IMG/VR virus record: IMGVR_UViG_3300013902_000267
Strand: one strand, 5' to 3'
Source: a virus
Taxonomy: Duplodnaviria; Heunggongvirae; Uroviricota; Caudoviricetes
Length of the DNA: 64,000 nucleotides
Shown here: in pieces, positions 1 to 64,000 of the stretch
How positions within the stretch are numbered: the stretch's first letter is position 1
Layout: the number at the start of each line of letters is the position of its first letter
Program-made: the position numbers and the translations under genes
The notes under the pieces: model-generated
Databases searched by the model: none
The model's input: the letters and a program-made list of their open reading frames with translations, nothing else
What the model was told of the DNA's origin: nothing

Positions 1-32
1 TATATATAAGATAGTAAGCTTATAGATTTTAT

Positions 33-103
33 TGGGATATAATGTAATGGTAACATGGAATACTCTGAATGTTCTCTTACTGGTTCGAATCCGGTTATCC
101 CAA
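33..103 (+). tRNA. tRNA-Gln (anticodon CTG)
   Basis: Manual cloverleaf. Acceptor TGGGATA/TATCCCA is a perfect 7 bp. D-stem ATGT/ACAT. Anticodon stem GAATA/TGTTC (one G-U pair), loop CTCTGAA. T-arm ACTGG-TTCGAAT-CCGGT. Discriminator A. 71 nt. Confidence 0.8.
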
Positions 104-163
104 CATATTCGTAATTTTTATTTTTTATTTTTTTTATTTTTAAAGGATTTATACATAAAGAGA

Positions 164-197
164 AAAGGTTAATAAGATTTATTTCTTATTAACCTTT
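164..197. terminator. Perfect 14-bp inverted repeat (AAAGGTTAATAAGA ... TCTTATTAACCTTT) with a T/A-rich flank; probable bidirectional terminator
   Basis: Read directly. It lies between the tRNA (+) and the 3' end of the minus-strand gene 223..846. Confidence 0.5.
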
Positions 198-222
198 ATT
201 ATTTTATTTCTTAAAATAAATA

Positions 223-846
223 TTAATCTTCATCATCCCAATAATCATAATATTCATTTGGATCATAATTTAATTCTTTATCTTCCTTAAAATTATCAAT
301 CACCTTAGAATTTTCAACAAATTCTTTTACTTTTTCTATAATATCTGCATCGTTAATCATTATTTCTTGAGTGCCATCTGTTAACATTAAACCATCAATA
401 TTTATTTTATCGATTTTACATTCAGTTTCATCTGGATCATCAGGTTGATCATAATCATGTGAACGCATACCTGGCGTATAATCAACCCAACAATCAATGT
501 CTGCATTAAATGCTAAACTTACGCCATAATCTTCCATTGAACGTGTTAATATTGTTGCTGTTTCATTCTTTGGATCAACATCTGGTATAATATTACACAT
601 TAAACAATCGTCATCTTGATCATATTGCTCTATATATCCATTATCATTAAGAAGATCCATAATTAATGAATTAATTAATTCTTGTGGAAGTGATTCCATA
701 TCAGAAAGATCAATATCTCCATTTTCATCATAATACTTTGGATCAATATTAGATGATGTTATTATACCTTCATTAAGTGATTTCTTAAGTGCTGAAGCAA
801 TACCATTTACTAATGATTCATATAATGCTTTATTTTGTTTCTTCAT
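223..846 (-). CDS. Hypothetical acidic (D/E-rich) protein
   Basis: Intact 207-aa ORF in the standard code. No recognisable motif. Confidence 0.45.
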   Translation of the reverse strand: MKKQNKALYESLVNGIASALKKSLNEGIITSSNIDPKYYDENGDIDLSDMESLPQELINSLIMDLLNDNGYIEQYDQDDDCLMCNIIPDVDPKNETATILTRSMEDYGVSLAFNADIDCWVDYTPGMRSHDYDQPDDPDETECKIDKINIDGLMLTDGTQEIMINDADIIEKVKEFVENSKVIDNFKEDKELNYDPNEYYDYWDDED

Positions 847-942
847 AATTTCTATTAAATGCTAAATTATTTTTTATATTTATCATTTTTAAAACTATTT
901 AAAATAATTAATCTATAATAATTAAAATAAAAGGTTTGTTTT

Positions 943-1518
943 ATGAGTACACGTTGTAATTTACAAATACAAGATAATATAGAAGGAGAACATATATTAT
1001 ATCGACACTGTGATGGCATGCCAGATTCTGCAGGTAATGAAATAAAGAATTTCCTTAATGACTATGTAAAGAATACTAATACAACATATAATTATGAAGA
1101 AATTTCTAAAGGTATTATAGAACAGTTAGGATTTGAAGACGAAGGTAAAGTAGCAAAAGATATAAACTATTTTTATGAAATTGTTGTGCATCCAAATACA
1201 ATATTCTATACATGTTGGCATGTACCTGTATTTGGCAATTATGATATTGATAGTTTGGAGGATTATCCTGATTGTGAAGAACTAGAATGTGAGGAATTCA
1301 ATAAGTGTAATATACGAAAAGAAACTATTAATAAATCAACAGATGATATTGTTGATTCTAAAGAACTATTAAAATATGTAGATAGAAGAAATAAATTTCT
1401 TGATGAACTTTTAGATGAAGTTGAATTAAACGGTGGTATATCAAGAGATAAAATTATGAATATGTTAAAAGTAACATATGATCAGGGGTATAATTATAAT
1501 AGAGTAGATAATATTTAA
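943..1518 (+). CDS. Hypothetical protein
   Basis: 191-aa ORF. First gene of a long plus-strand block whose members overlap by a few nt (operon-like). Confidence 0.5.
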   Translation: MSTRCNLQIQDNIEGEHILYRHCDGMPDSAGNEIKNFLNDYVKNTNTTYNYEEISKGIIEQLGFEDEGKVAKDINYFYEIVVHPNTIFYTCWHVPVFGNYDIDSLEDYPDCEELECEEFNKCNIRKETINKSTDDIVDSKELLKYVDRRNKFLDELLDEVELNGGISRDKIMNMLKVTYDQGYNYNRVDNI

Positions 1519-1530
1519 TTTATAATTGTT

Positions 1531-1710
1531 ATGAAAAAATATTTAGAGATTCATTTGAAATATGAATTACCAGAAGATTATGATATTGATATTATAAATG
1601 ATGGTATTGATAATAAAGAAACATGGTCTTATATATTAGATTTAATGACAGATAATGAAAATAGAGAAAGTAAGGATACATGTAAATATACAACAGTTAA
1701 GATATACTAA
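1531..1710 (+). CDS. Small hypothetical protein (59 aa)
   Basis: ATG at 1531 to TAA at 1708-1710. Fills the gap between neighbouring genes. Below the ORF-track size cutoff. Confidence 0.3.
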   Translation: MKKYLEIHLKYELPEDYDIDIINDGIDNKETWSYILDLMTDNENRESKDTCKYTTVKIY

Positions 1711-1712
1711 AT

Positions 1713-2396
1713 ATGAAACATTACGATTCAATAGATAATATAAAATATAATACTGAATTAGTAGGAGAACAAGTATGGGCATTCAATAAATTAGATGGTC
1801 AGAATTTTTGTGCTAAATATTCTGTAAAGAAAAAGGAATTTACAAATTTTGGTTCAAGAAAATGTATGGTAGATGAGACATCAGAACAATTTGGTGATGC
1901 TGTACGTTATTTTAAATCACATAATTATTCATCTATATTAAGTAATATAGTTGAAAAACATAGAGTAAAGAAAGATATATTTTGTGGTGTTGATGAAATT
2001 ACATTTTTCTTCGAATGGTATGGAGAACATAGTTTTGCAGGATTTCATTCTGAAGAAGATAAAGATAATATGCATCTTGCATTAATTGATGTGTTCATCA
2101 AAAAGAAGGGATATATTGAACCAAAGATATATATGGATCTATTTAGAGATTGTGGAATAGAATTGCCGCAATTAGTTTATACGGGACCATTATCAAATGA
2201 TTTTATTAAAGATATTCAAGAAAATGACTGGACTGAACCAAATTGTAAATTTCCTTATGTAAAGGAAGGTGTTGTAATAAGGAGATCTACTATTTTAAAA
2301 GGACAACGAATGCCTAAAGTAAAAGTTAAAACAAAATGGTGGTTAACTGAATTACATAAAAGATATACAGAAGAAGAATGTAAATTATTAGAGTAA
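1713..2396 (+). CDS. ATP-dependent polynucleotide ligase, RNA-ligase-like (KxDG nucleotidyltransferase)
   Basis: Motif I 'AFNKLDGQN' (KxDG). Motif IV-like 'EGVVIR'. Motif V-like 'KVKVKTK'. 227 aa, minimal ligase size. Confidence 0.55.
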   Translation: MKHYDSIDNIKYNTELVGEQVWAFNKLDGQNFCAKYSVKKKEFTNFGSRKCMVDETSEQFGDAVRYFKSHNYSSILSNIVEKHRVKKDIFCGVDEITFFFEWYGEHSFAGFHSEEDKDNMHLALIDVFIKKKGYIEPKIYMDLFRDCGIELPQLVYTGPLSNDFIKDIQENDWTEPNCKFPYVKEGVVIRRSTILKGQRMPKVKVKTKWWLTELHKRYTEEECKLLE

Positions 2397-2398
2397 TT

Positions 2399-2851
2399 AT
2401 GACAACAGGTGAATTAGACGAAATTGTAAAAGATATTATTAATATTTTTGGTAAACATATAAAGCTTGCAAGTTTATCAGAAAAATCATATGCAACAGGA
2501 CATGAAAATTATTATGATATAGTGTTTGAGAATACTACATCATTTACTTCACGAATGTTCGGTTATCAATATAGAAAGTTCCTTAATAATCTTGCAAGTT
2601 TAACTAATGGTGAAACAAGAAAAACAAATTCATATAAAGGATTTGTATATTATTGGTTTCCTGGATTTATTTACAAGAAAAATAATTTAAGAATTGAATT
2701 TGGAAGGAAAGGTTGGAATAGACATAGTGGTGATGATTCAACTACATGTTTTTATATGACGACTAATAACAAATATATTATTGAAGAAATTGTTAATAAT
2801 ATATTAAGAGATAGAGATATACGTATTTTAAAGAAGAATGATTATGAATAA
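2399..2851 (+). CDS. Hypothetical protein (possibly an accessory domain of the adjacent ligase)
   Basis: 150-aa ORF lying between the ligase and the HisG-like gene. Confidence 0.4.
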   Translation: MTTGELDEIVKDIINIFGKHIKLASLSEKSYATGHENYYDIVFENTTSFTSRMFGYQYRKFLNNLASLTNGETRKTNSYKGFVYYWFPGFIYKKNNLRIEFGRKGWNRHSGDDSTTCFYMTTNNKYIIEEIVNNILRDRDIRILKKNDYE

Positions 2852-3491
2852 TAAACCAACATTAGTTGTTCCAAAAGGCAGACTATATAAAGGAATTAAA
2901 CATATGTTTAATTTATGTAATATTGATATGCCTGATGAGAATACTAGACAATATTATTTCCCTGATTGGAGTGATGATTGTGCATTATTTATAGCAAAAC
3001 CTAAAGCAATACCAGAATTAATTGCAAGTAAATTCTGTGAATTCAGTATGTGCGGATATGATATTATAAAGAATAGTGAATATGAAAATGATATAGAGCT
3101 CATTAAACACACAGGACTAAATAGAGTAAAAGTATGTTTAGCTTCACGATATAATATTGATGAATTGTGTCATATGAATAAACCAGTTATTTGTGCCACA
3201 GAATTTGATGTGTTAGCAAATCATTATTTTACAAAATTAGGAATTCCACATTATATATTAAATACAGCAGGTTCAACAGAAGGATATATTGATATTGGTG
3301 CAGATTGTATTATTGATGTTGTAGAAACAGGGAAAACACTTAAAGAAAATAATATTAATATATTAGATACACTGATTGATACTGATACATGTATATTTGA
3401 ACATGCATCATTAATGGATGCAATGTTACCATCAAATATACAAATAATTTATGATCAATGGATTAATAAGACATGGGAAACGAGAATGTAA
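2838..3491 (+). CDS. hisG: ATP phosphoribosyltransferase-like protein (HisG short form)
   Basis: N-terminal 'PTLVVPKGRLYKG' matches HisG 'L-I-A-x-PKGRL'. PRPP-binding signature 'DVVETGKTLKEN' matches HisG 'DLVSTGxTL'. 217 aa. Confidence 0.65.
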   Translation: MIMNNKPTLVVPKGRLYKGIKHMFNLCNIDMPDENTRQYYFPDWSDDCALFIAKPKAIPELIASKFCEFSMCGYDIIKNSEYENDIELIKHTGLNRVKVCLASRYNIDELCHMNKPVICATEFDVLANHYFTKLGIPHYILNTAGSTEGYIDIGADCIIDVVETGKTLKENNINILDTLIDTDTCIFEHASLMDAMLPSNIQIIYDQWINKTWETRM

Positions 3492-3934
3492 AATATATAG
3501 TAGAATTTGATGGTAATGATGGCACAGGAAAAACTTATACGATAAAAGTATTATCAAAAGTTTTTTCTAACTGTATTTTTATAGATAGAGGATTATTCAG
3601 TAAAGCAACATTGCTATCAGACGAAAATGATGAAATGTATAAGTATATTGATGATAATATTGATATGAATAGAATTTATATTATATTGGATGATTATCCA
3701 GAACATTGTCAAATGCTTATAAAAAGAAGAGGAGATTCTATTGAAGAGAAATATCATACAATAGAAGATTTAGAGTATTATCGTAAACAATTTACAAACT
3801 TATATGGTTATTGTTGTAAAAAGAATTATGATAATGTTTATTTAGTTACACGATTATTACCAGATCATGTTCAGGTAATGATTGATATTATTAAGAAATT
3901 TACTAATTTTAATAAGGAAAATAATAATGAGTAA
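3473..3934 (+). CDS. P-loop nucleoside monophosphate kinase-like protein (thymidylate/dNMP kinase family)
   Basis: 'IVEFDGNDGTGKTY' matches the 'IVFEGxDGSGKTT' kinase P-loop. 153 aa. Confidence 0.5.
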   Translation: MGNENVKYIVEFDGNDGTGKTYTIKVLSKVFSNCIFIDRGLFSKATLLSDENDEMYKYIDDNIDMNRIYIILDDYPEHCQMLIKRRGDSIEEKYHTIEDLEYYRKQFTNLYGYCCKKNYDNVYLVTRLLPDHVQVMIDIIKKFTNFNKENNNE

Positions 3935-4577
3935 AATAATTATTGGTACCAGTAATCCAGGTAAGATTAGAGAAATTGCATCTATTCTTTCACCATTAGG
4001 ATATGAGATTGAACCGCATGCATTGGATGTTGATGAAACAGGAAAGACTATTAAAGATAATGCTATTATAAAAGCAAAAGCATATAGTAATGTATTTCCA
4101 GATACTTATGTTATTGCAGAAGATAGTGGATTAGTCGTTCCTAAATTGAATAATCTTCCTGGTCCGTATTCAGCAAGATTTCATGAAATTACAATAGATG
4201 ATAATTTGAATGTTATAAATGTTCCACATGAAGAATTTACTACGGATAAATCTGAACATGATAAACTTAATAATGAGAAGTTGTTGAAGTATATTAAAGA
4301 TATTCCGTTTGATGAGCGTGCAGCATATTTTGAAGTATGTTTTGTCATTGCAAAGAATGGAATTATTCAAGAAACATTTAGTGGTTATTCATATGGTTAT
4401 ATAGCAGATGAATTACGTGGAACAAATGGATTTGGTTATGATCCATTGTTTATTGGTGAGAATACATTTGGTAAGACATATGCAGAACTAGATTCTGCAA
4501 GAAAGAATTTAAAGAGTCACAGAAAGCAAGCATTGAAACAATTGGGCCTTTGGGTTTCACAGAATATAGAGAATTAA
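3927..4577 (+). CDS. Non-canonical purine NTP pyrophosphatase (Ham1/RdgB/ITPase family)
   Basis: 'MSKIIIGTSNPGKIREI' is a classic Ham1 N-terminus. The ORF track starts at 3882; the ATG at 3927 is the likely start. Confidence 0.7.
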   Translation: MSKIIIGTSNPGKIREIASILSPLGYEIEPHALDVDETGKTIKDNAIIKAKAYSNVFPDTYVIAEDSGLVVPKLNNLPGPYSARFHEITIDDNLNVINVPHEEFTTDKSEHDKLNNEKLLKYIKDIPFDERAAYFEVCFVIAKNGIIQETFSGYSYGYIADELRGTNGFGYDPLFIGENTFGKTYAELDSARKNLKSHRKQALKQLGLWVSQNIEN

Positions 4578-4583
4578 TAATAT

Positions 4584-5075
4584 ATGAAGAAATTTATTTT
4601 TCCAGGTTCATTTGATCCTTTTACAAATGGGCATAAAGCAATAGTAGATCAGACATATAAATTGTGTGATGAATTTATTATAGCATTAGCGACAAACTTA
4701 AAGAAAGGAGAAGGACTTATTAAACGTCCTGAGCGTATTAAGTTAATTAAAGAGATTTTTAAAGATTATCCGAATGTAAAGGTAATTGATATGACAGATA
4801 CCTTGATTTCTGATTATTGTAAAAAGAATGGAGTTTCTTATATTGTTAGAGGTATCAGAAATTCGGAAGACTTTACATATGAAAAATCATTGGCAGCTAC
4901 TAACCATTATTTGGCAGGTGTAGAAACAATGTTGGTAATGGGTTTTTGCGAACCATATAATATTGATATTTCATCTACATTCGTTAGAGAATTGGTACAT
5001 TATAAATTACCTATTGGTGAGTTTGTTCCACCAGTTGTTGAACAATATATTAAAGATAATAATTTAACATGGTAA
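4584..5075 (+). CDS. Cytidylyltransferase-fold nucleotidyltransferase, PPAT (CoaD)-like; NMNAT-like activity not excluded
   Basis: 'FPGSFDPFTNGH' is the (T/H)xGH motif. C-terminal 'ISSTFVREL...FVPPVV' resembles PPAT. 163 aa. Confidence 0.6.
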   Translation: MKKFIFPGSFDPFTNGHKAIVDQTYKLCDEFIIALATNLKKGEGLIKRPERIKLIKEIFKDYPNVKVIDMTDTLISDYCKKNGVSYIVRGIRNSEDFTYEKSLAATNHYLAGVETMLVMGFCEPYNIDISSTFVRELVHYKLPIGEFVPPVVEQYIKDNNLTW

Positions 5076-5938
5076 ATAAGATTCAAGAAGAAGATTTAAA
5101 AGCAGTTGAGTATTGTAAAACTGTATTATATCCTAAATGGAATATCAAAGATTTGTATTCTATAGATTTTGATACATTTAGAAAAATGCCGTTGGTTGTA
5201 GAAGGTGAAAGTAAAGAGATACGTGCATTGGATGATGATTATTGTATCATTTATTTTAAACCTACAATTTATTCATTTACATATAATAGAACTGGTATTG
5301 TAGAAGGAAGTAATATTCCACGTGTTCATGTAAGTAAAGTATTGTGTGAGTTACTTAAAGAAAATGGTATTAAACATGCATATCTAGATTATGGTGATGA
5401 ATTTGTATTAGCACGCATAATTAAAGATACACCTAATATTGAAGTTGTTGTAAAAGCAAATCATACAGGTACAAGTAAACATAGATATTTTGGTATGGGT
5501 AAATCACATGTAAGAATGTCACATCCATATTATTCGGGAATGAAAATTAAAGACATGGAACCATATCCAGCACCTATTGTAAGATTTGATTGGCGAAATC
5601 CATTTTGGGAACCAAATACACATAAGATGTTAGCTGATGAAGTTATGTGCGATGATCAAGCAGATTATTATATTGATGTTAAGAAAGCAAAGAAAACTGC
5701 AGCACTAACATTCAGTGTATTAAGTGATTTTCTTGCAAGTAAAGATATTGTTATTTATGATTTGTGTTTGTTTATATCAGAAGATGGTGAAACAGTATAT
5801 GGAGAAATTTCACCAGATTGTGGAAGATATAGACATTATGATTTAGGAAGTCTTGATAAGGATGTATGGCGTGCAGGAGGTTCATCAGATCAGGTATTGG
5901 AGAAGTGGAATTTACTGTATAAAATGATTACACAATAA
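5069..5938 (+). CDS. SAICAR-synthetase (PurC)-like ATP-dependent ligase
   Basis: 'LVVEGESKEIRALDDDYCIIYFKPT' resembles PurC 'LYRGKAKTVY..DLLVLEF'. C-terminal 'GEISPDCGRYRHYD' resembles PurC 'DEFSPDGSRLWD'. Confidence 0.5.
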   Translation: MVNKIQEEDLKAVEYCKTVLYPKWNIKDLYSIDFDTFRKMPLVVEGESKEIRALDDDYCIIYFKPTIYSFTYNRTGIVEGSNIPRVHVSKVLCELLKENGIKHAYLDYGDEFVLARIIKDTPNIEVVVKANHTGTSKHRYFGMGKSHVRMSHPYYSGMKIKDMEPYPAPIVRFDWRNPFWEPNTHKMLADEVMCDDQADYYIDVKKAKKTAALTFSVLSDFLASKDIVIYDLCLFISEDGETVYGEISPDCGRYRHYDLGSLDKDVWRAGGSSDQVLEKWNLLYKMITQ

Positions 5939-5940
5939 TT

Positions 5941-6177
5941 ATGAGAAAATACGAATGTGAGATTGAAGATTATCATGGACATTTCTTTCACCATCGGTTT
6001 GAAGCAAACGATGATAATGAAGCGTTGGATAAAGCAAATGACCATGGTTATAGATATTATGCTAATGATGATACTTTATATTATGTAGAAGGAGATTATG
6101 TTGATTATAGTAATATAAGTACAGATCATTATAAAGAGAATATAAAGAAGTACCATCAAATATGGACTTCAATTTAA
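5941..6177 (+). CDS. Hypothetical protein (His/Tyr/Asp-rich)
   Basis: 78-aa ORF followed by a strong terminator. Confidence 0.4.
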   Translation: MRKYECEIEDYHGHFFHHRFEANDDNEALDKANDHGYRYYANDDTLYYVEGDYVDYSNISTDHYKENIKKYHQIWTSI

Positions 6178-6189
6178 ATAGTATATTTA

Positions 6190-6225
6190 AAAGTCACTAA
6201 AATAAAAACTTTAGTGACTTTTTCT
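6190..6225 (+). terminator. Rho-independent terminator (AAAGTCACTAAA - loop - TTTAGTGACTTT, then a T-run)
   Basis: Perfect 12-bp stem read directly, followed by TTTCTATT. Confidence 0.7.
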
Positions 6226-6263
6226 ATTATTATATATGAATTATAATTTAAACTATAAGATAA

Positions 6264-6647
6264 ATGAATTTAATTACAAATATAAAGAAATCATACAAAC
6301 ATATACCATATACATTTAAACATTGGAAGATGGTATTGAAATTAGAGAAGAAATATATAGGCTATTATAAATATCCTTTTCATGATTTAGATAAATTGTT
6401 CATGTATATATTCTTCCCTTATTTAGGAACAAAGATAATTCAGAAAATTCATACAAAGTTTGCTAATCATCATTTACGTAAATATAAGAAACATATGAAT
6501 TTTGATGAAGCTATTCTTGATTGGGAATCTGCAAGGTTTACAAAACCTGATAAACCATTGGATGCGTGGGATACATATCAAAAATATTTTACGGAATTTT
6601 CAAATGAACTTTTACCTATATTTGAAAAATTTAACTTGAAACATTAA
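6264..6647 (+). CDS. Hypothetical basic protein
   Basis: 127-aa ORF. Confidence 0.4.
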   Translation: MNLITNIKKSYKHIPYTFKHWKMVLKLEKKYIGYYKYPFHDLDKLFMYIFFPYLGTKIIQKIHTKFANHHLRKYKKHMNFDEAILDWESARFTKPDKPLDAWDTYQKYFTEFSNELLPIFEKFNLKH

Positions 6648-6869
6648 AGACTTTATTTATATACGTTTATATAAAATACATAATGATTTTGTTTTAGAAG
6701 AACATTTATAAAAACTGTTTTAATAATTAGTGTAAAAGTGAGCACACAGAAAAAGAGAATTATGATAATTTCTGTAGAGCATGGATCAATACCAGCATTA
6801 TATAATGTACAGTTTATAGCAACGAATGTTCGAAATTTAAATTAACTATATGTCTAACATTCTTAATTT

Positions 6870-6942
6870 TTATTATTGGTAATAAGTGGCAAAACATGCT
6901 AGGAATAGTAAGTTATCGGTTCGAACCCGATATAATAAAGAT
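6870..6942 (+). tRNA. tRNA-like element (canonical T-arm and 7-bp acceptor stem; D and anticodon arms unresolved)
   Basis: Acceptor TTATTAT/ATAATAA. T-arm ATCGG-TTCGAAC-CCGAT. I could not fold a convincing anticodon arm. Possible degenerate or atypical tRNA. Confidence 0.3.
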
Positions 6943-7154
6943 AGAAAATGGATGATAGTTAATGATGCTAGATATAACGCTTATTATAGAAGTATTATAG
7001 GATTTGATTGAAGTGTGGATGTTTATTATACCTGTTCTATTTTTTAATAAAACAAATGTCCCTATAGATTGAAACATGGATTGAGATGAATATAATATGA
7101 TGTAATTTTAAGTTTGTTATATTTAGCATTAATTTTTTAATAAGAATTATTAAT

Positions 7155-7598
7155 ATGTATATGTTACGATTACAAGATTTACCAGATGGTGCAATAGTTC
7201 AATTATACTATAGGTCTTACGAAGAAGGATATGGACGTAGTAAACCAATGTTTAGAACATATATTATATCATTTAATGATAATACTATAATTTTTTCAAA
7301 TGTAGAATCTAAATACGAAGGTAATTTTAGTTTTTATTTAAATCAAACAGCACAATATATACATTTTGATCCAACAGACATAAATAATATTAATAATTTT
7401 GGATTTGATAAAAACTATATTATTGTATATGGAATTTATACATTTGATGATTCTAATAATAAAGTAAAAATGCCATATTCAATGAAAGGCAAGTATAAAA
7501 TGAACATATACAATACAAAATGTATATATCAAGAAGATATATCAAAAATTGCAGGGGATGAAATACAAGCTTACAATAGACGATACAAATATTATTAA
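7155..7598 (+). CDS. Hypothetical protein
   Basis: 147-aa ORF. Confidence 0.4.
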   Translation: MYMLRLQDLPDGAIVQLYYRSYEEGYGRSKPMFRTYIISFNDNTIIFSNVESKYEGNFSFYLNQTAQYIHFDPTDINNINNFGFDKNYIIVYGIYTFDDSNNKVKMPYSMKGKYKMNIYNTKCIYQEDISKIAGDEIQAYNRRYKYY

Positions 7599-8109
7599 TA
7601 TAAACATATTACCCGGTGCAAAATTTGAATGTACAATATATAAAGGCAACGGACATTATGAAAGTTCATATGGAACTATTATGAAATGCAATGATAGATT
7701 AGTATTAATGTTGTGTGGACTTTTGTTTTTTGGATATGACTATCATTCTTGGAATAGTATTCATACTTATAATAAAAAACATTATCTGTATTATAATTAT
7801 TATAAGAATGATAACGATAGTATGAAAATAAAAGGTATTGTATGGTATTTAGATTTTGAAAAATATCCAGATAATTTTGGATTGTCTCCAAAATTATTTG
7901 TTGTTACTGATATATGGTTTAATAATATACATATATATAAAAGTAATTATATGTTGAAGAAATACAAACCAAGTTTAAAACCAAATTATATACATGAAGC
8001 AAATGAAAATTGTAAATGTTTTAAATATTGCGGTGGTAGTGTATATTCATCGGAAAAGTTAGAGGAATATGCAGAAGTAATACCTAATAAAAATTATAAT
8101 TATGAATAA
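7549..8109 (+). CDS. Hypothetical protein
   Basis: 186-aa ORF. Overlaps the upstream ORF by about 50 nt; the true start may be the later ATG at about 7558. Confidence 0.4.
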   Translation: MQGMKYKLTIDDTNIININILPGAKFECTIYKGNGHYESSYGTIMKCNDRLVLMLCGLLFFGYDYHSWNSIHTYNKKHYLYYNYYKNDNDSMKIKGIVWYLDFEKYPDNFGLSPKLFVVTDIWFNNIHIYKSNYMLKKYKPSLKPNYIHEANENCKCFKYCGGSVYSSEKLEEYAEVIPNKNYNYE

Positions 8110-9580
8110 TATTAAAGAAAATAATTTTTTCATTCCTAGAAAAATTGCTGTAGGATTTGTAAAAAGAGCAAATACATATTCAGGAAAGTTATCTTATATT
8201 ACTTATTATGATAATACTAATAAATTACGTAAGGACGTATCTTGGAATGGTTGGAGAGATAAAAATATAGAACCTGTATATACGGATAATATTCCAACAA
8301 CAGGTTTTATTATTAATAAACGTGCAGGAGGCGAAAAATGGGGATGGAACCAAAGAGCAACATATGCGCGTATATATGATCCAAGAGGGTTTGAATTTGA
8401 GATAACTATAGATAATCTTCTTTGGATTCTGGAATATACTAATTCAGAAAACAAGGAATTAAAAGGACAATTTGTATATAGTTGGTATGGAACTGAACTT
8501 GTACTTATGCCTATTGTTTCATCTGATTATGAAGAATCTAAACGTTTATCTGAACAACAATATAATAAAACATCGTTTAAAGAACGCGATTTAATTCCTG
8601 GAACACTTTATAAAATGAAAGGTAAGGAATTAAATGAATTGGTATATATTGGTAAAGTAAAAGTATCTACTGAATTCAATATGTCTTATGTTAATAAATT
8701 AGCATTTGTACCTATACAGGATTCTTGGAAGTTATATTCACATTATGATAAAAATATCAACAGATCTGATTTCTTTATATTTAAAAGTGTTTCGTCTGTT
8801 ATAGCAGAAATGCAACAAAATTATTTTAGTGACGATATTGTAAAAGAATATCTACATAGATTTGATATGTGCGCGTATTCATATAATTTCTGGAATAATT
8901 TTGGTAATTTCATTGATAAATTTGTTTCTGACCATCCATGTATAATGAATGATTATAAAAAACCATATAAGATAGAATATAATAGATATAGCACAGAGAA
9001 GAATAATTATAATAATATTATTGATAAATTCGAATATAATGGTATAAAGTTAGATTCATTAAGAATTATTCCTGAATGGTTAATCCAAACAGACAGAGAA
9101 CACATATTTTATGAAAATACAAGTGTATTAAAATCAGTTATATCCGATGATGGTAAATCCGTATTGATAAAAGATCAATATCCTACTATAGAAAAGATTA
9201 ATACATTTAATAGGATTGTATATAAACGAATGTATGATTTCATGAATATTGATTTAAATACAAATACATTTAATAAAATATGTGATCCCGGATTGTGGGA
9301 TGAATATAGAGGTCATCATTCTTGCGAAGTATCAAATATTATATATAAGCATCCATCAGAAACTACAGATGTTCAGAAAGCAAGAGAAATTAATACTCAG
9401 GTTTCATTAAATGATAACAGAACATTCTTATATTATATAACGAAGGATAATTATATATCTATATCATTACAGGAAATGATACGGAATCATCGTTATATGA
9501 AATTCGGTTTCTCGAATGGTATAGATGAGAATAAATGGGTAACATTAGATGTAATATTGTTACCAAAAAAGATTAAGTAA
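8102..9580 (+). CDS. Hypothetical protein (492 aa)
   Basis: Long intact ORF in the standard code. Confidence 0.5.
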   Translation: MNNIKENNFFIPRKIAVGFVKRANTYSGKLSYITYYDNTNKLRKDVSWNGWRDKNIEPVYTDNIPTTGFIINKRAGGEKWGWNQRATYARIYDPRGFEFEITIDNLLWILEYTNSENKELKGQFVYSWYGTELVLMPIVSSDYEESKRLSEQQYNKTSFKERDLIPGTLYKMKGKELNELVYIGKVKVSTEFNMSYVNKLAFVPIQDSWKLYSHYDKNINRSDFFIFKSVSSVIAEMQQNYFSDDIVKEYLHRFDMCAYSYNFWNNFGNFIDKFVSDHPCIMNDYKKPYKIEYNRYSTEKNNYNNIIDKFEYNGIKLDSLRIIPEWLIQTDREHIFYENTSVLKSVISDDGKSVLIKDQYPTIEKINTFNRIVYKRMYDFMNIDLNTNTFNKICDPGLWDEYRGHHSCEVSNIIYKHPSETTDVQKAREINTQVSLNDNRTFLYYITKDNYISISLQEMIRNHRYMKFGFSNGIDENKWVTLDVILLPKKIK

Positions 9581-9601
9581 TTTTTTTATTTCAAAATAAT
9601 T

Positions 9602-9624
9602 ATGTATCTTTGTATTGTTAATAA
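9602..9624 (+). promoter_or_regulatory. Conserved promoter-like motif ATGTATCTTTGTATTGTTAATAA (copy 1 of 6)
   Basis: Same 23-mer family upstream of five minus-strand genes, always in the direction of transcription. Followed by a conserved AACAATTAAAAATAT element about 15 nt before the ATG. Confidence 0.55.
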
Positions 9625-9657
9625 ACAAAAAGTATAAACAATTAAAAATATATAATT

Positions 9658-10149
9658 ATGGCAACAAATAAAAAGAATACAGTTAAGAAGTATATGCTTT
9701 CCCAAAATTTACCTTTTGGTAATTTAAAAGCAGGCATGATTTTCTCTTATGATACTATTACAAAAACTGCGGTATTTCCAAATGGACAAGAGATCTCACC
9801 ATTTGATGTAACAGATAAGAATTTCGTTAAGTCTGTCGCAGATGTAAAGTTTAATGTAGGTGATTGTGTCATTTATCATACACGATTGTATAAGATTACT
9901 GATATTAACTATGTAACAGGTCGTTGTAAGCTTTTAGAGTTTTACGCAAATAAAGAGGTTGATTTTGTAAGTCATTCTGTATTGACAGCAGCACAAGTTT
10001 ATTGGTTTGTTAATTCGTCTGGAACTGTTTCATCATCATATATTGGCAAACAACCAGATGCAGACTTATGGAGAGCAAAAACAAAGAACATGTTTAATAC
10101 CAAGGAGGAGTGTCAGAAGTATAAGAATATTGTTCTTAAAAGTAAATAA
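9658..10149 (+). CDS. Hypothetical protein
   Basis: 163-aa ORF preceded by the conserved promoter motif and followed by a terminator. Confidence 0.5.
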   Translation: MATNKKNTVKKYMLSQNLPFGNLKAGMIFSYDTITKTAVFPNGQEISPFDVTDKNFVKSVADVKFNVGDCVIYHTRLYKITDINYVTGRCKLLEFYANKEVDFVSHSVLTAAQVYWFVNSSGTVSSSYIGKQPDADLWRAKTKNMFNTKEECQKYKNIVLKSK

Positions 10150-10198
10150 AGAATATTTTTCAAATTTAAAATTTTAAATTAATATTTTATTTAACTCT

Positions 10199-10240
10199 TA
10201 AAGAGATTTGTAGTGATTACAAGTCTCTTTTTTCTTTTTA
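10199..10240 (+). terminator. Rho-independent terminator (AAGAGATTTGTA / TACAAGTCTCTT, one mismatch, T-run)
   Basis: Hairpin read directly, followed by TTTTCTTTTT. Confidence 0.6.
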
Positions 10241-10269
10241 ATAAATATATAAAATATAAAAGAAGTATT

Positions 10270-10863
10270 ATGCCAACAATGATGCCATTAATGGATAAAG
10301 ATACCGTAAGATATATAACATAGAATATTACACCAGAAGAAACTAAATATGTAGCTGATATAAAATCTACTATTGATGATACAAAGTGTGAACCAGAGAA
10401 ATGTGATGATGTTATATATCTTACTAAGATTATCGCTTTTTATACTAAATTTACAAATCTTGCAAATACAACACCTAATAATCAATATAAGATGCATATT
10501 CAAGATTTTATGTGGAGATTACAGCAATATAAGGAAGATATATTTGAAGTTGTTCAATCTATCATAGGAGTTTTAAATGGTTCCGATATTACAAAGATTG
10601 AATTACCTATAAGTGATAATCCATTAGAGATTATAAATGAATTAAAACAATGTGTACAAAATTGGTTTACACTTCATACAGATGATATTGAATATGAAGG
10701 CGCTAGATCATTAACTAGTTCATTCCTTTCTGTAATTCATAAGTTTGTTTACCTTTTTAGATTAGATAAATGCTCGACTGCTGATTATGGTCAGGATTAG
10801 AAATTACCAAATCCTGATGCAGGATTATGTGGAGTAAACGGAGCATATGCAGTAAATTTTTAA
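10270..10863 (+). CDS. Hypothetical protein; TAG-recoded (2 in-frame TAG)
   Basis: Continuous frame from ATG 10270 to TAA 10861-10863. The ORF track shows only the fragment 10492..10800 because it treats TAG as a stop. Confidence 0.55.
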
Positions 10864-10874
10864 TATGATATAAT

Positions 10875-11828
10875 ATGAATCCTATAAATCAACCATCATC
10901 TAGAAATTACAATATCAATGGTAGTACAAGAAATAATGGGTTCTTATATAAAATTATGCCTTTATCATTTAATTTACAATAGAGAGGAAATGATTTTAAA
11001 GTTAAAAAATACAATAAGTGTAAATTTAATATCGGCGATAATGTAAGAGGATTGTGTTTGGAAGATAAGAAAGAACATTCAGGACGAATTACTAATATCT
11101 TATACAGTACAAATACAGAAGTTCCTTATTTAGTTTATATCATTGATAATAAGACAAGATAGAAATTATCATTAAACTTTAGTTCGCTAGAATTTAATAA
11201 TTCTAAAATTGATGAGTCATATGGGTTTGATGTTGCCATTAAACTATATGAAACATTAAATAAAGATAAATATAATAAATTAAAACTTTAGAATAGAATG
11301 GTAAATTCAATAAAAGTTTTACTTGAAGAATATTTTAATAATACAGAACAAATGGATATGTTGTTAAATGATTATTAGAAACAACAGAAAAAAGCAAGTA
11401 AAGCATATGATTCACGTCAAGAGTTTTTAAAATCAATATTAGGTAAAGTAACATATAACAAATATCAAAATAAAGGTATGTTTGCTCCTATTCCTTTATC
11501 TGCATTGCATTTAACATTCGAAGATTTTTATTATTTGTTTCCAGAGAATAATATTAAGATGAGACCAATGGATAATGAAGCAGGTGTAGAGAAAGTAAAG
11601 AAACTTATTGCACGTATTAATAAGGAATATCCTAATAACGGTATTAGATTGTTAGATAATGGTGTTTCTTATACATTAAGTTCAAATCTTGTATTTAAGA
11701 GATTAGATAATATAATTGATTTTTTATAGATAATTCAGAAAAATGTTTTGAGGATTTCATCTGATAAAACAAATCCAACAGTTAATTGGAAGGCGATGAT
11801 AAAGAAATTCAGAAATTATCTACGATAA
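10875..11828 (+). CDS. Hypothetical protein; TAG-recoded (5 in-frame TAG)
   Basis: Continuous frame from ATG 10875 to TAA 11826-11828. Contains the track fragment 11478..11729. Confidence 0.5.
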
Positions 11829-11861
11829 TCAAATAAGTAAAATAAATTAATTAAAATAATA

Positions 11862-12365
11862 ATGATGATAACTACAAACATAAGTAACATTCCAGACGCA
11901 TGGGATGGTTATTTTGAACAATAGGTTAATAAGTTCACGCCTTCTGTTGAAGTTCCTAAGCCTTGGAGACATCCGGTTGGACCTGAACCTATGATGAAAC
12001 CTTGCAAGCATCATAAGACATAGTTTATTATAAAACATAAACCTGCTACATTACCAAATGGACCAGAACATGGATGTAACGTATGTGATCCATATCATCC
12101 AAATTTGTATGATCATATGAATATGCCTTGTTTTAATCAACATAAACCATATGGTATCGCTACTAATAGATTAATGAGTCCATTTGAAGATGATGATAGA
12201 CCTGATTGGCATGAATTCCATGCTAAGAATCGTAAACCTATGATGTTTGAAGAAGTTATAGATGAAAATGGTTGTTCACATGGTCCTCATGGAACAATTA
12301 ATGTTAGACCAGTTGAACCTGCTGATGATGAAGCAGATGAGATTGAAGATGAAGTAACAGTTTAA
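11862..12365 (+). CDS. Hypothetical Cys/His-containing protein; TAG-recoded (2 TAG)
   Basis: ATG 11862 to TAA. Contains the track fragment 12105..12365. Confidence 0.5.
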
Positions 12366-12398
12366 AATGAAAATTAATTAATGATAGAAATATAAATT

Positions 12399-13166
12399 AT
12401 GCAAACATCAAGTAAAGTTTCATACGATAATTGGAGTGATTGGAATTTAGGAAATTAGATAATGAATATAAGACCTGTTGGTACATATTGCTTCTGTGAA
12501 CATCATCATTGTCACCATCATCATCCTTGTGATTGTGTAGATTGTGAATTCTCAGAATCATATATTAAACCAGAATCTTGTTGTCATCATCATCCGCATC
12601 CACCAGTACCATGTCCACCACATCATTGTGATTGTCATGATCCACATTTATTTCCAATTGATCAAGATAATGATGGATTTGTAGAAAGTGATATGATTCA
12701 TAAACATCCAGAACCATATATTCCAGAACCATTACCAGGAGAAATTGGAGATAAAGAAGATGATACAACAAATAGAATGGAAGTAGGTGACGAAGTTGAT
12801 GATATTGATGATTCAACAAATTATTATGGTTCAAATTTAGTTGTAAGTATTCCTAAAGAAATTCAACCAGTAGAAACATCAGATGAAATTGATTCTATTT
12901 TAGATGAAGATACACAAGATGATATGGTAACTACTGATGAAGATGGTTATCATACATTAAGTGATGAAGTTCCAGCAGAAGAAGATAATTGGGAAACATC
13001 AAAAATGATTGATACTAATACATCTAAAATTATTGAAGAAACACCAGTTCCTGAATAGGAATTAAAGGAAGTTGAAACTATTCCATCTGTAGAATCAGTA
13101 GAAGAGAAACCCACACGTGGACGTAGAAGAGTTAATCGTGGAGGAAGACGTAAAAAAGAAGAATAA
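12399..13166 (+). CDS. His/Cys-rich (metal-binding-like) protein with a basic C-terminal tail; TAG-recoded
   Basis: 'CEHHHCHHHHPCDC...CCHHHPHPP...HHCDCHD' His/Cys clusters. Reading through TAG at 13056 extends to '...RGRRRVNRGGRRKKEE' and TAA at 13164-13166. Confidence 0.5.
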
Positions 13167-13180
13167 TTTTTATTCTATAT

Positions 13181-13227
13181 ATAATAGAAAAGAGACTTAG
13201 AACAAAAATACTAAGTCTCTTTTTATT
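13181..13227 (+). terminator. Rho-independent terminator (AAAGAGACTTAG / CTAAGTCTCTTT, T-run)
   Basis: Perfect 12-bp stem followed by TTTATTTTTT. Confidence 0.7.
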
Positions 13228-13262
13228 TTTTATAAACATTCACATTTAATTTTACTATAAAA

Positions 13263-13889
13263 TTAAAGCATACATTCATCCCACCAGTCAGCGCGGAAAG
13301 TCATATCACAAGACATCAAATCTGTACTGTCATAATTAAGTGTAGGACCAGGTACACCTGTTGTAGGGAAAATGTAATAGAATACCCATTGCCAATATGG
13401 ATTACCAGCACGATCTTGCATAGTAATAGTCATTGATGGCGCCACGTAATCTTTCTTAAGGCCTTCACGACCTGTAAGAGGATCATAAATAAGGTCAACC
13501 CATTCACGAAGGAACTTATATGTGTAGTTCTCAGGTGAACCGTTATCATATGAAAGGTTAAGGTTAAAGTGTAATGTCAAGTCGACATTAGTTCTATCTG
13601 GTTTTGCACCAGCGAATGAACGTTGTGCAAATTTATACTTTTGCTCTGTTGCGTTAGCACCAAATGAAGTAGAAATCTGACCAACACTTTGTACACCTTC
13701 AAGAATAATATTCAAACGTTCATCATCTGTTGTATCAACCATACCTTGAGGACAACTTAATTGAACAGTAAACAAGTTCAAATATATAGGTTCCCATAAT
13801 GAGGTAGATACACGGCTATTTCTAAAATGTGATAATCCTAACAAACCTGGAGATTTCTTAGGTAAAGTAGGTCCATTTGTTACTGCCAT
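13263..13889 (-). CDS. Tail tube protein, T4 gp19 family
   Basis: 'NRVSTSLWEPIYLNLFTVQLS' resembles T4 gp19 'PNLFQVEIS'. C-terminal 'DMTFRADWWDE' resembles gp19 'LALDYWE'. 208 aa. Implies a contractile tail. Confidence 0.55.
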   Translation of the reverse strand: MAVTNGPTLPKKSPGLLGLSHFRNSRVSTSLWEPIYLNLFTVQLSCPQGMVDTTDDERLNIILEGVQSVGQISTSFGANATEQKYKFAQRSFAGAKPDRTNVDLTLHFNLNLSYDNGSPENYTYKFLREWVDLIYDPLTGREGLKKDYVAPSMTITMQDRAGNPYWQWVFYYIFPTTGVPGPTLNYDSTDLMSCDMTFRADWWDECML

Positions 13890-14042
13890 ATTATTATTAA
13901 AGTATATTTTATTTTATTTATCTGTGAAAAATAGGTAGATTAAATGTAGACAAAAATATTTTTTTATAGTATAAATTAAGAATTTAAAAAAAATAGAGAT
14001 AAATAATTAAGTTCAAAAAATAAATTTTAAATAAAGAAGAAA

Positions 14043-14216
14043 ATGAAGAAGATTTTATTTGTACTTGCTGCTGTTGTAACAATGAGTTTCGCTTCTTGTG
14101 GTAACAAGACTACTACATGTGGAACAGCAAATGATTCAACTGCAACAGATACTACAGTTGTTGATTCTACAGCTACAGATTCAACTGCAGCTGATTCTAC
14201 AGTTTGTCCTATGTAA
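14043..14216 (+). CDS. Small lipoprotein (signal peptide plus lipobox Cys) with a DSTAT-type tandem repeat
   Basis: MKKILFVLAAVVTMSFASC-GNK, a Bacteroidota-type lipoprotein signal. Preferred over the antisense track ORF 14027..14221. Confidence 0.55.
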   Translation: MKKILFVLAAVVTMSFASCGNKTTTCGTANDSTATDTTVVDSTATDSTAADSTVCPM

Positions 14217-14301
14217 TTCATAAGACAAACTTTATTTTAGAGAAGATTATTGTGTAATTAAAATATAACCTAATATAAGGTTTATATTAAACTAATTTTA
14301 G

Positions 14302-14350
14302 AGATATACTAAATATATTCATTTATATTTGGTATATCTTTTTTTATTTA
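14302..14350 (+). terminator. Rho-independent terminator (AGATATAC ... GTATATCT, then TTTTTTATTT)
   Basis: 8-bp stem with a long loop and a T-run. Confidence 0.45.
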
Positions 14351-14389
14351 ATAAATATTTAAAATTTATTTAACTGAATTATATAATAT

Positions 14390-15286
14390 ATGGCAACATG
14401 GAATCAAGCAGTTCAATAGATGGGTAAGTTTTATCAATAGAATATACATACATATCAAGGAGGTAAATCAGGACATGCGACAGGTGCTAGACGTTCTTAT
14501 TCATGTCCTTTAGTTGGACACAGTGTAGGAGATGATTGTTCAGGATTTACTTCTGCGTGTTTATAGTTATTTGGAGCATTTCCAGGCTCATATATTGTTT
14601 CATCTAGTGGTTTTGCATCAACATCTGGTGCAACAGCCGCATATTTAAGAAAAGCTGGATTTTCACCGTTAAGATATATTAGTTACTCATCTTTATAGCC
14701 ATATGATATTGTTGCAAGAAATGGACATGTTGAAGTATTTTGTGGTATGAAGGGAAGTTCACCAATGTCATACGCATGGGGAAATATTCATGATGGCATA
14801 AATGGACATGTTGGTATGCCATGTTGGTTTTCTAAACAGTCTTATTCTATTGTATGGAGAAATTCTGGTGTAAGTATAGATACACCATTAGATTTTTCTT
14901 CAGTGTCTGGCGGTTCATTACAACAATAGATGAATTCTGGATATGGTACAGGTGGAACATTAAATGGGTAGACAGGTTCATAGTTTAATTATACATCAAA
15001 TACATATCCTGTTCATGATGAATATGAAACTATTTCATCTGGTAATGGTTCAAAATCTGTATTTGAAATTGTAGGTGAAAATACATTACGTATGGCATAT
15101 ACAAATTCATCATATATACAACAATTAGATTCATCTAATTATTAGTTAAAAAATACTCGTATATATTCAACTAATGATGCATCTATAATATTAGATGAAT
15201 TATCAATACCATTAGATCCATTTGATACGAGTGTTAATACATTAGATTCAAGTGTTATTGATAATTCAGTTAAAACAAATAATTAA
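14390..15286 (+). CDS. NlpC/P60-family peptidoglycan endopeptidase (virion- or tail-associated lysin); TAG-recoded (8 TAG)
   Basis: Catalytic-Cys signature 'GDDCSGFTSAC' (NlpC/P60 'DCSGF'). One frame from ATG 14390 to TAA 15284-15286, interrupted only by TAG. C-terminal module shared with the next gene. Confidence 0.65.
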
Positions 15287-15292
15287 TAATAT

Positions 15293-16333
15293 ATGGCTGG
15301 CAAGAAATTACTTAATGGTGTTTATATAACAAAGAAAATAATGGAAGCTTTTAATCTTAAAGATTATCAGGCTGCTGGATTTGCTGGTTGTTTTATGGAA
15401 GAATCTGGTTGTGATCCCGGTGCATATAATGCCGCTGAAAAATCTGGAAGATTTAAAGGTTCATCAGCGAACGGTGCAGGTTATGGTGCAGGTCTTGCAT
15501 AGTGGTCTAATGCATGGAAACGGTAGATATAGAGATAGTTTAATAATTCAAGGCCTATAGAAAATTGGACATTAGATTAGCAAATAGCTATTGTTACTAA
15601 AGGCTGTTCATAGTCTTTTGTAAATTTATTAAGAAAATGTACATCAGTAGGTTAGTCTACAGATATTGTTTTAAGAGGATATGAAAATGGTTCTGCAGGT
15701 AAAGGTACTAAATTACGTTCATAGCAATCAATGAAAGCATATACGTGGTGTAAGACATCATATATGGCAGATGGTAGTAGACGTACGTTTAGTGATGGAT
15801 ATATTGGTGCATTAACATGTAGAACATCATGGGCTAATGCAGTTTTAAGTAAAATGGGATCAGTTAATCTTGCAGATTTATCCGGATTAGGAACAGAAGT
15901 AGGTGGAGGATTAGGTGATGATGGCTCTTTTGGTTCTACTGGTGGAGGAGGAACTGGAGATTCAAACGCATATCCTGTTCATGATGAATATGAAACATTT
16001 ACTGGACAAGGTGGAAATATATTTGCAAATGCAAAAGATAATGCATTTCAATTAGCTGCTGATGCATCAAAATCTAAATTTTCATCTAAAGATTCTGAAG
16101 CATCTAAGCATACACGTATATATTCTACAAATGATTCTTGTATTGTTTTAGATGAATTAAGTATACCATATGATCCAAATGATCCAACTATTGAATATGC
16201 AAATCAAAATGTAAAAGCGGAAGATGTTAAGAAAGATACATCTACTAATGCAAAAGATAATACTAAAGACACATCTACAAATAAAAGTACAAATAAATCT
16301 AATACTACAAAAAAGACAACTAAATCTAAATAA
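15293..16333 (+). CDS. Phage tail lysozyme-like protein (Phage_lysozyme2 family); TAG-recoded (about 9 TAG)
   Basis: 'AAGFAGCFMEESGCDPGAYNAAE...GAGYGAGLA-Q-WS' matches the tail-lysozyme family signature. The family has Q where this gene has TAG. Confidence 0.6.
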
Positions 16334-16335
16334 TT

Positions 16336-19300
16336 ATGATTACAATAAATGGTATTAAATATTTAAAAAAAGGAGAGACATCAAATGATAAAACAATAAC
16401 GCATTATTATTATACAGATTCATTAAAGAAAACTTATAACATAATATATAATGGCAAAAATGCTAAATTATATACAGATACTAAAGTATACAAGGATTCT
16501 GATACAAATTAGATTATAAAGAAAGATTTCTTTAATTATACTATTGATTACGGAACAGGAAAATATGGAGGTGTTTGTTATTCAAAATCAGATGAAGATA
16601 AGATATTAGGTATGGTCGATTCTGATAGTAATATAGATGGAAGTTCTAATGGAGATTCTACAACTGATGGTGATAATAGTTCAAACTCTGGAAATAATTC
16701 TGATGATTCTGATAATAATGACGGTAATAGTTCAAATAATGGTAATGGAACAGGTGATGATACAAATGATTCTGATAGTAATGGATCTGGTAATAAAGAT
16801 ACTAATAATAAAGGTATATTTGAGGATTCAATGGGTAATAAAGATAAAGATAATCCTCGAAGTTCATTACCATTAGGAGCAGATATTAAAGATCCTGATG
16901 TTACAGGTTTTAGCATTGATGAAGTAACAGCGCCACATCCACGAGAAAACAATTGGTATAATAAAGGTTCTGTTTGTCCAATAATACGTATAAATGATCA
17001 TTATTTTTCTGATACTGAAATATAGCATTTTTCTATGGAAACTGGATATTATAAGAATTTTTATGATTATCAAGTATACCAAGCACCGTTAACAGGTGTT
17101 TTACCAACTATGAGGCTTATTGTTACAACAACAGATCCAGGTTTATTAAAGAAAGATTTTATAAAGCAAGGTGATAGATGTAATGTATTTTTCTAGAGTA
17201 ATCATTCTATGATTAAATCTATGAGATGTGATTTCAGAATTACTAATGTTGTAACAGATTAGTTAGATTAGACGTAGTATTAGAAATATCAAACATAGAT
17301 TATAACAGGTGAACTTTATGTCCCGGATTTAAGAAATGAAGAAACTCGTTATAATTTTAATGGTTCATCAAGAGATGCTATGATGGATTTGGCAAAGAGA
17401 TTAAGATTAAGTTTTTTCTTTTGTGATCCTGATGATACTAATGATAAAATGGTTTGGTGTAATTGTAAAACACCTGAAATGTTCATTCATGATTTAACAA
17501 CGCATGCATGGAAAAATTCTATATCATTCTTTGAATCTTGGATTGATCCACGTTATGGATTATCTTTTATGAATATTAATAGATTATTAGGTGAAGATGG
17601 ATTTGATGAATCAATAGATATGACATTCTGGACTAATACATTTATTAATAATAGATCAGTTGATGGAAAATCTGCAAATGAAACAGATACAGAATAGAAA
17701 AATAGTACACATATTCAAACAAAATGTTTTACTAATATTATTAATGATAATGAATCTGCTACAGTATATCATGTTAATAGTTGGAGATTGGTTAATAATG
17801 CATAGGAAATACAAGATTTTGTTGGATTGAATTGTAAAATGCAATATTCATCTGTTAATCCTGGATTATTATCAGATGAGAATAATAATCCAAATTATAG
17901 TGTAGAATTTTCATTATGTTTAAATAGAACTAAATTTGATCCAACTAAAAAGGATAATGATTTTTATGTATTATTAGGACCTGGTAGAAATATGACATAT
18001 GCGAGTGGCGATGCCGCCATGGGAACATCTGAAACACAATCTTCAAATAAAAATGAACCTGAACAAGTTACAAATCAAATGTCTGATGGTGATGCAGATG
18101 CAATGGATAGTACAGGAAATAATATGATGTCTTCTGGTAATACACATCAATTTTATGAAGTTGCTTATGAACATAATATGAGAAATTTACTATAGTTATA
18201 GAAATAGTATTTACTTGTAGAATTAAATGGTGCAAACTTAAGTATTGTTCGCGGTGAAAAAATGCCTATTGTATTAATGGATTTAAATAAAGCAGAACAA
18301 GCTATTAGAACTAGTCAAGCACGTACAAAAATAGAAGAATGTATGTATGAAGCTGAATCCGGTTGGTATATAATTGATGGTATTGAATGGGTTTTTGATC
18401 CTGATAATGATTAGGGACAAGGTACAAACTGGCGAACTAATGTGAAATTAGTTAGAAGAGAATGGCCAATACCATCAAAAATAAAAGATGCAAATGGTAA
18501 TACTGTTTCAAAAAATGTCGCAAATAGTATTGTTTTGGTAGATATTGGAAACGGACAATAGATAAGAATGGCTTATTATGATGCAGTAAAGAAATATAGT
18601 TAGGAAATAAAAAATGGTGATGTCAAAATATTAGGTGGAACAACATCTGAAGACGCAGTTGTAATTGGTCAGAAAAAACAAAACATATCTTCAACTAATG
18701 ATGAATAGAATTCAGATGATCTAGAAGAAAGTGGTAAATTATATACTGCAAATGGTGTAGAGACTGTAAGTGCAGTTAATTTTAATCTTGATTTAATGGA
18801 TCAATATGTAAAAGATTCTGATTATGTTGGTTAGTCTACAATACCTTTAACTGGTTTGAAAGATTTTATGAAAAATATTTATAAAACAATATTATCTGAA
18901 TCCGATAATAAATGTAAATTGGTATCTGGAAGACGGTGGGCAGTAGATGAATATGGTAATAAGGTAAATGGAAATGCGTTTGTAAAGAAATATGATTATT
19001 ATAAATGTATGAATGCTATAGGTGAAGTAATGTATTTTAAAAAAAATAATTCAAGTCATTTATATGGTGAAGCTATTGATATTATTAATAATGGTATAGA
19101 TTTTACTGAACTTATGACTAATGTAATAATGAAATCACCTGCGATATTAAAATTATTTTATGATAATGGTGTTTCTGCTTATATAGAGCAAGCAAAGGAT
19201 GATACAGGCGCAACTACTAAACATTACCATATTGGAACTGATACAATAAAACAACGAGAATTTTGGGAATCTGTTAAAGCTATATTAGGTTCTGATATGA

Positions 19301-19425
19301 TTCCAGGAACTATGATAACATTTATGAACTATATGACAAAAAATACATAGAGAACAACAGAATTCTCTGTAAGTAGTGAAATAGACGAAAACACATTACA
19401 AAAAAATAGTAATAATGATAAATGA
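16336..19425 (+). CDS. Large tail fibre/baseplate-like protein (about 1029 aa) with an N-terminal G/S/D/N-rich low-complexity region and a C-terminal peptidase-M15 domain; TAG-recoded (more than 20 TAG)
   Basis: One frame from ATG 16336 to TGA 19423-19425. Track fragments 16612, 17380, 17827 and 18856 are all in the same frame. M15 motifs 'SHLYGEAIDI' and 'HYHIG' near the C-terminus. Confidence 0.6.
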
Positions 19426-19429
19426 AAAT

Positions 19430-19460
19430 AAGGGAATAGATATTTGTAATCTATTCCCTT
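19430..19460. terminator. Bidirectional terminator hairpin (AAGGGAATAGAT / ATCTATTCCCTT) between convergent genes
   Basis: Perfect 12-bp stem read directly, with T-run TTTATT. Confidence 0.6.
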
Positions 19461-19467
19461 TATTATA

Positions 19468-20433
19468 TTAAATATGTTTTCTTTTTAATATTTGAATAAA
19501 TTCATCTTCAGTTATTTGAGCACCTGCTGCACCTTCATGTCCTCCACCATGATAATATTCTTGAAGATATTTACCACAATGGAATTCATGTGTATCTGTA
19601 GGATTATACAATGAAATTGCCCACATACCATCAGGTAATCTCTTAAATACAATACCGTTTTTGATTTTATCTTTACATGTTTTAAATATCTGTGAATTTG
19701 TTGGTTTCTGAATAAACAAAGCACATGCAGATCGATTATCAAATCCTACAGTCCATGTAAAATCACCATATGAATTAATGAGGTTCTTATTGTTTCTATC
19801 AATAATCTCTGATTCTAACTTACCTAATTCTTTAAGTTTCCCTAGTTCACATGCTAATTCTTCTGGTTTTGCTTGATATATTATATAATATACATGATTA
19901 ATAATTTCACTTACATTTAAATCATATTTATTATTAACACCAATGTTTACATATCTACAAAAATCAAAATTAATATTCTCCGCATCATAACTCCAGCTAT
20001 CCCATGCAGACAATACTTTAAACAAATCCGGTATTCTTCCAATAAAATTATACAAATAGCTAAAAGCATTATATAATGCAGAATGATCGATTGTCCTTAA
20101 ACCCTGAATATCGTCAAAATGTAATTCTTTTGAACTATTAATCATAGGCGCATGATGGTCAAACCAATATAGTTTATCACCAAAATGTTTTTTCAGTTTA
20201 AGCATTGTTTCTGCTGTATCAAACGAAATATCTGATATATAAACATAATCATATACACCTATAATATCATTTTGAATATTTAAGTTCTCCATCCCATTAT
20301 AATCTTCACCTAATAGTGTGATCATATTTGGATGTATTCCTTTTTCAATTACAAGAAAATTATATATGATAGCCATCGAAAATAAACCATCATTATCTTC
20401 CTTGTGATATATAATTAAATATTTGTCATCCAT
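19468..20433 (-). CDS. DHH-DHHA1 family phosphoesterase (NrnA/RecJ-like nanoRNase or oligonucleotide phosphodiesterase)
   Basis: Motif I 'YHKEDNDG'. Motif III 'FDHHAP'. DHHA1 'GGGHEGAAG'. 321 aa. Confidence 0.65.
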   Translation of the reverse strand: MDDKYLIIYHKEDNDGLFSMAIIYNFLVIEKGIHPNMITLLGEDYNGMENLNIQNDIIGVYDYVYISDISFDTAETMLKLKKHFGDKLYWFDHHAPMINSSKELHFDDIQGLRTIDHSALYNAFSYLYNFIGRIPDLFKVLSAWDSWSYDAENINFDFCRYVNIGVNNKYDLNVSEIINHVYYIIYQAKPEELACELGKLKELGKLESEIIDRNNKNLINSYGDFTWTVGFDNRSACALFIQKPTNSQIFKTCKDKIKNGIVFKRLPDGMWAISLYNPTDTHEFHCGKYLQEYYHGGGHEGAAGAQITEDEFIQILKRKHI

Positions 20434-20445
20434 TATATTATTAAT

Positions 20446-20631
20446 TTAATAATTAGTTTTCTGTTTCTCTAACATTTCTATTGCTTTTGCTTGTCTATCT
20501 ACTGTCTCTTGAAGTTGTTCACACTTATATTTGTAATAATGAGCTTCACCAGCTGCAATCAATATACAAACACATGTAAGTCCCAATATATAAATATCAA
20601 GCTTATTAAAAATCTTTTTTATTGTTTCCAT
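20446..20631 (-). CDS. Small membrane protein (one TM plus a coiled coil); spanin- or holin-like
   Basis: 'IYILGLTCVCILIAA' TM segment followed by a charged helical tail. Confidence 0.35.
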   Translation of the reverse strand: METIKKIFNKLDIYILGLTCVCILIAAGEAHYYKYKCEQLQETVDRQAKAIEMLEKQKTNY

Positions 20632-20642
20632 TTAATATATAA

Positions 20643-21344
20643 TTATTTTGATAAAGTACAATTATTAAAGAAAGTACAATATGATATATTAACTATATCA
20701 TTATATATAATTGTATCAACAAGTTCATCATATCTCAAAAGAGATGCTATGAAATTTTTATTATTCTGAAATTTAACACCTGGTTGCAATATCTTCGTTT
20801 CATAATGCATCCATATATTAACATTATTAAACTTATTTTTTAATATATCTATATACTTATGATAATCATCAAATGTATTAAATACACCTTTAAATAATGT
20901 ATCTATTATGTTAATATCATTGAAATCAACACTATTTAATAAATTTAATTCATCTGTATTACATGTTTCATATATTACATTATTATCTTTATCATATGAT
21001 TTTGTATTATATAAAATAAGTTGTATATCCTTTTCAGTTGTATTAATTATTTTTATATTTCTAACTATCAACGGACATGATATAATATATGATATAGGAC
21101 ATAGTATGCAGTTCTTTTTAATATTACTATCAAATATTAATGTAACACCACCATCTGAATATTCTATATCATCTATATTATGAACAATATTAATGTTTAT
21201 ATTATAATCATTCTTTTGTTTCTTTAATTTCAGTATATCATCTTTCCATCTTTTGAATTCTAATTCTCTTTGTTCATTTAGAACCTTTGAACCAACAGAT
21301 TCATTATTTACTATGTTATCAAATTCTTCGTCAAATAAATTCAT
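20643..21344 (-). CDS. Hypothetical protein
   Basis: 233-aa ORF. Confidence 0.4.
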   Translation of the reverse strand: MNLFDEEFDNIVNNESVGSKVLNEQRELEFKRWKDDILKLKKQKNDYNININIVHNIDDIEYSDGGVTLIFDSNIKKNCILCPISYIISCPLIVRNIKIINTTEKDIQLILYNTKSYDKDNNVIYETCNTDELNLLNSVDFNDINIIDTLFKGVFNTFDDYHKYIDILKNKFNNVNIWMHYETKILQPGVKFQNNKNFIASLLRYDELVDTIIYNDIVNISYCTFFNNCTLSK

Positions 21345-21435
21345 ACCTTTTTAAAATTAATCAATAATTATATAGAAAAATGATGAAAAAGTTATATATT
21401 TTCTTAAAAATATTGATATTTTAACAATAAAAAAT

Positions 21436-21461
21436 GATTCCAGTAGAAGTATACTGGAATC
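21436..21461 (-). terminator. Terminator hairpin (GATTCCAGTA / TACTGGAATC) downstream of nrdD
   Basis: 10-bp perfect stem 30 nt beyond the nrdD stop codon. Confidence 0.5.
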
Positions 21462-21489
21462 ATTAAAATATTAAAATAAAATAGTTAAA

Positions 21490-24400
21490 TTAAATATTTT
21501 CTTTTGGTAAATAAACACGTGTCTTTTGTTCTTTCTGACGTCCATCAGACCAATTCGAAATTTTAGTTAAATCACAATATACCCGAACTTTCATTCTATT
21601 TTAAAGGGGTTAGACTATACCACTAACTTCTTGAGTTACATCTTGGTAGTCGTTGAGGGCTTTTATTTGTTTCGTATCAAATAACTATCCCTGCTGATTA
21701 TCCATTGTTATATCATTAGAATTTTTACACTTTGGTATCTAATGCTTTAGGAACTTCCAGCATATTCGATGTTTGCTATATATGTCACCATATATAGGGG
21801 CATTTAATTAAAAATTTACCCGATTATTCTGTCATATAAACTTACATGAACTGATCCACACTTTGGACATACACTAAATGGTGTCTTTGAAATATATCCA
21901 CAATCTTCACATTTACAATTAGGAACATTAAATGTCCAATATTGACAACCATTCTCTGCCGCAAATTTCATAATGTGAACAATCTGTTTCTTAGACAAGT
22001 GCTCTGACAAATTGAGATGCGCTGCTGAACCACCATCCAAAAAATCTCCAATATAGTTCTTACCATGTAAGGTAATCTTATCAAAGATTGACAATGTTTT
22101 ATCATTTGGTTTGAATATGTAAGACGCATACAGGTTAGTGTCTGTTGGTACCCAATCAACTCTGTTACATGATTACATAATAATTTTAATATTATTGTTG
22201 AATGTAATCTGATTTATTAATATATTCATTTAGATTTATTAAACCTGCATGAATTTTCCTATGACAATTTGAACATACACATACACATTTTTTTATTTCT
22301 TCATATAGTTTTTCTTTACCTCTCCCTCGATGTTTACCTATTGTAAAATCTTTTTCATTTGGATCTATATGATGAAAATCTATACAACATGGTTCATATT
22401 CACTACATATTATACATGGATTCTTTAATGAATATAACCATTCTGTTTTTCTTTTTTGTGAACGCTTATTTTTGTTCATTATGTATTTCAGGATGTGCTT
22501 TTCTCATCTATTTCCTATATAATTTTCTACATTCTTTACATACTGCACGTCCTTTTTCAAACATTTCTATAGACAATTCTTTACCACATTTATTACATAT
22601 TTTTGTTGTCATATATATTAAATTATGTTTTATTATTTATCACCGGAACATGACAAAAATAACATAACCCAATTATATTAATAAACGCTTAATTATTTCT
22701 AATCAAGTCTCTATGTTACCATAGAGTTCGGACTATTGCATAGTTTTGTTTCACAACAAAACTCCTTTTTATTTAGTCTCTCAGGCTGCCCATAACATTG
22801 TTGTTATTGCTTGCCCCTCGTTATCCTTACTACCGGTACCTAAGGTAATAAAATGTAAGGAACTTCGAGTCAATTAAAAAAGGTTTTACATGGACATTGT
22901 TATTGTTGTCTATCCATCTTCAGAATCCCAATTATAATTCTTTATTGCCAAACTTTCAGCTGGTATACATTCAGTATTGAACGTTAACTTATGACCGTTA
23001 AATGTACCTGCAGCTTCTTGATTCTTTTGCTTTATATATCCAAATATTGTTTGACAAAGTTTTTCATAATGAGGATTTACATTACAAGTAATTCCTAAGA
23101 ATTCTGCCATTTGATTAAGACCATTCAAACCAATTGTTAAATATTGCTTATTCAAATTAATAAACCCTGCTTTATATACAGGTAATAATCCTGCGTCATA
23201 CATATCCCAAAGAAGTTCATTATATGCTGTATGATATTTATATACTCTATCAAGAATATTACCAAAATATTCGCACATATCATCATAATGCTCTTCTACA
23301 TTTTCTTTTGTTACTCCAGATTTCTTAACACTGTTAAACCAGTCTTGAGTTATGCGACTAAGATTCAGGGTTATCACACTTTTACTTCCTGTTTGACGTT
23401 TTCTCCATATATTTCTATATGGTCCGGGTCATATCTTATGTTTATTTAAATAATAAACATTGCACTATTTCGGCATTTAAAACGATTCGTTTCCTAAAAC
23501 GTTACTACGTATCAATAGTAGTCCTACTCCACCTGCTCATCACTTAGGGGATGACCTCCACACACATTAATAATTTTTATATGTTCTACCTATTAACATA
23601 TTCCTAAAATTATTCATTAAATAATTTTTATATTTACCGATTTTTAATTCTTCAATAGATTTGCCATTATTATATTGTTCTCTTAAATAAACAACTTCAT
23701 CTTTAGATAACAATGGTAACTTCTATTTACATTTATCAGTTCTAATAGGCATTTTTACATGCATATATGATTTTCCAAATAATATTTTATTAAATCCACT
23801 CCATGAATATAAATTACTATATTCTTTAAAAATATCATCTTCTTTTTCACCATTTACAAAATATCTTATTCTTATGTTTAATACTTCTTCATCAGATAAA
23901 TTCTTAGAATTTGCATGCATATTTCCTCTACGTGTTCTTCGATCTGATTTATAAAAATCATTTACTTTATCTGTATTATATTCTATACCAATTTCAGGTC
24001 TTGTATAATAATGCCAATATTTTGAAAATCCACTTTTTGACATTCTATCTTTATACATTTCATATACTTCTCCAAAAGTATATTTCATAGAATAACGTAT
24101 TTTTCTTAATTCTAATAATTCATTATCATTTAATATTGCTTTGGGATGCTCCTCCCCAACTTTTATTATAGTTGCAGAATGTCCACCCAATGTAGAATTA
24201 TATCCATTATTATAACTATCATATAATTTAATGTAATATATTTCTTTATTATCAGCTTCATCCTAATTAGGAACATTATCTTCTAATATTGAAAAATTTG
24301 ATTCATTAATATTATATTTTCTCATTGCTCTATATAATTTATAATCACTATGTTTCATATCATTTAAATGTTCTCTTACTCTTATATGATAATGATGTGT

Positions 24401-27400
24401 CTACCCAATATATACTTTTCCATTAGGAAATGATATTTTATAAATTGTAAATATTTTATTCATATATTATAAATGTAAAATTATAACATATTTATATTAA
24501 CTTGGCTCGGTATTACCATGCATATAGTTTCACAACTTATGTTTAGGCTTCACCGATGCATTAATATCGCTATATTAATACATTGCTTGATTAGCAATTA
24601 AGCACATAAAGGACCCAAGTTGATCCCTAAATTTCCATTTGTGAAGTTGAATTCCTTTGTTTGTATCTTATTCTTAAGTCTGCAGTTATGTGTTATATTT
24701 CCATTAGGCATTAAGAAATATGGTTCAAGATTCTTATCGCAGAGTTCTACACAATAATAATCTTTTGGTTCATCAAGATTTACAACTTCAACCTTTGTAA
24801 TTTTTCTTATAACAATGTCTTGATCTACATCTTTAAAATCATTTCTAAACATACCCATATATTGTCCATACTCAAAGATAAGTTGATCTCCTGTTTGAAG
24901 CAAATATGCTTGCTTATCTTTAATCATCTTATCATCATCAATAATAGGGAATATATGATCCGGTGTAACTCTCATTACATTTCGTGATTCATCCGGATTA
25001 AAATCGTCTGGAGCGAAATAAATTCTTACTTCTTGAACTGCTTCTGCTTTTACAAACTTAGCATTTACCCATTCACCTGTACATTTACCTGTTGTACCAT
25101 TAAAATTCATATGATATACATTAATAATTTCATCCTTATGCTTTTCATATGCATTTTTAAATGACTCAACCATATATGCGTTTGAACCTGCGTTTTCTTC
25201 CATATTACAAGGTTCTACATACATGAATGGAGTATCACCATCGAAACAACAACTTGATAATGAATCAACTGTATCTGACATATATGTAAAGAATGAATGA
25301 CCTCTTGCATATTCATCCGCCACAAAATCTGCAGATTCCTTATCAAGGAATTCTCCATCCTTATATACTAATGCGAAACTTTCCCATTTATATTCTATAT
25401 AGTTCGTTACACTATATACGTTCATAATAATGAACTGCTTTATGTTACCATAAAGATTAGACTATATCACAATCCTATAAATATAGGATTCTCCCCATTT
25501 CCACTCACTTGAGTGTACTTCCTTTCGGAATAGTCGTTGAACCTTATTATATAAATGAATATTTATGACCATAATATAATCTATTTGCATTTATCGATTT
25601 TACTAATCCTGATATACATGCAGTTCCTCCAATATTTTTAATAACTTCGGACATTGATGAATATATTATATTATTATCTAAACATTTTATTTTCTTTGGA
25701 AACGTTTTTCCCTTCATCGTATTACCAAATGTTTTAATAGAATATAATTCATTCTCTGATTGTGTGCACCATTCTAAATTATCTACTCTATTATCTGATC
25801 TATTACCATTTAAATGATTTACAAATGGTTTATTTTCAGGATTTGGTATAAATTCTTGAGCAACAAGTCTATGACATAAATATCTAGTTTTAATAGAATT
25901 TTGCATTAATGATATTCTTAAATAACCATCTAATGTATATTCTACTTTTAATGGTTTACCTTTATACGGACGTAATCCACCCCATCTACAAGGCACCATT
26001 CTATCTTTACTTCTGAAATTACCTAAATTACTAACTTCAAATGCGCCATCATATCCTGTTATACTTTTCCAAATTTCTTCCATAATATTCTCTTATATAA
26101 TCTTGGTTGCTGATTATCTAATAACTTCGCATATTTATTAGAGTTCCCAGCAGTTAAAGGAGTTTTTCAATAATAAATTACTTTATTATGCCGCAGATTG
26201 ATTTACGGGGAAGGTGATTATCGTACGAAGACGTTCCTTATTAAACCATATCATGAAGTCTTTCTGTAACCATGAAACACTTTCCCAACATGGTCTTGTT
26301 CCTTCTTCATCAGGAAATACAAATTCACCAAACATACCTTCAAAGAACGGTTTATCAAAATAAGAGAAATTTACAACATTTTTTCTTCTACATAAATCGT
26401 TACTTTATGTACGTTACTATTTGTAACTGCTCTATGATTTCCATAGACGATTAACGAATTTCACGTTAAAAGGGTTTGTTTAAACCGTTTAGACTATATC
26501 ACCAAATTTAATTTTCTTAAATTTGCACCTACACTTCCATAACACTTGTTATGTACTCTACTAACTCATTTAAAGTTTTCGATAGTCGTTGAACTTTTAT
26601 CCTTGTAGGATAATTAGCTGCGTATGATTACCCAATCTTTATCGTTTTTACAATCTGATAGCCGTTATACTATCTGCTACTATCTATGTTACCATGATAT
26701 GCTGTAGATAAAGCTCTAAGGGACTTCCCGCAATTCAAGGTGTTTATTAACGTCAGCACATGTAATTTCTCTTATAATTTAATTATTACCAAAATTATGT
26801 ATTTTATACATGTGACAATTTTTACAATATGTTATAAGATTATCTATGTTATTAAGTTCTTTATTTTTTATCGCTAAATTAAATAATTCATCAAAATTAT
26901 CAGTAGGATTTAATTCTGGATGTTCTGATAATAAATTATGAAATAATATTTTAAATGGAACTATATGATGAACTTGAAGATTTTCATGACAACCGCATAG
27001 CTAACAAGTATTATGATCTCTCTCTATAACTTCTGGAACTAATCGATTAAAATATGTTCTTATTTTATTACCTAATCTTGTAGTATCTGTTGTATATGGA
27101 ATATTAGTAATATTTAAACTATTTAATACTCTATTAATTACAGCTATTGTACAATTATATCTCCGTGCCAATTCTGTTTTTGATATTGACTATTCAATAT
27201 ATAAATTATATAATTTTTTATAATCATTAAAATCTTCTGGTATTTCTTTTTTATGATAATTCCACATAGATTCTGCAAAAGTACGTCTTTTAATCCCATT
27301 ATGTTTTAAATGACTTCTTATAGTAGTTGCTGAACAGTTAAATATTTTACCTATTTCTACTGTAGATTTACCATCATTATATAATTTTATTATTTCCTAA

Positions 27401-28901
27401 TCATTTGTATCATCATATTGTTCATAAACTTCATAATTAGTATTTTTTATATTATATTTTTTAAAATATCTATTAATAGTACCTTTATGACATTTATATA
27501 TTTCTGAAATTTCTTTCATTGTTAAACCATTATTAACATAATTTATTAAATCTTCTTTTTTAATTATTAATTTAGATTTTTCAATATTCCATTTTCTTAA
27601 ATATTCTTTAATATTTGCTAATGTTGTATTTCCTTCTTTAGCACACTATTTTCGTGTTAAACCTTTAATAACATAATTTTCATATAACCAATCTCTATCT
27701 TTTGTAAAATATCTATAATTAGACATAATTTCAGATATGTAAAATTACATACAGGATTATGTAATTTTTAATTTATTTTAGTTTATGCTGACTATAATCC
27801 TCTGGAGGCCGCAGGTTGGTTAATTGAATACACGACCTATTGAAAGAATTGTTGAATACATGAACCAATAGTTCTTGTACCATCACCTATCTTAATAGGA
27901 TTCGTAAAATCTTTTATTGAACCTTCAACATCATATTGTGATAATTCTTTCTCATATGCTTCAAGTTCTTCATCTGTTAACTCTCTTTCTGAATTATAAA
28001 CAAGTTCATCACGAAGTTTGTTTAATTCGTCTGAACCAAAATCATGTTTTCTCAATGTATCTACATCTTTACACCAATAATTAGATTCATTAAGAAGTTT
28101 CCTATATTTAGGCCCAATCTTATAAAATTCTTTACTATGCAAATGATAATCTTCACCAAACTCTTTTCTTGCAAAATAATCAAAATAAACAAGAAATTCC
28201 GATGTTGCAACTGCACCTGCAAATTGAGCAGCAACTGCAAATACAAGATTTACATACATACCACAATAAGAATCAAGATTTTGTGGATGACATGAAAGAC
28301 CTCCTATTTTTTCTAAACCATTATGAAGGAATGGATACATAGTTATACTTGTGCAATACGGACTTATGGCACCAGCGAAGCTAGACTCATCGTTCTTATA
28401 TATAATATGGTTTTTTAAATCTTTTTGATATTGTTTTGCTTTAAAATTTGGATATAGTTCTTTAAGTTTCCTTGTAATCATACCTCTGCTTACAAGAATA
28501 TTATCAGCTTTATGAATTTCAGCATTTAATACACCGATATTCTTAGAAGAAACATTAGAATTATCATCTACAGTACTATTTGCAGTATTAGATGCATTCT
28601 TATATCTTTCAATAAATGCTTCCTTATTAGCAACCCATTCTCTAATTTCCTTTTTCTTGTTACGATAAAGAATAAATTCTTTCGCAACTTTAGGATAATC
28701 ATGAGAATACAAACTTGTTTCAATTTGATCCTGTATTTCCTCTACAGGAATACCATCATATGGTGTTATTGAGTTTGCAATATTAGCTATAGTATCTTTA
28801 GTATACTTAGTTTTCGTAGACTTAAACGCCTCACGAATCGCTCGTTTAACTGTCTAAACACTATAGTTCTCAAAACTACCATCACGTTTCGTTACCTTCA
28901 T
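21490..28901 (-). CDS. nrdD: Anaerobic ribonucleoside-triphosphate reductase NrdD, split into about 6 exons by 5 intron-like insertions, with a mini-intein in exon 3. Approximate exons: 28901-27840, 26390-26205, 25425-24601 (includes the intein), 23415-22906, 22165-21819, 21578-21490
   Basis: Exon 1: ATP-cone-like N-terminus 'MKVTKRDGSFENYSV-Q-TVKRAI' and 'SPYCTSITMYPFL'. Exon 2: '...ERLRTIITFPV'. Exon 5: Zn-ribbon 'CEDCGY...CPKCGS' ending '...DRIIG'. Exon 6: 'YCDLTKISNWSDGRQKEQKTRVYLPKENI' completes the RxxGY glycyl-radical motif and resembles E. coli 'WNDGKQ..KDRV'. Intervening segments carry HE ORFs and RNA-like conserved blocks. Confidence 0.7.
21579..21818 (-). mobile_element. Intron 5 of nrdD: small (about 240 nt) ORF-less group I-like intron just after the glycyl-radical Gly codon
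   Basis: Exon 5 stops at TAA immediately after '...DRIIG'. The missing C-terminus resumes about 240 nt downstream in another frame. The intervening sequence has GC-richer structured blocks. I could not find a canonical ending at the 3' splice site. Confidence 0.5.
22166..22905 (-). mobile_element. Intron 4 of nrdD (group I-like), carrying a small HNH endonuclease ORF
   Basis: NrdD reading frames break on both sides. The internal HNH ORF is 22192..22479. Confidence 0.5.
22192..22479 (-). CDS. HNH homing endonuclease (small, 95 aa)
   Basis: 'CIICSEYEPCCIDFHHIDP...CSNCHRKIH' HNH zinc-finger motif. Confidence 0.65.
   Translation of the reverse strand: MNKNKRSQKRKTEWLYSLKNPCIICSEYEPCCIDFHHIDPNEKDFTIGKHRGRGKEKLYEEIKKCVCVCSNCHRKIHAGLINLNEYINKSDYIQQ
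23416..24600 (-). mobile_element. Intron 3 of nrdD (group I-like), carrying a GIY-YIG homing endonuclease
   Basis: Exon 3 ends '...GINLGPLCA' at TAA 24598. Exon 4 resumes after an in-frame TGA near 23415. Confidence 0.5.
23567..24463 (-). CDS. GIY-YIG homing endonuclease; TAG-recoded (3 TAG)
   Basis: 'IYKISFPNGKVYIG-Q-T' GIY-YIG motif with TAG at the conserved Gln. Continuous 299-codon frame from ATG (rc of 24461-24463) to TAA. Contains the track fragment 23723..24190. Confidence 0.7.
24685..25083 (-). other. Mini-intein (about 133 aa, no endonuclease domain) inside nrdD exon 3
   Basis: Begins 'CTGEWVN...'. Block B 'RVTPDHIF' (T-x-x-H). C-terminal 'YYCVELCDKNLEPYFLMPNGNITHN' followed by the extein Cys. 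Confidence 0.6.
25426..26204 (-). mobile_element. Intron 2 of nrdD (group I-like), carrying an HNH endonuclease
   Basis: Shares conserved blocks (TATGTTACCAT, GACTATA, TAGTCGTTGAAC) with the other nrdD introns. Confidence 0.5.
25547..26083 (-). CDS. HNH homing endonuclease (HNH_3 type, 178 aa)
   Basis: 'FEVSNLGNFRS' NUMOD-like N-terminus. 'HRLVAQEFIPNPENKPFVNHLNGNRSDNRVDNLEW' HNH_3 signature. Confidence 0.7.
   Translation of the reverse strand: MEEIWKSITGYDGAFEVSNLGNFRSKDRMVPCRWGGLRPYKGKPLKVEYTLDGYLRISLMQNSIKTRYLCHRLVAQEFIPNPENKPFVNHLNGNRSDNRVDNLEWCTQSENELYSIKTFGNTMKGKTFPKKIKCLDNNIIYSSMSEVIKNIGGTACISGLVKSINANRLYYGHKYSFI
26391..27839 (-). mobile_element. Intron 1 of nrdD (group I-like), carrying an HNH endonuclease with HTH repeats
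   Basis: Structured GC-richer 5' part (CTGGAGGCCGCAGGTTGG). 3' part has the conserved GTTTAGACTATATCACC and TAGTCGTTGAAC blocks. Confidence 0.5.
26779..27726 (-). CDS. HNH homing endonuclease with repeated HTH (NUMOD1-like) modules; TAG-recoded (4 TAG)
   Basis: C-terminal 'CQLCGCHENLQVHHIVP...CKNCH' HNH motif. Three '...KEISEIYKCHKGTINRY...' HTH-like repeats. 316-codon frame, invisible to the ORF track. Confidence 0.6.
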
Positions 28902-29038
28902 ACTTAGTTTTCTTTCTATTTTATTTTTGGTAAAATATTTATTCTCGACTATGAGAATTTTTCAAAATATTATTTTATATATTATATAAAAAAATGCAAA
29001 TGAAGTCTTATAACAAACATCATTTGCATTAAAATATT

Positions 29039-29758
29039 TTAATTATTTTTAAAAATTTTTTCTTTCCAATAATTAAAGTCAATATCTTTGATTTGATATT
29101 GAATTAAATTTCCAGTTAATACATCAGAAAGTTTTACAGGTTTATAATCATTTCCATCAACACCAACATCATATGTCATTGCTTTTTCTTTTAATTTCTT
29201 AGCAATATTTGCATCTGTACCTGTATATGTTTCAACATTCTTTGGTGTATGCAGATGTCCATGTATATTGAACTTTCCTAAAAATTGACCATCACAATGT
29301 GGATAATGTGAAACTGTAAATTGAAGAATTATTTTATCTTTATAATCGTCATATATTTGTACAATAAGTTCTGTACTCCAATATACTTTACTATTCTCAT
29401 TATATGGCATCATATTCCTTCTTTGCAATACATTCTTTACATCATGATTTCCAATAATATTATAAATCTTTTCAGCATTAATATTATTAACCATTTCATC
29501 ATATGTACTTACATTACTAAATATAAAATCACCACAATTTATAAGTATTGGATTAACGCATTCAGATAAAGTTTCATTAAGATTATCAAATAAAACTTTA
29601 TTCATTTCTTGTACATCTTTAAATGGTCGATTACAATATTTTATTATATTTGCATGATTTGCATGTATATCACTAGTAAAAAATATTCTATTTATATCAG
29701 ATACTTTAAACTTTAATATATGCGGCCCCATTACTACTGTTTTCTTTTCTTGCTTCAT
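29039..29758 (-). CDS. Calcineurin-like metallophosphoesterase
   Basis: 'FFTSDIHANH', 'NCGDF', 'GNHD', 'GHLH' motifs. Confidence 0.6.
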   Translation of the reverse strand: MKQEKKTVVMGPHILKFKVSDINRIFFTSDIHANHANIIKYCNRPFKDVQEMNKVLFDNLNETLSECVNPILINCGDFIFSNVSTYDEMVNNINAEKIYNIIGNHDVKNVLQRRNMMPYNENSKVYWSTELIVQIYDDYKDKIILQFTVSHYPHCDGQFLGKFNIHGHLHTPKNVETYTGTDANIAKKLKEKAMTYDVGVDGNDYKPVKLSDVLTGNLIQYQIKDIDFNYWKEKIFKNN

Positions 29759-29761
29759 TAT

Positions 29762-30016
29762 TTACCAAAATCCCCTTTTATAATCTTCATATTCTACATA
29801 ACATCTTTCTACATTCCTAAATAGAATTTTAAAATAACGTGGAAGTTCATCATACATTAATGCTAAACATTGATCTACACTTAATGGATCAACTATATAT
29901 TCATGTCCAGATAATTCCCAACATTTAGTTATAAGTTTTGCTTCACTTTCAACATAATCACACATAAATGGAGCAATCCATATATTACCAGAGTTCTTAA
30001 TTGTTACAATTCTCAT
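29762..30016 (-). CDS. Hypothetical protein
   Basis: 84-aa ORF in a tightly packed minus-strand operon. Confidence 0.35.
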   Translation of the reverse strand: MRIVTIKNSGNIWIAPFMCDYVESEAKLITKCWELSGHEYIVDPLSVDQCLALMYDELPRYFKILFRNVERCYVEYEDYKRGFW

Positions 30017-30018
30017 TA

Positions 30019-30822
30019 TTACATATTTCTAAATGAAGTTTTTGGATCAAAACCTGCATTTATAATTTTTGTTTTATTATCAGGTAAGCATTCAGGTTCT
30101 TTCTTTGTTTCCCAAAGAAAATTCTCTATATCTATATAAACATTCTGTTCATTCGTTATTCTACTTCTATTTGAACCTAATACATCAAACTTTTGTTTTA
30201 CAAATATAGGATTAATTGTTAATCCTGCATTACCATCAAGATAGTGAGAAATATCATCTGATTCATTAGCATACATAAAAGTAGGTGATTCAAGCTTTCT
30301 GAATATATCTGGATTCTCTATTTTCCAACTTTGTTTTTCAAATTCAAATTTAGGAATATACCACCTACTATTTCTATCATACAATTTATCAATATGAAGC
30401 TTTTCTCTTAATCCATTTTTCTTACAATATTCATCAAATTTACATTGGACCTTATTATAAATTTTATCCCACAAATTCTTATCATGTACATATTCTTCAG
30501 CAACTGGTATAGGATTTAATTCAATAGGGACATATGTATTTCTTGTAATTTTATGCATAATTACATAAAATGGACATATATAGATATAAGGATAAAATCC
30601 ACATACAATAGATTCCATCCATGCTACATAATCTTCTTTAAATCCATATGTATGAAAATAAAGATGTCCATAATCATGAATTTCCTTTATAATAGATTTA
30701 TATTTTTTATCATCTTTATCTATTTGTATAGGATTACGTACATAGGTAATACTTTCATCTGGTTTACCAAGAATAAATCCAAATGAATCATAAAAATCCT
30801 TATATTTTGATACTATTTTCAT
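30019..30822 (-). CDS. Hypothetical protein
   Basis: 267-aa ORF. Confidence 0.4.
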   Translation of the reverse strand: MKIVSKYKDFYDSFGFILGKPDESITYVRNPIQIDKDDKKYKSIIKEIHDYGHLYFHTYGFKEDYVAWMESIVCGFYPYIYICPFYVIMHKITRNTYVPIELNPIPVAEEYVHDKNLWDKIYNKVQCKFDEYCKKNGLREKLHIDKLYDRNSRWYIPKFEFEKQSWKIENPDIFRKLESPTFMYANESDDISHYLDGNAGLTINPIFVKQKFDVLGSNRSRITNEQNVYIDIENFLWETKKEPECLPDNKTKIINAGFDPKTSFRNM

Positions 30823-30827
30823 AATGA

Positions 30828-31280
30828 TTAAACTTTCATTTCTTTGTTAGATTCTGCAATATAAAGTTTCATATGTGTAAATATCATATATCCCCTATAT
30901 ACAGTATCTAAATTTTCATTTTCGTAAAAATGCTTTACTGCATTCTTCCTTTGTTCTTCACGTATTTCATCTATTCCTCTCCATTGAGATTCAGACCTAT
31001 ATGTATATTCATTAAATTTAAATCCATATGAATATTGTTCATATAAATCATTATTTAGTTTTCGAACGTGATTATATATATTTTCCCAAAGTTTCTTATC
31101 TATCCGTTTATTTGCATTCATAAAAAGATAAATCATGTCATAATTATCTTCTATATATGTAGCAAATGTTTCTTTAATATATGGCTGAAATTCTTCATAT
31201 GGATGATGTTTCTTTGGACGACCTCGTTTTCTTTTAACCGGTTGTTCAATAATTTCTTCAGTATCTTTAATTTCTTCCAT
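30828..31280 (-). CDS. Hypothetical protein with an AT-hook-like basic N-terminus (KRKRGRPKK)
   Basis: 150-aa ORF. Possible DNA-binding protein. Confidence 0.4.
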   Translation of the reverse strand: MEEIKDTEEIIEQPVKRKRGRPKKHHPYEEFQPYIKETFATYIEDNYDMIYLFMNANKRIDKKLWENIYNHVRKLNNDLYEQYSYGFKFNEYTYRSESQWRGIDEIREEQRKNAVKHFYENENLDTVYRGYMIFTHMKLYIAESNKEMKV

Positions 31281-31282
31281 TT

Positions 31283-31477
31283 TTACTTTGCAAACTTTAA
31301 TTTCATAATAAGTTCATCCACTAATTCACCTGGAACATCATTCACTTTAATATATTGATTATCAAACTCAGACCATACACATGTGCATTCAGTCCACTTC
31401 AATACATCAATTAACTTTTGAACCATATCCTTTGAAAGTGATACTTGATTATTATTTCCTTTAAGTGTAAAATCCAT
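31283..31477 (-). CDS. Hypothetical small protein
   Basis: 64-aa ORF. Confidence 0.3.
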   Translation of the reverse strand: MDFTLKGNNNQVSLSKDMVQKLIDVLKWTECTCVWSEFDNQYIKVNDVPGELVDELIMKLKFAK

Positions 31478-31598
31478 TATCGTTTTAATTTAAGTTATTA
31501 ATATACATATATTACTTTAAAAATATTGATTTGTTTACTCATATAAAATAAAAAATCTCTAATAATCTTTCAAAATTATTAGAGATAAAAATATAAAA

Positions 31599-32393
31599 TT
31601 ACTTTCCAAGAATTAAATTAGGAATTCCGTGACTACCAACATATGTTTTTGGTAGTTCTCCTGTCCATTTTTCAATTGCCATTTTTTGAATAAGCAAAGG
31701 TGTAAGAGACTGTTCTTTCAACTTATTTGCTTTAGCTTCTGCTTCTGCAAGAACAATCTTTTTCTTTGCTTCTGCTTCTGCCACGCGTATCTCATTGCTG
31801 ACTCGCATTTCATCTTGTATAGCTTTGTTTTTAGCATTAATAGCTTCTTCATAAGATTTCGGATAACCAATACCTGGTGTTAGTTGCTGAAGAATAAAAT
31901 GTTCTTTTGCAAATGATTTTCTAACTCTATCCTCAAATGATTTATCAACTGATTCTCGATTTGATACAATCTGATCTGCTGTATACTTGTTGAATTCAAT
32001 ACGAGCAGCGTCTCTAATATATACATATAATGTATTCTTTACAATATCATCAAGTTGCTTACGATATTTCTTAAATATAATAGGCGATTTCCCATCTTCT
32101 ATTTTTACAAGAACTGCTGGATCAACTGTAAATTTTGTTCCATCTTTACTGTTTACTTCAAATGATGGATAATCTACTGTCTGAATATATGTAGGATATT
32201 CAAATACGTCATTCGTAAATGGACAATACCATTTAACGCCTGTACATAGACTTACTTCACCCACACCCTTATCATCACCATAAAGATTTACATAAATACC
32301 TTCACACCCTGCGTCTATCCTCTCATACCAGCAAGATGTCAAACTCATACATGCTATAATAGCAACAATAAAATTCAATAGAATTTTCTTCAT
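31599..32393 (-). CDS. SPFH/band-7 (stomatin/prohibitin-like) domain lipoprotein
   Basis: Signal peptide plus lipobox 'MSLTSC'. SPFH-like C-terminus with 'RVAEAEAKKKIVLAEAEAK'. Confidence 0.5.
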   Translation of the reverse strand: MKKILLNFIVAIIACMSLTSCWYERIDAGCEGIYVNLYGDDKGVGEVSLCTGVKWYCPFTNDVFEYPTYIQTVDYPSFEVNSKDGTKFTVDPAVLVKIEDGKSPIIFKKYRKQLDDIVKNTLYVYIRDAARIEFNKYTADQIVSNRESVDKSFEDRVRKSFAKEHFILQQLTPGIGYPKSYEEAINAKNKAIQDEMRVSNEIRVAEAEAKKKIVLAEAEAKANKLKEQSLTPLLIQKMAIEKWTGELPKTYVGSHGIPNLILGK

Positions 32394-32418
32394 ATAAAAT
32401 TATATTTTAAATAGTTAA

Positions 32419-32670
32419 TTAATGTTGTATATTCTTATTCATTTCTTTTTGTCTCTTCATATATCTAATATAAAAATCATTATAATATCGCAATACAATA
32501 ATACAGCAATATATAGTAAATAATATAACAAATAACGCTACAATATTTAAAATCGTAGATGTTACAGAAAGTAATGTAGGTATTGCATATCCAAACATTA
32601 CAACCAGCAGAATAATAAATCCTGATGTTACTGTATAAATTCCTAATTTTCTAAGTGGATTATGATACAT
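32419..32670 (-). CDS. Small two-TM membrane protein (holin-like candidate)
   Basis: Two hydrophobic segments followed by a basic C-terminus. Confidence 0.3.
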   Translation of the reverse strand: MYHNPLRKLGIYTVTSGFIILLVVMFGYAIPTLLSVTSTILNIVALFVILFTIYCCIIVLRYYNDFYIRYMKRQKEMNKNIQH

Positions 32671-32739
32671 AGTTTTAATTTTTATAATTATAATTTTATA
32701 TAATTATTTATTACATTTGTCTACTTTTAATATAAAGAA

Positions 32740-32769
32740 AAGAGAATAACAAGTTAATGTTATTCTCTT
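32740..32769 (-). terminator. Rho-independent terminator downstream of htpG (AAGAGAATAACA / TGTTATTCTCTT)
   Basis: Perfect 12-bp stem with a U-run on the minus strand. Confidence 0.65.
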
Positions 32770-32779
32770 CAATATAAAA

Positions 32780-34816
32780 TTACTTTTCAATCATCTTAAT
32801 AGATCTCTTAACGAATTTCGCTAAATCTTCACCTTGAAGCAAACCATACTGCAACAATGCAATATCAATCAACTCGTGAATATGATTATCTGTATGTGCA
32901 TGATTATTGATGATTTCTTTCTTCTTCTCTAGGACTTTATCAAGTTCTTCCTTAATAGGTTTCTTTGCATCATCATTTTCTGCGTTTTCAAGGCGTGAAT
33001 TAATGTCTTTAACTTGTTCATTAATTTCATTAATTGCAGGTCCAATTTCTTTTTCTGCAATCTTAATAATTTTCTTAACAACCTTTGAATCTGCATTAAT
33101 TACAAATTTAATATTTGCATTATCCTCAAGATACATACCAGCATTATTAAGCATAGACATTTCTTTCATACGACGGAAGAACTCATCTGCGATAATAGTA
33201 ATAGGCAAAGCATCCTTGCCATCTTGCTTAACCTGGAATTGATGTGTAATCTTAGGAAGATTCAAATCAATACAATCAAACAAAGAAATAAGCATACTAA
33301 TAATATTATCAGAAATTGGTTTAACTTTCTTTGTATCATCTTCTTTCTGAATAAGTTCCTCTGGTACTGCAGAGTCAATTCTCTTAAATGTTACATTCTT
33401 ATCCTGAAGTTTCATCTCGAATGTATGAACTTCAAATGCACCATATTGACTATTAAACAACAAGATGTTATATCCATATTCCTTCAATGCTTCAATATAT
33501 GTATATTGTGTAGCAGTATCATATGTATAAAGATATACAATCTTTCCATTCTTATCTTTCTGTGTCTCTAATACCTTATCATAATATTCATCAAAAGTAT
33601 ACATCTTATTATCTGTATCAACAAGAAGAATAATATCCTTTGCCTTGTCAAAAATATTAGGCTCCGTTACAACACCAAGGTTAATAAATGTTTTAATCGT
33701 CTCCCATTTCTTTTCATATGTTTCACGATCTTTCTTCATAAGAGTTCTCAATGAACTCATTACCTTATTTGTAATATGTGAACTAATCTTCTTAACATTC
33801 GCATCATTCTGAAGAACTGATCTTGAAACATTCAAAGGAATATCAGGGGAATCAATCACACCATGAAGAAGACTCAAATAATCTGGCAATACACCATCAA
33901 CATCATCTGTAACGAATACGCGGTTACAATACAAATTCAAATGTCTACGTTCAAAAATAGGATGTTTTTGATCGAATGCTGGGAAATAAAGAATACCCTT
34001 AAATGTAAATGGTGTATCAATATTAATATGAATCCAGAAAAGAGGGTCAGGTCTACCAGGAAATGTATCCTTATAAAACTTAATATAATCTTCATCTTTA
34101 AGTTCTGATGCAGACTTCAACCACAATGGTTCATCTCTTGTAATCAAATTTTCTGTAGGCTCTGGATATGTAACTTCACCTGTAGACGCATCTGTTGTAG
34201 GTGCAGGAATATCTTTAAGATAAATCTTTACAGGAAGATATTCAGCATATTTCTTAAGAAGTTCAGAAAGTTTTGAATTATTTACATATTCCTTATACTC
34301 ATCAGAAATATGCATAATTACATCTGTACCAACAGTTTCTTTATCATCATCTACAAGAGTAAATTCTGTTGTTCCTTCACAAGTCCAACGACATGCTGTT
34401 GAACCTTCCTTATAACTCTTTGTGACAATCTCAACCTTTGAACTCACCATGAAACTTGAATAGAATCCAAGTCCAAAATGTCCAATAATCTGAGTATCTT
34501 TATATTTCTCAAGAAAATCATTAGCACCCGAAAATGCAATCTGATTAATATACTTCTCTACTTCATCAGCAGTCATACCGATACCCATATCAGATACAGT
34601 AATAGTATTATCTTCATGATTAATAGATACTGTAACTTTCAAATCATCGGGATTTGCATTATACTCATTTGCGCTAATAACCTTAACAAGTTTCTCTGTT
34701 GCATCAACTGCATTACTAACAATCTCACGGATAAAAATATCCTGATCGTTGTACATGAACTTTTTTATCAATGGAAAAATATCCTAACTAGTAACTCCAA
34801 TATTACCTTTTTGCAT
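32780..34816 (-). CDS. htpG: Hsp90-family molecular chaperone HtpG, with a TAG codon at position 11
   Basis: 'IFIREIVSNAVDA' HATPase signature. Reading through TAG (plus 34784-34786) restores a Bacteroides-type N-terminus 'MQKGNIGVTS-Q-DIFPLIKKFMYND' (matched from memory). The track ORF 32780..34771 starts at an internal Met. Confidence 0.8.
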
Positions 34817-34894
34817 ATTTAATTATCAATAAAATTTTTATTTAATTATTATACTCTAATATAAGTTAATTGTTTGAATTATTTTAAAATAAAA

Positions 34895-34923
34895 AAGGGT
34901 ATAACCTTTAGAGTTATACCCTT
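34895..34923 (-). terminator. Terminator hairpin (AAGGGTATAAC / GTTATACCCTT)
   Basis: 11-bp perfect stem with a U-rich flank on the minus strand. Separates htpG from the upstream 565-nt ORF-free region. Confidence 0.55.
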
Positions 34924-34929
34924 TAAAAA

Positions 34930-35495
34930 TTAATAGTATGTTTTTAATAATTATTCAAAATCTAAAAGTCCAATAAAATCTCCGCTTTAAATTAACCTCC
35001 AATAACACAGGGACATTCATTACTCATTAATCATCCAATTAATCTATAATACTATTTTCATCTCATTTTCAACTCCTAAACTTATATCAAACTTTTATTT
35101 TAAAATAAAAATCTTTATAAAAATTATCATCTCATTTTCAATTCCAATATATTACTTCATAATCTTCAAATTAACTTTCTTGGGTATAATACTACTGTAC
35201 TATTAAAATAAAGTTTCAATAATACCTTCCTAATAAACTGAAATAACTAATAAATAGTATCTAATTTATGTTTTTACTTGATTTATGGGATTATCAGAAA
35301 TATGTATATTGTTTATTCTTAAATATATTTAATCGTTCATATTCTATTATATATTACTACAACTATACATATATTCATATCATATTTCTAATTATAAATA
35401 TCTATTGATACTTATCTGATAAAGGAAATGGTCATAAAATCATAATGGTTTAGCCTATAGATTCAGTTATACTATTATTTTTTATATTATATCTT
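34930..35495. other. ORF-free AT-rich region (about 565 nt) with two direct repeats TCATCTCATTTTCAA(C/T)TCC (35058-35077 and 35127-35145)
   Basis: No ORF of useful length in any frame, even allowing TAG as sense. Direct repeats 69 nt apart. Candidate ncRNA, 3' UTR or replication-origin-like region. Confidence 0.35.
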
Positions 35496-35921
35496 TTACT
35501 TATTAGTACTATCCTCTTTATTATTTTGAGCAATATCTTCATTCATCATTCGATAAATACGCTCAGGTGATTCATTGAATGTTGCAGACTCAATTGTCTC
35601 ATTATTAAAGTAAATAGTTGATACATACTTTCCAGATTCCTCTGTTTGAGAAATAACAGAAATAATATCTGTATTTACAATCATTACAGAATTATCGTCA
35701 TTCGAATGAAGCTTCAAAAAATCTGTATTACCAAAATCAATAATATTTTGATAAATTTTCTCGGGTGTTTCATTCACTGTAATACTATCAATATTATCAT
35801 CATCAAAATATACAGTTGTTACTTTATCTTCTGTACATACAATACTAATCTTATTAATACGTATAATAATAACACTGTTATCTTCCTTTGAATGAAGTTT
35901 CAAAAACTTATTTGTTGACAT
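35496..35921 (-). CDS. Hypothetical protein with an internal tandem duplication (two about 60-aa repeats)
   Basis: 'FLKLHSKEDNSVIIIRINKISIV' and 'FLKLHSNDDNSVMIVNTDIISVI' repeat. Confidence 0.4.
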   Translation of the reverse strand: MSTNKFLKLHSKEDNSVIIIRINKISIVCTEDKVTTVYFDDDNIDSITVNETPEKIYQNIIDFGNTDFLKLHSNDDNSVMIVNTDIISVISQTEESGKYVSTIYFNNETIESATFNESPERIYRMMNEDIAQNNKEDSTNK

Positions 35922-36016
35922 ATTTGTTATTTAGTTTATATTACTTTATTAAATTCAAATTACAATAATCATATAATGTAAATTAGATAAAGTCTATAAT
36001 TTATTTAAAATATTTT

Positions 36017-36421
36017 TTACTTACAAGGAATCCAATTAAACTCCATAGAAAATACTTGCAATCCTGGTTCATACTTAATATGATACATTTTGCAATCATT
36101 TCTATTTAATGTAAATATAGTTCCTTGTGGTCCTTCTACTTGCTTAAGAATTAATACATTAAGAAGTTGACTTTTTGATGTATAAATAAACTTCTTACAT
36201 ATATATTTCTTAACTATTTCTCTTGATCCACAAACTGACTTTTGCCTAAGCATATACTTTTGTCCAATAACAAACTTTTTGTTAACAAGAGCTTTTGCAT
36301 TATTCTTTGCCTCTTGTTTTGATAATTCAACAATAGGTTCAATTAATGCGTCTTGCTCTTGTTCTTGCTTAGTCTTTAGTTCAGATTTTTTTGGACTCGC
36401 TTCCATCAAAAAAAATCCCAT
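36017..36421 (-). CDS. Hypothetical protein
   Basis: 134-aa ORF. Confidence 0.4.
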   Translation of the reverse strand: MGFFLMEASPKKSELKTKQEQEQDALIEPIVELSKQEAKNNAKALVNKKFVIGQKYMLRQKSVCGSREIVKKYICKKFIYTSKSQLLNVLILKQVEGPQGTIFTLNRNDCKMYHIKYEPGLQVFSMEFNWIPCK

Positions 36422-36438
36422 AACTATATATACTAAAA

Positions 36439-37560
36439 TTACTTTTTATCTGTATCTGTCAATGATACTTCAAGTTGACGTGCAAATTCACGCAAATGAT
36501 GCTCATATTCTTTTCGCTCCTCTGCACCACGTTCATGAATATTCTTAACTTCCTGAATAGTCTGAATAAGTTCCTGAGTTGTGTCCTTAAGTGTATCAAG
36601 TTTAATAACCGATTCCTCACTTGCCTTTGCAACATTAACAGAATTCATATGCAATGCCTTTGCATTTTCACGAAGGATCTTATTCGTTGTATCAGTAATT
36701 CTTTGTTGTGCCTCAATAGAATTTTTCTGATTATTCATAATGATACTAATAGAAATCTGATTCTTCCACAACGGTAAAACATTATTTACAATATTATCAG
36801 ACTTATCTGCAATTGCAATATTATTTTGCTGAGTTGCTCTAATCTGAAGAAGATTCTGCGTCAATACATATTCAGTTGTCTCCATATCAACAACCTTCTT
36901 CTGGATCTGATTCAAGAAATTCTGAGTATCATTAATCTCATACATTTCATAATCATTTGCATGTGCCTTCATATTTTCAAGTTCATCCTTTACTGCTTGC
37001 TCACGAATTTTAGCAGCCAAAATCAACTCTCGTATTTGCTCAATATATGATACATTAGCATCAAAAATAACATTAAGTGTTGAGTTATCTCTCAATGCAA
37101 CAGTACGTGCTTGGTCAATCTTTTCACCAATCTTAGATACACTATCCTTAATAGTATCATATTTTGTCATAATAGACTCAACAGAAGTCATCATCTTTCC
37201 AATAATAGGGAAATTACGCCAAAACTTCTTCCATCGTGTATTAGTATTAATCTCATCAATATCAATAAGATTAAGTTGTCCAAGAAGTTCATTTGTCAAC
37301 TGAACAACAACAGATGAATTATCGCCACGAACAGAATTCAAAAGGTTATCACCATTTCGAGAAATAACAGAGCTAAGTTCCTTACCATATGATGTAACAG
37401 TTGTCATATCATGTCGATCAAGTTTCTCTGTCTTTTGTAGATACTTTTGCTTTTCATCAGCAGACATAACAGCAATACGCTGATCATAGTTATACTGATT
37501 TTGAGTAAGGGTTTCTACTTGTCCCTTCTCATTAAACATTGCTACTTTTGTATTATCCAT
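36439..37560 (-). CDS. TelA/KlaA-like (toxic-anion-resistance family) coiled-coil protein
   Basis: 373 aa. Size and helical, Q-rich composition resemble the TelA family. No sharp motif, so a tentative call. Confidence 0.3.
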   Translation of the reverse strand: MDNTKVAMFNEKGQVETLTQNQYNYDQRIAVMSADEKQKYLQKTEKLDRHDMTTVTSYGKELSSVISRNGDNLLNSVRGDNSSVVVQLTNELLGQLNLIDIDEINTNTRWKKFWRNFPIIGKMMTSVESIMTKYDTIKDSVSKIGEKIDQARTVALRDNSTLNVIFDANVSYIEQIRELILAAKIREQAVKDELENMKAHANDYEMYEINDTQNFLNQIQKKVVDMETTEYVLTQNLLQIRATQQNNIAIADKSDNIVNNVLPLWKNQISISIIMNNQKNSIEAQQRITDTTNKILRENAKALHMNSVNVAKASEESVIKLDTLKDTTQELIQTIQEVKNIHERGAEERKEYEHHLREFARQLEVSLTDTDKK

Positions 37561-37633
37561 TAACTTTAGTAATTTAAAATTATTAATTAAAATTTACATT
37601 AATATATATAATAACTTATTAAAAATGTTTAAT

Positions 37634-38197
37634 TTACCAACCACATTTTTCAGTTATTAACTTTAATTTGTCTTTCTCCTCTTTTTTCAATGCATCAACT
37701 TCTTCTTTTACCATATGTGGATCATCATATATTTGAATTTTAGGTAAAACTTTTTTATTCTTATTACGACCCCACATTTCATTTAGATATTTGCTATATT
37801 TAGACATCGCTTCAAATCTATAATCAGGTGCATATCTATTATTATTTGTTGCAATATAATATAATTCTTCCTTTTTCTTATCAACGAAATCTTCTAATGT
37901 TTTGTTATTACCTATATATCTTTCCAATAATCTATAATTAAAAGATGTATTTTGAATATTATCCGGAGTAATAGTATTTGCAAGAATTTTTTTACGTTCT
38001 CTATCAATAACAATATATCTAAGTTCACATACGTTAAGTTCTTCGATAAAATTATCACAAACAGACTTATCATCAAATTCTTCTGCTTGTTCATTATCTG
38101 AATTTTGTGGAATACCGTAATTATTGATAGATCTAATCTTATCTATATAAATAACTACATATCTCTTATGCCATAAATATCTTCTATAATTATTCAT
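37634..38197 (-). CDS. Hypothetical protein
   Basis: 187-aa ORF. Confidence 0.4.
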   Translation of the reverse strand: MNNYRRYLWHKRYVVIYIDKIRSINNYGIPQNSDNEQAEEFDDKSVCDNFIEELNVCELRYIVIDRERKKILANTITPDNIQNTSFNYRLLERYIGNNKTLEDFVDKKKEELYYIATNNNRYAPDYRFEAMSKYSKYLNEMWGRNKNKKVLPKIQIYDDPHMVKEEVDALKKEEKDKLKLITEKCGW

Positions 38198-38202
38198 AAT
38201 AA

Positions 38203-38982
38203 TTAAACTTTATCTTGACTAAATATATTATATGAAATATTAAATTCTTTCTCGTTATTTGTTATATTTTTAATAGTACCGAATTCATCTATCATAAATC
38301 CAGCTCTACAATCCAAACATGCATATGTTTCTCTAAATATAGGTGTTTCTTGTTGTTGTGTATGTCCAAATATCTGATAATAAATATCATCTAATTTATT
38401 ATCTTCATATTGTAATTCGCATTCATCAGCCCAAAGTATTGAACCGTATTTAGAATACCCTCCACGTGCATATCCTACATAATCAAAAACTTTTGCTAAC
38501 TTTTGATTATCATGTTTCCGTATAAGTTCATTTAAATATGTAATAGAATCATAAATATTCTTATGTTTTATTTCACCTACATATTCGTTTTTCCATTGAT
38601 TACCAATACATGAATGACTAAATGTTACCATACAATCATTTATCATTCTGTATGTAACTACTTTAAAATATTTTATATTATCAATAAACAATTTACGATA
38701 TTCATCAGCATGCTCATAATCATATCGCGATCTAGATAAAAATTTCTTGCTGATATATTGTATATCATGATTTCCTAATAATAGTGTTACTTTATCAATA
38801 TTTTTAGATTTAAAATCAAGAATTTCTTTGAAATTACTTATAGCATCATCTATAGTTATTCCTTCATATCTATATGGATCCAAATAATCACCTAAGAATA
38901 TAATTTCATCACATTCTTGATTCACACATTCTTTCCAAAATGTACGTCCATGAATATCCGGTATAATTATAATTTTACTCAT
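38203..38982 (-). CDS. Calcineurin-like metallophosphoesterase
   Basis: 'IIIPDIHGRTFW', 'FLGDYLDP', 'LGNHD' motifs. Confidence 0.6.
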   Translation of the reverse strand: MSKIIIIPDIHGRTFWKECVNQECDEIIFLGDYLDPYRYEGITIDDAISNFKEILDFKSKNIDKVTLLLGNHDIQYISKKFLSRSRYDYEHADEYRKLFIDNIKYFKVVTYRMINDCMVTFSHSCIGNQWKNEYVGEIKHKNIYDSITYLNELIRKHDNQKLAKVFDYVGYARGGYSKYGSILWADECELQYEDNKLDDIYYQIFGHTQQQETPIFRETYACLDCRAGFMIDEFGTIKNITNNEKEFNISYNIFSQDKV

Positions 38983-39035
38983 TAAATAAAATACTTTTAT
39001 AAATTATATTCATTAGATGATTATTTGTTTGATAA

Positions 39036-40082
39036 TTATTCAGATACATTATCTTTCATAACTTCATGATATTGTTCCTTTGCATATTCTTGCATATCAG
39101 GAACGTCATCTGTTTCATCAATAATTTCAATATTGAGTATTGTTTCGATAACATCCTCCAATGTTACAATACCTCTAAACGTTCCATATTCATCAGTAAT
39201 TGCAGAAATATGTTCATGATTCTTTACCATATCATTAAATATATCTGATACATCTGTAGTATCAATATAGTTATGAATATCATGGACATAATCAGAAATC
39301 TTAATATCCTCCTTTGTTAAATCCAATTCATTCTTAAGAATATAACCACTACAATAGTTATTCATATTCATACAAGGAATACGAGAGAATGTATCACCAT
39401 TAGAAAGATATTTATATAAATCTGTATCTTTATGAACTGTTATATAATCCGCAATAGTTTCAACAACAGTTGCAGGCGTCATAATATCTTCAGCTTTATA
39501 TTGATTAAGTTTCAATATACGTTGAATAATCATATTCTCTTTCTTATCAATTACTCCCTCTTTTGCACCTTCATCTGTCATTGCAATAATCTCTTCACGT
39601 GAAATAGCAACAGCATTATCATTACTAATAAGACGTGTTACAAAATTAAGAATCTTAACCAGTGGATATGTAATATAAATCATTATATTAATTACACGAG
39701 TAACATACAATGTAATATTTTTCCAATAATTTGCACCTATAGTTTTTGGTAAAATCTCAGCAAACATAAGAATCAATACTGTAAATATTGCTGATATGAT
39801 ACCTATAAATGAAGCGCCATCAATACCTTGTTCAACTGCATATGCTGATGCAGCTGAACCAACAATAGATGCACCTACTGTATTTGCAATAGTATTAATA
39901 ATAAGGATAGCAGACAATGGTTTATCCATATTTTCCTTAAAATTTCTTAATATATCTGCCCCAGATTTTCCTTTAAGTGTAGATACAAAAGACATAGGTG
40001 TAGAAGACAAACATGCTTCACATAACGAGCAAATTGCTGATACCACAATGGCAATCAACATATAAATTATAATTGTTTCCAT
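39036..40082 (-). CDS. CNNM/CorC-family transporter (DUF21 transmembrane domain plus CBS pair)
   Basis: N-terminal multi-TM DUF21-like region. 'IMTP...' CBS-pair region. 348 aa. Confidence 0.5.
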   Translation of the reverse strand: METIIIYMLIAIVVSAICSLCEACLSSTPMSFVSTLKGKSGADILRNFKENMDKPLSAILIINTIANTVGASIVGSAASAYAVEQGIDGASFIGIISAIFTVLILMFAEILPKTIGANYWKNITLYVTRVINIMIYITYPLVKILNFVTRLISNDNAVAISREEIIAMTDEGAKEGVIDKKENMIIQRILKLNQYKAEDIMTPATVVETIADYITVHKDTDLYKYLSNGDTFSRIPCMNMNNYCSGYILKNELDLTKEDIKISDYVHDIHNYIDTTDVSDIFNDMVKNHEHISAITDEYGTFRGIVTLEDVIETILNIEIIDETDDVPDMQEYAKEQYHEVMKDNVSE

Positions 40083-40087
40083 TTAGC

Positions 40088-40396
40088 TTAATCTTTTTTA
40101 TAATAATCATTCAGCCAATCACATTTTTTAAGATAATGGATATATTCACCATTACGGAATGATCCCTCTAAATATTGTGTATCATCCCATGTTTCTTCAT
40201 GTGTATAACCTGTCTGAAGACTATGACATAATACTCTTACATCATTACATTCATCTTCATTGAAATCAGTTAATAATGTAAATACCATATCACCTTCACC
40301 ACCACCATTACGGAATGTATAACCAGTTTTCAGATATTGAGGACGAGACCAGAAATCTGAATGATTCATAGGATAGAATTGTACTTTATTACTCAT
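40088..40396 (-). CDS. Hypothetical protein
   Basis: 102-aa ORF. Confidence 0.35.
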   Translation of the reverse strand: MSNKVQFYPMNHSDFWSRPQYLKTGYTFRNGGGEGDMVFTLLTDFNEDECNDVRVLCHSLQTGYTHEETWDDTQYLEGSFRNGEYIHYLKKCDWLNDYYKKD

Positions 40397-40434
40397 AATT
40401 ATTTTATTTTTAATTGTTTAATATACCATATTAA

Positions 40435-40698
40435 TTAGAATGGCAGTTCAGATTCAATAACACCTGGCTCTCCTAATGGGAGAAAATCCATACATGTATT
40501 AGTATTAAATACACGATCAAATGCATACATTACAGAAAACTTTACAAACTCATCCTTATCAACAATAAGATCTGATGTTTCCTGCTGAATATATGATGCT
40601 TCTGCAACTAATGTATTTAATGTATCATTATCAGTTAATTCTTTATTAAAACGATTCTTATATTCGTTTTTAATCATTTCTATTAATGTTGTATTCAT
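40435..40698 (-). CDS. Hypothetical protein
   Basis: 87-aa ORF preceded by promoter-motif copy 5. Confidence 0.4.
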   Translation of the reverse strand: MNTTLIEMIKNEYKNRFNKELTDNDTLNTLVAEASYIQQETSDLIVDKDEFVKFSVMYAFDRVFNTNTCMDFLPLGEPGVIESELPF

Positions 40699-40721
40699 AT
40701 TTCTTATTTTTTATAATTGAA

Positions 40722-40743
40722 TTATTACATCACAAAGATACAC
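40722..40743 (-). promoter_or_regulatory. Conserved promoter-like motif (variant GTGTATCTTTGTGATGTAATAA), copy 5
   Basis: Same family as 9602..9624. 25 nt upstream of the ATG of 40435..40698. Confidence 0.45.
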
Positions 40744-40810
40744 ATATTTTTTAAAACAAAAAAATGATGATACTATATTTTTCAATATAATACCATCATT
40801 TAATATTTAA

Positions 40811-41974
40811 TTATTGTTCGTCAATATAACTATTTGAATCATCATTATCAATATTTTCAGATTGTTCATCTTCAATATTAGTTATACTCTTTAATATATT
40901 ATCTTTATATTTTTTATTTATACATTTATTTAATATATATGGTTCCATAGTTTCCGATCTACTAAACATAAATCCATTTGATTCATATAAATTTGAATTC
41001 TTTTTACATAAAGCAGATATTCTAGAAAATGCAACACCTGTTATCTTTTCCGCATCTTTTAATTTATTACATTTATATAACAATTTTCCGTTTAAATTAA
41101 ATACATTTACTCCTTTTTGTGTTAATAATATATCTTTATTTTTATAATTTACACAATAATTATATATTTCATTAGTCCATTTTCTAGTTAATGTAGGTAA
41201 CTAATATTTTATTATATAATTTTCATAATAATATTTAAAAATAGTTCTTGCTTTCTTAGATGATATAATATAATAACCAAAATTTTTTGTTTTATCTTCT
41301 ATAAAAATATTTGATGTTTTATCCTATAATATTTCTTCAAATCTTTGTTTTATATATAATAGTGTTTCATATGTTCCTACACAACTTATATATAAACGTT
41401 TACTTTTATGTCTATTTTCATTATATACTCCTATAGAACCATCTCCATCTATTACACCTATAATAAAGCAATCCTTATATATAGTTTCTAATATTGGTGG
41501 TATATATACATTCGTTTTCTATTTAGTAATATTAAAATTTTTATATAAATCATTCACTATCTACTCAGATAAAATATGAAAACTTACATTTTTAAATTTT
41601 TTATTATTTAAAATATTATAACCATAATATAATTTATATGTTGATGATATATTATATTTCAACTATTTTAAAAAATTCTCATCTTTTATTGATAATTTTA
41701 TATTCAAATTTTTATTTGTTTTATCTATAGAACCATCGGCAGCTATAAACCCTGCATAGTAAGAATTTATCGGATTTATTAATGAAAAATAATTATCATT
41801 AACATTATAAATACGTTCTCCTTTAATATTTTTCTTTAGTTGTAAATTATATACCTTTTTCCAATATGTTAAATTCTTACAAATTTTACCGGTAATTTCT
41901 TTTGATGCAACCTATTCTGAAATATTTTTATTATTTGCATAATCTATAATTTCCTATAATATATTTTTATCCAT
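40811..41974 (-). CDS. LAGLIDADG homing endonuclease (double-motif); TAG-recoded (7 TAG)
   Basis: 'YYAGFIAADGSI' and 'FIIGVIDGDGSIGV' LAGLIDADG motifs. 388-codon frame from ATG (rc 41972-41974) to TAA. Contains the track fragment 40811..41083. Confidence 0.7.
40860..40886. repeat. 27-nt repeat GATTGTTCATCTTCAATATTAGTTATA (copy A, 3' end of the LAGLIDADG gene)
   Basis: Identical to 42066..42092 at the 3' end of the Rnl2-like ligase gene. Encodes '...ITNIEDEQS' in both. Confidence 0.8.
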
Positions 41975-42008
41975 TTATTAAAAAATATTTTATATATTTA
42001 TATAAAAT

Positions 42009-42038
42009 ATGGAAGCATTTAAACTTAAATGCTTCCAT
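42009..42038 (-). terminator. Hairpin (ATGGAAGCATTTAA / TTAAATGCTTCCAT) downstream of the ligase gene
   Basis: 14-bp inverted repeat between the ligase stop and the LAGLIDADG start. Confidence 0.45.
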
Positions 42039-42043
42039 AAATA

Positions 42044-43555
42044 TTAATTAGTTTCATTTTCTGATGATTGTTCATCTTCAATATTAGTTATACCTGCATC
42101 TAATTCTTTTTCTTCCTTATTAACAAAACGATAGCACTTCAATTTGAATGCACGAGGTATCATATCATCTATTTTAATTACAACACCTTCATGTGGAACT
42201 TTATTATTACATTCAGGTGATAACATTTCCATATAAAAATTCTTATCACTTGACATCTTATTCCAAAAATTTTCGTGCCAATGATTAGTTATATCAAGCT
42301 CAGGATACAAATCTTTAGCTTTACCATAATAATATTCAATTACAGGTGTTAATTCATGTTGAATACACCATACTTGTACTTCTCGTGGTGAAAATTCATG
42401 TACATCTCCATCAACATTTGTTAAAGTAATACGATATATCATTATCTTAAAATGCTTTCCATATGTATACTCTTCACCAGACTTTAAAGGTACACATCCA
42501 TAATCATATCCCTTTTGTATATAATTATTATTTGGAAGATAACCTACAATTTCTGCATAAATCATCATTCCCTTTATCATGTGTGGCTTTAATACATTAA
42601 ATGCTTCACCCCATATATCAAAATTATAGAATCCCTTATGATATACATTACCATTTTTTTCAGATTCCTTCATTATATACTGGTTTTTTATAACAGTTCT
42701 TGATGAATATAAATAATCATAATCATTAAATTCATAACCTGTTAAAAATTTCGCAATTTTCTGCTTTATAGTTAATTGTTTCTTACATAAAACATAACCA
42801 ACACAAAGAGAAGTACCGTGCCATTTAGAACTTATATGTATATAATCATTAGGTTGAACAACAAATGGAACCTTCTTAACAAGTGCAGTGTCGTAATGGA
42901 ACCTAAATTGTTCTGGTATAACTCTGTTAAATCTCTTTAACTTTCGTTGTCTTCTCTTATATCTAGATTGATCACCTCCAGTTTTATTTCTCTTTATAAA
43001 TATCTTTGGTATAAATTTCTTTGATAACCAAAATGATTTACCATTATGTTCAATAGTATCAAACCATGTTCCATCCTTTATATCATTCTCATTAACTTCT
43101 ATATTAAAATTATCTAATATAAAATTAAGAACTACTTGTAATTCTATCAAGAAACCATCTGATACACCATTAGGTAAAAATACTTTTTCAACTTCTCCAG
43201 TAGATGGATCAATTTTATCCATTGTTGCTCGTAGTCTAATGGACTTCACTCTACCATTATCATCAAATAACCCAGTTTTATTAGGATTACTATTCATTTC
43301 ATTTTTACGATATAAATTAGCATATCTTAAAAATTCAGGATTTATTTGTGTACTTGATGGAAAGAATACATATTTTCCTGGTTGTGAATCCTTACTTACT
43401 ATAACATTATAAATTGTATCTCCACCTATTCTACAACACTTTAACTTGTTAACTTCAGGATTAGGATGTGGAGAGAAATCCTCTTCCTTGATATAAATTA
43501 CACGTGAAACATAATTAGGGTGTAATTCACTTTCCTTCGACTTAATAAACTTCAT
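42044..43555 (-). CDS. RNA ligase, Rnl2-like nucleotidyltransferase (KxHG motif I) with an N-terminal extension
   Basis: Motif I 'SSKWHGTS' resembles T4 Rnl2 'KIHGTN'. Motif IV 'HEGVVIKID'. Motif V 'AFKLKCYRF'. 503 aa. Confidence 0.6.
   Translation of the reverse strand: MKFIKSKESELHPNYVSRVIYIKEEDFSPHPNPEVNKLKCCRIGGDTIYNVIVSKDSQPGKYVFFPSSTQINPEFLRYANLYRKNEMNSNPNKTGLFDDNGRVKSIRLRATMDKIDPSTGEVEKVFLPNGVSDGFLIELQVVLNFILDNFNIEVNENDIKDGTWFDTIEHNGKSFWLSKKFIPKIFIKRNKTGGDQSRYKRRQRKLKRFNRVIPEQFRFHYDTALVKKVPFVVQPNDYIHISSKWHGTSLCVGYVLCKKQLTIKQKIAKFLTGYEFNDYDYLYSSRTVIKNQYIMKESEKNGNVYHKGFYNFDIWGEAFNVLKPHMIKGMMIYAEIVGYLPNNNYIQKGYDYGCVPLKSGEEYTYGKHFKIMIYRITLTNVDGDVHEFSPREVQVWCIQHELTPVIEYYYGKAKDLYPELDITNHWHENFWNKMSSDKNFYMEMLSPECNNKVPHEGVVIKIDDMIPRAFKLKCYRFVNKEEKELDAGITNIEDEQSSENETN
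42066..42092. repeat. 27-nt repeat (copy B, 3' end of the Rnl2-like gene)
   Basis: Identical to 40860..40886. Confidence 0.8.
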
Positions 43556-43657
43556 ACTAGATTTAATTTTATTTTCCTATGTCATTCTTTAGTTCGAGTC
43601 TCCACTACTCACGTATCACCAGATTATTTTTTAATAGGAAAATAATCAAACCTATTA

Positions 43658-43930
43658 TTAATATTTAGAAAACTGTTCATTCAGAACAGATAATTCTTTT
43701 TCTTTCTTAAAAATTAGCTTATCTAGGAAATCATCCATCATTCTCATTTCATCTTGATTTAGAATAATGTCAATATATGGTTTTCCATAATGATATGTTT
43801 GATAATCACTTTTCATTATCCATTCAATATCATGCAACTTTTTTAATTCTTTACATGCGGATATAATACCTTTAGTCTTTAATATTCTTTCATGTAAAGA
43901 ATTAATTTTTTTTAAAGTATCTTCATTCAT
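43658..43930 (-). CDS. Hypothetical protein
   Basis: 90-aa ORF. Confidence 0.35.
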   Translation of the reverse strand: MNEDTLKKINSLHERILKTKGIISACKELKKLHDIEWIMKSDYQTYHYGKPYIDIILNQDEMRMMDDFLDKLIFKKEKELSVLNEQFSKY

Positions 43931-43933
43931 AAT

Positions 43934-44425
43934 TTAAAATAGTTTAACGGACGCATTAGTATCCATTCTTTCCTTCATACCATTATTATAATAATCAGCC
44001 AAAATTTCAGCTTTAATTTTAGGTGACAATACTTTCCGTACTACATAATCATAATTAAAATTAAAGAATTCATTTATAGCTATTACCATTTCATATGCAG
44101 ATAATGTCTTCACCTCTGCTAATTTATTTTTCATGTAATAGAAGATTTTCCCTGTTTCTTCCTTAGGTATTTTTGGAACGACGAATGTAGATGTATCAAC
44201 TTTATATTGTTCTGCAAATGGAGATTCTATCCATATGCTATATAATTTTTCTGCTGTATCTTTCCTTTCATGCAACAAGACTATATCATCTGTCATCGCA
44301 TAATCATACTAATCTGCGACTAAAGGAGATACAGTCATTGTTTGACTTGAAAGATCTGCATTATAGTCTGAACTCGCAAAATACCCATCATTACTAAGCA
44401 TCTTCTATGTATTAATTCTTGCCAT
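43934..44425 (-). CDS. Hypothetical protein with a TAG-containing N-terminal extension
   Basis: The track ORF 43934..44296 extends in frame through two TAG codons to ATG (rc 44423-44425): 'MARINT-Q-KMLSNDGYF...'. Confidence 0.4.
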
Positions 44426-44491
44426 ATAATGTTTGATATTTTTTCTTTTACTATAATTATATGATAAAAATAGCAAATTGTTTATAATATT

Positions 44492-45682
44492 TTACATAGA
44501 AAATAAATCTTGTGCTTGTATTTGTGTTTCAGTTAATCCTAATTGCGGAGTACTCATAGAATCAGATGCACCGGGACGAATACCAACAGATGAAGAATAA
44601 TTATTTGAATTATTATGTTGGTAATTATTATCTCCTTTATGCTTATCTTTTACTAATCCATCCAATGAAACATTCTCAGGAATAATATTTTCCTCAAGAT
44701 TCTCTTCAATTCTTAAATATGTAGGATTAAAATCAAATTTCTTCTTATCTCCCATGTGTCCAGAATTACGTATTGCTACTGCTTTCAAATAATATGTATT
44801 ATCTACACGCATTAAAGATGACTGAATAATACCGAACAAACTATCAACAGTTGCGATAAGACCTCCAGATTCTGAAACGTTACTCATACCAATATCAGTA
44901 GAATCATATGCAGTTCTATTTGTCTGTGTTAATGATACAACACACCAATTATTTCTCTGAGCCATCGCACGAACATCCTCGCAGATAGATTTAATCTTTA
45001 AATATGTACTTTCAGAATTTGGATTCTTTGCGTCTTTCATAATATTAACATAATCAATGAAAATGTTCTTAAACTTAAATGGTTTATCTTCTGTAGATAA
45101 CTCTTCTTCTTGCTTAAGTAAGAATGACTCAATATCATAAACAGTTGCAGATGATGTAGGGAACTCTTCTATAATAAACTTACCTGGATTAATAAGTGAA
45201 TTCATATAAAATTCCTTCATTTTCTGCATCATAAGATTTGTGTCTGATGCATACTTATCATATTCTTCAATTGGAATATTAAAAAGATTTGAACCTATAC
45301 GTTGTGCTACAAGCTGATAAGCCATCTCCAATGTAATATATGCAGAATTCTCACCATTTCTTACAGAATTCGCACATAGGTTACAAAGCCACATAGATTT
45401 ACCAACTTTAGGTGACCCCATAAATACATTAAGAGTCTTATTTGCCCATCCGCCTTTCAAACATTGATCAACAAAATTATAACCTGTTTTCCTTGTTTCA
45501 AGTTCAGTTTGTTTATGATTAATTGGGTCAAAGAAATCATGTCCTTTAGAATTATTTAATGTAAAATTAGTTTCACTCTGAAATAATGATTTTATATGTT
45601 GTACAATTTCTGCACAATTTTCAAATGTAACTTCAGATTCTGTTGTCTTTACATATTCAATAACTCTTCGGAGACCTGTCAT
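44492..45682 (-). CDS. DnaB-family replicative helicase (C-terminal RecA-like domain)
   Basis: Walker A 'GSPKVGKSMW'. 'ITLEM'. Walker B 'IFIDYVNIM'. 396 aa. Confidence 0.6.
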   Translation of the reverse strand: MTGLRRVIEYVKTTESEVTFENCAEIVQHIKSLFQSETNFTLNNSKGHDFFDPINHKQTELETRKTGYNFVDQCLKGGWANKTLNVFMGSPKVGKSMWLCNLCANSVRNGENSAYITLEMAYQLVAQRIGSNLFNIPIEEYDKYASDTNLMMQKMKEFYMNSLINPGKFIIEEFPTSSATVYDIESFLLKQEEELSTEDKPFKFKNIFIDYVNIMKDAKNPNSESTYLKIKSICEDVRAMAQRNNWCVVSLTQTNRTAYDSTDIGMSNVSESGGLIATVDSLFGIIQSSLMRVDNTYYLKAVAIRNSGHMGDKKKFDFNPTYLRIEENLEENIIPENVSLDGLVKDKHKGDNNYQHNNSNNYSSSVGIRPGASDSMSTPQLGLTETQIQAQDLFSM

Positions 45683-45688
45683 TAAATT

Positions 45689-46000
45689 CTACCATTCGCC
45701 AAATGCTACTGTATTCTGTTCCAACCATTCATCTGTATATTGACTAACCATATCACGAGTTTGCCATAATGTATGAATTTGATCTTCTGTTACTTTATCA
45801 TCTTTAGCTGCTAATCTAATAAGATCTATTGTTTGTTGCTCAGTTGGTTCTGCTCTAAAATCTAATATATGCGGTTTAACCACATCAAATATAATTTTTA
45901 ATGCAGGATTAGTAAAATATCTTCCTTTAAAAGACTATACAAGATTTAAATTCTTAATTATATAAAAGAATATGACGTTTTCAAGATACGTATTATTCAT
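45689..46000 (-). CDS. Hypothetical protein with a TAG-containing N-terminal extension
   Basis: The track ORF 45689..45883 extends in frame through one TAG to ATG (rc 45998-46000). Confidence 0.4.
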
Positions 46001-46125
46001 AAATAAATTATTCTACCTTTGTTTTAATTTATAGTGAGTAAAAGTATTAAAGTTTATTAGCAATTCAAAAATTAAGAAAATTATATATAGTTTTGTAAAA
46101 CTATAAAAATTTCTCAATTTTTATA

Positions 46126-46938
46126 TCATTTTATTGGAATTTTTGATGTTTTTTCAAAGATTTTTCTATTGTTTTCATCATTAAGTATATACCCACTGTG
46201 AATAACAAATTTATCTCTATCAAACTCCCCATATTCATCTGATTTCATATGAACAGTTTCCTTATATACAAATCTTCCATATTTCTTTCCATCATCAAAT
46301 GTATTCCAATCAATATCAGTTGATTCTTTCAAAATATCTATAAGTTCATCTGCTTTCTTTGATGTACATTCCTTATGTGACAAATAAGTTCTTACTGTTT
46401 GTTGCTTGCTGTTTCTTATACAATCAAGTTGTCTATATAAGAACCATGTATAAACATCATTATATGATGGAACATTCCATGCTTTACAATCGAACTCATG
46501 TAATTTTATATTATTAATAATATCAATAAGTTCAGATTTACTGAATTGCTCTTTACATGTTCTATTAATTGCTTCAATAATCATTAATTGATTAAACTTA
46601 GATGTTGCCATTGATGCACATAGTGGTAATATTTTCTCCAATCTATAACCAAAAAATGAATCTGTTTCTGGTGTATCAAAATCCGTAATAACAAGAGATA
46701 TTTCATCTGACTGGACATATGCGAATTTACATCCTTGTATACATTCACATAAATATCTTGCGGTTTCATTCATAATATTAATGAATGTATCATCAAATGG
46801 TTTCTTGAAATATTTTTTAATGGTTGATGAAAATGATCTACCGTCTAACATAACCATTACATAACTATTTGGCATTAACTTATAATCTGTTAAACCACGA
46901 AGATATAGCATTCTATCTTCAATATTCTTAAATTTCAT
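46126..46938 (-). CDS. Thg1-like 3'-5' nucleotidyltransferase (tRNA-His guanylyltransferase family, TLP)
   Basis: 'VMVMLDGRSFSSTIKKYFKKPFDD' resembles Thg1 'VVVRLDGRNFHRF..KPND'. 'AYVQSDEISLVI' resembles 'AYGQSDEYSFVF'. The track ORF starts at 46980; the ATG at 46938 is more plausible. Confidence 0.6.
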   Translation of the reverse strand: MKFKNIEDRMLYLRGLTDYKLMPNSYVMVMLDGRSFSSTIKKYFKKPFDDTFINIMNETARYLCECIQGCKFAYVQSDEISLVITDFDTPETDSFFGYRLEKILPLCASMATSKFNQLMIIEAINRTCKEQFSKSELIDIINNIKLHEFDCKAWNVPSYNDVYTWFLYRQLDCIRNSKQQTVRTYLSHKECTSKKADELIDILKESTDIDWNTFDDGKKYGRFVYKETVHMKSDEYGEFDRDKFVIHSGYILNDENNRKIFEKTSKIPIK

Positions 46939-47025
46939 AATTATACAAATATAATAAAAGGATATTATCAAATAAATCAAATATTTGGTAATATCCTCAT
47001 GTTATTAAAAATTAAATATTCATTA

Positions 47026-47262
47026 TTAATATACAAATTGAATCTTTGATTCAGCCATATTTGTGATACGCCATGAGAACATAGTACCACTCATTTGCTC
47101 AGTTACCTTGTGTTCACAATTTGTAACATTTGTAGCCTCAACAAGATGCACTTCCTTAATTTTCTTAGGCTTACCATTATCTGGATTTTCTCCATCAATA
47201 ACAACAGTACACATATAGAACTTATTGCCTTCTGATGGTTGCATTACTTTCATGTCTTCCAT
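47026..47262 (-). CDS. Hypothetical protein
   Basis: 78-aa ORF. Confidence 0.35.
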   Translation of the reverse strand: MEDMKVMQPSEGNKFYMCTVVIDGENPDNGKPKKIKEVHLVEATNVTNCEHKVTEQMSGTMFSWRITNMAESKIQFVY

Positions 47263-47457
47263 AAATTAAACAATTAAATTTGATTTTTTACTTCTTGCTT
47301 ATCCTTCTTAGTTTTAGTTTTTAAATTAATTATTTTTAAAAACCTATGTTTCTTGTTTCATAGACACACTACTTTTTAGTATAGTTATTATTTATAACTT
47401 CTGTCATCCATAGTTAGTATCTCCACAAGCGTAAATTCGGTAAAACTCAACCCTATT

Positions 47458-47772
47458 TTAAACTATTAAATTTAATTTTTTCTCTTCTTGCTTATCATTT
47501 TTATTCTTCATATTCTTTCTACTTTCAAAAAGTTTCTTATCATATGGACTTAATTCCCTACAATTAGCACATATAAAAACTTTCAATGGAACTTGTGTAG
47601 TTTCTGAACCTTGACCAATAAGCATGCCAGGAACTTTCTTAAAAATAATACCAGGTATAAAAACCTCACATCCACAATTTGGACATACTTCTGAAGGATA
47701 ATCTAACGGATTTACCGCTGGCATATTTGCATTAGTACCAGCGGCATTTCCAAATAGTTTGCTATTTTCCAT
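47458..47772 (-). CDS. Zinc-ribbon protein
   Basis: 'CPNCGCEV...CANC' motif. Confidence 0.4.
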   Translation of the reverse strand: MENSKLFGNAAGTNANMPAVNPLDYPSEVCPNCGCEVFIPGIIFKKVPGMLIGQGSETTQVPLKVFICANCRELSPYDKKLFESRKNMKNKNDKQEEKKLNLIV

Positions 47773-48881
47773 TAGTCAACTTTATTTTCTTCTTTTTCTG
47801 CATCAGCTGCAGCTTCTTCAGCCTCACGACGTGCAATAACAGCATCACGTTCATCAGATGGTACATCTGACAAAATTACACGATTCTTCTCAATCTTATG
47901 TACATATACCTGTACATTTGCACCTGCAGGAATTTCATTATTTCTCATTGCCTCGCGAGTCTCATCCTTTACAAGTGTCTTATGCAACATACCTGTAATA
48001 AACTCGTCAAGCTCGACGAACACACCAAATGAGGTTGTACCTGTTACTTTACCCTCAAATACATGGTCCTTATCATTCTCCAACAAATCCTCAAGTTCAC
48101 GAAGCTTGACTGGAAGCATTGTTCTCAAGAACTTCTTACGTGATACAACAAAACCATAATTTGGATCATAAGATTCAATCATAACCTCAAACTTAGTACC
48201 AACCATGCTCTCAAAATCAGTTACACGGTTAGCTGCTGCCATTGAACCAGGCATAAATGCCTTAACCGTATTCATAATATCAACAACAAATCCACCCTTA
48301 TTAGTAGACAAAATTGTTGCGTAATATGCCTTAGACTTCTTGGTAATCTGTTCCTTCATCTCTCTCTCAAGAGTTTCAACATAACCATTCCAGATAGACG
48401 CTTTCTCAACATCACCCTCTGTAATCTTAGCATTCAAATCCATACCAAGAAGTTGTTCCTTAAACTTAGGGTCCTTCAATGCGGTTACAAACATATCCTT
48501 ATCCATTGTCTTATCATCACCGACATTGAACTGATTAAAGAACTGATGTTCCTTATTAAGATCAACGATAACATTGTTAGAACCACCATTAATTGTCAAC
48601 ATCAATGTATCATCATCAATAGGATCAATATCAGAAATATGCACAAGTGCATTCTTAATAAGTTCCTTACTACCAATTACATGAACATTTGCATATGCAT
48701 CATACAAATCCTGTGCATAAGATTCATGACTATAAACTTTCTCGTTATTCTTTGTCTTAATATTCTTATTTACCTTAAGTGAAGTACCATTCCATCCATC
48801 ATCATATGGACTCCAATCAAATGAACCCGGTGTTGGTTCGCCCCATTCATAACGTTGGGTCAACTCATTAAATTTCGCCAT
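47772..48881 (-). CDS. S1-domain RNA-binding protein (ribosomal protein S1-like, about 3 S1 repeats)
   Basis: Repeated '...G.V..I...G.FV.L......GMLH' S1-like segments. 369 aa. Confidence 0.5.
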   Translation of the reverse strand: MAKFNELTQRYEWGEPTPGSFDWSPYDDGWNGTSLKVNKNIKTKNNEKVYSHESYAQDLYDAYANVHVIGSKELIKNALVHISDIDPIDDDTLMLTINGGSNNVIVDLNKEHQFFNQFNVGDDKTMDKDMFVTALKDPKFKEQLLGMDLNAKITEGDVEKASIWNGYVETLEREMKEQITKKSKAYYATILSTNKGGFVVDIMNTVKAFMPGSMAAANRVTDFESMVGTKFEVMIESYDPNYGFVVSRKKFLRTMLPVKLRELEDLLENDKDHVFEGKVTGTTSFGVFVELDEFITGMLHKTLVKDETREAMRNNEIPAGANVQVYVHKIEKNRVILSDVPSDERDAVIARREAEEAAADAEKEENKVD

Positions 48882-48950
48882 TAAATATTCGTTTTTAAAA
48901 AATTAAACTTAAAATTATCAAAAATTAAAAATTATTAAATATTAAATTAA

Positions 48951-49829
48951 TTACTGTTGTACTGTTGAAAGAACAGTAAATGATGTTTGATCAGTTGATT
49001 CAATTCTTACCTTTTGCTTTGAATCATTAGGTAATGTAATAATAATACTCTCTGCATCACCTTTAAGATTTACTGCTGTAAAGAAATTACTTCTGTAAAT
49101 AGGTATTGCATTTTCTGCACCTGTACCATCTTTCAAGAAACCAAGCAAATAATCATAAGATTCATTTGTATCATCATACGCATAAAGTGCCCATTTGCCT
49201 GTACCTTCATCAATCTTTGTATAGAACTTAATAATATCTTTCTTTGCATCTGTAACAAAAATAGAAGAAATATTAGTAAGATTCTTCAATACATTCATTG
49301 AAATCTCAAATGACATAGGATTTGCAATAACATTAATTCTATCAAAGAAAAGTTCATCTGATACTTGTTCAAACTCAGATATATTGCAATCCTTTACCTT
49401 CATTGTATTTGTACGAGATTTAAGTCTAATAGACTGTGCATGGAACTCATCTCCTACATGTCCCTTATAAACATCAAAATCTACATTCAATTGAAAATCT
49501 GTATCCTTGAAAATATCGATAACGGAAATAAATCGTGGAAGAATCATAAAGATACCAATCTTAATTCTTACATTATATTTCTCATTCCATTCATCAAGAG
49601 AATATGCAACATTATCATTATCTCTGATATTCAAAATTTCCAATCCAGCATTTTCAAAAGAAATCTTTGCATATTTAACTACAGTATGATCTGCAGTAAA
49701 ACCCTTTGAAACAAAGCATTGTTCTTTCAAATCACATTCTATGAGAAGTGAACTTTGGATTTCCTTAAAGGCTTTCAACCATGTAGAAAATCCTGCAGTT
49801 GTTCCTTTATTCTTAAATACTAAATTCAT
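48951..49829 (-). CDS. Hypothetical protein
   Basis: 292-aa ORF. Confidence 0.4.
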   Translation of the reverse strand: MNLVFKNKGTTAGFSTWLKAFKEIQSSLLIECDLKEQCFVSKGFTADHTVVKYAKISFENAGLEILNIRDNDNVAYSLDEWNEKYNVRIKIGIFMILPRFISVIDIFKDTDFQLNVDFDVYKGHVGDEFHAQSIRLKSRTNTMKVKDCNISEFEQVSDELFFDRINVIANPMSFEISMNVLKNLTNISSIFVTDAKKDIIKFYTKIDEGTGKWALYAYDDTNESYDYLLGFLKDGTGAENAIPIYRSNFFTAVNLKGDAESIIITLPNDSKQKVRIESTDQTSFTVLSTVQQ

Positions 49830-50134
49830 TATTAAATTATGTTAAAATTAAACGTTTATAATTATTAGATATTTAACTTAATAACAACATATACAAACTT
49901 TATAATATATGTGAAGTTAACCTAAGAAACTATATTATAATATAGAAGATAATTATCTAAATCTTATCTTATCTTTTTTTTAAAAATATAAATTAATTTA
50001 AATTCTATATGCATAATTTATAAACTAAATTCTTCCAATGACTTAAATTTATAAATACATAATGTATATAAAATAAATATATTCATATTTTAATATTTTA
50101 TTTATTATATTGATTAACTTATAAAAAGTTTATA

Positions 50135-50371
50135 TTAAATTCTTGAAAAATTTTTAATAATTGAATTTATACGTTTTGTATGTTTTAATTGTTGTTGTGT
50201 AGTTGGCCATTTAGTATATCCTCTGCTAAACCATGTATGAACAGCAATTAAATTTGTATCATAAAATTCATTTTTAATATCATTGCTATATATCGCTGAT
50301 GTTAATCCCGATAAATCAAATGTACAATTATTTTTTACAAAATCTGAATCATATAAATCTGTACCAAACAA
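50135..50371 (-). CDS. Hypothetical protein
   Basis: 78-aa ORF. Confidence 0.3.
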   Translation of the reverse strand: MFGTDLYDSDFVKNNCTFDLSGLTSAIYSNDIKNEFYDTNLIAVHTWFSRGYTKWPTTQQQLKHTKRINSIIKNFSRI

Positions 50372-50410
50372 ATAATATATAGGTGTATCAGATAAAATTA
50401 CTAATGCTTG

Positions 50411-51157
50411 CTACAATATATAATATGGTTCAAAATTAGGTTCTTCTTCATCTTTATAACTATATGGAATTTGATGGGGTTCAATTTTATTATCAGGATC
50501 ATCTCTTACTGTTTTACAATAAGGTGTCTCATGATTTGGTAAATCAACTCTTGTTTCTCGAAATATCTTTGCATTAGAAATCATTTTCATTGATTCTCCA
50601 TTCATATACTTATATAAATCTTTATCTTTATTGTTTATTAATTTATTGATAAATTCTTTATATAAAGTATTAGGATTTTTCTCAAATTCGTTTGATATAT
50701 ATGTAATTATATTATTAAAAGAAATATTTTTATCTCTTAATAATTTAATATTCCAAAAACTTAAAAAAGTATTAATCATAAAACGACTATGATTCCTATG
50801 ACAAAATACCCCACCATCTTGAGGACCTGCTATACAACAACCACTTTGTACAAAATTCTTAAATTCTTTTATTAAAGATTCAAAATCATTAATAAAACAA
50901 TCCTCATCTATATAAATTACATAATCAAAATTTTTATTAGATAACATATAACTAAACATTAATAAAAATGCATCTAACCCATAAAATGGCTTGTTATCTT
51001 TTATACCTGGAATAACCCAAAAATTTTGAATAGGTATATATTCTATATATGTCTTTAATGACGGTATTAACAATGAACTAGGTAAACATATTGAATTTGT
51101 TACAAAGCATACTTTATTCTATGATAACCATGTTTTAATCTCTACTATATTATCCAT
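50411..51157 (-). CDS. Putative DXD-motif glycosyltransferase-like protein with a TAG codon at position 13
   Basis: 'FDYVIYIDEDCFIND' DxD-like motif. In-frame extension through TAG to ATG (rc 51155-51157). Confidence 0.3.
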
Positions 51158-51209
51158 TTAAATAAAATTAAATTATTGTATATATTTTACTTTAAATTAA
51201 TAATAAAGT

Positions 51210-51518
51210 TTACAATGTTGATATATTAAAGCCACAATAACTCAATAAAATTACTATACGGATAAAATCTTGCATTTTAACATTTTCAAAATCTTTAACT
51301 TGCTCAAGATGTATCTTTAATAATTTTATATCTAATGGTTTATTTTCCTTATATAGTTTATATACATAATCATAACATATTTCAAAAAGTTCTTTTTCAC
51401 TTTTAGGCATATCACCATTAAGAATAGTATTCTTCATTTCTAAAGAATAATGGTCAAAGTCCATTTTCTCAAGGGACTTTGACCATTCATTAAAATCTTG
51501 TTTATTTGTTGTGTTCAT
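51210..51518 (-). CDS. Hypothetical protein
   Basis: 102-aa ORF. Confidence 0.35.
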   Translation of the reverse strand: MNTTNKQDFNEWSKSLEKMDFDHYSLEMKNTILNGDMPKSEKELFEICYDYVYKLYKENKPLDIKLLKIHLEQVKDFENVKMQDFIRIVILLSYCGFNISTL

Positions 51519-52227
51519 AATACTTTCTATACTCTTTGTATAATTTATCTATAATCAATTGGTTATCTAAATTTTCAATATGAATTTCATTTACCATTGC
51601 ACATAATTTCCATAATTCATATTGATTAATACCAGATTTTTCATAATCATGATACCATGTAGTTTCAGGAAACATCCATCCATCATCCTCGCCAATACCA
51701 AATATATGAATATCATTATGTAATTTATCTATAATTAATGATACACCACCATATGATTGACAATGACTATTATATGTAAAATGGTAAAGTCTTATAGAAG
51801 CTTCATCATAAAACCCTTTATCATAACAACCAAATGAATCCATCATATTACCTAAATAACACGGATCATAATCATATTCATATTTAACTTCTGCTAAATC
51901 ATTATACCAACGTGGTTGTCGATTTTTAATAACACCTATTTGAATAAGTTTATCTTCAATATCCTTATTATAAGGCCAATATTGCCATAAACAATTGCAT
52001 CCATAATGAGTTAATTCAGCAAATTTATATATATCATTCTGAATACATTCAAAGAATGGTGCATATTGCGTTTTATCTATATTATTTTCTTCAAAATATT
52101 TAAGATCATAACCACAACAACTACCATCTGCATCGGCAAGTAAATCTTCTTTCTGTTTATCAGATAATTCAGTTTTATTAAATATATATGGTAACCATTC
52201 AGAGCCTTTATTATAATCTAGAATCAT
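51502..52227 (-). CDS. Hypothetical Cys-rich protein
   Basis: 241-aa ORF. Confidence 0.4.
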   Translation of the reverse strand: MILDYNKGSEWLPYIFNKTELSDKQKEDLLADADGSCCGYDLKYFEENNIDKTQYAPFFECIQNDIYKFAELTHYGCNCLWQYWPYNKDIEDKLIQIGVIKNRQPRWYNDLAEVKYEYDYDPCYLGNMMDSFGCYDKGFYDEASIRLYHFTYNSHCQSYGGVSLIIDKLHNDIHIFGIGEDDGWMFPETTWYHDYEKSGINQYELWKLCAMVNEIHIENLDNQLIIDKLYKEYRKYYEHNK

Positions 52228-52478
52228 ATGGTACCTCCTTTCTTTATTAATATAGGTTTATAATAATCCTGAAAAAATTCAGGACATGCTAAAGGATTAA
52301 ATTCATTAGCTTTACGTAAATCTATATTTTCCCTTACATTTTTACAAAAAGGTTTAAGTACAGAAATTATATCATCTTCAAATATCTTTTCGCCTGTATT
52401 AATATCAACTAAACCAGTCCATGCAACATCTGATCTTTCAGATACCCATTGATTATTTTTATTTAGCCATGTTCTCAT
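52224..52478 (-). CDS. Hypothetical protein
   Basis: 84-aa ORF. Confidence 0.35.
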   Translation of the reverse strand: MRTWLNKNNQWVSERSDVAWTGLVDINTGEKIFEDDIISVLKPFCKNVRENIDLRKANEFNPLACPEFFQDYYKPILIKKGGTI

Positions 52479-52600
52479 TGTATAATTATCTTTTAGTTTT
52501 ACATTTAATTATACAAGATATTGAATAGAACAATAAATATATATATTCTATCCAATATCAGGCAGCCAGTTTCATTTATAGTTTGAAACAAACTTTTTAT

Positions 52601-52738
52601 TTATCGTACATCACCAGTAAAAATTGCCCATATAAACTGAAGTACCATTCCGATAACTCCAAATACTACAGGAATAATTACACATGCAAGTGCAAATACA
52701 GCAATCGCTATGATGATACCAAGTAAAAACATTATCAT
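52601..52738 (-). CDS. Small hydrophobic membrane protein (45 aa)
   Basis: MIMFLLGIIIAIAVFALACVIIPVVFGVIGMVLQFIWAIFTGDVR. Downstream of promoter-motif copy 6. Below the ORF-track cutoff. Confidence 0.35.
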   Translation of the reverse strand: MIMFLLGIIIAIAVFALACVIIPVVFGVIGMVLQFIWAIFTGDVR

Positions 52739-52773
52739 AATCTTTATATTTAAATTGTTAATATTTATGTTTA

Positions 52774-52796
52774 TTATTTACATTACAAAGATACAT
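52774..52796 (-). promoter_or_regulatory. Conserved promoter-like motif (ATGTATCTTTGTAATGTAAATAA), copy 6
   Basis: Same family as the other copies. Followed by TTAACAATTTAAATAT and then the ATG. Confidence 0.45.
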
Positions 52797-52834
52797 AATA
52801 TTTTCCTAAATAAAAAATATATTACCTAAAATTA

Positions 52835-53368
52835 TTAAGAATTTAAATAATTATGAAATGAACCATCATCAGAATCTCCAATAAGATTGTTCAATACATG
52901 CCAATACTCAAGATAACGCTTTGCTTTCTCCATATCCTGTGTTTCTTTCTCCTTATGGTCAGATCTCCAAATATACTTAAATGAATTCAACTTACAGAAA
53001 TCCATTGTTGCTTGTTTTCCAAATGTCTGAAGCATAGCTTCTATACATTGTAAGCCATTACCACCAGCGCCATAATGATTTGGATGTTCAACAACATTCA
53101 AATTCTGTGTACTAAAAATAGGATTTAATTTTGTCTTATGTAATTGTAAATGTGCAGGTTCATCCTTAAATACAATCTTCTCATAATTCAACGGTTCTCT
53201 ATTCTATTCAGCTACATTATCACTAATAGGTTCACCACATTTCTCGTCATTATCTGTTGCAACTTCATCGGTTCTATTAGAAACAAATACAATATCTTTA
53301 TCATCCTTTGTACGTGTAGGTTCACCATATACAGGTTCCTATGTACGAGTTTCCTTATTATAACTCAT
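52835..53368 (-). CDS. Phage protein (DUF3310-like C-terminal domain) with a TAG-containing N-terminal extension
   Basis: 'KYIWRSDHKEKETQDMEKAKRYLEYW' resembles the DUF3310 signature. Extends through two TAG to ATG (rc 53366-53368). Confidence 0.35.
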
Positions 53369-53413
53369 ATTATATCAATTAGTTTTCATTTATAATTATA
53401 CAGTAAAAATAAA

Positions 53414-53884
53414 TCATTGTTTAATAGATTTTAACGAAATTAATGTAGTTCCAGATAAATCTATTAAATCTTTTTCTTTTGATGAAAAATCTAATATATG
53501 TTGTGTATGAGTTTCTTTAATTATACCATCGTTTTCCTATATAGGTTCAGGTTCAATTAAATAAGATAACTATTCATTATTATCTTTTTTATGTATCATA
53601 TATAATGTATTCTGTTCTAACGCATCTTCTATTGAAAGTTCTTTAGTTGAACCATCAGCAAAATATGTTACGCTTGGTATTGGTGCATCTAAATCATAAT
53701 ACGTCTAAATAATATCATATTTAGACGTATCTATATCATTTATACTTTTAATATTAGTTAAATCATCTTCATCATTATTTTCATCTACAATATCTGACGT
53801 AATATCATTAACTCCTGTAAATTTTACTAATAGACAAAGAATAACAAAAAAACCTATACTTATTGATATTACTGGATCTATCAT
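53414..53884 (-). CDS. Membrane-anchored acidic protein; TAG-recoded (4 TAG)
   Basis: N-terminal TM 'ISISIGFFVILCLLV'. 157-codon frame found only when TAG is read as sense. Confidence 0.4.
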
Positions 53885-53913
53885 AATCTCTTATTTTATT
53901 AAATTAATAATTA

Positions 53914-54147
53914 TTATTTACTCTCAAAATTAATAGTTGATACATCTTCCACTTTTTCTTTTAAACTATCAACTGTTATTGTATGTGTATTCTGTTGCTC
54001 TTGTAATGAGTCTACAATGAATTCCTGTGTTTGCTTAATATGCTTTAGCTTCTCTTCATAATCAATACGGAGACGATTTGCAATTACAAGCATCATTATA
54101 AATCCTAATACAAATAAAACAATAAATACTGTTACTATTATATTCAT
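53914..54147 (-). CDS. Small membrane protein (one TM plus a coiled coil); spanin- or holin-like
   Basis: 'IIVTVFIVLFVLGFIMMLVIA' TM segment followed by a charged helix. Confidence 0.35.
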   Translation of the reverse strand: MNIIVTVFIVLFVLGFIMMLVIANRLRIDYEEKLKHIKQTQEFIVDSLQEQQNTHTITVDSLKEKVEDVSTINFESK

Positions 54148-54264
54148 ATTATTTTCTAATTAAAATTTTACTTTTTATTTATAGTATATTAAATCAATAA
54201 AGTTTATATATTAAAATAAAAAATGGATAGATAGTTAAACGAAAAAACTATCTATCCATCATAA

Positions 54265-55302
54265 TTATGCTTGATACGAATACTTGTCAAACAATGATTC
54301 AATATTAGAGGGATGCACAGCATTTATGCCGATTTCATTGCATTTTTTCAATGTATCATGGAAATCATCTATAAGACATACATCCTTAACATTCCACTTC
54401 ATTTTATGAGCAAACTGCTCAATAAAAACGTGCTTATAATTTTTATTTCCGACAAACATTCGGTTCTCAACAGGAATCTCTGGGAAATATTTATCAAGCC
54501 ATTCATTCTTCTCATTCCACGCTATTGAATTAGCACATGCAGTCACAATATAAACATTCTTCATGTCATAATGTTTCTTAACAAAATCAATGATATGTTT
54601 AACAGGCTTCAAATTTTTAAATAGTTCGCTACTTACAAAATCTGAATTTCCGTTAATATCAAGTTTTGCCTTGCCATAACAAGCTAATGTACCATCCATG
54701 TCAAGAAGTAAATACTTATTGGTAAAATAATCAACGCGAATGAATTCATCTACCAATGGGATGTACTTATTCTTACATGCTTCAATACGTAAATTTTTCT
54801 TATAAATATCTTCAATTGGAACTTTACGAGTTCTTCCTTGAAGTCTATTTATACAAACTTCTACAGGAGTATCAAAGAATATACAAGTAATCTTATCTAC
54901 ATTTTTATTTCTTAAATAATCTATAATACTAAGATTATAATGATTATTAATTCCACCGCCGTCAAGAATAACATTACAATTAATCTTTGAACTATCTGCA
55001 ATAGCAAAAATTATTTTTCGTGTTATTTGAACCGACTCTTCATGAACAACTTCCGGATGTTCATCAGTATAACCTTTTAACAATGGTTTAATTTCATCAG
55101 CAGAAATTACTATTGTTTCATTTATACAAAGATTATCTTCAATTGTCTGAATAATTTTATCTAAATTACATTCATCAAATGGTTTATCTAAAATAGATGT
55201 TAACCATTCAATGAGATGCAAAATATTTGGATAATTCTCTTGAAGATATGTACTTTTACCAGATGCAGGCAAACCGAGGAAGTACGAGAACTTACTGATC
55301 AT
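54265..55302 (-). CDS. pnk: Polynucleotide 5'-kinase/3'-phosphatase (T4 Pnk-like)
   Basis: N-terminal P-loop 'GLPASGKSTY'. C-terminal HAD phosphatase 'LLLDMDGTLA' resembles T4 'IFDVDGTLA'. 'CLIDDFHDTLKKCNEIGINAV' resembles T4 '[23 protein letters not shown]'. Confidence 0.7.
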   Translation of the reverse strand: MISKFSYFLGLPASGKSTYLQENYPNILHLIEWLTSILDKPFDECNLDKIIQTIEDNLCINETIVISADEIKPLLKGYTDEHPEVVHEESVQITRKIIFAIADSSKINCNVILDGGGINNHYNLSIIDYLRNKNVDKITCIFFDTPVEVCINRLQGRTRKVPIEDIYKKNLRIEACKNKYIPLVDEFIRVDYFTNKYLLLDMDGTLACYGKAKLDINGNSDFVSSELFKNLKPVKHIIDFVKKHYDMKNVYIVTACANSIAWNEKNEWLDKYFPEIPVENRMFVGNKNYKHVFIEQFAHKMKWNVKDVCLIDDFHDTLKKCNEIGINAVHPSNIESLFDKYSYQA

Positions 55303-55327
55303 AACTAAAATATAATTTAATTTTTAA

Positions 55328-56911
55328 TTAGTCAACAGTTCCATCAAGAAGTTTATGAACTGCATCTTGACGAGTCTTTCGGATTTCAGCAAGTGTAAAC
55401 TCTCTTACTAACTTACCATCTTCAAAAACAGTCTTCAATTCATTCTTATCTGATGCTTCCTCTTCAGGCGTTACACGATCAACTGGTACATACTTACCAT
55501 TACCATCTTTTACAACCATAAGAAGTCCACGATGTGATTTCTTTGGCATACCGCATACTGTTTTAGGATCCTTATAAATTTCTATAGGTTTGCCATTAAC
55601 TTTACACCATGTAGACTTACAGGCTATGCCTAAAGAATCTCTGGATCGTACATTATAAGTAAAGCTTCCTATACCTTCAATAAGGTTAGTTGCTGCGAAA
55701 CCCTTATCTTCAAGTTGAGAATATGTATCCTTTTGGCGTTTCATATTAATTGAGTCTCCATAAAGAAGTCCAATATGTGGATCAAGAATTTTATATCCTT
55801 TTTCATTAAATGTTCCACCGAACGTATTCCAAAGAAATTCATAAGAACCCATCTTTACAAATGGATCTTCTGCTTCCGGATCACCACAAATAATTTTAAC
55901 AGGATCACCACTATCAGGACGAATTACTACACGCCCATTACGAGACATAATTTGTTCTTTATACTTAGGAACAATCTTTGTCAAGAAATACCAATAATCA
56001 TAACCATCTGCAACAATTGAAATAATACCATCTGGAAATTCATCAAGCATATTCTTAAAATAAACTTCATCATTTGGCTTACCTGTTTCATCTGTTGCAT
56101 TAGAGCACTCAATAGAATGTTCAGTAGCTGGAACAGTTGCAGCTATCAATTCTTTTTTAGGATCTGCATTATAATAATACTCAATCATCTTAATTGCTGG
56201 AACTGTTTCAGAACCACAAAAAGAAGTAAGATGTGCCATACCAGAAACAATAGATGCTTCAAATGAACTCATTCCTCTCATAGAGAAATCATGACATAGA
56301 AATGCAAGATTAGACATATCGTTAGGATTATAAAAACCAGTTTTCATAGCATGTCTAACAAGTTCACGTTTAAATACATCAGCTGTTGTTGCAGAAGTAA
56401 TTGGAAGCCAAAGGACATTTGAAGTCAAAGACTCCAAATAATTTGTGAGCCAAGCAAAATCAGGATGTGTATTTGTGATTGTTAAAATAGGGCATCCGAT
56501 TGGACAATATGAACCTTCAGGAAGTGCCTTAATACGAATAGGAAGATAACCAAGTTTATGCAATGCAATAATATGATCAACCCCTACTTTCTTTGCAACT
56601 GCTTCTCCTAGAAATGTAGTTGTCAAATCTGTATAAGTTTTTCGTACAGTATCTTCATCAAGATTAAAGAAATAATTATTAAATGTATTAATAAGATACT
56701 TCTTAATAAAATACTGAATACCAAACACAACTGCTCCCTCTGTAGCTTCCGGAAAATATTTATTACTACGAGGAGTAAAGTTACTGAAAAGTTGCGTCAT
56801 TCCCTTAGGGTACATACAGTGATGACCAAGCTTGTAGCCATCTGTCATAAGCATTGCATTAAGAAGTATGTCTTCTACCAATACATGCTGTGAATCTTTT
56901 ACGTTTGTCAT
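55328..56911 (-). CDS. nadV: Nicotinamide phosphoribosyltransferase-family protein (NadV/NAMPT-like; a Namat-type enzyme cannot be excluded)
   Basis: 'MLMTDGYKLGHHCMYP' resembles the NAMPT N-terminal 'DSYKVTHYKQYP'. 527 aa. Confidence 0.65.
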   Translation of the reverse strand: MTNVKDSQHVLVEDILLNAMLMTDGYKLGHHCMYPKGMTQLFSNFTPRSNKYFPEATEGAVVFGIQYFIKKYLINTFNNYFFNLDEDTVRKTYTDLTTTFLGEAVAKKVGVDHIIALHKLGYLPIRIKALPEGSYCPIGCPILTITNTHPDFAWLTNYLESLTSNVLWLPITSATTADVFKRELVRHAMKTGFYNPNDMSNLAFLCHDFSMRGMSSFEASIVSGMAHLTSFCGSETVPAIKMIEYYYNADPKKELIAATVPATEHSIECSNATDETGKPNDEVYFKNMLDEFPDGIISIVADGYDYWYFLTKIVPKYKEQIMSRNGRVVIRPDSGDPVKIICGDPEAEDPFVKMGSYEFLWNTFGGTFNEKGYKILDPHIGLLYGDSINMKRQKDTYSQLEDKGFAATNLIEGIGSFTYNVRSRDSLGIACKSTWCKVNGKPIEIYKDPKTVCGMPKKSHRGLLMVVKDGNGKYVPVDRVTPEEEASDKNELKTVFEDGKLVREFTLAEIRKTRQDAVHKLLDGTVD

Positions 56912-57106
56912 AAAATAATTTGTTTAAATTTTAATTTGATTACAATAATAATTTGTTTGTTTAATTATCTTGTAATCATTATTTATATATATTATTAATT
57001 AAATTGTTTATAAAATTCATATTAAAAAAATAACATCCTATTTTCACAAACAAGATGTTAATAATTCAAAGACATATTTATTTGAAAATTAAGTTGCGAA
57101 ATTAAT

Positions 57107-57652
57107 TTATGCAGCCTGTCGAACTTCCCAATCAATAATATCAACAACATACTTTTCTTTGTTGATAGAAATTGACTTAATATTTTTAAGTGAAAGTGTT
57201 CTATACTCAATAACAGAAGTACTTGCCTTTTTCTTTGGCATGAATCTCTTCATATACACTTCATCTTCTGCAGAAATCTTCTCACCATTAAGAATAATAT
57301 TATTCTTTGAATAATTATTAGGAATGTAAATCAAACATACATTACCTGTACTAATATATTGCATAACAACATTCTTTACAAGATGACGGCGATTTGTATC
57401 TGTTGCCTTATAATCCTCACCAAGAATCTTACTCATTGTCTTTTCATAATCCTGTCCAAAATGGAAAGTAACTGAGAAATCTGTGCGTGGTTGAAATCCA
57501 TCCTTAATATGTTCCTTAGGAAGACCATCTGTATTAAACTTATTCAACTTAATATCAGACTCACCATATACAGTGACATACTTACCGTTGCACTTTGCGT
57601 TAGACATAAGCTCGATAAACTCATCTACTGTTGTAATAATATTGTTGTTCAT
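57107..57652 (-). CDS. Hypothetical protein
   Basis: 181-aa ORF preceded by promoter-motif copy 2. Confidence 0.45.
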   Translation of the reverse strand: MNNNIITTVDEFIELMSNAKCNGKYVTVYGESDIKLNKFNTDGLPKEHIKDGFQPRTDFSVTFHFGQDYEKTMSKILGEDYKATDTNRRHLVKNVVMQYISTGNVCLIYIPNNYSKNNIILNGEKISAEDEVYMKRFMPKKKASTSVIEYRTLSLKNIKSISINKEKYVVDIIDWEVRQAA

Positions 57653-57687
57653 ATTCTTTATATTTTTAATTGTTCAACTTAATTGTT

Positions 57688-57710
57688 TTATTAACAATAC
57701 AAAGATACAT
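57688..57710 (-). promoter_or_regulatory. Conserved promoter-like motif ATGTATCTTTGTATTGTTAATAA (copy 2)
   Basis: Identical to copy 1. Followed by AACAATTAAGTTGAACAATTAAAAATATAAAGAAT and then the ATG. Confidence 0.55.
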
Positions 57711-57888
57711 GTTTTATTTCAAATAAAAAAATATTAGAAGAAAAAATTAAATATTTTCTCTTAAAAATTTATCGATAAGTTTTTTAACACTATTACATTT
57801 ATATTGTGTTTCTACATAACTACCTGTCCAATCAGTATGAACATGAAAATTCTCAAGAAACCAGTTTGCAATCTTTTCTTTATCCATA

Positions 57889-58188
57889 TCAATAATCTTC
57901 TGCATCTCGTGAAACTCTCATATTCTTTAAATCATTAATGAGTTTTTCACACTCTTTTAACAATACATATATAGTAGAAATAATTATCACTATAATAAAT
58001 AATAATATTCCTAATGCTATATAAAACCCTGAATCTTCATAATTAGAAATAAACTTAAAACATGTAATTATATATGTAAAAGTAAATGGTATTACTAAAC
58101 ATAAAATCCAATTTATTATATGTCTCCATACATGTTTCTCTATATATTCGTTTCTCTCTTTATGTGATTTAAACCATTTATTTTCCAT
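57889..58188 (-). CDS. Hypothetical membrane protein
   Basis: 99 aa with two hydrophobic segments. Confidence 0.35.
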   Translation of the reverse strand: MENKWFKSHKERNEYIEKHVWRHIINWILCLVIPFTFTYIITCFKFISNYEDSGFYIALGILLFIIVIIISTIYVLLKECEKLINDLKNMRVSRDAEDY

Positions 58189-58229
58189 ATTTCCTATTTC
58201 TTTTTTACATCATCAATAGTTAGAATACG

Positions 58230-58415
58230 TCACTTTTTAATATAAAATTTCTTTATAGATGGAGATTCCTGTATTTCTTCAAATAATGAACATGGACTAA
58301 ACCAATTATGTACAGTCTTAGCATATTCCATTGCTGTCTCTTCTGAATCGCAAACTGCAGATAATTCACGATTATATTCGTCACATGTACGATAAACTTC
58401 TACAACTTCTTTCAT
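58230..58415 (-). CDS. Hypothetical protein
   Basis: 61-aa ORF. Confidence 0.3.
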   Translation of the reverse strand: MKEVVEVYRTCDEYNRELSAVCDSEETAMEYAKTVHNWFSPCSLFEEIQESPSIKKFYIKK

Positions 58416-58434
58416 AATTATATGTAATTTAAAA

Positions 58435-58623
58435 TTAATTATTCAAATGTATATCATTAATACATAAAGGGATAAAAATATAAAATATATTTTCTATATA
58501 TAATGATAAAATCAAATTCCATAAATTATCTATAGTTAACATATTATAATACCAAAATCCCAATATAGTTAGTACGCTACCTATGATAGAACATAAAATA
58601 GTAAATTTATATATTTGTTTCAT
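58435..58623 (-). CDS. Hypothetical small membrane protein
   Basis: 62 aa, hydrophobic. Confidence 0.3.
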   Translation of the reverse strand: MKQIYKFTILCSIIGSVLTILGFWYYNMLTIDNLWNLILSLYIENIFYIFIPLCINDIHLNN

Positions 58624-59009
58624 TCTTTAATTTTTCTACCTAAAATATTTTTTAACATCCATACCAACATATTAAATGCAACCAATAATTTATTTTCTGT
58701 ATCATCAGTCTCTTCTGAATGAACTATATTATCACCTTTCATATTTTCAAGTTTCACCGAATAACTATCAATAACCATATAATATTCTGTACTCATAGTC
58801 AAATCTTCAATACGACGGTATAAATCTTGAAGAGTATATGTATAATAACCTAATTTATACTTAACTAATTGTTCACAATAATCTTTGTGCATATTTACAT
58901 TATATTGATTTTTACCAATATAAATTAATGAAGCATCTGAAATATCAAGTCCAAGCTTCACCAATATATCCATATTATCTTTTGATAATGTAATTGTATT
59001 CTCTTTCAT
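58620..59009 (-). CDS. Hypothetical protein
   Basis: The ATG at rc 59007-59009 ('MKENTITLSKDN') is preferred over the track start at 59030, which lies inside the promoter motif. Confidence 0.4.
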   Translation of the reverse strand: MKENTITLSKDNMDILVKLGLDISDASLIYIGKNQYNVNMHKDYCEQLVKYKLGYYTYTLQDLYRRIEDLTMSTEYYMVIDSYSVKLENMKGDNIVHSEETDDTENKLLVAFNMLVWMLKNILGRKIKE

Positions 59010-59020
59010 ATATATAATTT

Positions 59021-59043
59021 TTATTAACAATACAAAGATACAT
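59021..59043 (-). promoter_or_regulatory. Conserved promoter-like motif ATGTATCTTTGTATTGTTAATAA (copy 3)
   Basis: Identical 23-mer, 11 nt upstream of the ATG at 59009. Confidence 0.5.
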
Positions 59044-59147
59044 ATTTTATTTTAAATAAAAAAGAGATATAACAAAATAATCTGTTATACCTCTTATAAA
59101 ATATATCTTAAAATAATAAAAAATTACATAATATATTGTAAAAGCAT

Positions 59148-60137
59148 CTATGTTTCCTCATCAGCTTTTAATTTTGGATATGCAGCTCTAAGTATCTGTA
59201 ATACACGTGTTTCTGTCATTCCATGTTCTTCTGCAACTTGCCATGTATTCTTTTCACCACGTCCATTAATACCATAGCAATCACATACAATTTCACCATC
59301 TCTTTCACCAAGAACTCTCTTTACATTATCTTCAAGTTCTCTTTCAAGATCAGCGTTATTAAGATTACTATCAGGGTCTTTAAATGTCCTATTAGCTGTT
59401 ACATCACCTAATGTTGTTTTAGAATCATCATCATCCCCGTATGATTTATCCAAACTATTTGCACGTGTATTTGCTTCCATTGTTTGTGCAAATGTTTCAT
59501 ATTTCAAATCTGGATGTTTCTTTACGAGAACATTATAAATATCATCAATATCAGGTTCATAACCATTCTTATTATATAATTGATCCTTGATACGAGCGGC
59601 TTCACGAGCAATACTACCCATATTACGGGGAACTGCCATATGTCCACCTACCTCATCAACAGCAGTCATAATTTCTCTACGAATATACCAAATAGCATAA
59701 GAAACAAAACGTACATCTTTACCTGGCAAACTTGGATCATATGTATCTGCTGCTTGCATAAGTCCTATATTTCCATATTGAATCATATCTTCCTTTGGTA
59801 TATTAATATTTTTATACTTATTGACAACAGAAATAACAAATGGAAGATTTGCGGACACCAACTTATTCTTTGCCTTTTCAATTTCTCTCTTATTATCAGA
59901 ATGTTGAATAATATCAGCAAGTTTCACTTCATCTGCATGTGATAATTGTTTTTTCTTATTAATAGCATGTAAATATGCAATAGTAGACTTTGCTGTATTT
60001 TCATCCTGTGTAATAGCAAAATCATCATGCAAATCCATATGCATTCCATTATTAGCTTCATTGAGTTTCTTTCTAATAGTCTTAGAAACATTTCTCATGA
60101 TACTTTCATACAATGTCTTCTTTTCATTTAACTTCAT
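59148..60137 (-). CDS. Sigma-70 family RNA polymerase sigma factor
   Basis: Region 2 'GNIGLMQAADTYDPS...RFVSYAIWYIRREI'. Region 4 'TWQVAEEHGMTETRVLQILRAAYPKLK'. 329 aa. Confidence 0.7.
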   Translation of the reverse strand: MKLNEKKTLYESIMRNVSKTIRKKLNEANNGMHMDLHDDFAITQDENTAKSTIAYLHAINKKKQLSHADEVKLADIIQHSDNKREIEKAKNKLVSANLPFVISVVNKYKNINIPKEDMIQYGNIGLMQAADTYDPSLPGKDVRFVSYAIWYIRREIMTAVDEVGGHMAVPRNMGSIAREAARIKDQLYNKNGYEPDIDDIYNVLVKKHPDLKYETFAQTMEANTRANSLDKSYGDDDDSKTTLGDVTANRTFKDPDSNLNNADLERELEDNVKRVLGERDGEIVCDCYGINGRGEKNTWQVAEEHGMTETRVLQILRAAYPKLKADEET

Positions 60138-60186
60138 ATCTTGATAAAAATTATTTCAATATTTTAAATATTTATCTTAAAATAAA

Positions 60187-60219
60187 AATAGAGAATAGTT
60201 ATCGCAACTACTCTCTATT
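60187..60219 (-). terminator. Terminator hairpin (AATAGAGA ... TCTCTATT) with a U-run on the minus strand
   Basis: 8-bp outer stem plus inner AGTT/AACT pairing. Confidence 0.45.
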
Positions 60220-60231
60220 TATAATTATCTA

Positions 60232-60789
60232 TTATTCTATATTTAATATTTGTTTAATCTTTACTATGTCATCCTGTGTTATACCTGAATAACTATCTAT
60301 TTTTATAAAGTTATCCTGTTGATATGTCATCATATCATCATCGTCATCTACTATACAATAATCTATTCTTAATTCATCATCTTTAAATTTAAAATAATCT
60401 TCATCATAAAATTGTTTATAGTTTCGCACATTTGTATTTCCGCTATACATAAGGAAATAATGAATTTCATTTCCTCTTATTGAGTGTTCATCATGATATT
60501 TTGGTGTTATACCTACTATATATTTAATTAAACATTTCAAATCTTTATACTTATCAAACGCATATTTTGTTGCTTCTAATGAAATCTCTCTCCATGACGA
60601 TGATATAACTAATCTTACATTATAATTCTCACATAATTGTTCTATAAGTTTTACTGCATTTTTGTCTACAAAATGATCACCATTTTCTTCATTTATATAT
60701 TTCTTTCCTTCCTTTGTAAAACACCAATTCGCATATTGTTCAGAATTCAAAACACCGTCTATGTCTAAAAATAATATTTTTATATTCAT
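60232..60789 (-). CDS. HAD-superfamily phosphatase
   Basis: 'ILFLDIDGVLN' HAD motif I. 185 aa. Confidence 0.55.
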   Translation of the reverse strand: MNIKILFLDIDGVLNSEQYANWCFTKEGKKYINEENGDHFVDKNAVKLIEQLCENYNVRLVISSSWREISLEATKYAFDKYKDLKCLIKYIVGITPKYHDEHSIRGNEIHYFLMYSGNTNVRNYKQFYDEDYFKFKDDELRIDYCIVDDDDDMMTYQQDNFIKIDSYSGITQDDIVKIKQILNIE

Positions 60790-60792
60790 TTA

Positions 60793-61116
60793 TTAATCTT
60801 CATCAAAATTATCATATATTGAAATCTTATTCTTCCTACGTTCTTTCTTAGGTTCTATACAAGGAAAACAATACTCTCCTACATGCTTTATATATCTTTC
60901 ATTCGTATATGTTGGTTCACCTTTAAAATTAAAATTCCGTTGTTCACCATATGCAATATGTTTCTTTTTCTTCCATTTAACAACTTTATCTTTCTGTACT
61001 TCTATATCTTGTAAATCCTTATGTTTATTCTTTACTTTAAATTTTTTATCACATTCTACTACAAAACTAGATGAACCCTTATTTACTTTATGTGTTTGAT
61101 GATAACTTCTTGACAT
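60793..61116 (-). CDS. Hypothetical basic protein
   Basis: 107-aa ORF. Confidence 0.35.
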   Translation of the reverse strand: MSRSYHQTHKVNKGSSSFVVECDKKFKVKNKHKDLQDIEVQKDKVVKWKKKKHIAYGEQRNFNFKGEPTYTNERYIKHVGEYCFPCIEPKKERRKNKISIYDNFDED

Positions 61117-61132
61117 AATATAAATTTTTTAT

Positions 61133-61444
61133 TTATAATCTTTCTATATTTATAACTTTATCTGCTAATAATGGTTTTAATGTTTTATTAAACGTGTTTT
61201 CACTTATAGAAATTTTTTTATATCTTAATTTATATTCTCGTGTATTACTTTCAAAAGGATTATTTACTTCATATTTTAATTCAGAAGCAAAATATATTGT
61301 ATAATATATATTTGGTCTAACAGAATCATATGTTCTACTTATATTCTTTTCTATATATACAATGGATTTAATAGGTAAAATTATATTACTACATTTTATA
61401 TATTCTATATTATTTCCTTTACTATGATTTTTAAATTTTATCAT
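61133..61444 (-). CDS. Hypothetical protein
   Basis: 103-aa ORF. Confidence 0.35.
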   Translation of the reverse strand: MIKFKNHSKGNNIEYIKCSNIILPIKSIVYIEKNISRTYDSVRPNIYYTIYFASELKYEVNNPFESNTREYKLRYKKISISENTFNKTLKPLLADKVINIERL

Positions 61445-61448
61445 TTTA

Positions 61449-61853
61449 CTAAATATATCTTAAATCATCTGCATAATCGCACATATCTAAAAATTCATTT
61501 TGAAGTTCACTATCTATAATAGTAAATGCTCTGACTTCATCATATGATTTCTTGTCTGGAATAACATCACACCAATCTGCATCCACATCATATACTTTAT
61601 GCGTCGCTGTAGACATAACACGAATCATTGTTTTTTCTTTATATTCTTGTGTATATCCTAACGGTCCATATTCGTTAACTAATACTGTTTTCTTAAATGG
61701 CTTCATAATACATACAAGTCTTGTATTCATTTCATCTTTCTCACATGAATACATTCCTGGTATAAGCAATACTCTTTTACCTGTTGTTACATTTATATTA
61801 TATTCACAGTTACTTCTGAGAAATATCAAATCACCAATATTAAAGCACATCAT
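61449..61853 (-). CDS. Hypothetical protein
   Basis: 134-aa ORF preceded by promoter-motif copy 4. Confidence 0.4.
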   Translation of the reverse strand: MMCFNIGDLIFLRSNCEYNINVTTGKRVLLIPGMYSCEKDEMNTRLVCIMKPFKKTVLVNEYGPLGYTQEYKEKTMIRVMSTATHKVYDVDADWCDVIPDKKSYDEVRAFTIIDSELQNEFLDMCDYADDLRYI

Positions 61854-61888
61854 AATTCTTTATATTTTTAATTGTTTATATTCTTATT

Positions 61889-61911
61889 TTATTAACAATA
61901 CAAAGATACAC
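61889..61911 (-). promoter_or_regulatory. Conserved promoter-like motif (GTGTATCTTTGTATTGTTAATAA), copy 4
   Basis: Followed by AATAAGAATATAAACAATTAAAAATATAAAGAATT and then the ATG. Confidence 0.55.
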
Positions 61912-62091
61912 ATTATTTTTGATATAAAAAAGAAAACATAAAGAAATATCAATTTTTATAGTAAAAACAATTAAAATTCTATAGAAATCTTATTAAATTT
62001 TATAATATTTTTTAAACAAGTATAGATAAGAAAAGTCTACCATGACTTACATCATAATAGACTTATAGTACATCTTTAAAAATAATATCTG

Positions 62092-62187
62092 TGGATATAG
62101 ATGGACTCGAACCACCATGTATCTGCCCTAGAATTATGATACAAACTAACATCATATTAGTCGCGTTTACCATTTCGCCATATATCC
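62092..62187 (-). tRNA. Type II (long-variable-arm) tRNA, about 96 nt. The anticodon loop TATGATG gives TGA (Ser) if canonical, but position 33 is atypical
   Basis: Acceptor GGATATA/TATATCC. T-arm GGTGG-TTCGAGT-CCATC. Anticodon stem ACTAA/TTAGT. Unusually long variable arm (stem TGTATC/GATACA with a 14-nt loop). Confidence 0.45.
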
Positions 62188-62193
62188 ATATAG

Positions 62194-62266
62194 CAGGCCT
62201 GATGAGATTCGAACTCACAACAACATGATTAAAATTCGTGTGCTCTACCAATTGAGCTACAGGCCC
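62194..62266 (-). tRNA. tRNA-Lys (anticodon TTT)
   Basis: 5' GGGCCTGTAGCTCAATTGGTAGAGCA... T-arm GTGAG-TTCGAAT-CTCAT. Anticodon loop ATTTTAA. 73 nt. One C-A mismatch in the anticodon stem. Confidence 0.65.
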
Positions 62267-62374
62267 AAAGTTCTATTTTAAATTTCCACGCAATAGAACT
62301 CCGAAGATTTGTAGATCTGTGTTCATGGTACTTAATCTAATGCTTGTTTTTAATACTGACGTGTTAACCTCTTC

Positions 62375-62470
62375 ACCAAATCCCCGATTAAATAATATGT
62401 AATAGAGGGGATTCATGGGTTCGAACCATGGATAATCAGTAAAATCATGATATATCACGAATGACACCAT
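62375..62470 (-). ncRNA. tRNA-like fragment: T-arm (CATGG-TTCGAAC-CCATG) plus acceptor 3' strand, with its complement GGGGATT placed downstream. Degenerate, permuted or unusual tRNA
   Basis: The minus strand reads ...CATGGTTCGAACCCATGAATCCCC-(21 nt)-GGGGATT... I could not fold a canonical cloverleaf. Confidence 0.25.
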
Positions 62471-62682
62471 GACAATCTACGTTAACTGTAATACTAAAGC
62501 TCTTGACTCAATGCTAACGCTAAAATCTAGGATTCTGTTTATGCTAAATGTAATCAAGCTAATGCTTTAGTCAATTTACATATGTTATATATGATATTAT
62601 ATTCAAAGTCTATTATTCATATCAAAAATATTTTTAAGAAATAAATATCATAAATGAATCGATAACATTTATTATATAATAT

Positions 62683-63897
62683 ATGAATAAGAATTATAAC
62701 AAACTATATGAAGAAATGATGTCAGATATTTCAGTTATCGTTAAAAAGAAAATAAATGAAGCATATGACAATCAGCTTCTCGAAGAATATGGTGCAAAGG
62801 ATATGTTTAATGATATTATGAAAGAAGCATCAAAAGAAGGTAAAATCTTTTATAAGCATCTTAAATAGTTTATAATTTATATCATCAAAAAATTACAAGA
62901 GACAGATCAATATAAAAAAGCTGAAAAACTTATGAATGCGTATGTTCAGAAAGTACAGAAATATATTGATGAACATAAGAAGATTACTCCGAGACGTATG
63001 TTGAAAATTACTGTTGCTGTATTGACAATGTATGGAGGTGTTTCAATGATACAAGATTGTAAATAGATGATTAAATCTTTATAGGGTAATGTTGAAACTT
63101 ATGAATAGAAAGTAGAAAATGTACCGGATGAAAAGCAACAAGAAGTAATAGTAGAAGAACCTGAAGATTTTGTTGTTGAAGTTAAAGATGAAGCAAAAGA
63201 AAAATTAAGTGTCAAGAAAGTATCTACTGAAGATATTAATAATACACCTGAAAAGAAATTTAAGGAAGACAAGAATTTCAATTTTAAGTCAAGCAACGAG
63301 GCTCGCGAATTTATTAAACATCATGAGTTATGCTTACTTTACCCTTATTACGCAAAACCCGAAGAGGAAGCAAAAGGAATGGTAACTATTGGTTATGGTC
63401 ATGTTGTATTGGAATCAGATGGTGAATTATACAAGAAAGTATAGCAATTAAAAAAGAAAGGCTTAATTAAACAATCATTTGTTACAAAAAATGGTAAAAC
63501 TATTTTAAACCCTAATCATTGTAAAACCATTATAACAAAGACTGACGCAGATAAATTATTTTAGAAAGATATTAAGATTGCTGAATAGCGTGCATATAGA
63601 ACTATACAAAATATGCCTACTGATGATGATAATGTTAAATATTATATGTTATATAATCAAAAAATAAGAGATGGTTTAACATCATTATGTTATAATGCTG
63701 GATAGCTTAAACATGAAAAATATACATTCATAACAAAAGGTCTTGCAAAATCTAGATATGATTATCAAGCATAGAAAATAAATGCAGGTGATTATAATGT
63801 ATCCTTTAAATATTTCAAGAATATTAAAGATAATCCTAACAGAAGAAATGAGGAATATAAGTTATTCTTTATGAACGCAAATAAGTCTATGTCATAA
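62683..63897 (+). CDS. T4-type lysozyme (GH24) endolysin with a long N-terminal extension containing a TM segment (membrane-anchored or SAR-like); TAG-recoded (about 12 TAG). Alternative starts at 62932 and 63067
   Basis: Single frame. '...HHELCLLYPYY...GMVTIGYGH' matches the T4L catalytic Glu and 'TIGIGH' regions. 'LAKSRYDYQAQ' resembles 'LAKSRWYNQ'. 'PNRRNEEYKLF' resembles 'PNRAKRVITTF'. TM 'ITVAVLTMYGGVSMI' about 110 aa upstream of the catalytic domain. Confidence 0.65.
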
Positions 63898-63922
63898 TAA
63901 AAAATAAATTTTAATTAAATAT

Positions 63923-64000
63923 ATGAAAAAATTATTTGAAGCAAAATAGAAGCCATTAGTTGTTTATAATCCTGCTGATATTTTCATGAAATATAATATG
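63923..64000 (+). CDS. Hypothetical protein, 5' partial at the window end; contains an in-frame TAG
   Basis: ATG 63923 'MKKLFEAK-Q-KPLVVYNPADIF...'. Runs off the window. Confidence 0.3.

What the first reader, a model, noticed from the sequence alone, without database searches (positions are those of the whole stretch)
62683..63897. Endolysin with an N-terminal membrane-anchoring extension and about 12 TAG codons
The T4-lysozyme fold (catalytic Glu in HHELCLL, TIGYGH, LAKSRY) lies in the same frame as an upstream region containing a TM helix (ITVAVLTMYGGVSMI) and an acidic linker. No stop other than TAG intervenes, back to the ATG at 62683, 62932 or 63067. This suggests a SAR-like or membrane-tethered endolysin, or a holin-endolysin fusion produced by suppression. 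Which ATG is used, and whether the upstream part is made separately by terminating at TAG when suppressor levels are low, is unclear. A TAG-dependent holin or endolysin switch would be an elegant lysis timer.
Basis: partly seen in the sequence, partly recalled or inferred. Interest (0 to 1): 0.5.

Follow-up and report, generated by a model that had tools for sequence, protein, structure and literature searches.

The report
Recoded Lak-phage lysozyme with head-targeting-like leader
This is one ordinary late gene of a Lak megaphage, a phage already known to read TAG as glutamine. It encodes a T4-type lysozyme behind a weakly hydrophobic helix, and its first 26 residues look like a capsid-targeting leader, so it may be an injected enzyme rather than the lysis enzyme.

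Summary
The reading frame is real. It runs 404 codons from ATG 62683 to TAA 63895-63897 and is broken only by 9 in-frame TAGs, not about 12.

- **Origin and code:** The window is a Lak-B Prevotella megaphage. Published work already shows this group reads TAG as Gln.
- **One gene:** Every TAG here is a sense codon in Lak-A/C orthologues, and the reverse also holds (7 of 14 are Gln). TAG positions are not conserved. dN/dS is about 0.12 along the whole frame, and more than 40 homologues keep the full-length architecture. This is one recoded gene, not a fusion made by suppression or a switch at a fixed TAG.
- **Start and promoter:** Translation starts at 62683. Upstream lies a T4-like late-promoter motif (AATAAATA) that marks TAG-containing genes across the genome.
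- **Protein layout:** a 26-aa leader, a helical domain, a weakly hydrophobic helix, an acidic disordered linker and a GH24 lysozyme domain. It fails the SAR definition because the helix lies 105 residues in.
- **Leader:** At least 11 unrelated ORFs share it, and the 8 whose upstream DNA I inspected carry the late-promoter core. It repeats the KA[LI]YES and LNE of the capsid protein's N-terminus, and the phage has a T4 gp21-type prohead protease.

Best reading: a head-targeted, ejected, membrane-inserting muramidase (about 0.45). A membrane-tethered endolysin is a close rival (about 0.3).

The parts
62640..62647 (+). AATAAATA, a T4-late-promoter-like motif 36-43 nt upstream of the start codon
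   Evidence: The core ATAAATAT is present 25-40 nt upstream of the start in 8 of 9 homologous loci. In Lak-B1, AATAAATA lies within 60 nt upstream of 62/207 TAG-containing ORFs but only 13/310 TAG-free ORFs. For [AT]ATAAATA the counts are 76/207 against 27/310 (Fisher P 1.4e-14), with positions peaking at -30 to -35. The T4 late consensus is TATAAATA, and its first T is often A in relatives (PMC1524935). Promoter function is inferred, not shown.
62683..63897 (+). Single coding sequence: 404 codons plus TAA, read with TAG = Gln
   Evidence: The only stops other than TAG are the TAA at 62677-62679, two codons upstream of the ATG at 62683, and the terminal TAA. The protein is identical to the Lak-B1 gene. 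Whole-gene dN/dS against Lak-A1 is 0.126. 36 homologues were found, 32 of them full length at 372-415 aa, and more distant members run 419-459 aa.
62683..62760 (+). Leader, aa 1-26 (MNKNYNKLYEEMMSDISVIVKKKINE); it ends in INE and contains LYE
   Evidence: A profile of the motif finds it at the N-terminus of unrelated ORFs in the window, in Lak-B1 and in other Lak loci. Among 7 paralogous leaders pS is 0.71 and pN is 0.25, so the peptide is kept at the protein level. KA[LI]YES occurs 5 times in the Lak-B1 proteome: 3 at N-terminal leaders, 1 in the leader-like C-terminal motif of the 450-aa ORF, and 1 in the capsid-protein N-terminus.
62761..62994 (+). Conserved all-helical N-terminal domain, aa 27-104 (INEAYDNxLLEEYG, KKLQETNQYKKAE, YIxEHKKITPRR)
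   Evidence: Conserved down to 35% overall identity. dN/dS for aa 1-104 is 0.125. AlphaFold predicts helices at low confidence, pLDDT 46-73. No Pfam or PHROG family matches. Function is unknown.
62998..63051 (+). Weakly hydrophobic helix, aa 106-123 (MLKITVAVLTMYGGVSMI), with a basic N-terminal flank (HKKITPRR)
   Evidence: It is the most hydrophobic segment in 45 of the 46 family members scored (P0047 is the exception) and sits at a conserved position. Kyte-Doolittle 19-residue scores range from 1.25 to 2.2, and the window protein scores 1.32. Gly/Ala/Ser/Thr make up 4-11 of 19 residues, and the preceding flank is net positive. In distant members the sequence diverges but the character is kept. 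Y117 and G118 are invariant. Membrane insertion is inferred.
63052..63282 (+). Acidic, variable, predicted-disordered linker, about aa 124-200
   Evidence: Net charge is -6 over aa 125-214. pLDDT is about 28-34. Length and sequence vary between lineages. It has the highest dN of any segment, 0.194.
63283..63894 (+). GH24 / T4-type lysozyme domain, about aa 201-404. Glu215 is at 63325-63327, Glu228 at 63364-63366 and Thr235 at 63385-63387
   Evidence: PF00959 scores 3.2e-6, above its cut-off. PHROG_7 scores 2e-11. pLDDT is 83-97. Top Foldseek matches are T4 lysozyme and the SpmX muramidase. A family profile aligns to T4 lysozyme residues 20-36 and 52-138. E215 and E228 are nearly invariant and T235 is invariant.
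62866..62868 (+). In-frame TAG, codon 62
   Evidence: AAA (Lys) in Lak-A1 and Lak-C1.
63064..63066 (+). In-frame TAG, codon 128
   Evidence: TCA (Ser) in Lak-A1 and Lak-C1.
63082..63084 (+). In-frame TAG, codon 134
   Evidence: CAA (Gln) in Lak-A1 and Lak-C1.
63106..63108 (+). In-frame TAG, codon 142
   Evidence: CAA (Gln) in Lak-A1 and Lak-C1.
63442..63444 (+). In-frame TAG, codon 254
   Evidence: CAA in Lak-A1 and CAG in Lak-C1, both Gln.
63562..63564 (+). In-frame TAG, codon 294
   Evidence: TTA (Leu) in Lak-A1 and Lak-C1.
63586..63588 (+). In-frame TAG, codon 302
   Evidence: GAT (Asp) in Lak-A1 and Lak-C1.
63703..63705 (+). In-frame TAG, codon 341
   Evidence: AAT (Asn) in Lak-A1 and Lak-C1.
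63772..63774 (+). In-frame TAG, codon 364
   Evidence: CAG (Gln) in Lak-A1 and Lak-C1.
62092..62187 (-). 96-nt tRNA-like gene carrying an invariant UUCUAGG loop: the candidate TAG (amber) decoder, divergent from the lysozyme gene
   Evidence: Rfam tRNA scores 45 bits. Orthologues exist in four other Lak loci. The acceptor arm, T arm and second hairpin covary; the first hairpin's loop is not conserved; the second hairpin's loop always contains UUCUAGG, which reads as U33-CUA-R37. It is the only tRNA-like candidate found by a pattern scan of Lak-B1 (a second pattern hit looked like chance), and ARAGORN misses it. Its anticodon arm is not canonical, so decoding function is inferred.
63925..64000 (+). 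Start of the next gene on the same strand, probably co-transcribed (450 aa in Lak-B1, 6 TAGs)
   Evidence: The gap is 27 nt and no terminator was found. The full ORF was read in Lak-B1. Its C-terminus carries a leader-like motif, KKALYESIMSKVAKTIKRKL. It is linked to the lysozyme gene in three clades. No family matches.

Best explanation
**Gene structure (confidence about 0.9).** Positions 62683-63897 are one late gene of a Lak-B Prevotella megaphage, written in the phage's known alternative code (TAG = Gln). The nine TAGs are ordinary Gln codons. Full-length protein can only be made once the phage's TAG-decoding system is active. That places the gene in the phage's TAG-rich class, which also shares a T4-like late-promoter motif. 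No particular TAG acts as a switch.

**Protein layout.**
- a 26-aa leader ending in INE
- a conserved helical domain
- a weakly hydrophobic helix with a basic N-terminal flank
- an acidic disordered linker of about 80 aa
- a GH24 muramidase domain

**Role (inferred, confidence about 0.45).** The leader works like a T4 capsid-targeting sequence.
1. It brings the protein into the assembling prohead.
2. The phage's gp21-family protease removes it by cutting after Glu, at LYE and/or INE26.
3. The mature protein travels in the head.
4. At the next infection it is ejected into the envelope. The hydrophobic helix inserts into the inner membrane, and the lysozyme, on its flexible linker, opens the peptidoglycan locally.

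On this reading it is an ejection protein, not the enzyme that bursts the cell.
For: **Shown: identity, code and gene structure**
- The protein is identical to the Lak-B1-B9 gene apart from the nine TAG positions (97.5-97.8% by tblastn of the TAG-as-Gln query) and about 77% identical to Lak-A/C.
- TAG = Gln in Lak phages is published.
- All 14 TAG columns between the window and Lak-A/C pair a TAG with a sense codon, and 7 of these are CAA or CAG.
- No TAG position is conserved over 9 lineages.
- dN/dS is 0.125 for the N-terminus, 0.115 for the helix and 0.146 for the lysozyme domain.
- The architecture is conserved in 36 homologues plus more distant ones.

**Shown: gene class**
- TAG density is 2.23 per 100 codons, rank 52 of 517 ORFs in Lak-B1.
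- The AATAAATA motif is upstream of this gene and enriched upstream of TAG-containing ORFs (P 1.4e-14).
- It matches the T4 late-promoter consensus.

**Shown: the leader**
- It is shared by at least 11 (up to 17) otherwise unrelated Lak-B1 ORFs. These include a sigma-70-family factor and very acidic small proteins.
- Five ORFs with the leader motif lie beside the lysozyme gene in another Lak lineage.
- It is maintained at the protein level.
- All six TAG-free leader ORFs carry the ATAAATA core upstream, against 10.6% of TAG-free ORFs overall.

**Shown: the head-assembly connection**
- Lak-B1 encodes a Peptidase_S77 (T4 gp21 family) protease, E 9.6e-15. Leader-bearing ORFs sit next to it.
- The capsid protein's N-terminus carries KAIYES at residues 27-32.
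- Its only two (L/I)xE motifs in the first 100 residues are IYE at 29-31 and LNE at 62-64. T4 gp23 loses a 65-residue propeptide (PMC5694885).
- In two lineages the lysozyme gene lies three to four genes from the portal. In another it lies 5 kb from the gp23 homologue.

**Precedents**
- T4 internal proteins share only a capsid-targeting sequence (PMC3012670).
- The giant-phage SPN3US ejection protein gp47 has a cleaved propeptide followed by a transmembrane segment.
- These proteases cut after Glu (PMC5694885).
Against: - No virion proteomics exists for Lak phages, so neither packaging nor cleavage is shown.
- GH24 enzymes are typical endolysins, and PHROGs files the domain under 'endolysin'.
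- The phage already has tail-associated wall hydrolases: window 15293-16333 is PF18013 'tail lysozyme'. A third entry enzyme looks redundant.
- The leader (about 25 aa) is longer than the T4 capsid-targeting sequence (10-20 aa) and shows no demonstrable homology to it.
- A leader-like motif also occurs near the C-terminus or inside the downstream 450-530-aa protein.
- The basic-inside arrangement of the helix fits equally well with export of the enzyme from the cytoplasm by Sec, which is the endolysin reading.
- The (L/I)xE specificity of the Lak protease is extrapolated from T4 (my knowledge of Black et al. 1994). The papers I read state only that cleavage follows Glu.
Confidence: 0.45

Rival explanations
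1. It is a membrane-tethered endolysin. The internal helix acts as a type II signal-anchor (N-terminus in, C-terminus out). Sec exports the linker and lysozyme to the periplasm late in infection. From the inner membrane the enzyme reaches the wall on its leash of about 80 aa and helps lyse the cell. Timing would come from late transcription and from the need for TAG decoding. The cytoplasmic N-domain and leader would serve regulation.
For: - The domain is GH24 and matches PHROG_7 'endolysin'.
- A basic flank precedes the helix and an acidic region follows it, in all family members.
- The disordered linker is always present.
- The gene carries the late-promoter motif and has high TAG density.
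- The tail already carries its own lysozyme.
- The published model says TAG recoding gates lysis genes.
Against: - No holin, pinholin or spanin candidate lies beside the gene in any of six lineages, and its neighbours differ between them.
- The phage has another plausible endolysin, a soluble Amidase_3 at Lak-B1 271211-271858, E 4.8e-27.
- The helix is weakly hydrophobic (Kyte-Doolittle 19-residue score 1.32) and lies 105 residues in, which makes it a poor signal-anchor.
- This reading does not explain why the protein shares its leader with a sigma factor, with acidic proteins and with the capsid protein's N-terminus.
Confidence: 0.3
2. It is a soluble enzyme with a modular N-terminal domain. 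The hydrophobic helix is buried in, or oligomerises, a helical N-terminal domain such as a binding or coiled-coil module, and never enters a membrane. The protein would then be a cytoplasmic endolysin that needs a holin encoded elsewhere.
For: - The Kyte-Doolittle score of 1.32 is below the usual 1.6 threshold, the hydrophobic core is only 15 residues long, and the Y-G-G motif is invariant like a structural motif.
- AlphaFold draws the region as a continuation of a helical domain.
- From my knowledge, endolysins of jumbo phages infecting Gram-negative hosts often carry N-terminal binding domains (for example KZ144).
Against: - Distant members replace the sequence with clearly transmembrane-like, Gly/Ala/Ser/Thr-rich stretches while keeping position and flanking charge.
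- No binding-domain family matches.
- AlphaFold confidence in this region is low (pLDDT 40-57).
Confidence: 0.1
3. It is a classical SAR endolysin. The helix is a signal-arrest-release domain that leaves the membrane on depolarisation and so activates the enzyme.
For: The helix is weakly hydrophobic, contains Gly-Gly and is rich in Gly/Ala/Ser/Thr, like SAR domains (definition in PMC9239132).
Against: - SAR domains are N-terminal with a very short cytoplasmic tail, and added basic residues lock them in the bilayer.
- Here a conserved 105-residue domain with 21 K/R would have to cross the membrane.
- The long linker separates the helix from the catalytic domain, so the refolding-based activation known for P1 Lyz and R21 is unlikely.
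- No pinholin lies nearby.
Confidence: 0.05
4. It is a TAG-dependent two-product gene or a holin-endolysin fusion. At low suppressor levels a separate upstream protein would be made by stopping at TAG. At high levels a fusion with the lysozyme would be made, acting as a lysis timer.
For: Without TAG decoding the frame would stop at codon 62. The general idea that recoding delays late and lysis genes is published.
Against: - Codon 62 is Lys in Lak-A/C, whose first TAG is at codon 91.
- The first TAG ranges from codon 2 to after the helix in other lineages, and there are 55 TAG columns with none conserved.
- There is no second start or ribosome-entry signature, and internal Mets are not conserved.
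- The upstream part has no holin features: it has one weak helix, and the 61-aa product would lack even that.
Confidence: 0.03

Closest known systems
T4 lysozyme (gp e) and other GH24 phage muramidases (Pfam PF00959)
   Same: The C-terminal 200 residues have the T4-lysozyme fold. The Glu, the TIGxGH strand with Thr, and the LAKSR helix are in place.
   Different: Sequence similarity is very weak (profile E about 0.01 against PDB). The catalytic spacing is E-x12-E-x6-T rather than E-x8-D-x5-T. The domain sits behind about 200 extra N-terminal residues.
SAR endolysins (P1 Lyz, phage 21 R, Mu gp22; PMC9239132)
   Same: Both combine a GH24 catalytic domain with a weakly hydrophobic helix containing Gly-Gly, preceded by basic residues.
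   Different: The helix is internal (aa 106-123), not N-terminal. A conserved 105-aa domain precedes it, and a disordered linker of about 80 aa follows. No pinholin, releasin or spanin lies next to it. It therefore fails the family definition.
T4 internal proteins and Alt, with their capsid-targeting sequence (PMC3012670; PMC5694885)
   Same: A short conserved N-terminal peptide is the only thing shared by otherwise unrelated proteins. It ends in an x-X-Glu site, and the phage has a gp21-family prohead protease and T4-like gp23 and portal.
   Different: The Lak leader is about 25 aa against 10-20 aa, with no demonstrable sequence homology to the T4 sequence. Neither packaging nor cleavage is shown. 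The cargo would include a sigma-70-family factor and a lysozyme, which T4 does not package.
Ejection proteins with membrane and wall activity: SPN3US gp47 (propeptide plus transmembrane segment; PMC5694885). From my own knowledge: T7 gp16 (internal core protein with a lytic transglycosylase domain) and T5 Pb2 (tape measure with fusogenic and muralytic parts)
   Same: A virion-carried protein combines a hydrophobic segment with, or next to, a peptidoglycan-cleaving activity that is used at entry.
   Different: There is no sequence relationship. The enzymatic class differs (GH24 muramidase). Presence in the virion is untested here.
Stop-codon recoding of late and lysis genes in gut phages (Borges et al., bioRxiv 10.1101/2021.08.26.457843; Crisci et al., PMC8346664)
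   Same: This is a TAG-rich gene of a TAG-to-Gln phage, so its translation depends on the code change.
   Different: Nothing differs in principle. This gene is one more example. Those papers tested lysis-gene bias in crAss-like phages and one other recoded clade, not in Lak, and do not describe this protein.

Membership tests
GH24 / Phage_lysozyme (PF00959) | Profile match above the curated threshold | tested here: met
   27.9 bits against a cut-off of 22.3, aa 225-367. PHROG_7 scores 2e-11.
GH24 / Phage_lysozyme (PF00959) | T4-lysozyme fold | tested here: met
   The AlphaFold domain has pLDDT 83-97. Foldseek against PDB gives T4 lysozyme and SpmX muramidase at probability 1.0 with target TM about 0.6.
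GH24 / Phage_lysozyme (PF00959) | Catalytic triad Glu-x8-Asp-x5-Thr | tested here: inconclusive
   E215 and E228 are nearly invariant and T235 is invariant. The spacing is E-x12-E-x6-T and the second acid is Glu, not Asp. Activity was not tested.
SAR (signal-arrest/anchor-release) endolysin | The transmembrane domain is N-terminal, preceded by only a few residues with 1-3 basic charges | tested here: not met
   The helix is at aa 106-123, behind a conserved 104-residue region with 21 K/R. Definition from PMC9239132.
SAR (signal-arrest/anchor-release) endolysin | The transmembrane domain is weakly hydrophobic and rich in Gly/Ala/Ser/Thr | tested here: met
   The Kyte-Doolittle 19-residue score is 1.32. 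Six of 19 residues are G/A/S/T here and 4-11 of 19 across the family.
SAR (signal-arrest/anchor-release) endolysin | Released from the membrane by a pinholin or by depolarisation | not testable with these tools
   This needs expression experiments.
Canonical lysis cassette member (endolysin next to holin and spanin) | Adjacent small membrane proteins or a lipoprotein spanin | tested here: not met
   Neighbours in six lineages are tRNAs, a 450-530-aa protein, fibrous proteins, DNA polymerase B, leader-bearing ORFs, and portal or protease genes. None is holin-like.
Lak code-15 (TAG = Gln) recoded gene | In-frame TAGs correspond to sense codons, mostly Gln, in orthologues, and the frame is under purifying selection across them | tested here: met
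   14 of 14 TAG columns pair with sense codons, 7 of them Gln. dN/dS is about 0.12 throughout. The published assignment is in PMC8346664.
Lak code-15 (TAG = Gln) recoded gene | The phage carries a tRNA with a CUA anticodon | tested here: inconclusive
   ARAGORN finds none in Lak-B1. The tRNA-like gene at 62092-62187(-) has an invariant UUCUAGG loop but a non-canonical arm.
T4-type capsid-targeting sequence or prohead-protease-processed head protein | A short N-terminal peptide shared by otherwise unrelated proteins | tested here: met
   11-17 ORFs in Lak-B1, and more in other Lak loci. Protein-level conservation: pS 0.71 against pN 0.25.
T4-type capsid-targeting sequence or prohead-protease-processed head protein | The phage encodes a gp21-family (Peptidase_S77) prohead protease, and the peptide ends in an x-X-Glu site also present in the capsid protein's N-terminus | tested here: met
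   PF03420 scores 9.6e-15. The leader has LYE and [LI]NE. The capsid-protein N-terminus has KAIYES, IYE at 29-31 and LNE at 62-64.
T4-type capsid-targeting sequence or prohead-protease-processed head protein | The protein is present in the virion with the peptide removed | not testable with these tools
   No Lak virion proteome is available. This needs mass spectrometry.
Programmed read-through or suppression-dependent fusion | A conserved stop position separating two functional units | tested here: not met
   No TAG position is conserved among 9 lineages, and codon 62 is Lys in Lak-A/C.

The most novel reading that the evidence does not exclude
Lak megaphages may use a leader of about 25 aa (K-x-LYE-x-IM-x-x-[IV]S-K-x-[IV]K-K-x-[LI]NE) that copies part of the capsid protein's propeptide. 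On this reading the leader is a capsid-targeting, protease-removed tag that loads a varied cargo into the head for injection. The cargo would include a sigma-70-family factor, many very acidic small proteins and this membrane-inserting GH24 lysozyme. The gene annotated as a lysozyme or endolysin would then be an entry enzyme, and the phage would deliver its own sigma factor with its DNA.
Probability: 0.4. Interest if true: 0.7.

Novelty: new variant of a known kind. Interest (0 to 1): 0.45.

Why it matters
- **Annotation.** In recoded phages a frame full of TAGs is just a gene. In this family, 'T4-type lysozyme' should not be equated with 'the endolysin' without checking.
- **Lak biology.** These 540-550 kb gut phages have never been cultured. 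The shared leader, its echo in the capsid-protein propeptide, the gp21-type protease and the late-promoter motif tied to TAG-containing genes give concrete hypotheses. They bear on how these phages time late expression and on what they may carry into the next cell, and they can be tested by metaproteomics.
- **Open question.** If the cargo idea is right, it extends the T4 internal-protein principle to a megaphage and to new cargo types, a sigma factor and a muramidase.
- **If it is wrong.** The gene is then an unusual membrane-tethered endolysin without a recognisable holin partner. That would also be worth knowing for phages of Bacteroidota, whose lysis systems are poorly understood.

Tried and rejected
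**Searches that gave nothing useful**
- The sigma-70 promoter and intrinsic-terminator scan of 62260-64000 found 17 promoter-like sites against 15.1 expected and no terminators.
- Pfam and PHROGs on the neighbouring ORFs (450 aa, 418 aa, 594 aa) gave no family.
- Pfam on ten leader-bearing ORFs identified only the sigma factor.
- AlphaFold on the N-terminal 145 residues alone reached mean pLDDT 62.8. That is too low for a fold search, so none was run.
- A word-indexed protein search with the leader profile returned only 29-79-aa fragments. These look like standard-code truncations of recoded genes and carry no domain information.
- Rfam found no family for the conserved region upstream of the gene.
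- A viral-contig scan with its most conserved 39-mer returned only Lak-A/B-like contigs, so it added no diversity.

**Weak negatives**
- BLAST and phmmer of remembered T4 lysozyme, T7 lysozyme and lambda R sequences against Lak-B1 ORFs found no further wall hydrolase. The seeds came from memory and remote homologues would be missed.
Its hit was confirmed independently by Pfam.

**Readings rejected**
- The hairpin that Rfam aligns as the anticodon arm of the 96-nt tRNA would give a Ser UGA anticodon. I rejected this because that loop is not conserved between orthologues.
- I considered the conserved 300-nt RNA as a permuted tmRNA. ARAGORN and Rfam do not support this, and the region downstream of the tRNA-like part is too short for a tag reading frame.
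- I considered the leader as a DNA-level shared cassette. Synonymous sites are near saturation, so I rejected it.
Full report
**1. What is in the sequence.**
- Translation of 62683-64000 shows a frame that is open from the ATG at 62683 to the TAA at 63895-63897. It is interrupted only by TAG.
- A stop-to-stop scan that treats TAG as sense gives one 406-codon frame, 62680-63897, with 9 in-frame TAGs.
- Those TAGs are codons 62, 128, 134, 142, 254, 294, 302, 341 and 364.
- The quoted peptide motifs and the ATGs at 62932 and 63067 are all present.
- With about 28% G+C, the chance of 404 codons free of TAA and TGA is about 1e-12 (my arithmetic).

**2. Where the window comes from.**
- A tblastn search with the TAG-as-Gln translation hits only Prevotella Lak megaphages. 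Identity is 97.5-97.8% over the full length to Lak-B1 to B9, where the only mismatches are the TAG positions. Identity is about 77% to Lak-A1, A2 and C1.
- The window protein equals the Lak-B1 protein residue for residue.
- Lak phages are published as using TAG for glutamine, with suppressor tRNAs and RF2 (PMC8346664).
- The idea that recoding delays late and lysis genes is also published (bioRxiv 10.1101/2021.08.26.457843).
- In the window 26 of 85 ORFs contain TAG. In Lak-B1 207 of 517 do. This gene has 2.23 TAG per 100 codons and ranks 52nd.

**3. One gene or several?** I compared codon by codon with Lak-A1 and Lak-C1.
- Each of the nine TAGs here is a sense codon there (Lys, Ser, Gln, Gln, Gln, Leu, Asp, Asn, Gln).
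- Their five TAGs are sense codons here (Gln, Gln, Gln, Glu, Thr).
- dN/dS is 0.125 for residues 1-104, 0.115 for the helix, 0.146 for the lysozyme domain and 0.126 overall.
- DNA of six further lineages shows 5-20 TAGs per gene, always a TAA stop, and 55 TAG columns in the alignment with none conserved. The first TAG lies anywhere from codon 2 to beyond the helix.
- A database search finds 36 homologues, 32 of them full length at 372-415 aa.
- An exhaustive profile search with the N-terminal 145 residues finds more distant members of 419-459 aa with the same layout. It also finds one 247-aa protein that has the N-terminal module with a different C-terminus.
- Met84 and Met129 are not conserved.

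The frame is therefore one gene that starts at 62683. TAG is a plain sense codon in it, and nothing supports a separately made upstream product or a switch at a given TAG.

**4. The protein.**
- *Residues 201-404* are a GH24 domain. Support comes from PF00959 above its threshold, PHROG_7, a confident AlphaFold domain, and best structural matches to T4 lysozyme and the SpmX muramidase. A family profile aligns to T4 lysozyme residues 20-36 and 52-138.
- *Catalytic residues:* Glu215 and Glu228 are nearly invariant and Thr235 is invariant. The spacing differs from the canonical E-x8-D-x5-T.
- *Residues 124-200* are acidic, variable and predicted disordered.
- *Residues 106-123* form the single most hydrophobic stretch in 45 of the 46 family members scored (P0047 is the exception), always about 100 residues before TIGxGH. 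The stretch is weak: the Kyte-Doolittle 19-residue score is 1.32 here and 1.25-2.2 in relatives. It is rich in Gly, Ala, Ser and Thr and is preceded by basic residues. In distant members the sequence changes but the character stays.
- *Residues 27-104* are conserved and helical, match no family, and have low model confidence.

**5. Why it is not a SAR endolysin.** SAR domains are N-terminal, have one to three basic residues before them, and become locked in the membrane if more are added (PMC9239132). Here a conserved 104-residue region with 21 Lys/Arg precedes the helix. No holin, pinholin, releasin or spanin candidate is adjacent in any of six lineages. The neighbours differ from lineage to lineage.

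**6. The leader.**
- While reading neighbours I saw that the first 26-30 residues (MNKNYNKLYEEMMSDISVIVKKKINE) resemble the N-termini of unrelated ORFs.
- A profile finds the motif K-x-LYE-x-IM-x-x-[IV]S-K-x-[IV]K-K-x-[LI]NE at the extreme N-terminus of many ORFs:
  - three in the window: this gene, the sigma-70-family gene at 59124-60137(-) and the ORF at 223-846(-)
  - five ORFs lying beside the lysozyme gene in another lineage
  - 17 hits in the whole Lak-B1 genome, which I fetched in full
- Pfam names only the sigma factor among them. Several others are small and extremely acidic.
- Across seven paralogues the leader codons differ at 71% of synonymous sites but only 25% of non-synonymous sites. 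The peptide, not the DNA, is conserved.
- It is a moderately amphipathic basic helix.

**7. Promoter class.**
- AATAAATA lies 36-43 nt before the start codon. The core ATAAATAT is kept 25-40 nt upstream of the start in 8 of 9 lineages.
- In Lak-B1 the motif lies within 60 nt upstream of 30% of TAG-containing ORFs against 4% of TAG-free ORFs. Chance expectation is about 1%, and Fisher P is 1.4e-14 for [AT]ATAAATA. Positions peak at -30 to -35.
- It matches the T4 late-promoter consensus TATAAATA, whose first base is often A in T4 relatives (PMC1524935).
- All six TAG-free leader ORFs also have the ATAAATA core, against 10.6% of TAG-free ORFs overall.

Leader proteins therefore appear to be expressed with the late, recoded class. 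Promoter function is inferred.

**8. The link to head assembly.**
- Lak-B1 encodes a Peptidase_S77 domain, the T4 gp21 prohead-protease family. I found it with a remembered gp21 sequence and confirmed it with Pfam at 9.6e-15. It is fused to a very acidic region.
- Leader-like ORFs flank the protease gene.
- The gp23-family capsid protein begins ...DKAIYESWAPTIKKITG...AHNTAKLNEDAF.... Its only two (L/I)xE motifs in the first 100 residues are IYE at 29-31 and LNE at 62-64.
- The hexapeptide KA[LI]YES occurs five times in the whole proteome: three times at N-terminal leaders, once in the leader-like C-terminal motif of the 450-aa ORF, and once in the capsid-protein N-terminus.
- T4 gp23 loses a 65-residue propeptide, and T4-family and giant-phage prohead proteases cut after Glu (PMC5694885).
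- T4 internal proteins share only a capsid-targeting sequence (PMC3012670).
- The SPN3US ejection protein gp47 has a cleaved propeptide followed by a transmembrane segment.
- In two lineages the lysozyme gene lies three to four genes from the portal, and in another 5 kb from gp23.

**9. Weighing the roles.**
- *For a packaged, ejected enzyme:* the leader and its echo in the capsid protein, the protease, the late-promoter class, the linkage to head genes, and the precedents.
- *For a tethered endolysin:* the enzyme class, the basic-inside arrangement, the leash-like linker, and the fact that the tail already has its own wall hydrolases. Window 15293-16333 is PF18013, and its neighbour 14390-15286 has a DCSGF motif.
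- *Against the endolysin:* there is no lysis cassette, and a soluble Amidase_3 at Lak-B1 271211-271858 could fill that role.
- I put the ejection-protein reading at about 0.45, the tethered endolysin at about 0.3, a soluble enzyme at about 0.1, classical SAR at about 0.05 and the TAG-switch or fusion reading at about 0.03.
- None of the role assignments is shown. All rest on sequence patterns.

**10. Known or new?** The phage, its code, the gene's existence and the recoding-as-timer hypothesis are all known. I found no description of this protein's architecture, of the shared leader, or of the promoter-to-TAG-class link in the Lak papers I could search. I rate it a new variant of a known kind, with moderate interest.

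Noticed in passing
window 62290-62575, minus strand: A region of about 300 nt between the tRNA genes and the lysozyme gene is far better conserved across Lak clades than the lysozyme protein itself. On the minus strand RNAalifold gives 68 pairs, 11 with compensatory changes. They include a tRNA-like four-way junction: a T-arm with UUCGAAC, a capped acceptor-like hairpin AAUCCCC/GGGGAUU, and a D-like hairpin. No Rfam family matches and ARAGORN calls no tmRNA. This is probably an undescribed structured RNA.
   Followed up: partly
window 62092-62187, minus strand (orthologues at L002 2201-2301 and L009 5162-5259): A tRNA-like gene of 96-101 nt has two hairpins between its D and T arms. The loop of the first is not conserved. 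The loop of the second always contains UUCUAGG, a perfect amber-suppressor anticodon-loop sequence. It is the only tRNA-like candidate in Lak-B1 by pattern scan, and ARAGORN misses it. The gene order ncRNA, tRNA-Lys(UUU), then this gene is conserved and divergent from the lysozyme gene.
   Followed up: partly
Lak-B1 genome-wide (L012-L023); in the window at 62640-62647: [AT]ATAAATA sits 25-40 nt upstream of start codons and is six times more frequent before TAG-containing ORFs than before TAG-free ones (P 1.4e-14). This is a T4-late-promoter-like motif coupled to the recoded gene class.
   Followed up: partly
window 59124-60137, minus strand: A sigma-70-family factor (Sigma70_r2 1.3e-11, plus r3 and r4) carries the same N-terminal leader as the lysozyme and has a GATAAATA motif upstream. 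Its single TAG (codon 330 of 337) is a Lys codon in Lak-B1, so it is a sense codon rather than the stop.
   Followed up: partly
window 223-846, minus strand; Lak-B1 41466, 99336, 232538, 530201 and others: A set of small ORFs with very acidic C-termini share only the leader. They are reminiscent of the diverse T4 internal proteins, and their function is unknown.
   Followed up: partly
window 14390-16333, plus strand: Two adjacent TAG-rich ORFs (8 TAGs each) share a C-terminal region. One is PF18013 'phage tail lysozyme' (7e-13). The other has a DCSGF motif that suggests an NlpC/P60-type peptidase but has no Pfam hit. A 1029-aa ORF with 19 TAGs follows them. This is probably the tail-tip wall-degrading module.
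   Followed up: partly
Lak-B1 271211-271858, minus strand (outside the window): A soluble 215-aa Amidase_3 (4.8e-27) lies directly downstream of a leader-bearing ORF. It is an alternative endolysin candidate for this phage. A homologue lies next to the lysozyme gene in locus L010.
   Followed up: partly
Lak-B1 495986-497731, minus strand (outside the window): The T4 gp21-family prohead protease domain is fused to a long, extremely acidic, scaffold-like region in one 581-aa ORF. LNE occurs at residues 19-21.
   Followed up: partly
L006 6001-7245 and L009 5938-7185: The database start codons of two homologues (MLNG...) fall inside the ATAAATATG promoter-like motif. The true start is probably the ATG nine codons downstream, which matches the other family members.
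   Followed up: no
window 40811-41974, minus strand: A LAGLIDADG-type homing-endonuclease-like ORF (5e-7) with 7 in-frame TAGs sits in an otherwise mostly TAG-free stretch.
   Followed up: no
window 57889-58188 and 58435-58623, minus strand: Two small TAG-free ORFs (99 and 62 aa), each with two strongly hydrophobic segments, lie 4 kb from the lysozyme gene on the other strand. They are holin-like in size but I have no evidence that they are lysis genes.
   Followed up: no
L005 3537-4793; L006 9672-10955; L010 4487-5998; Lak-B1 7751-9211 and 39791-41416: A paralogous family of 418-541-aa proteins has an N-terminus of the form ...ILNEAR.QRTIDPKIW..., which looks like the end of the leader, and an acidic centre. 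It is linked to the lysozyme gene in four lineages. In two of them it lies next to a papain-like peptidase and the portal. No family matches.
   Followed up: partly
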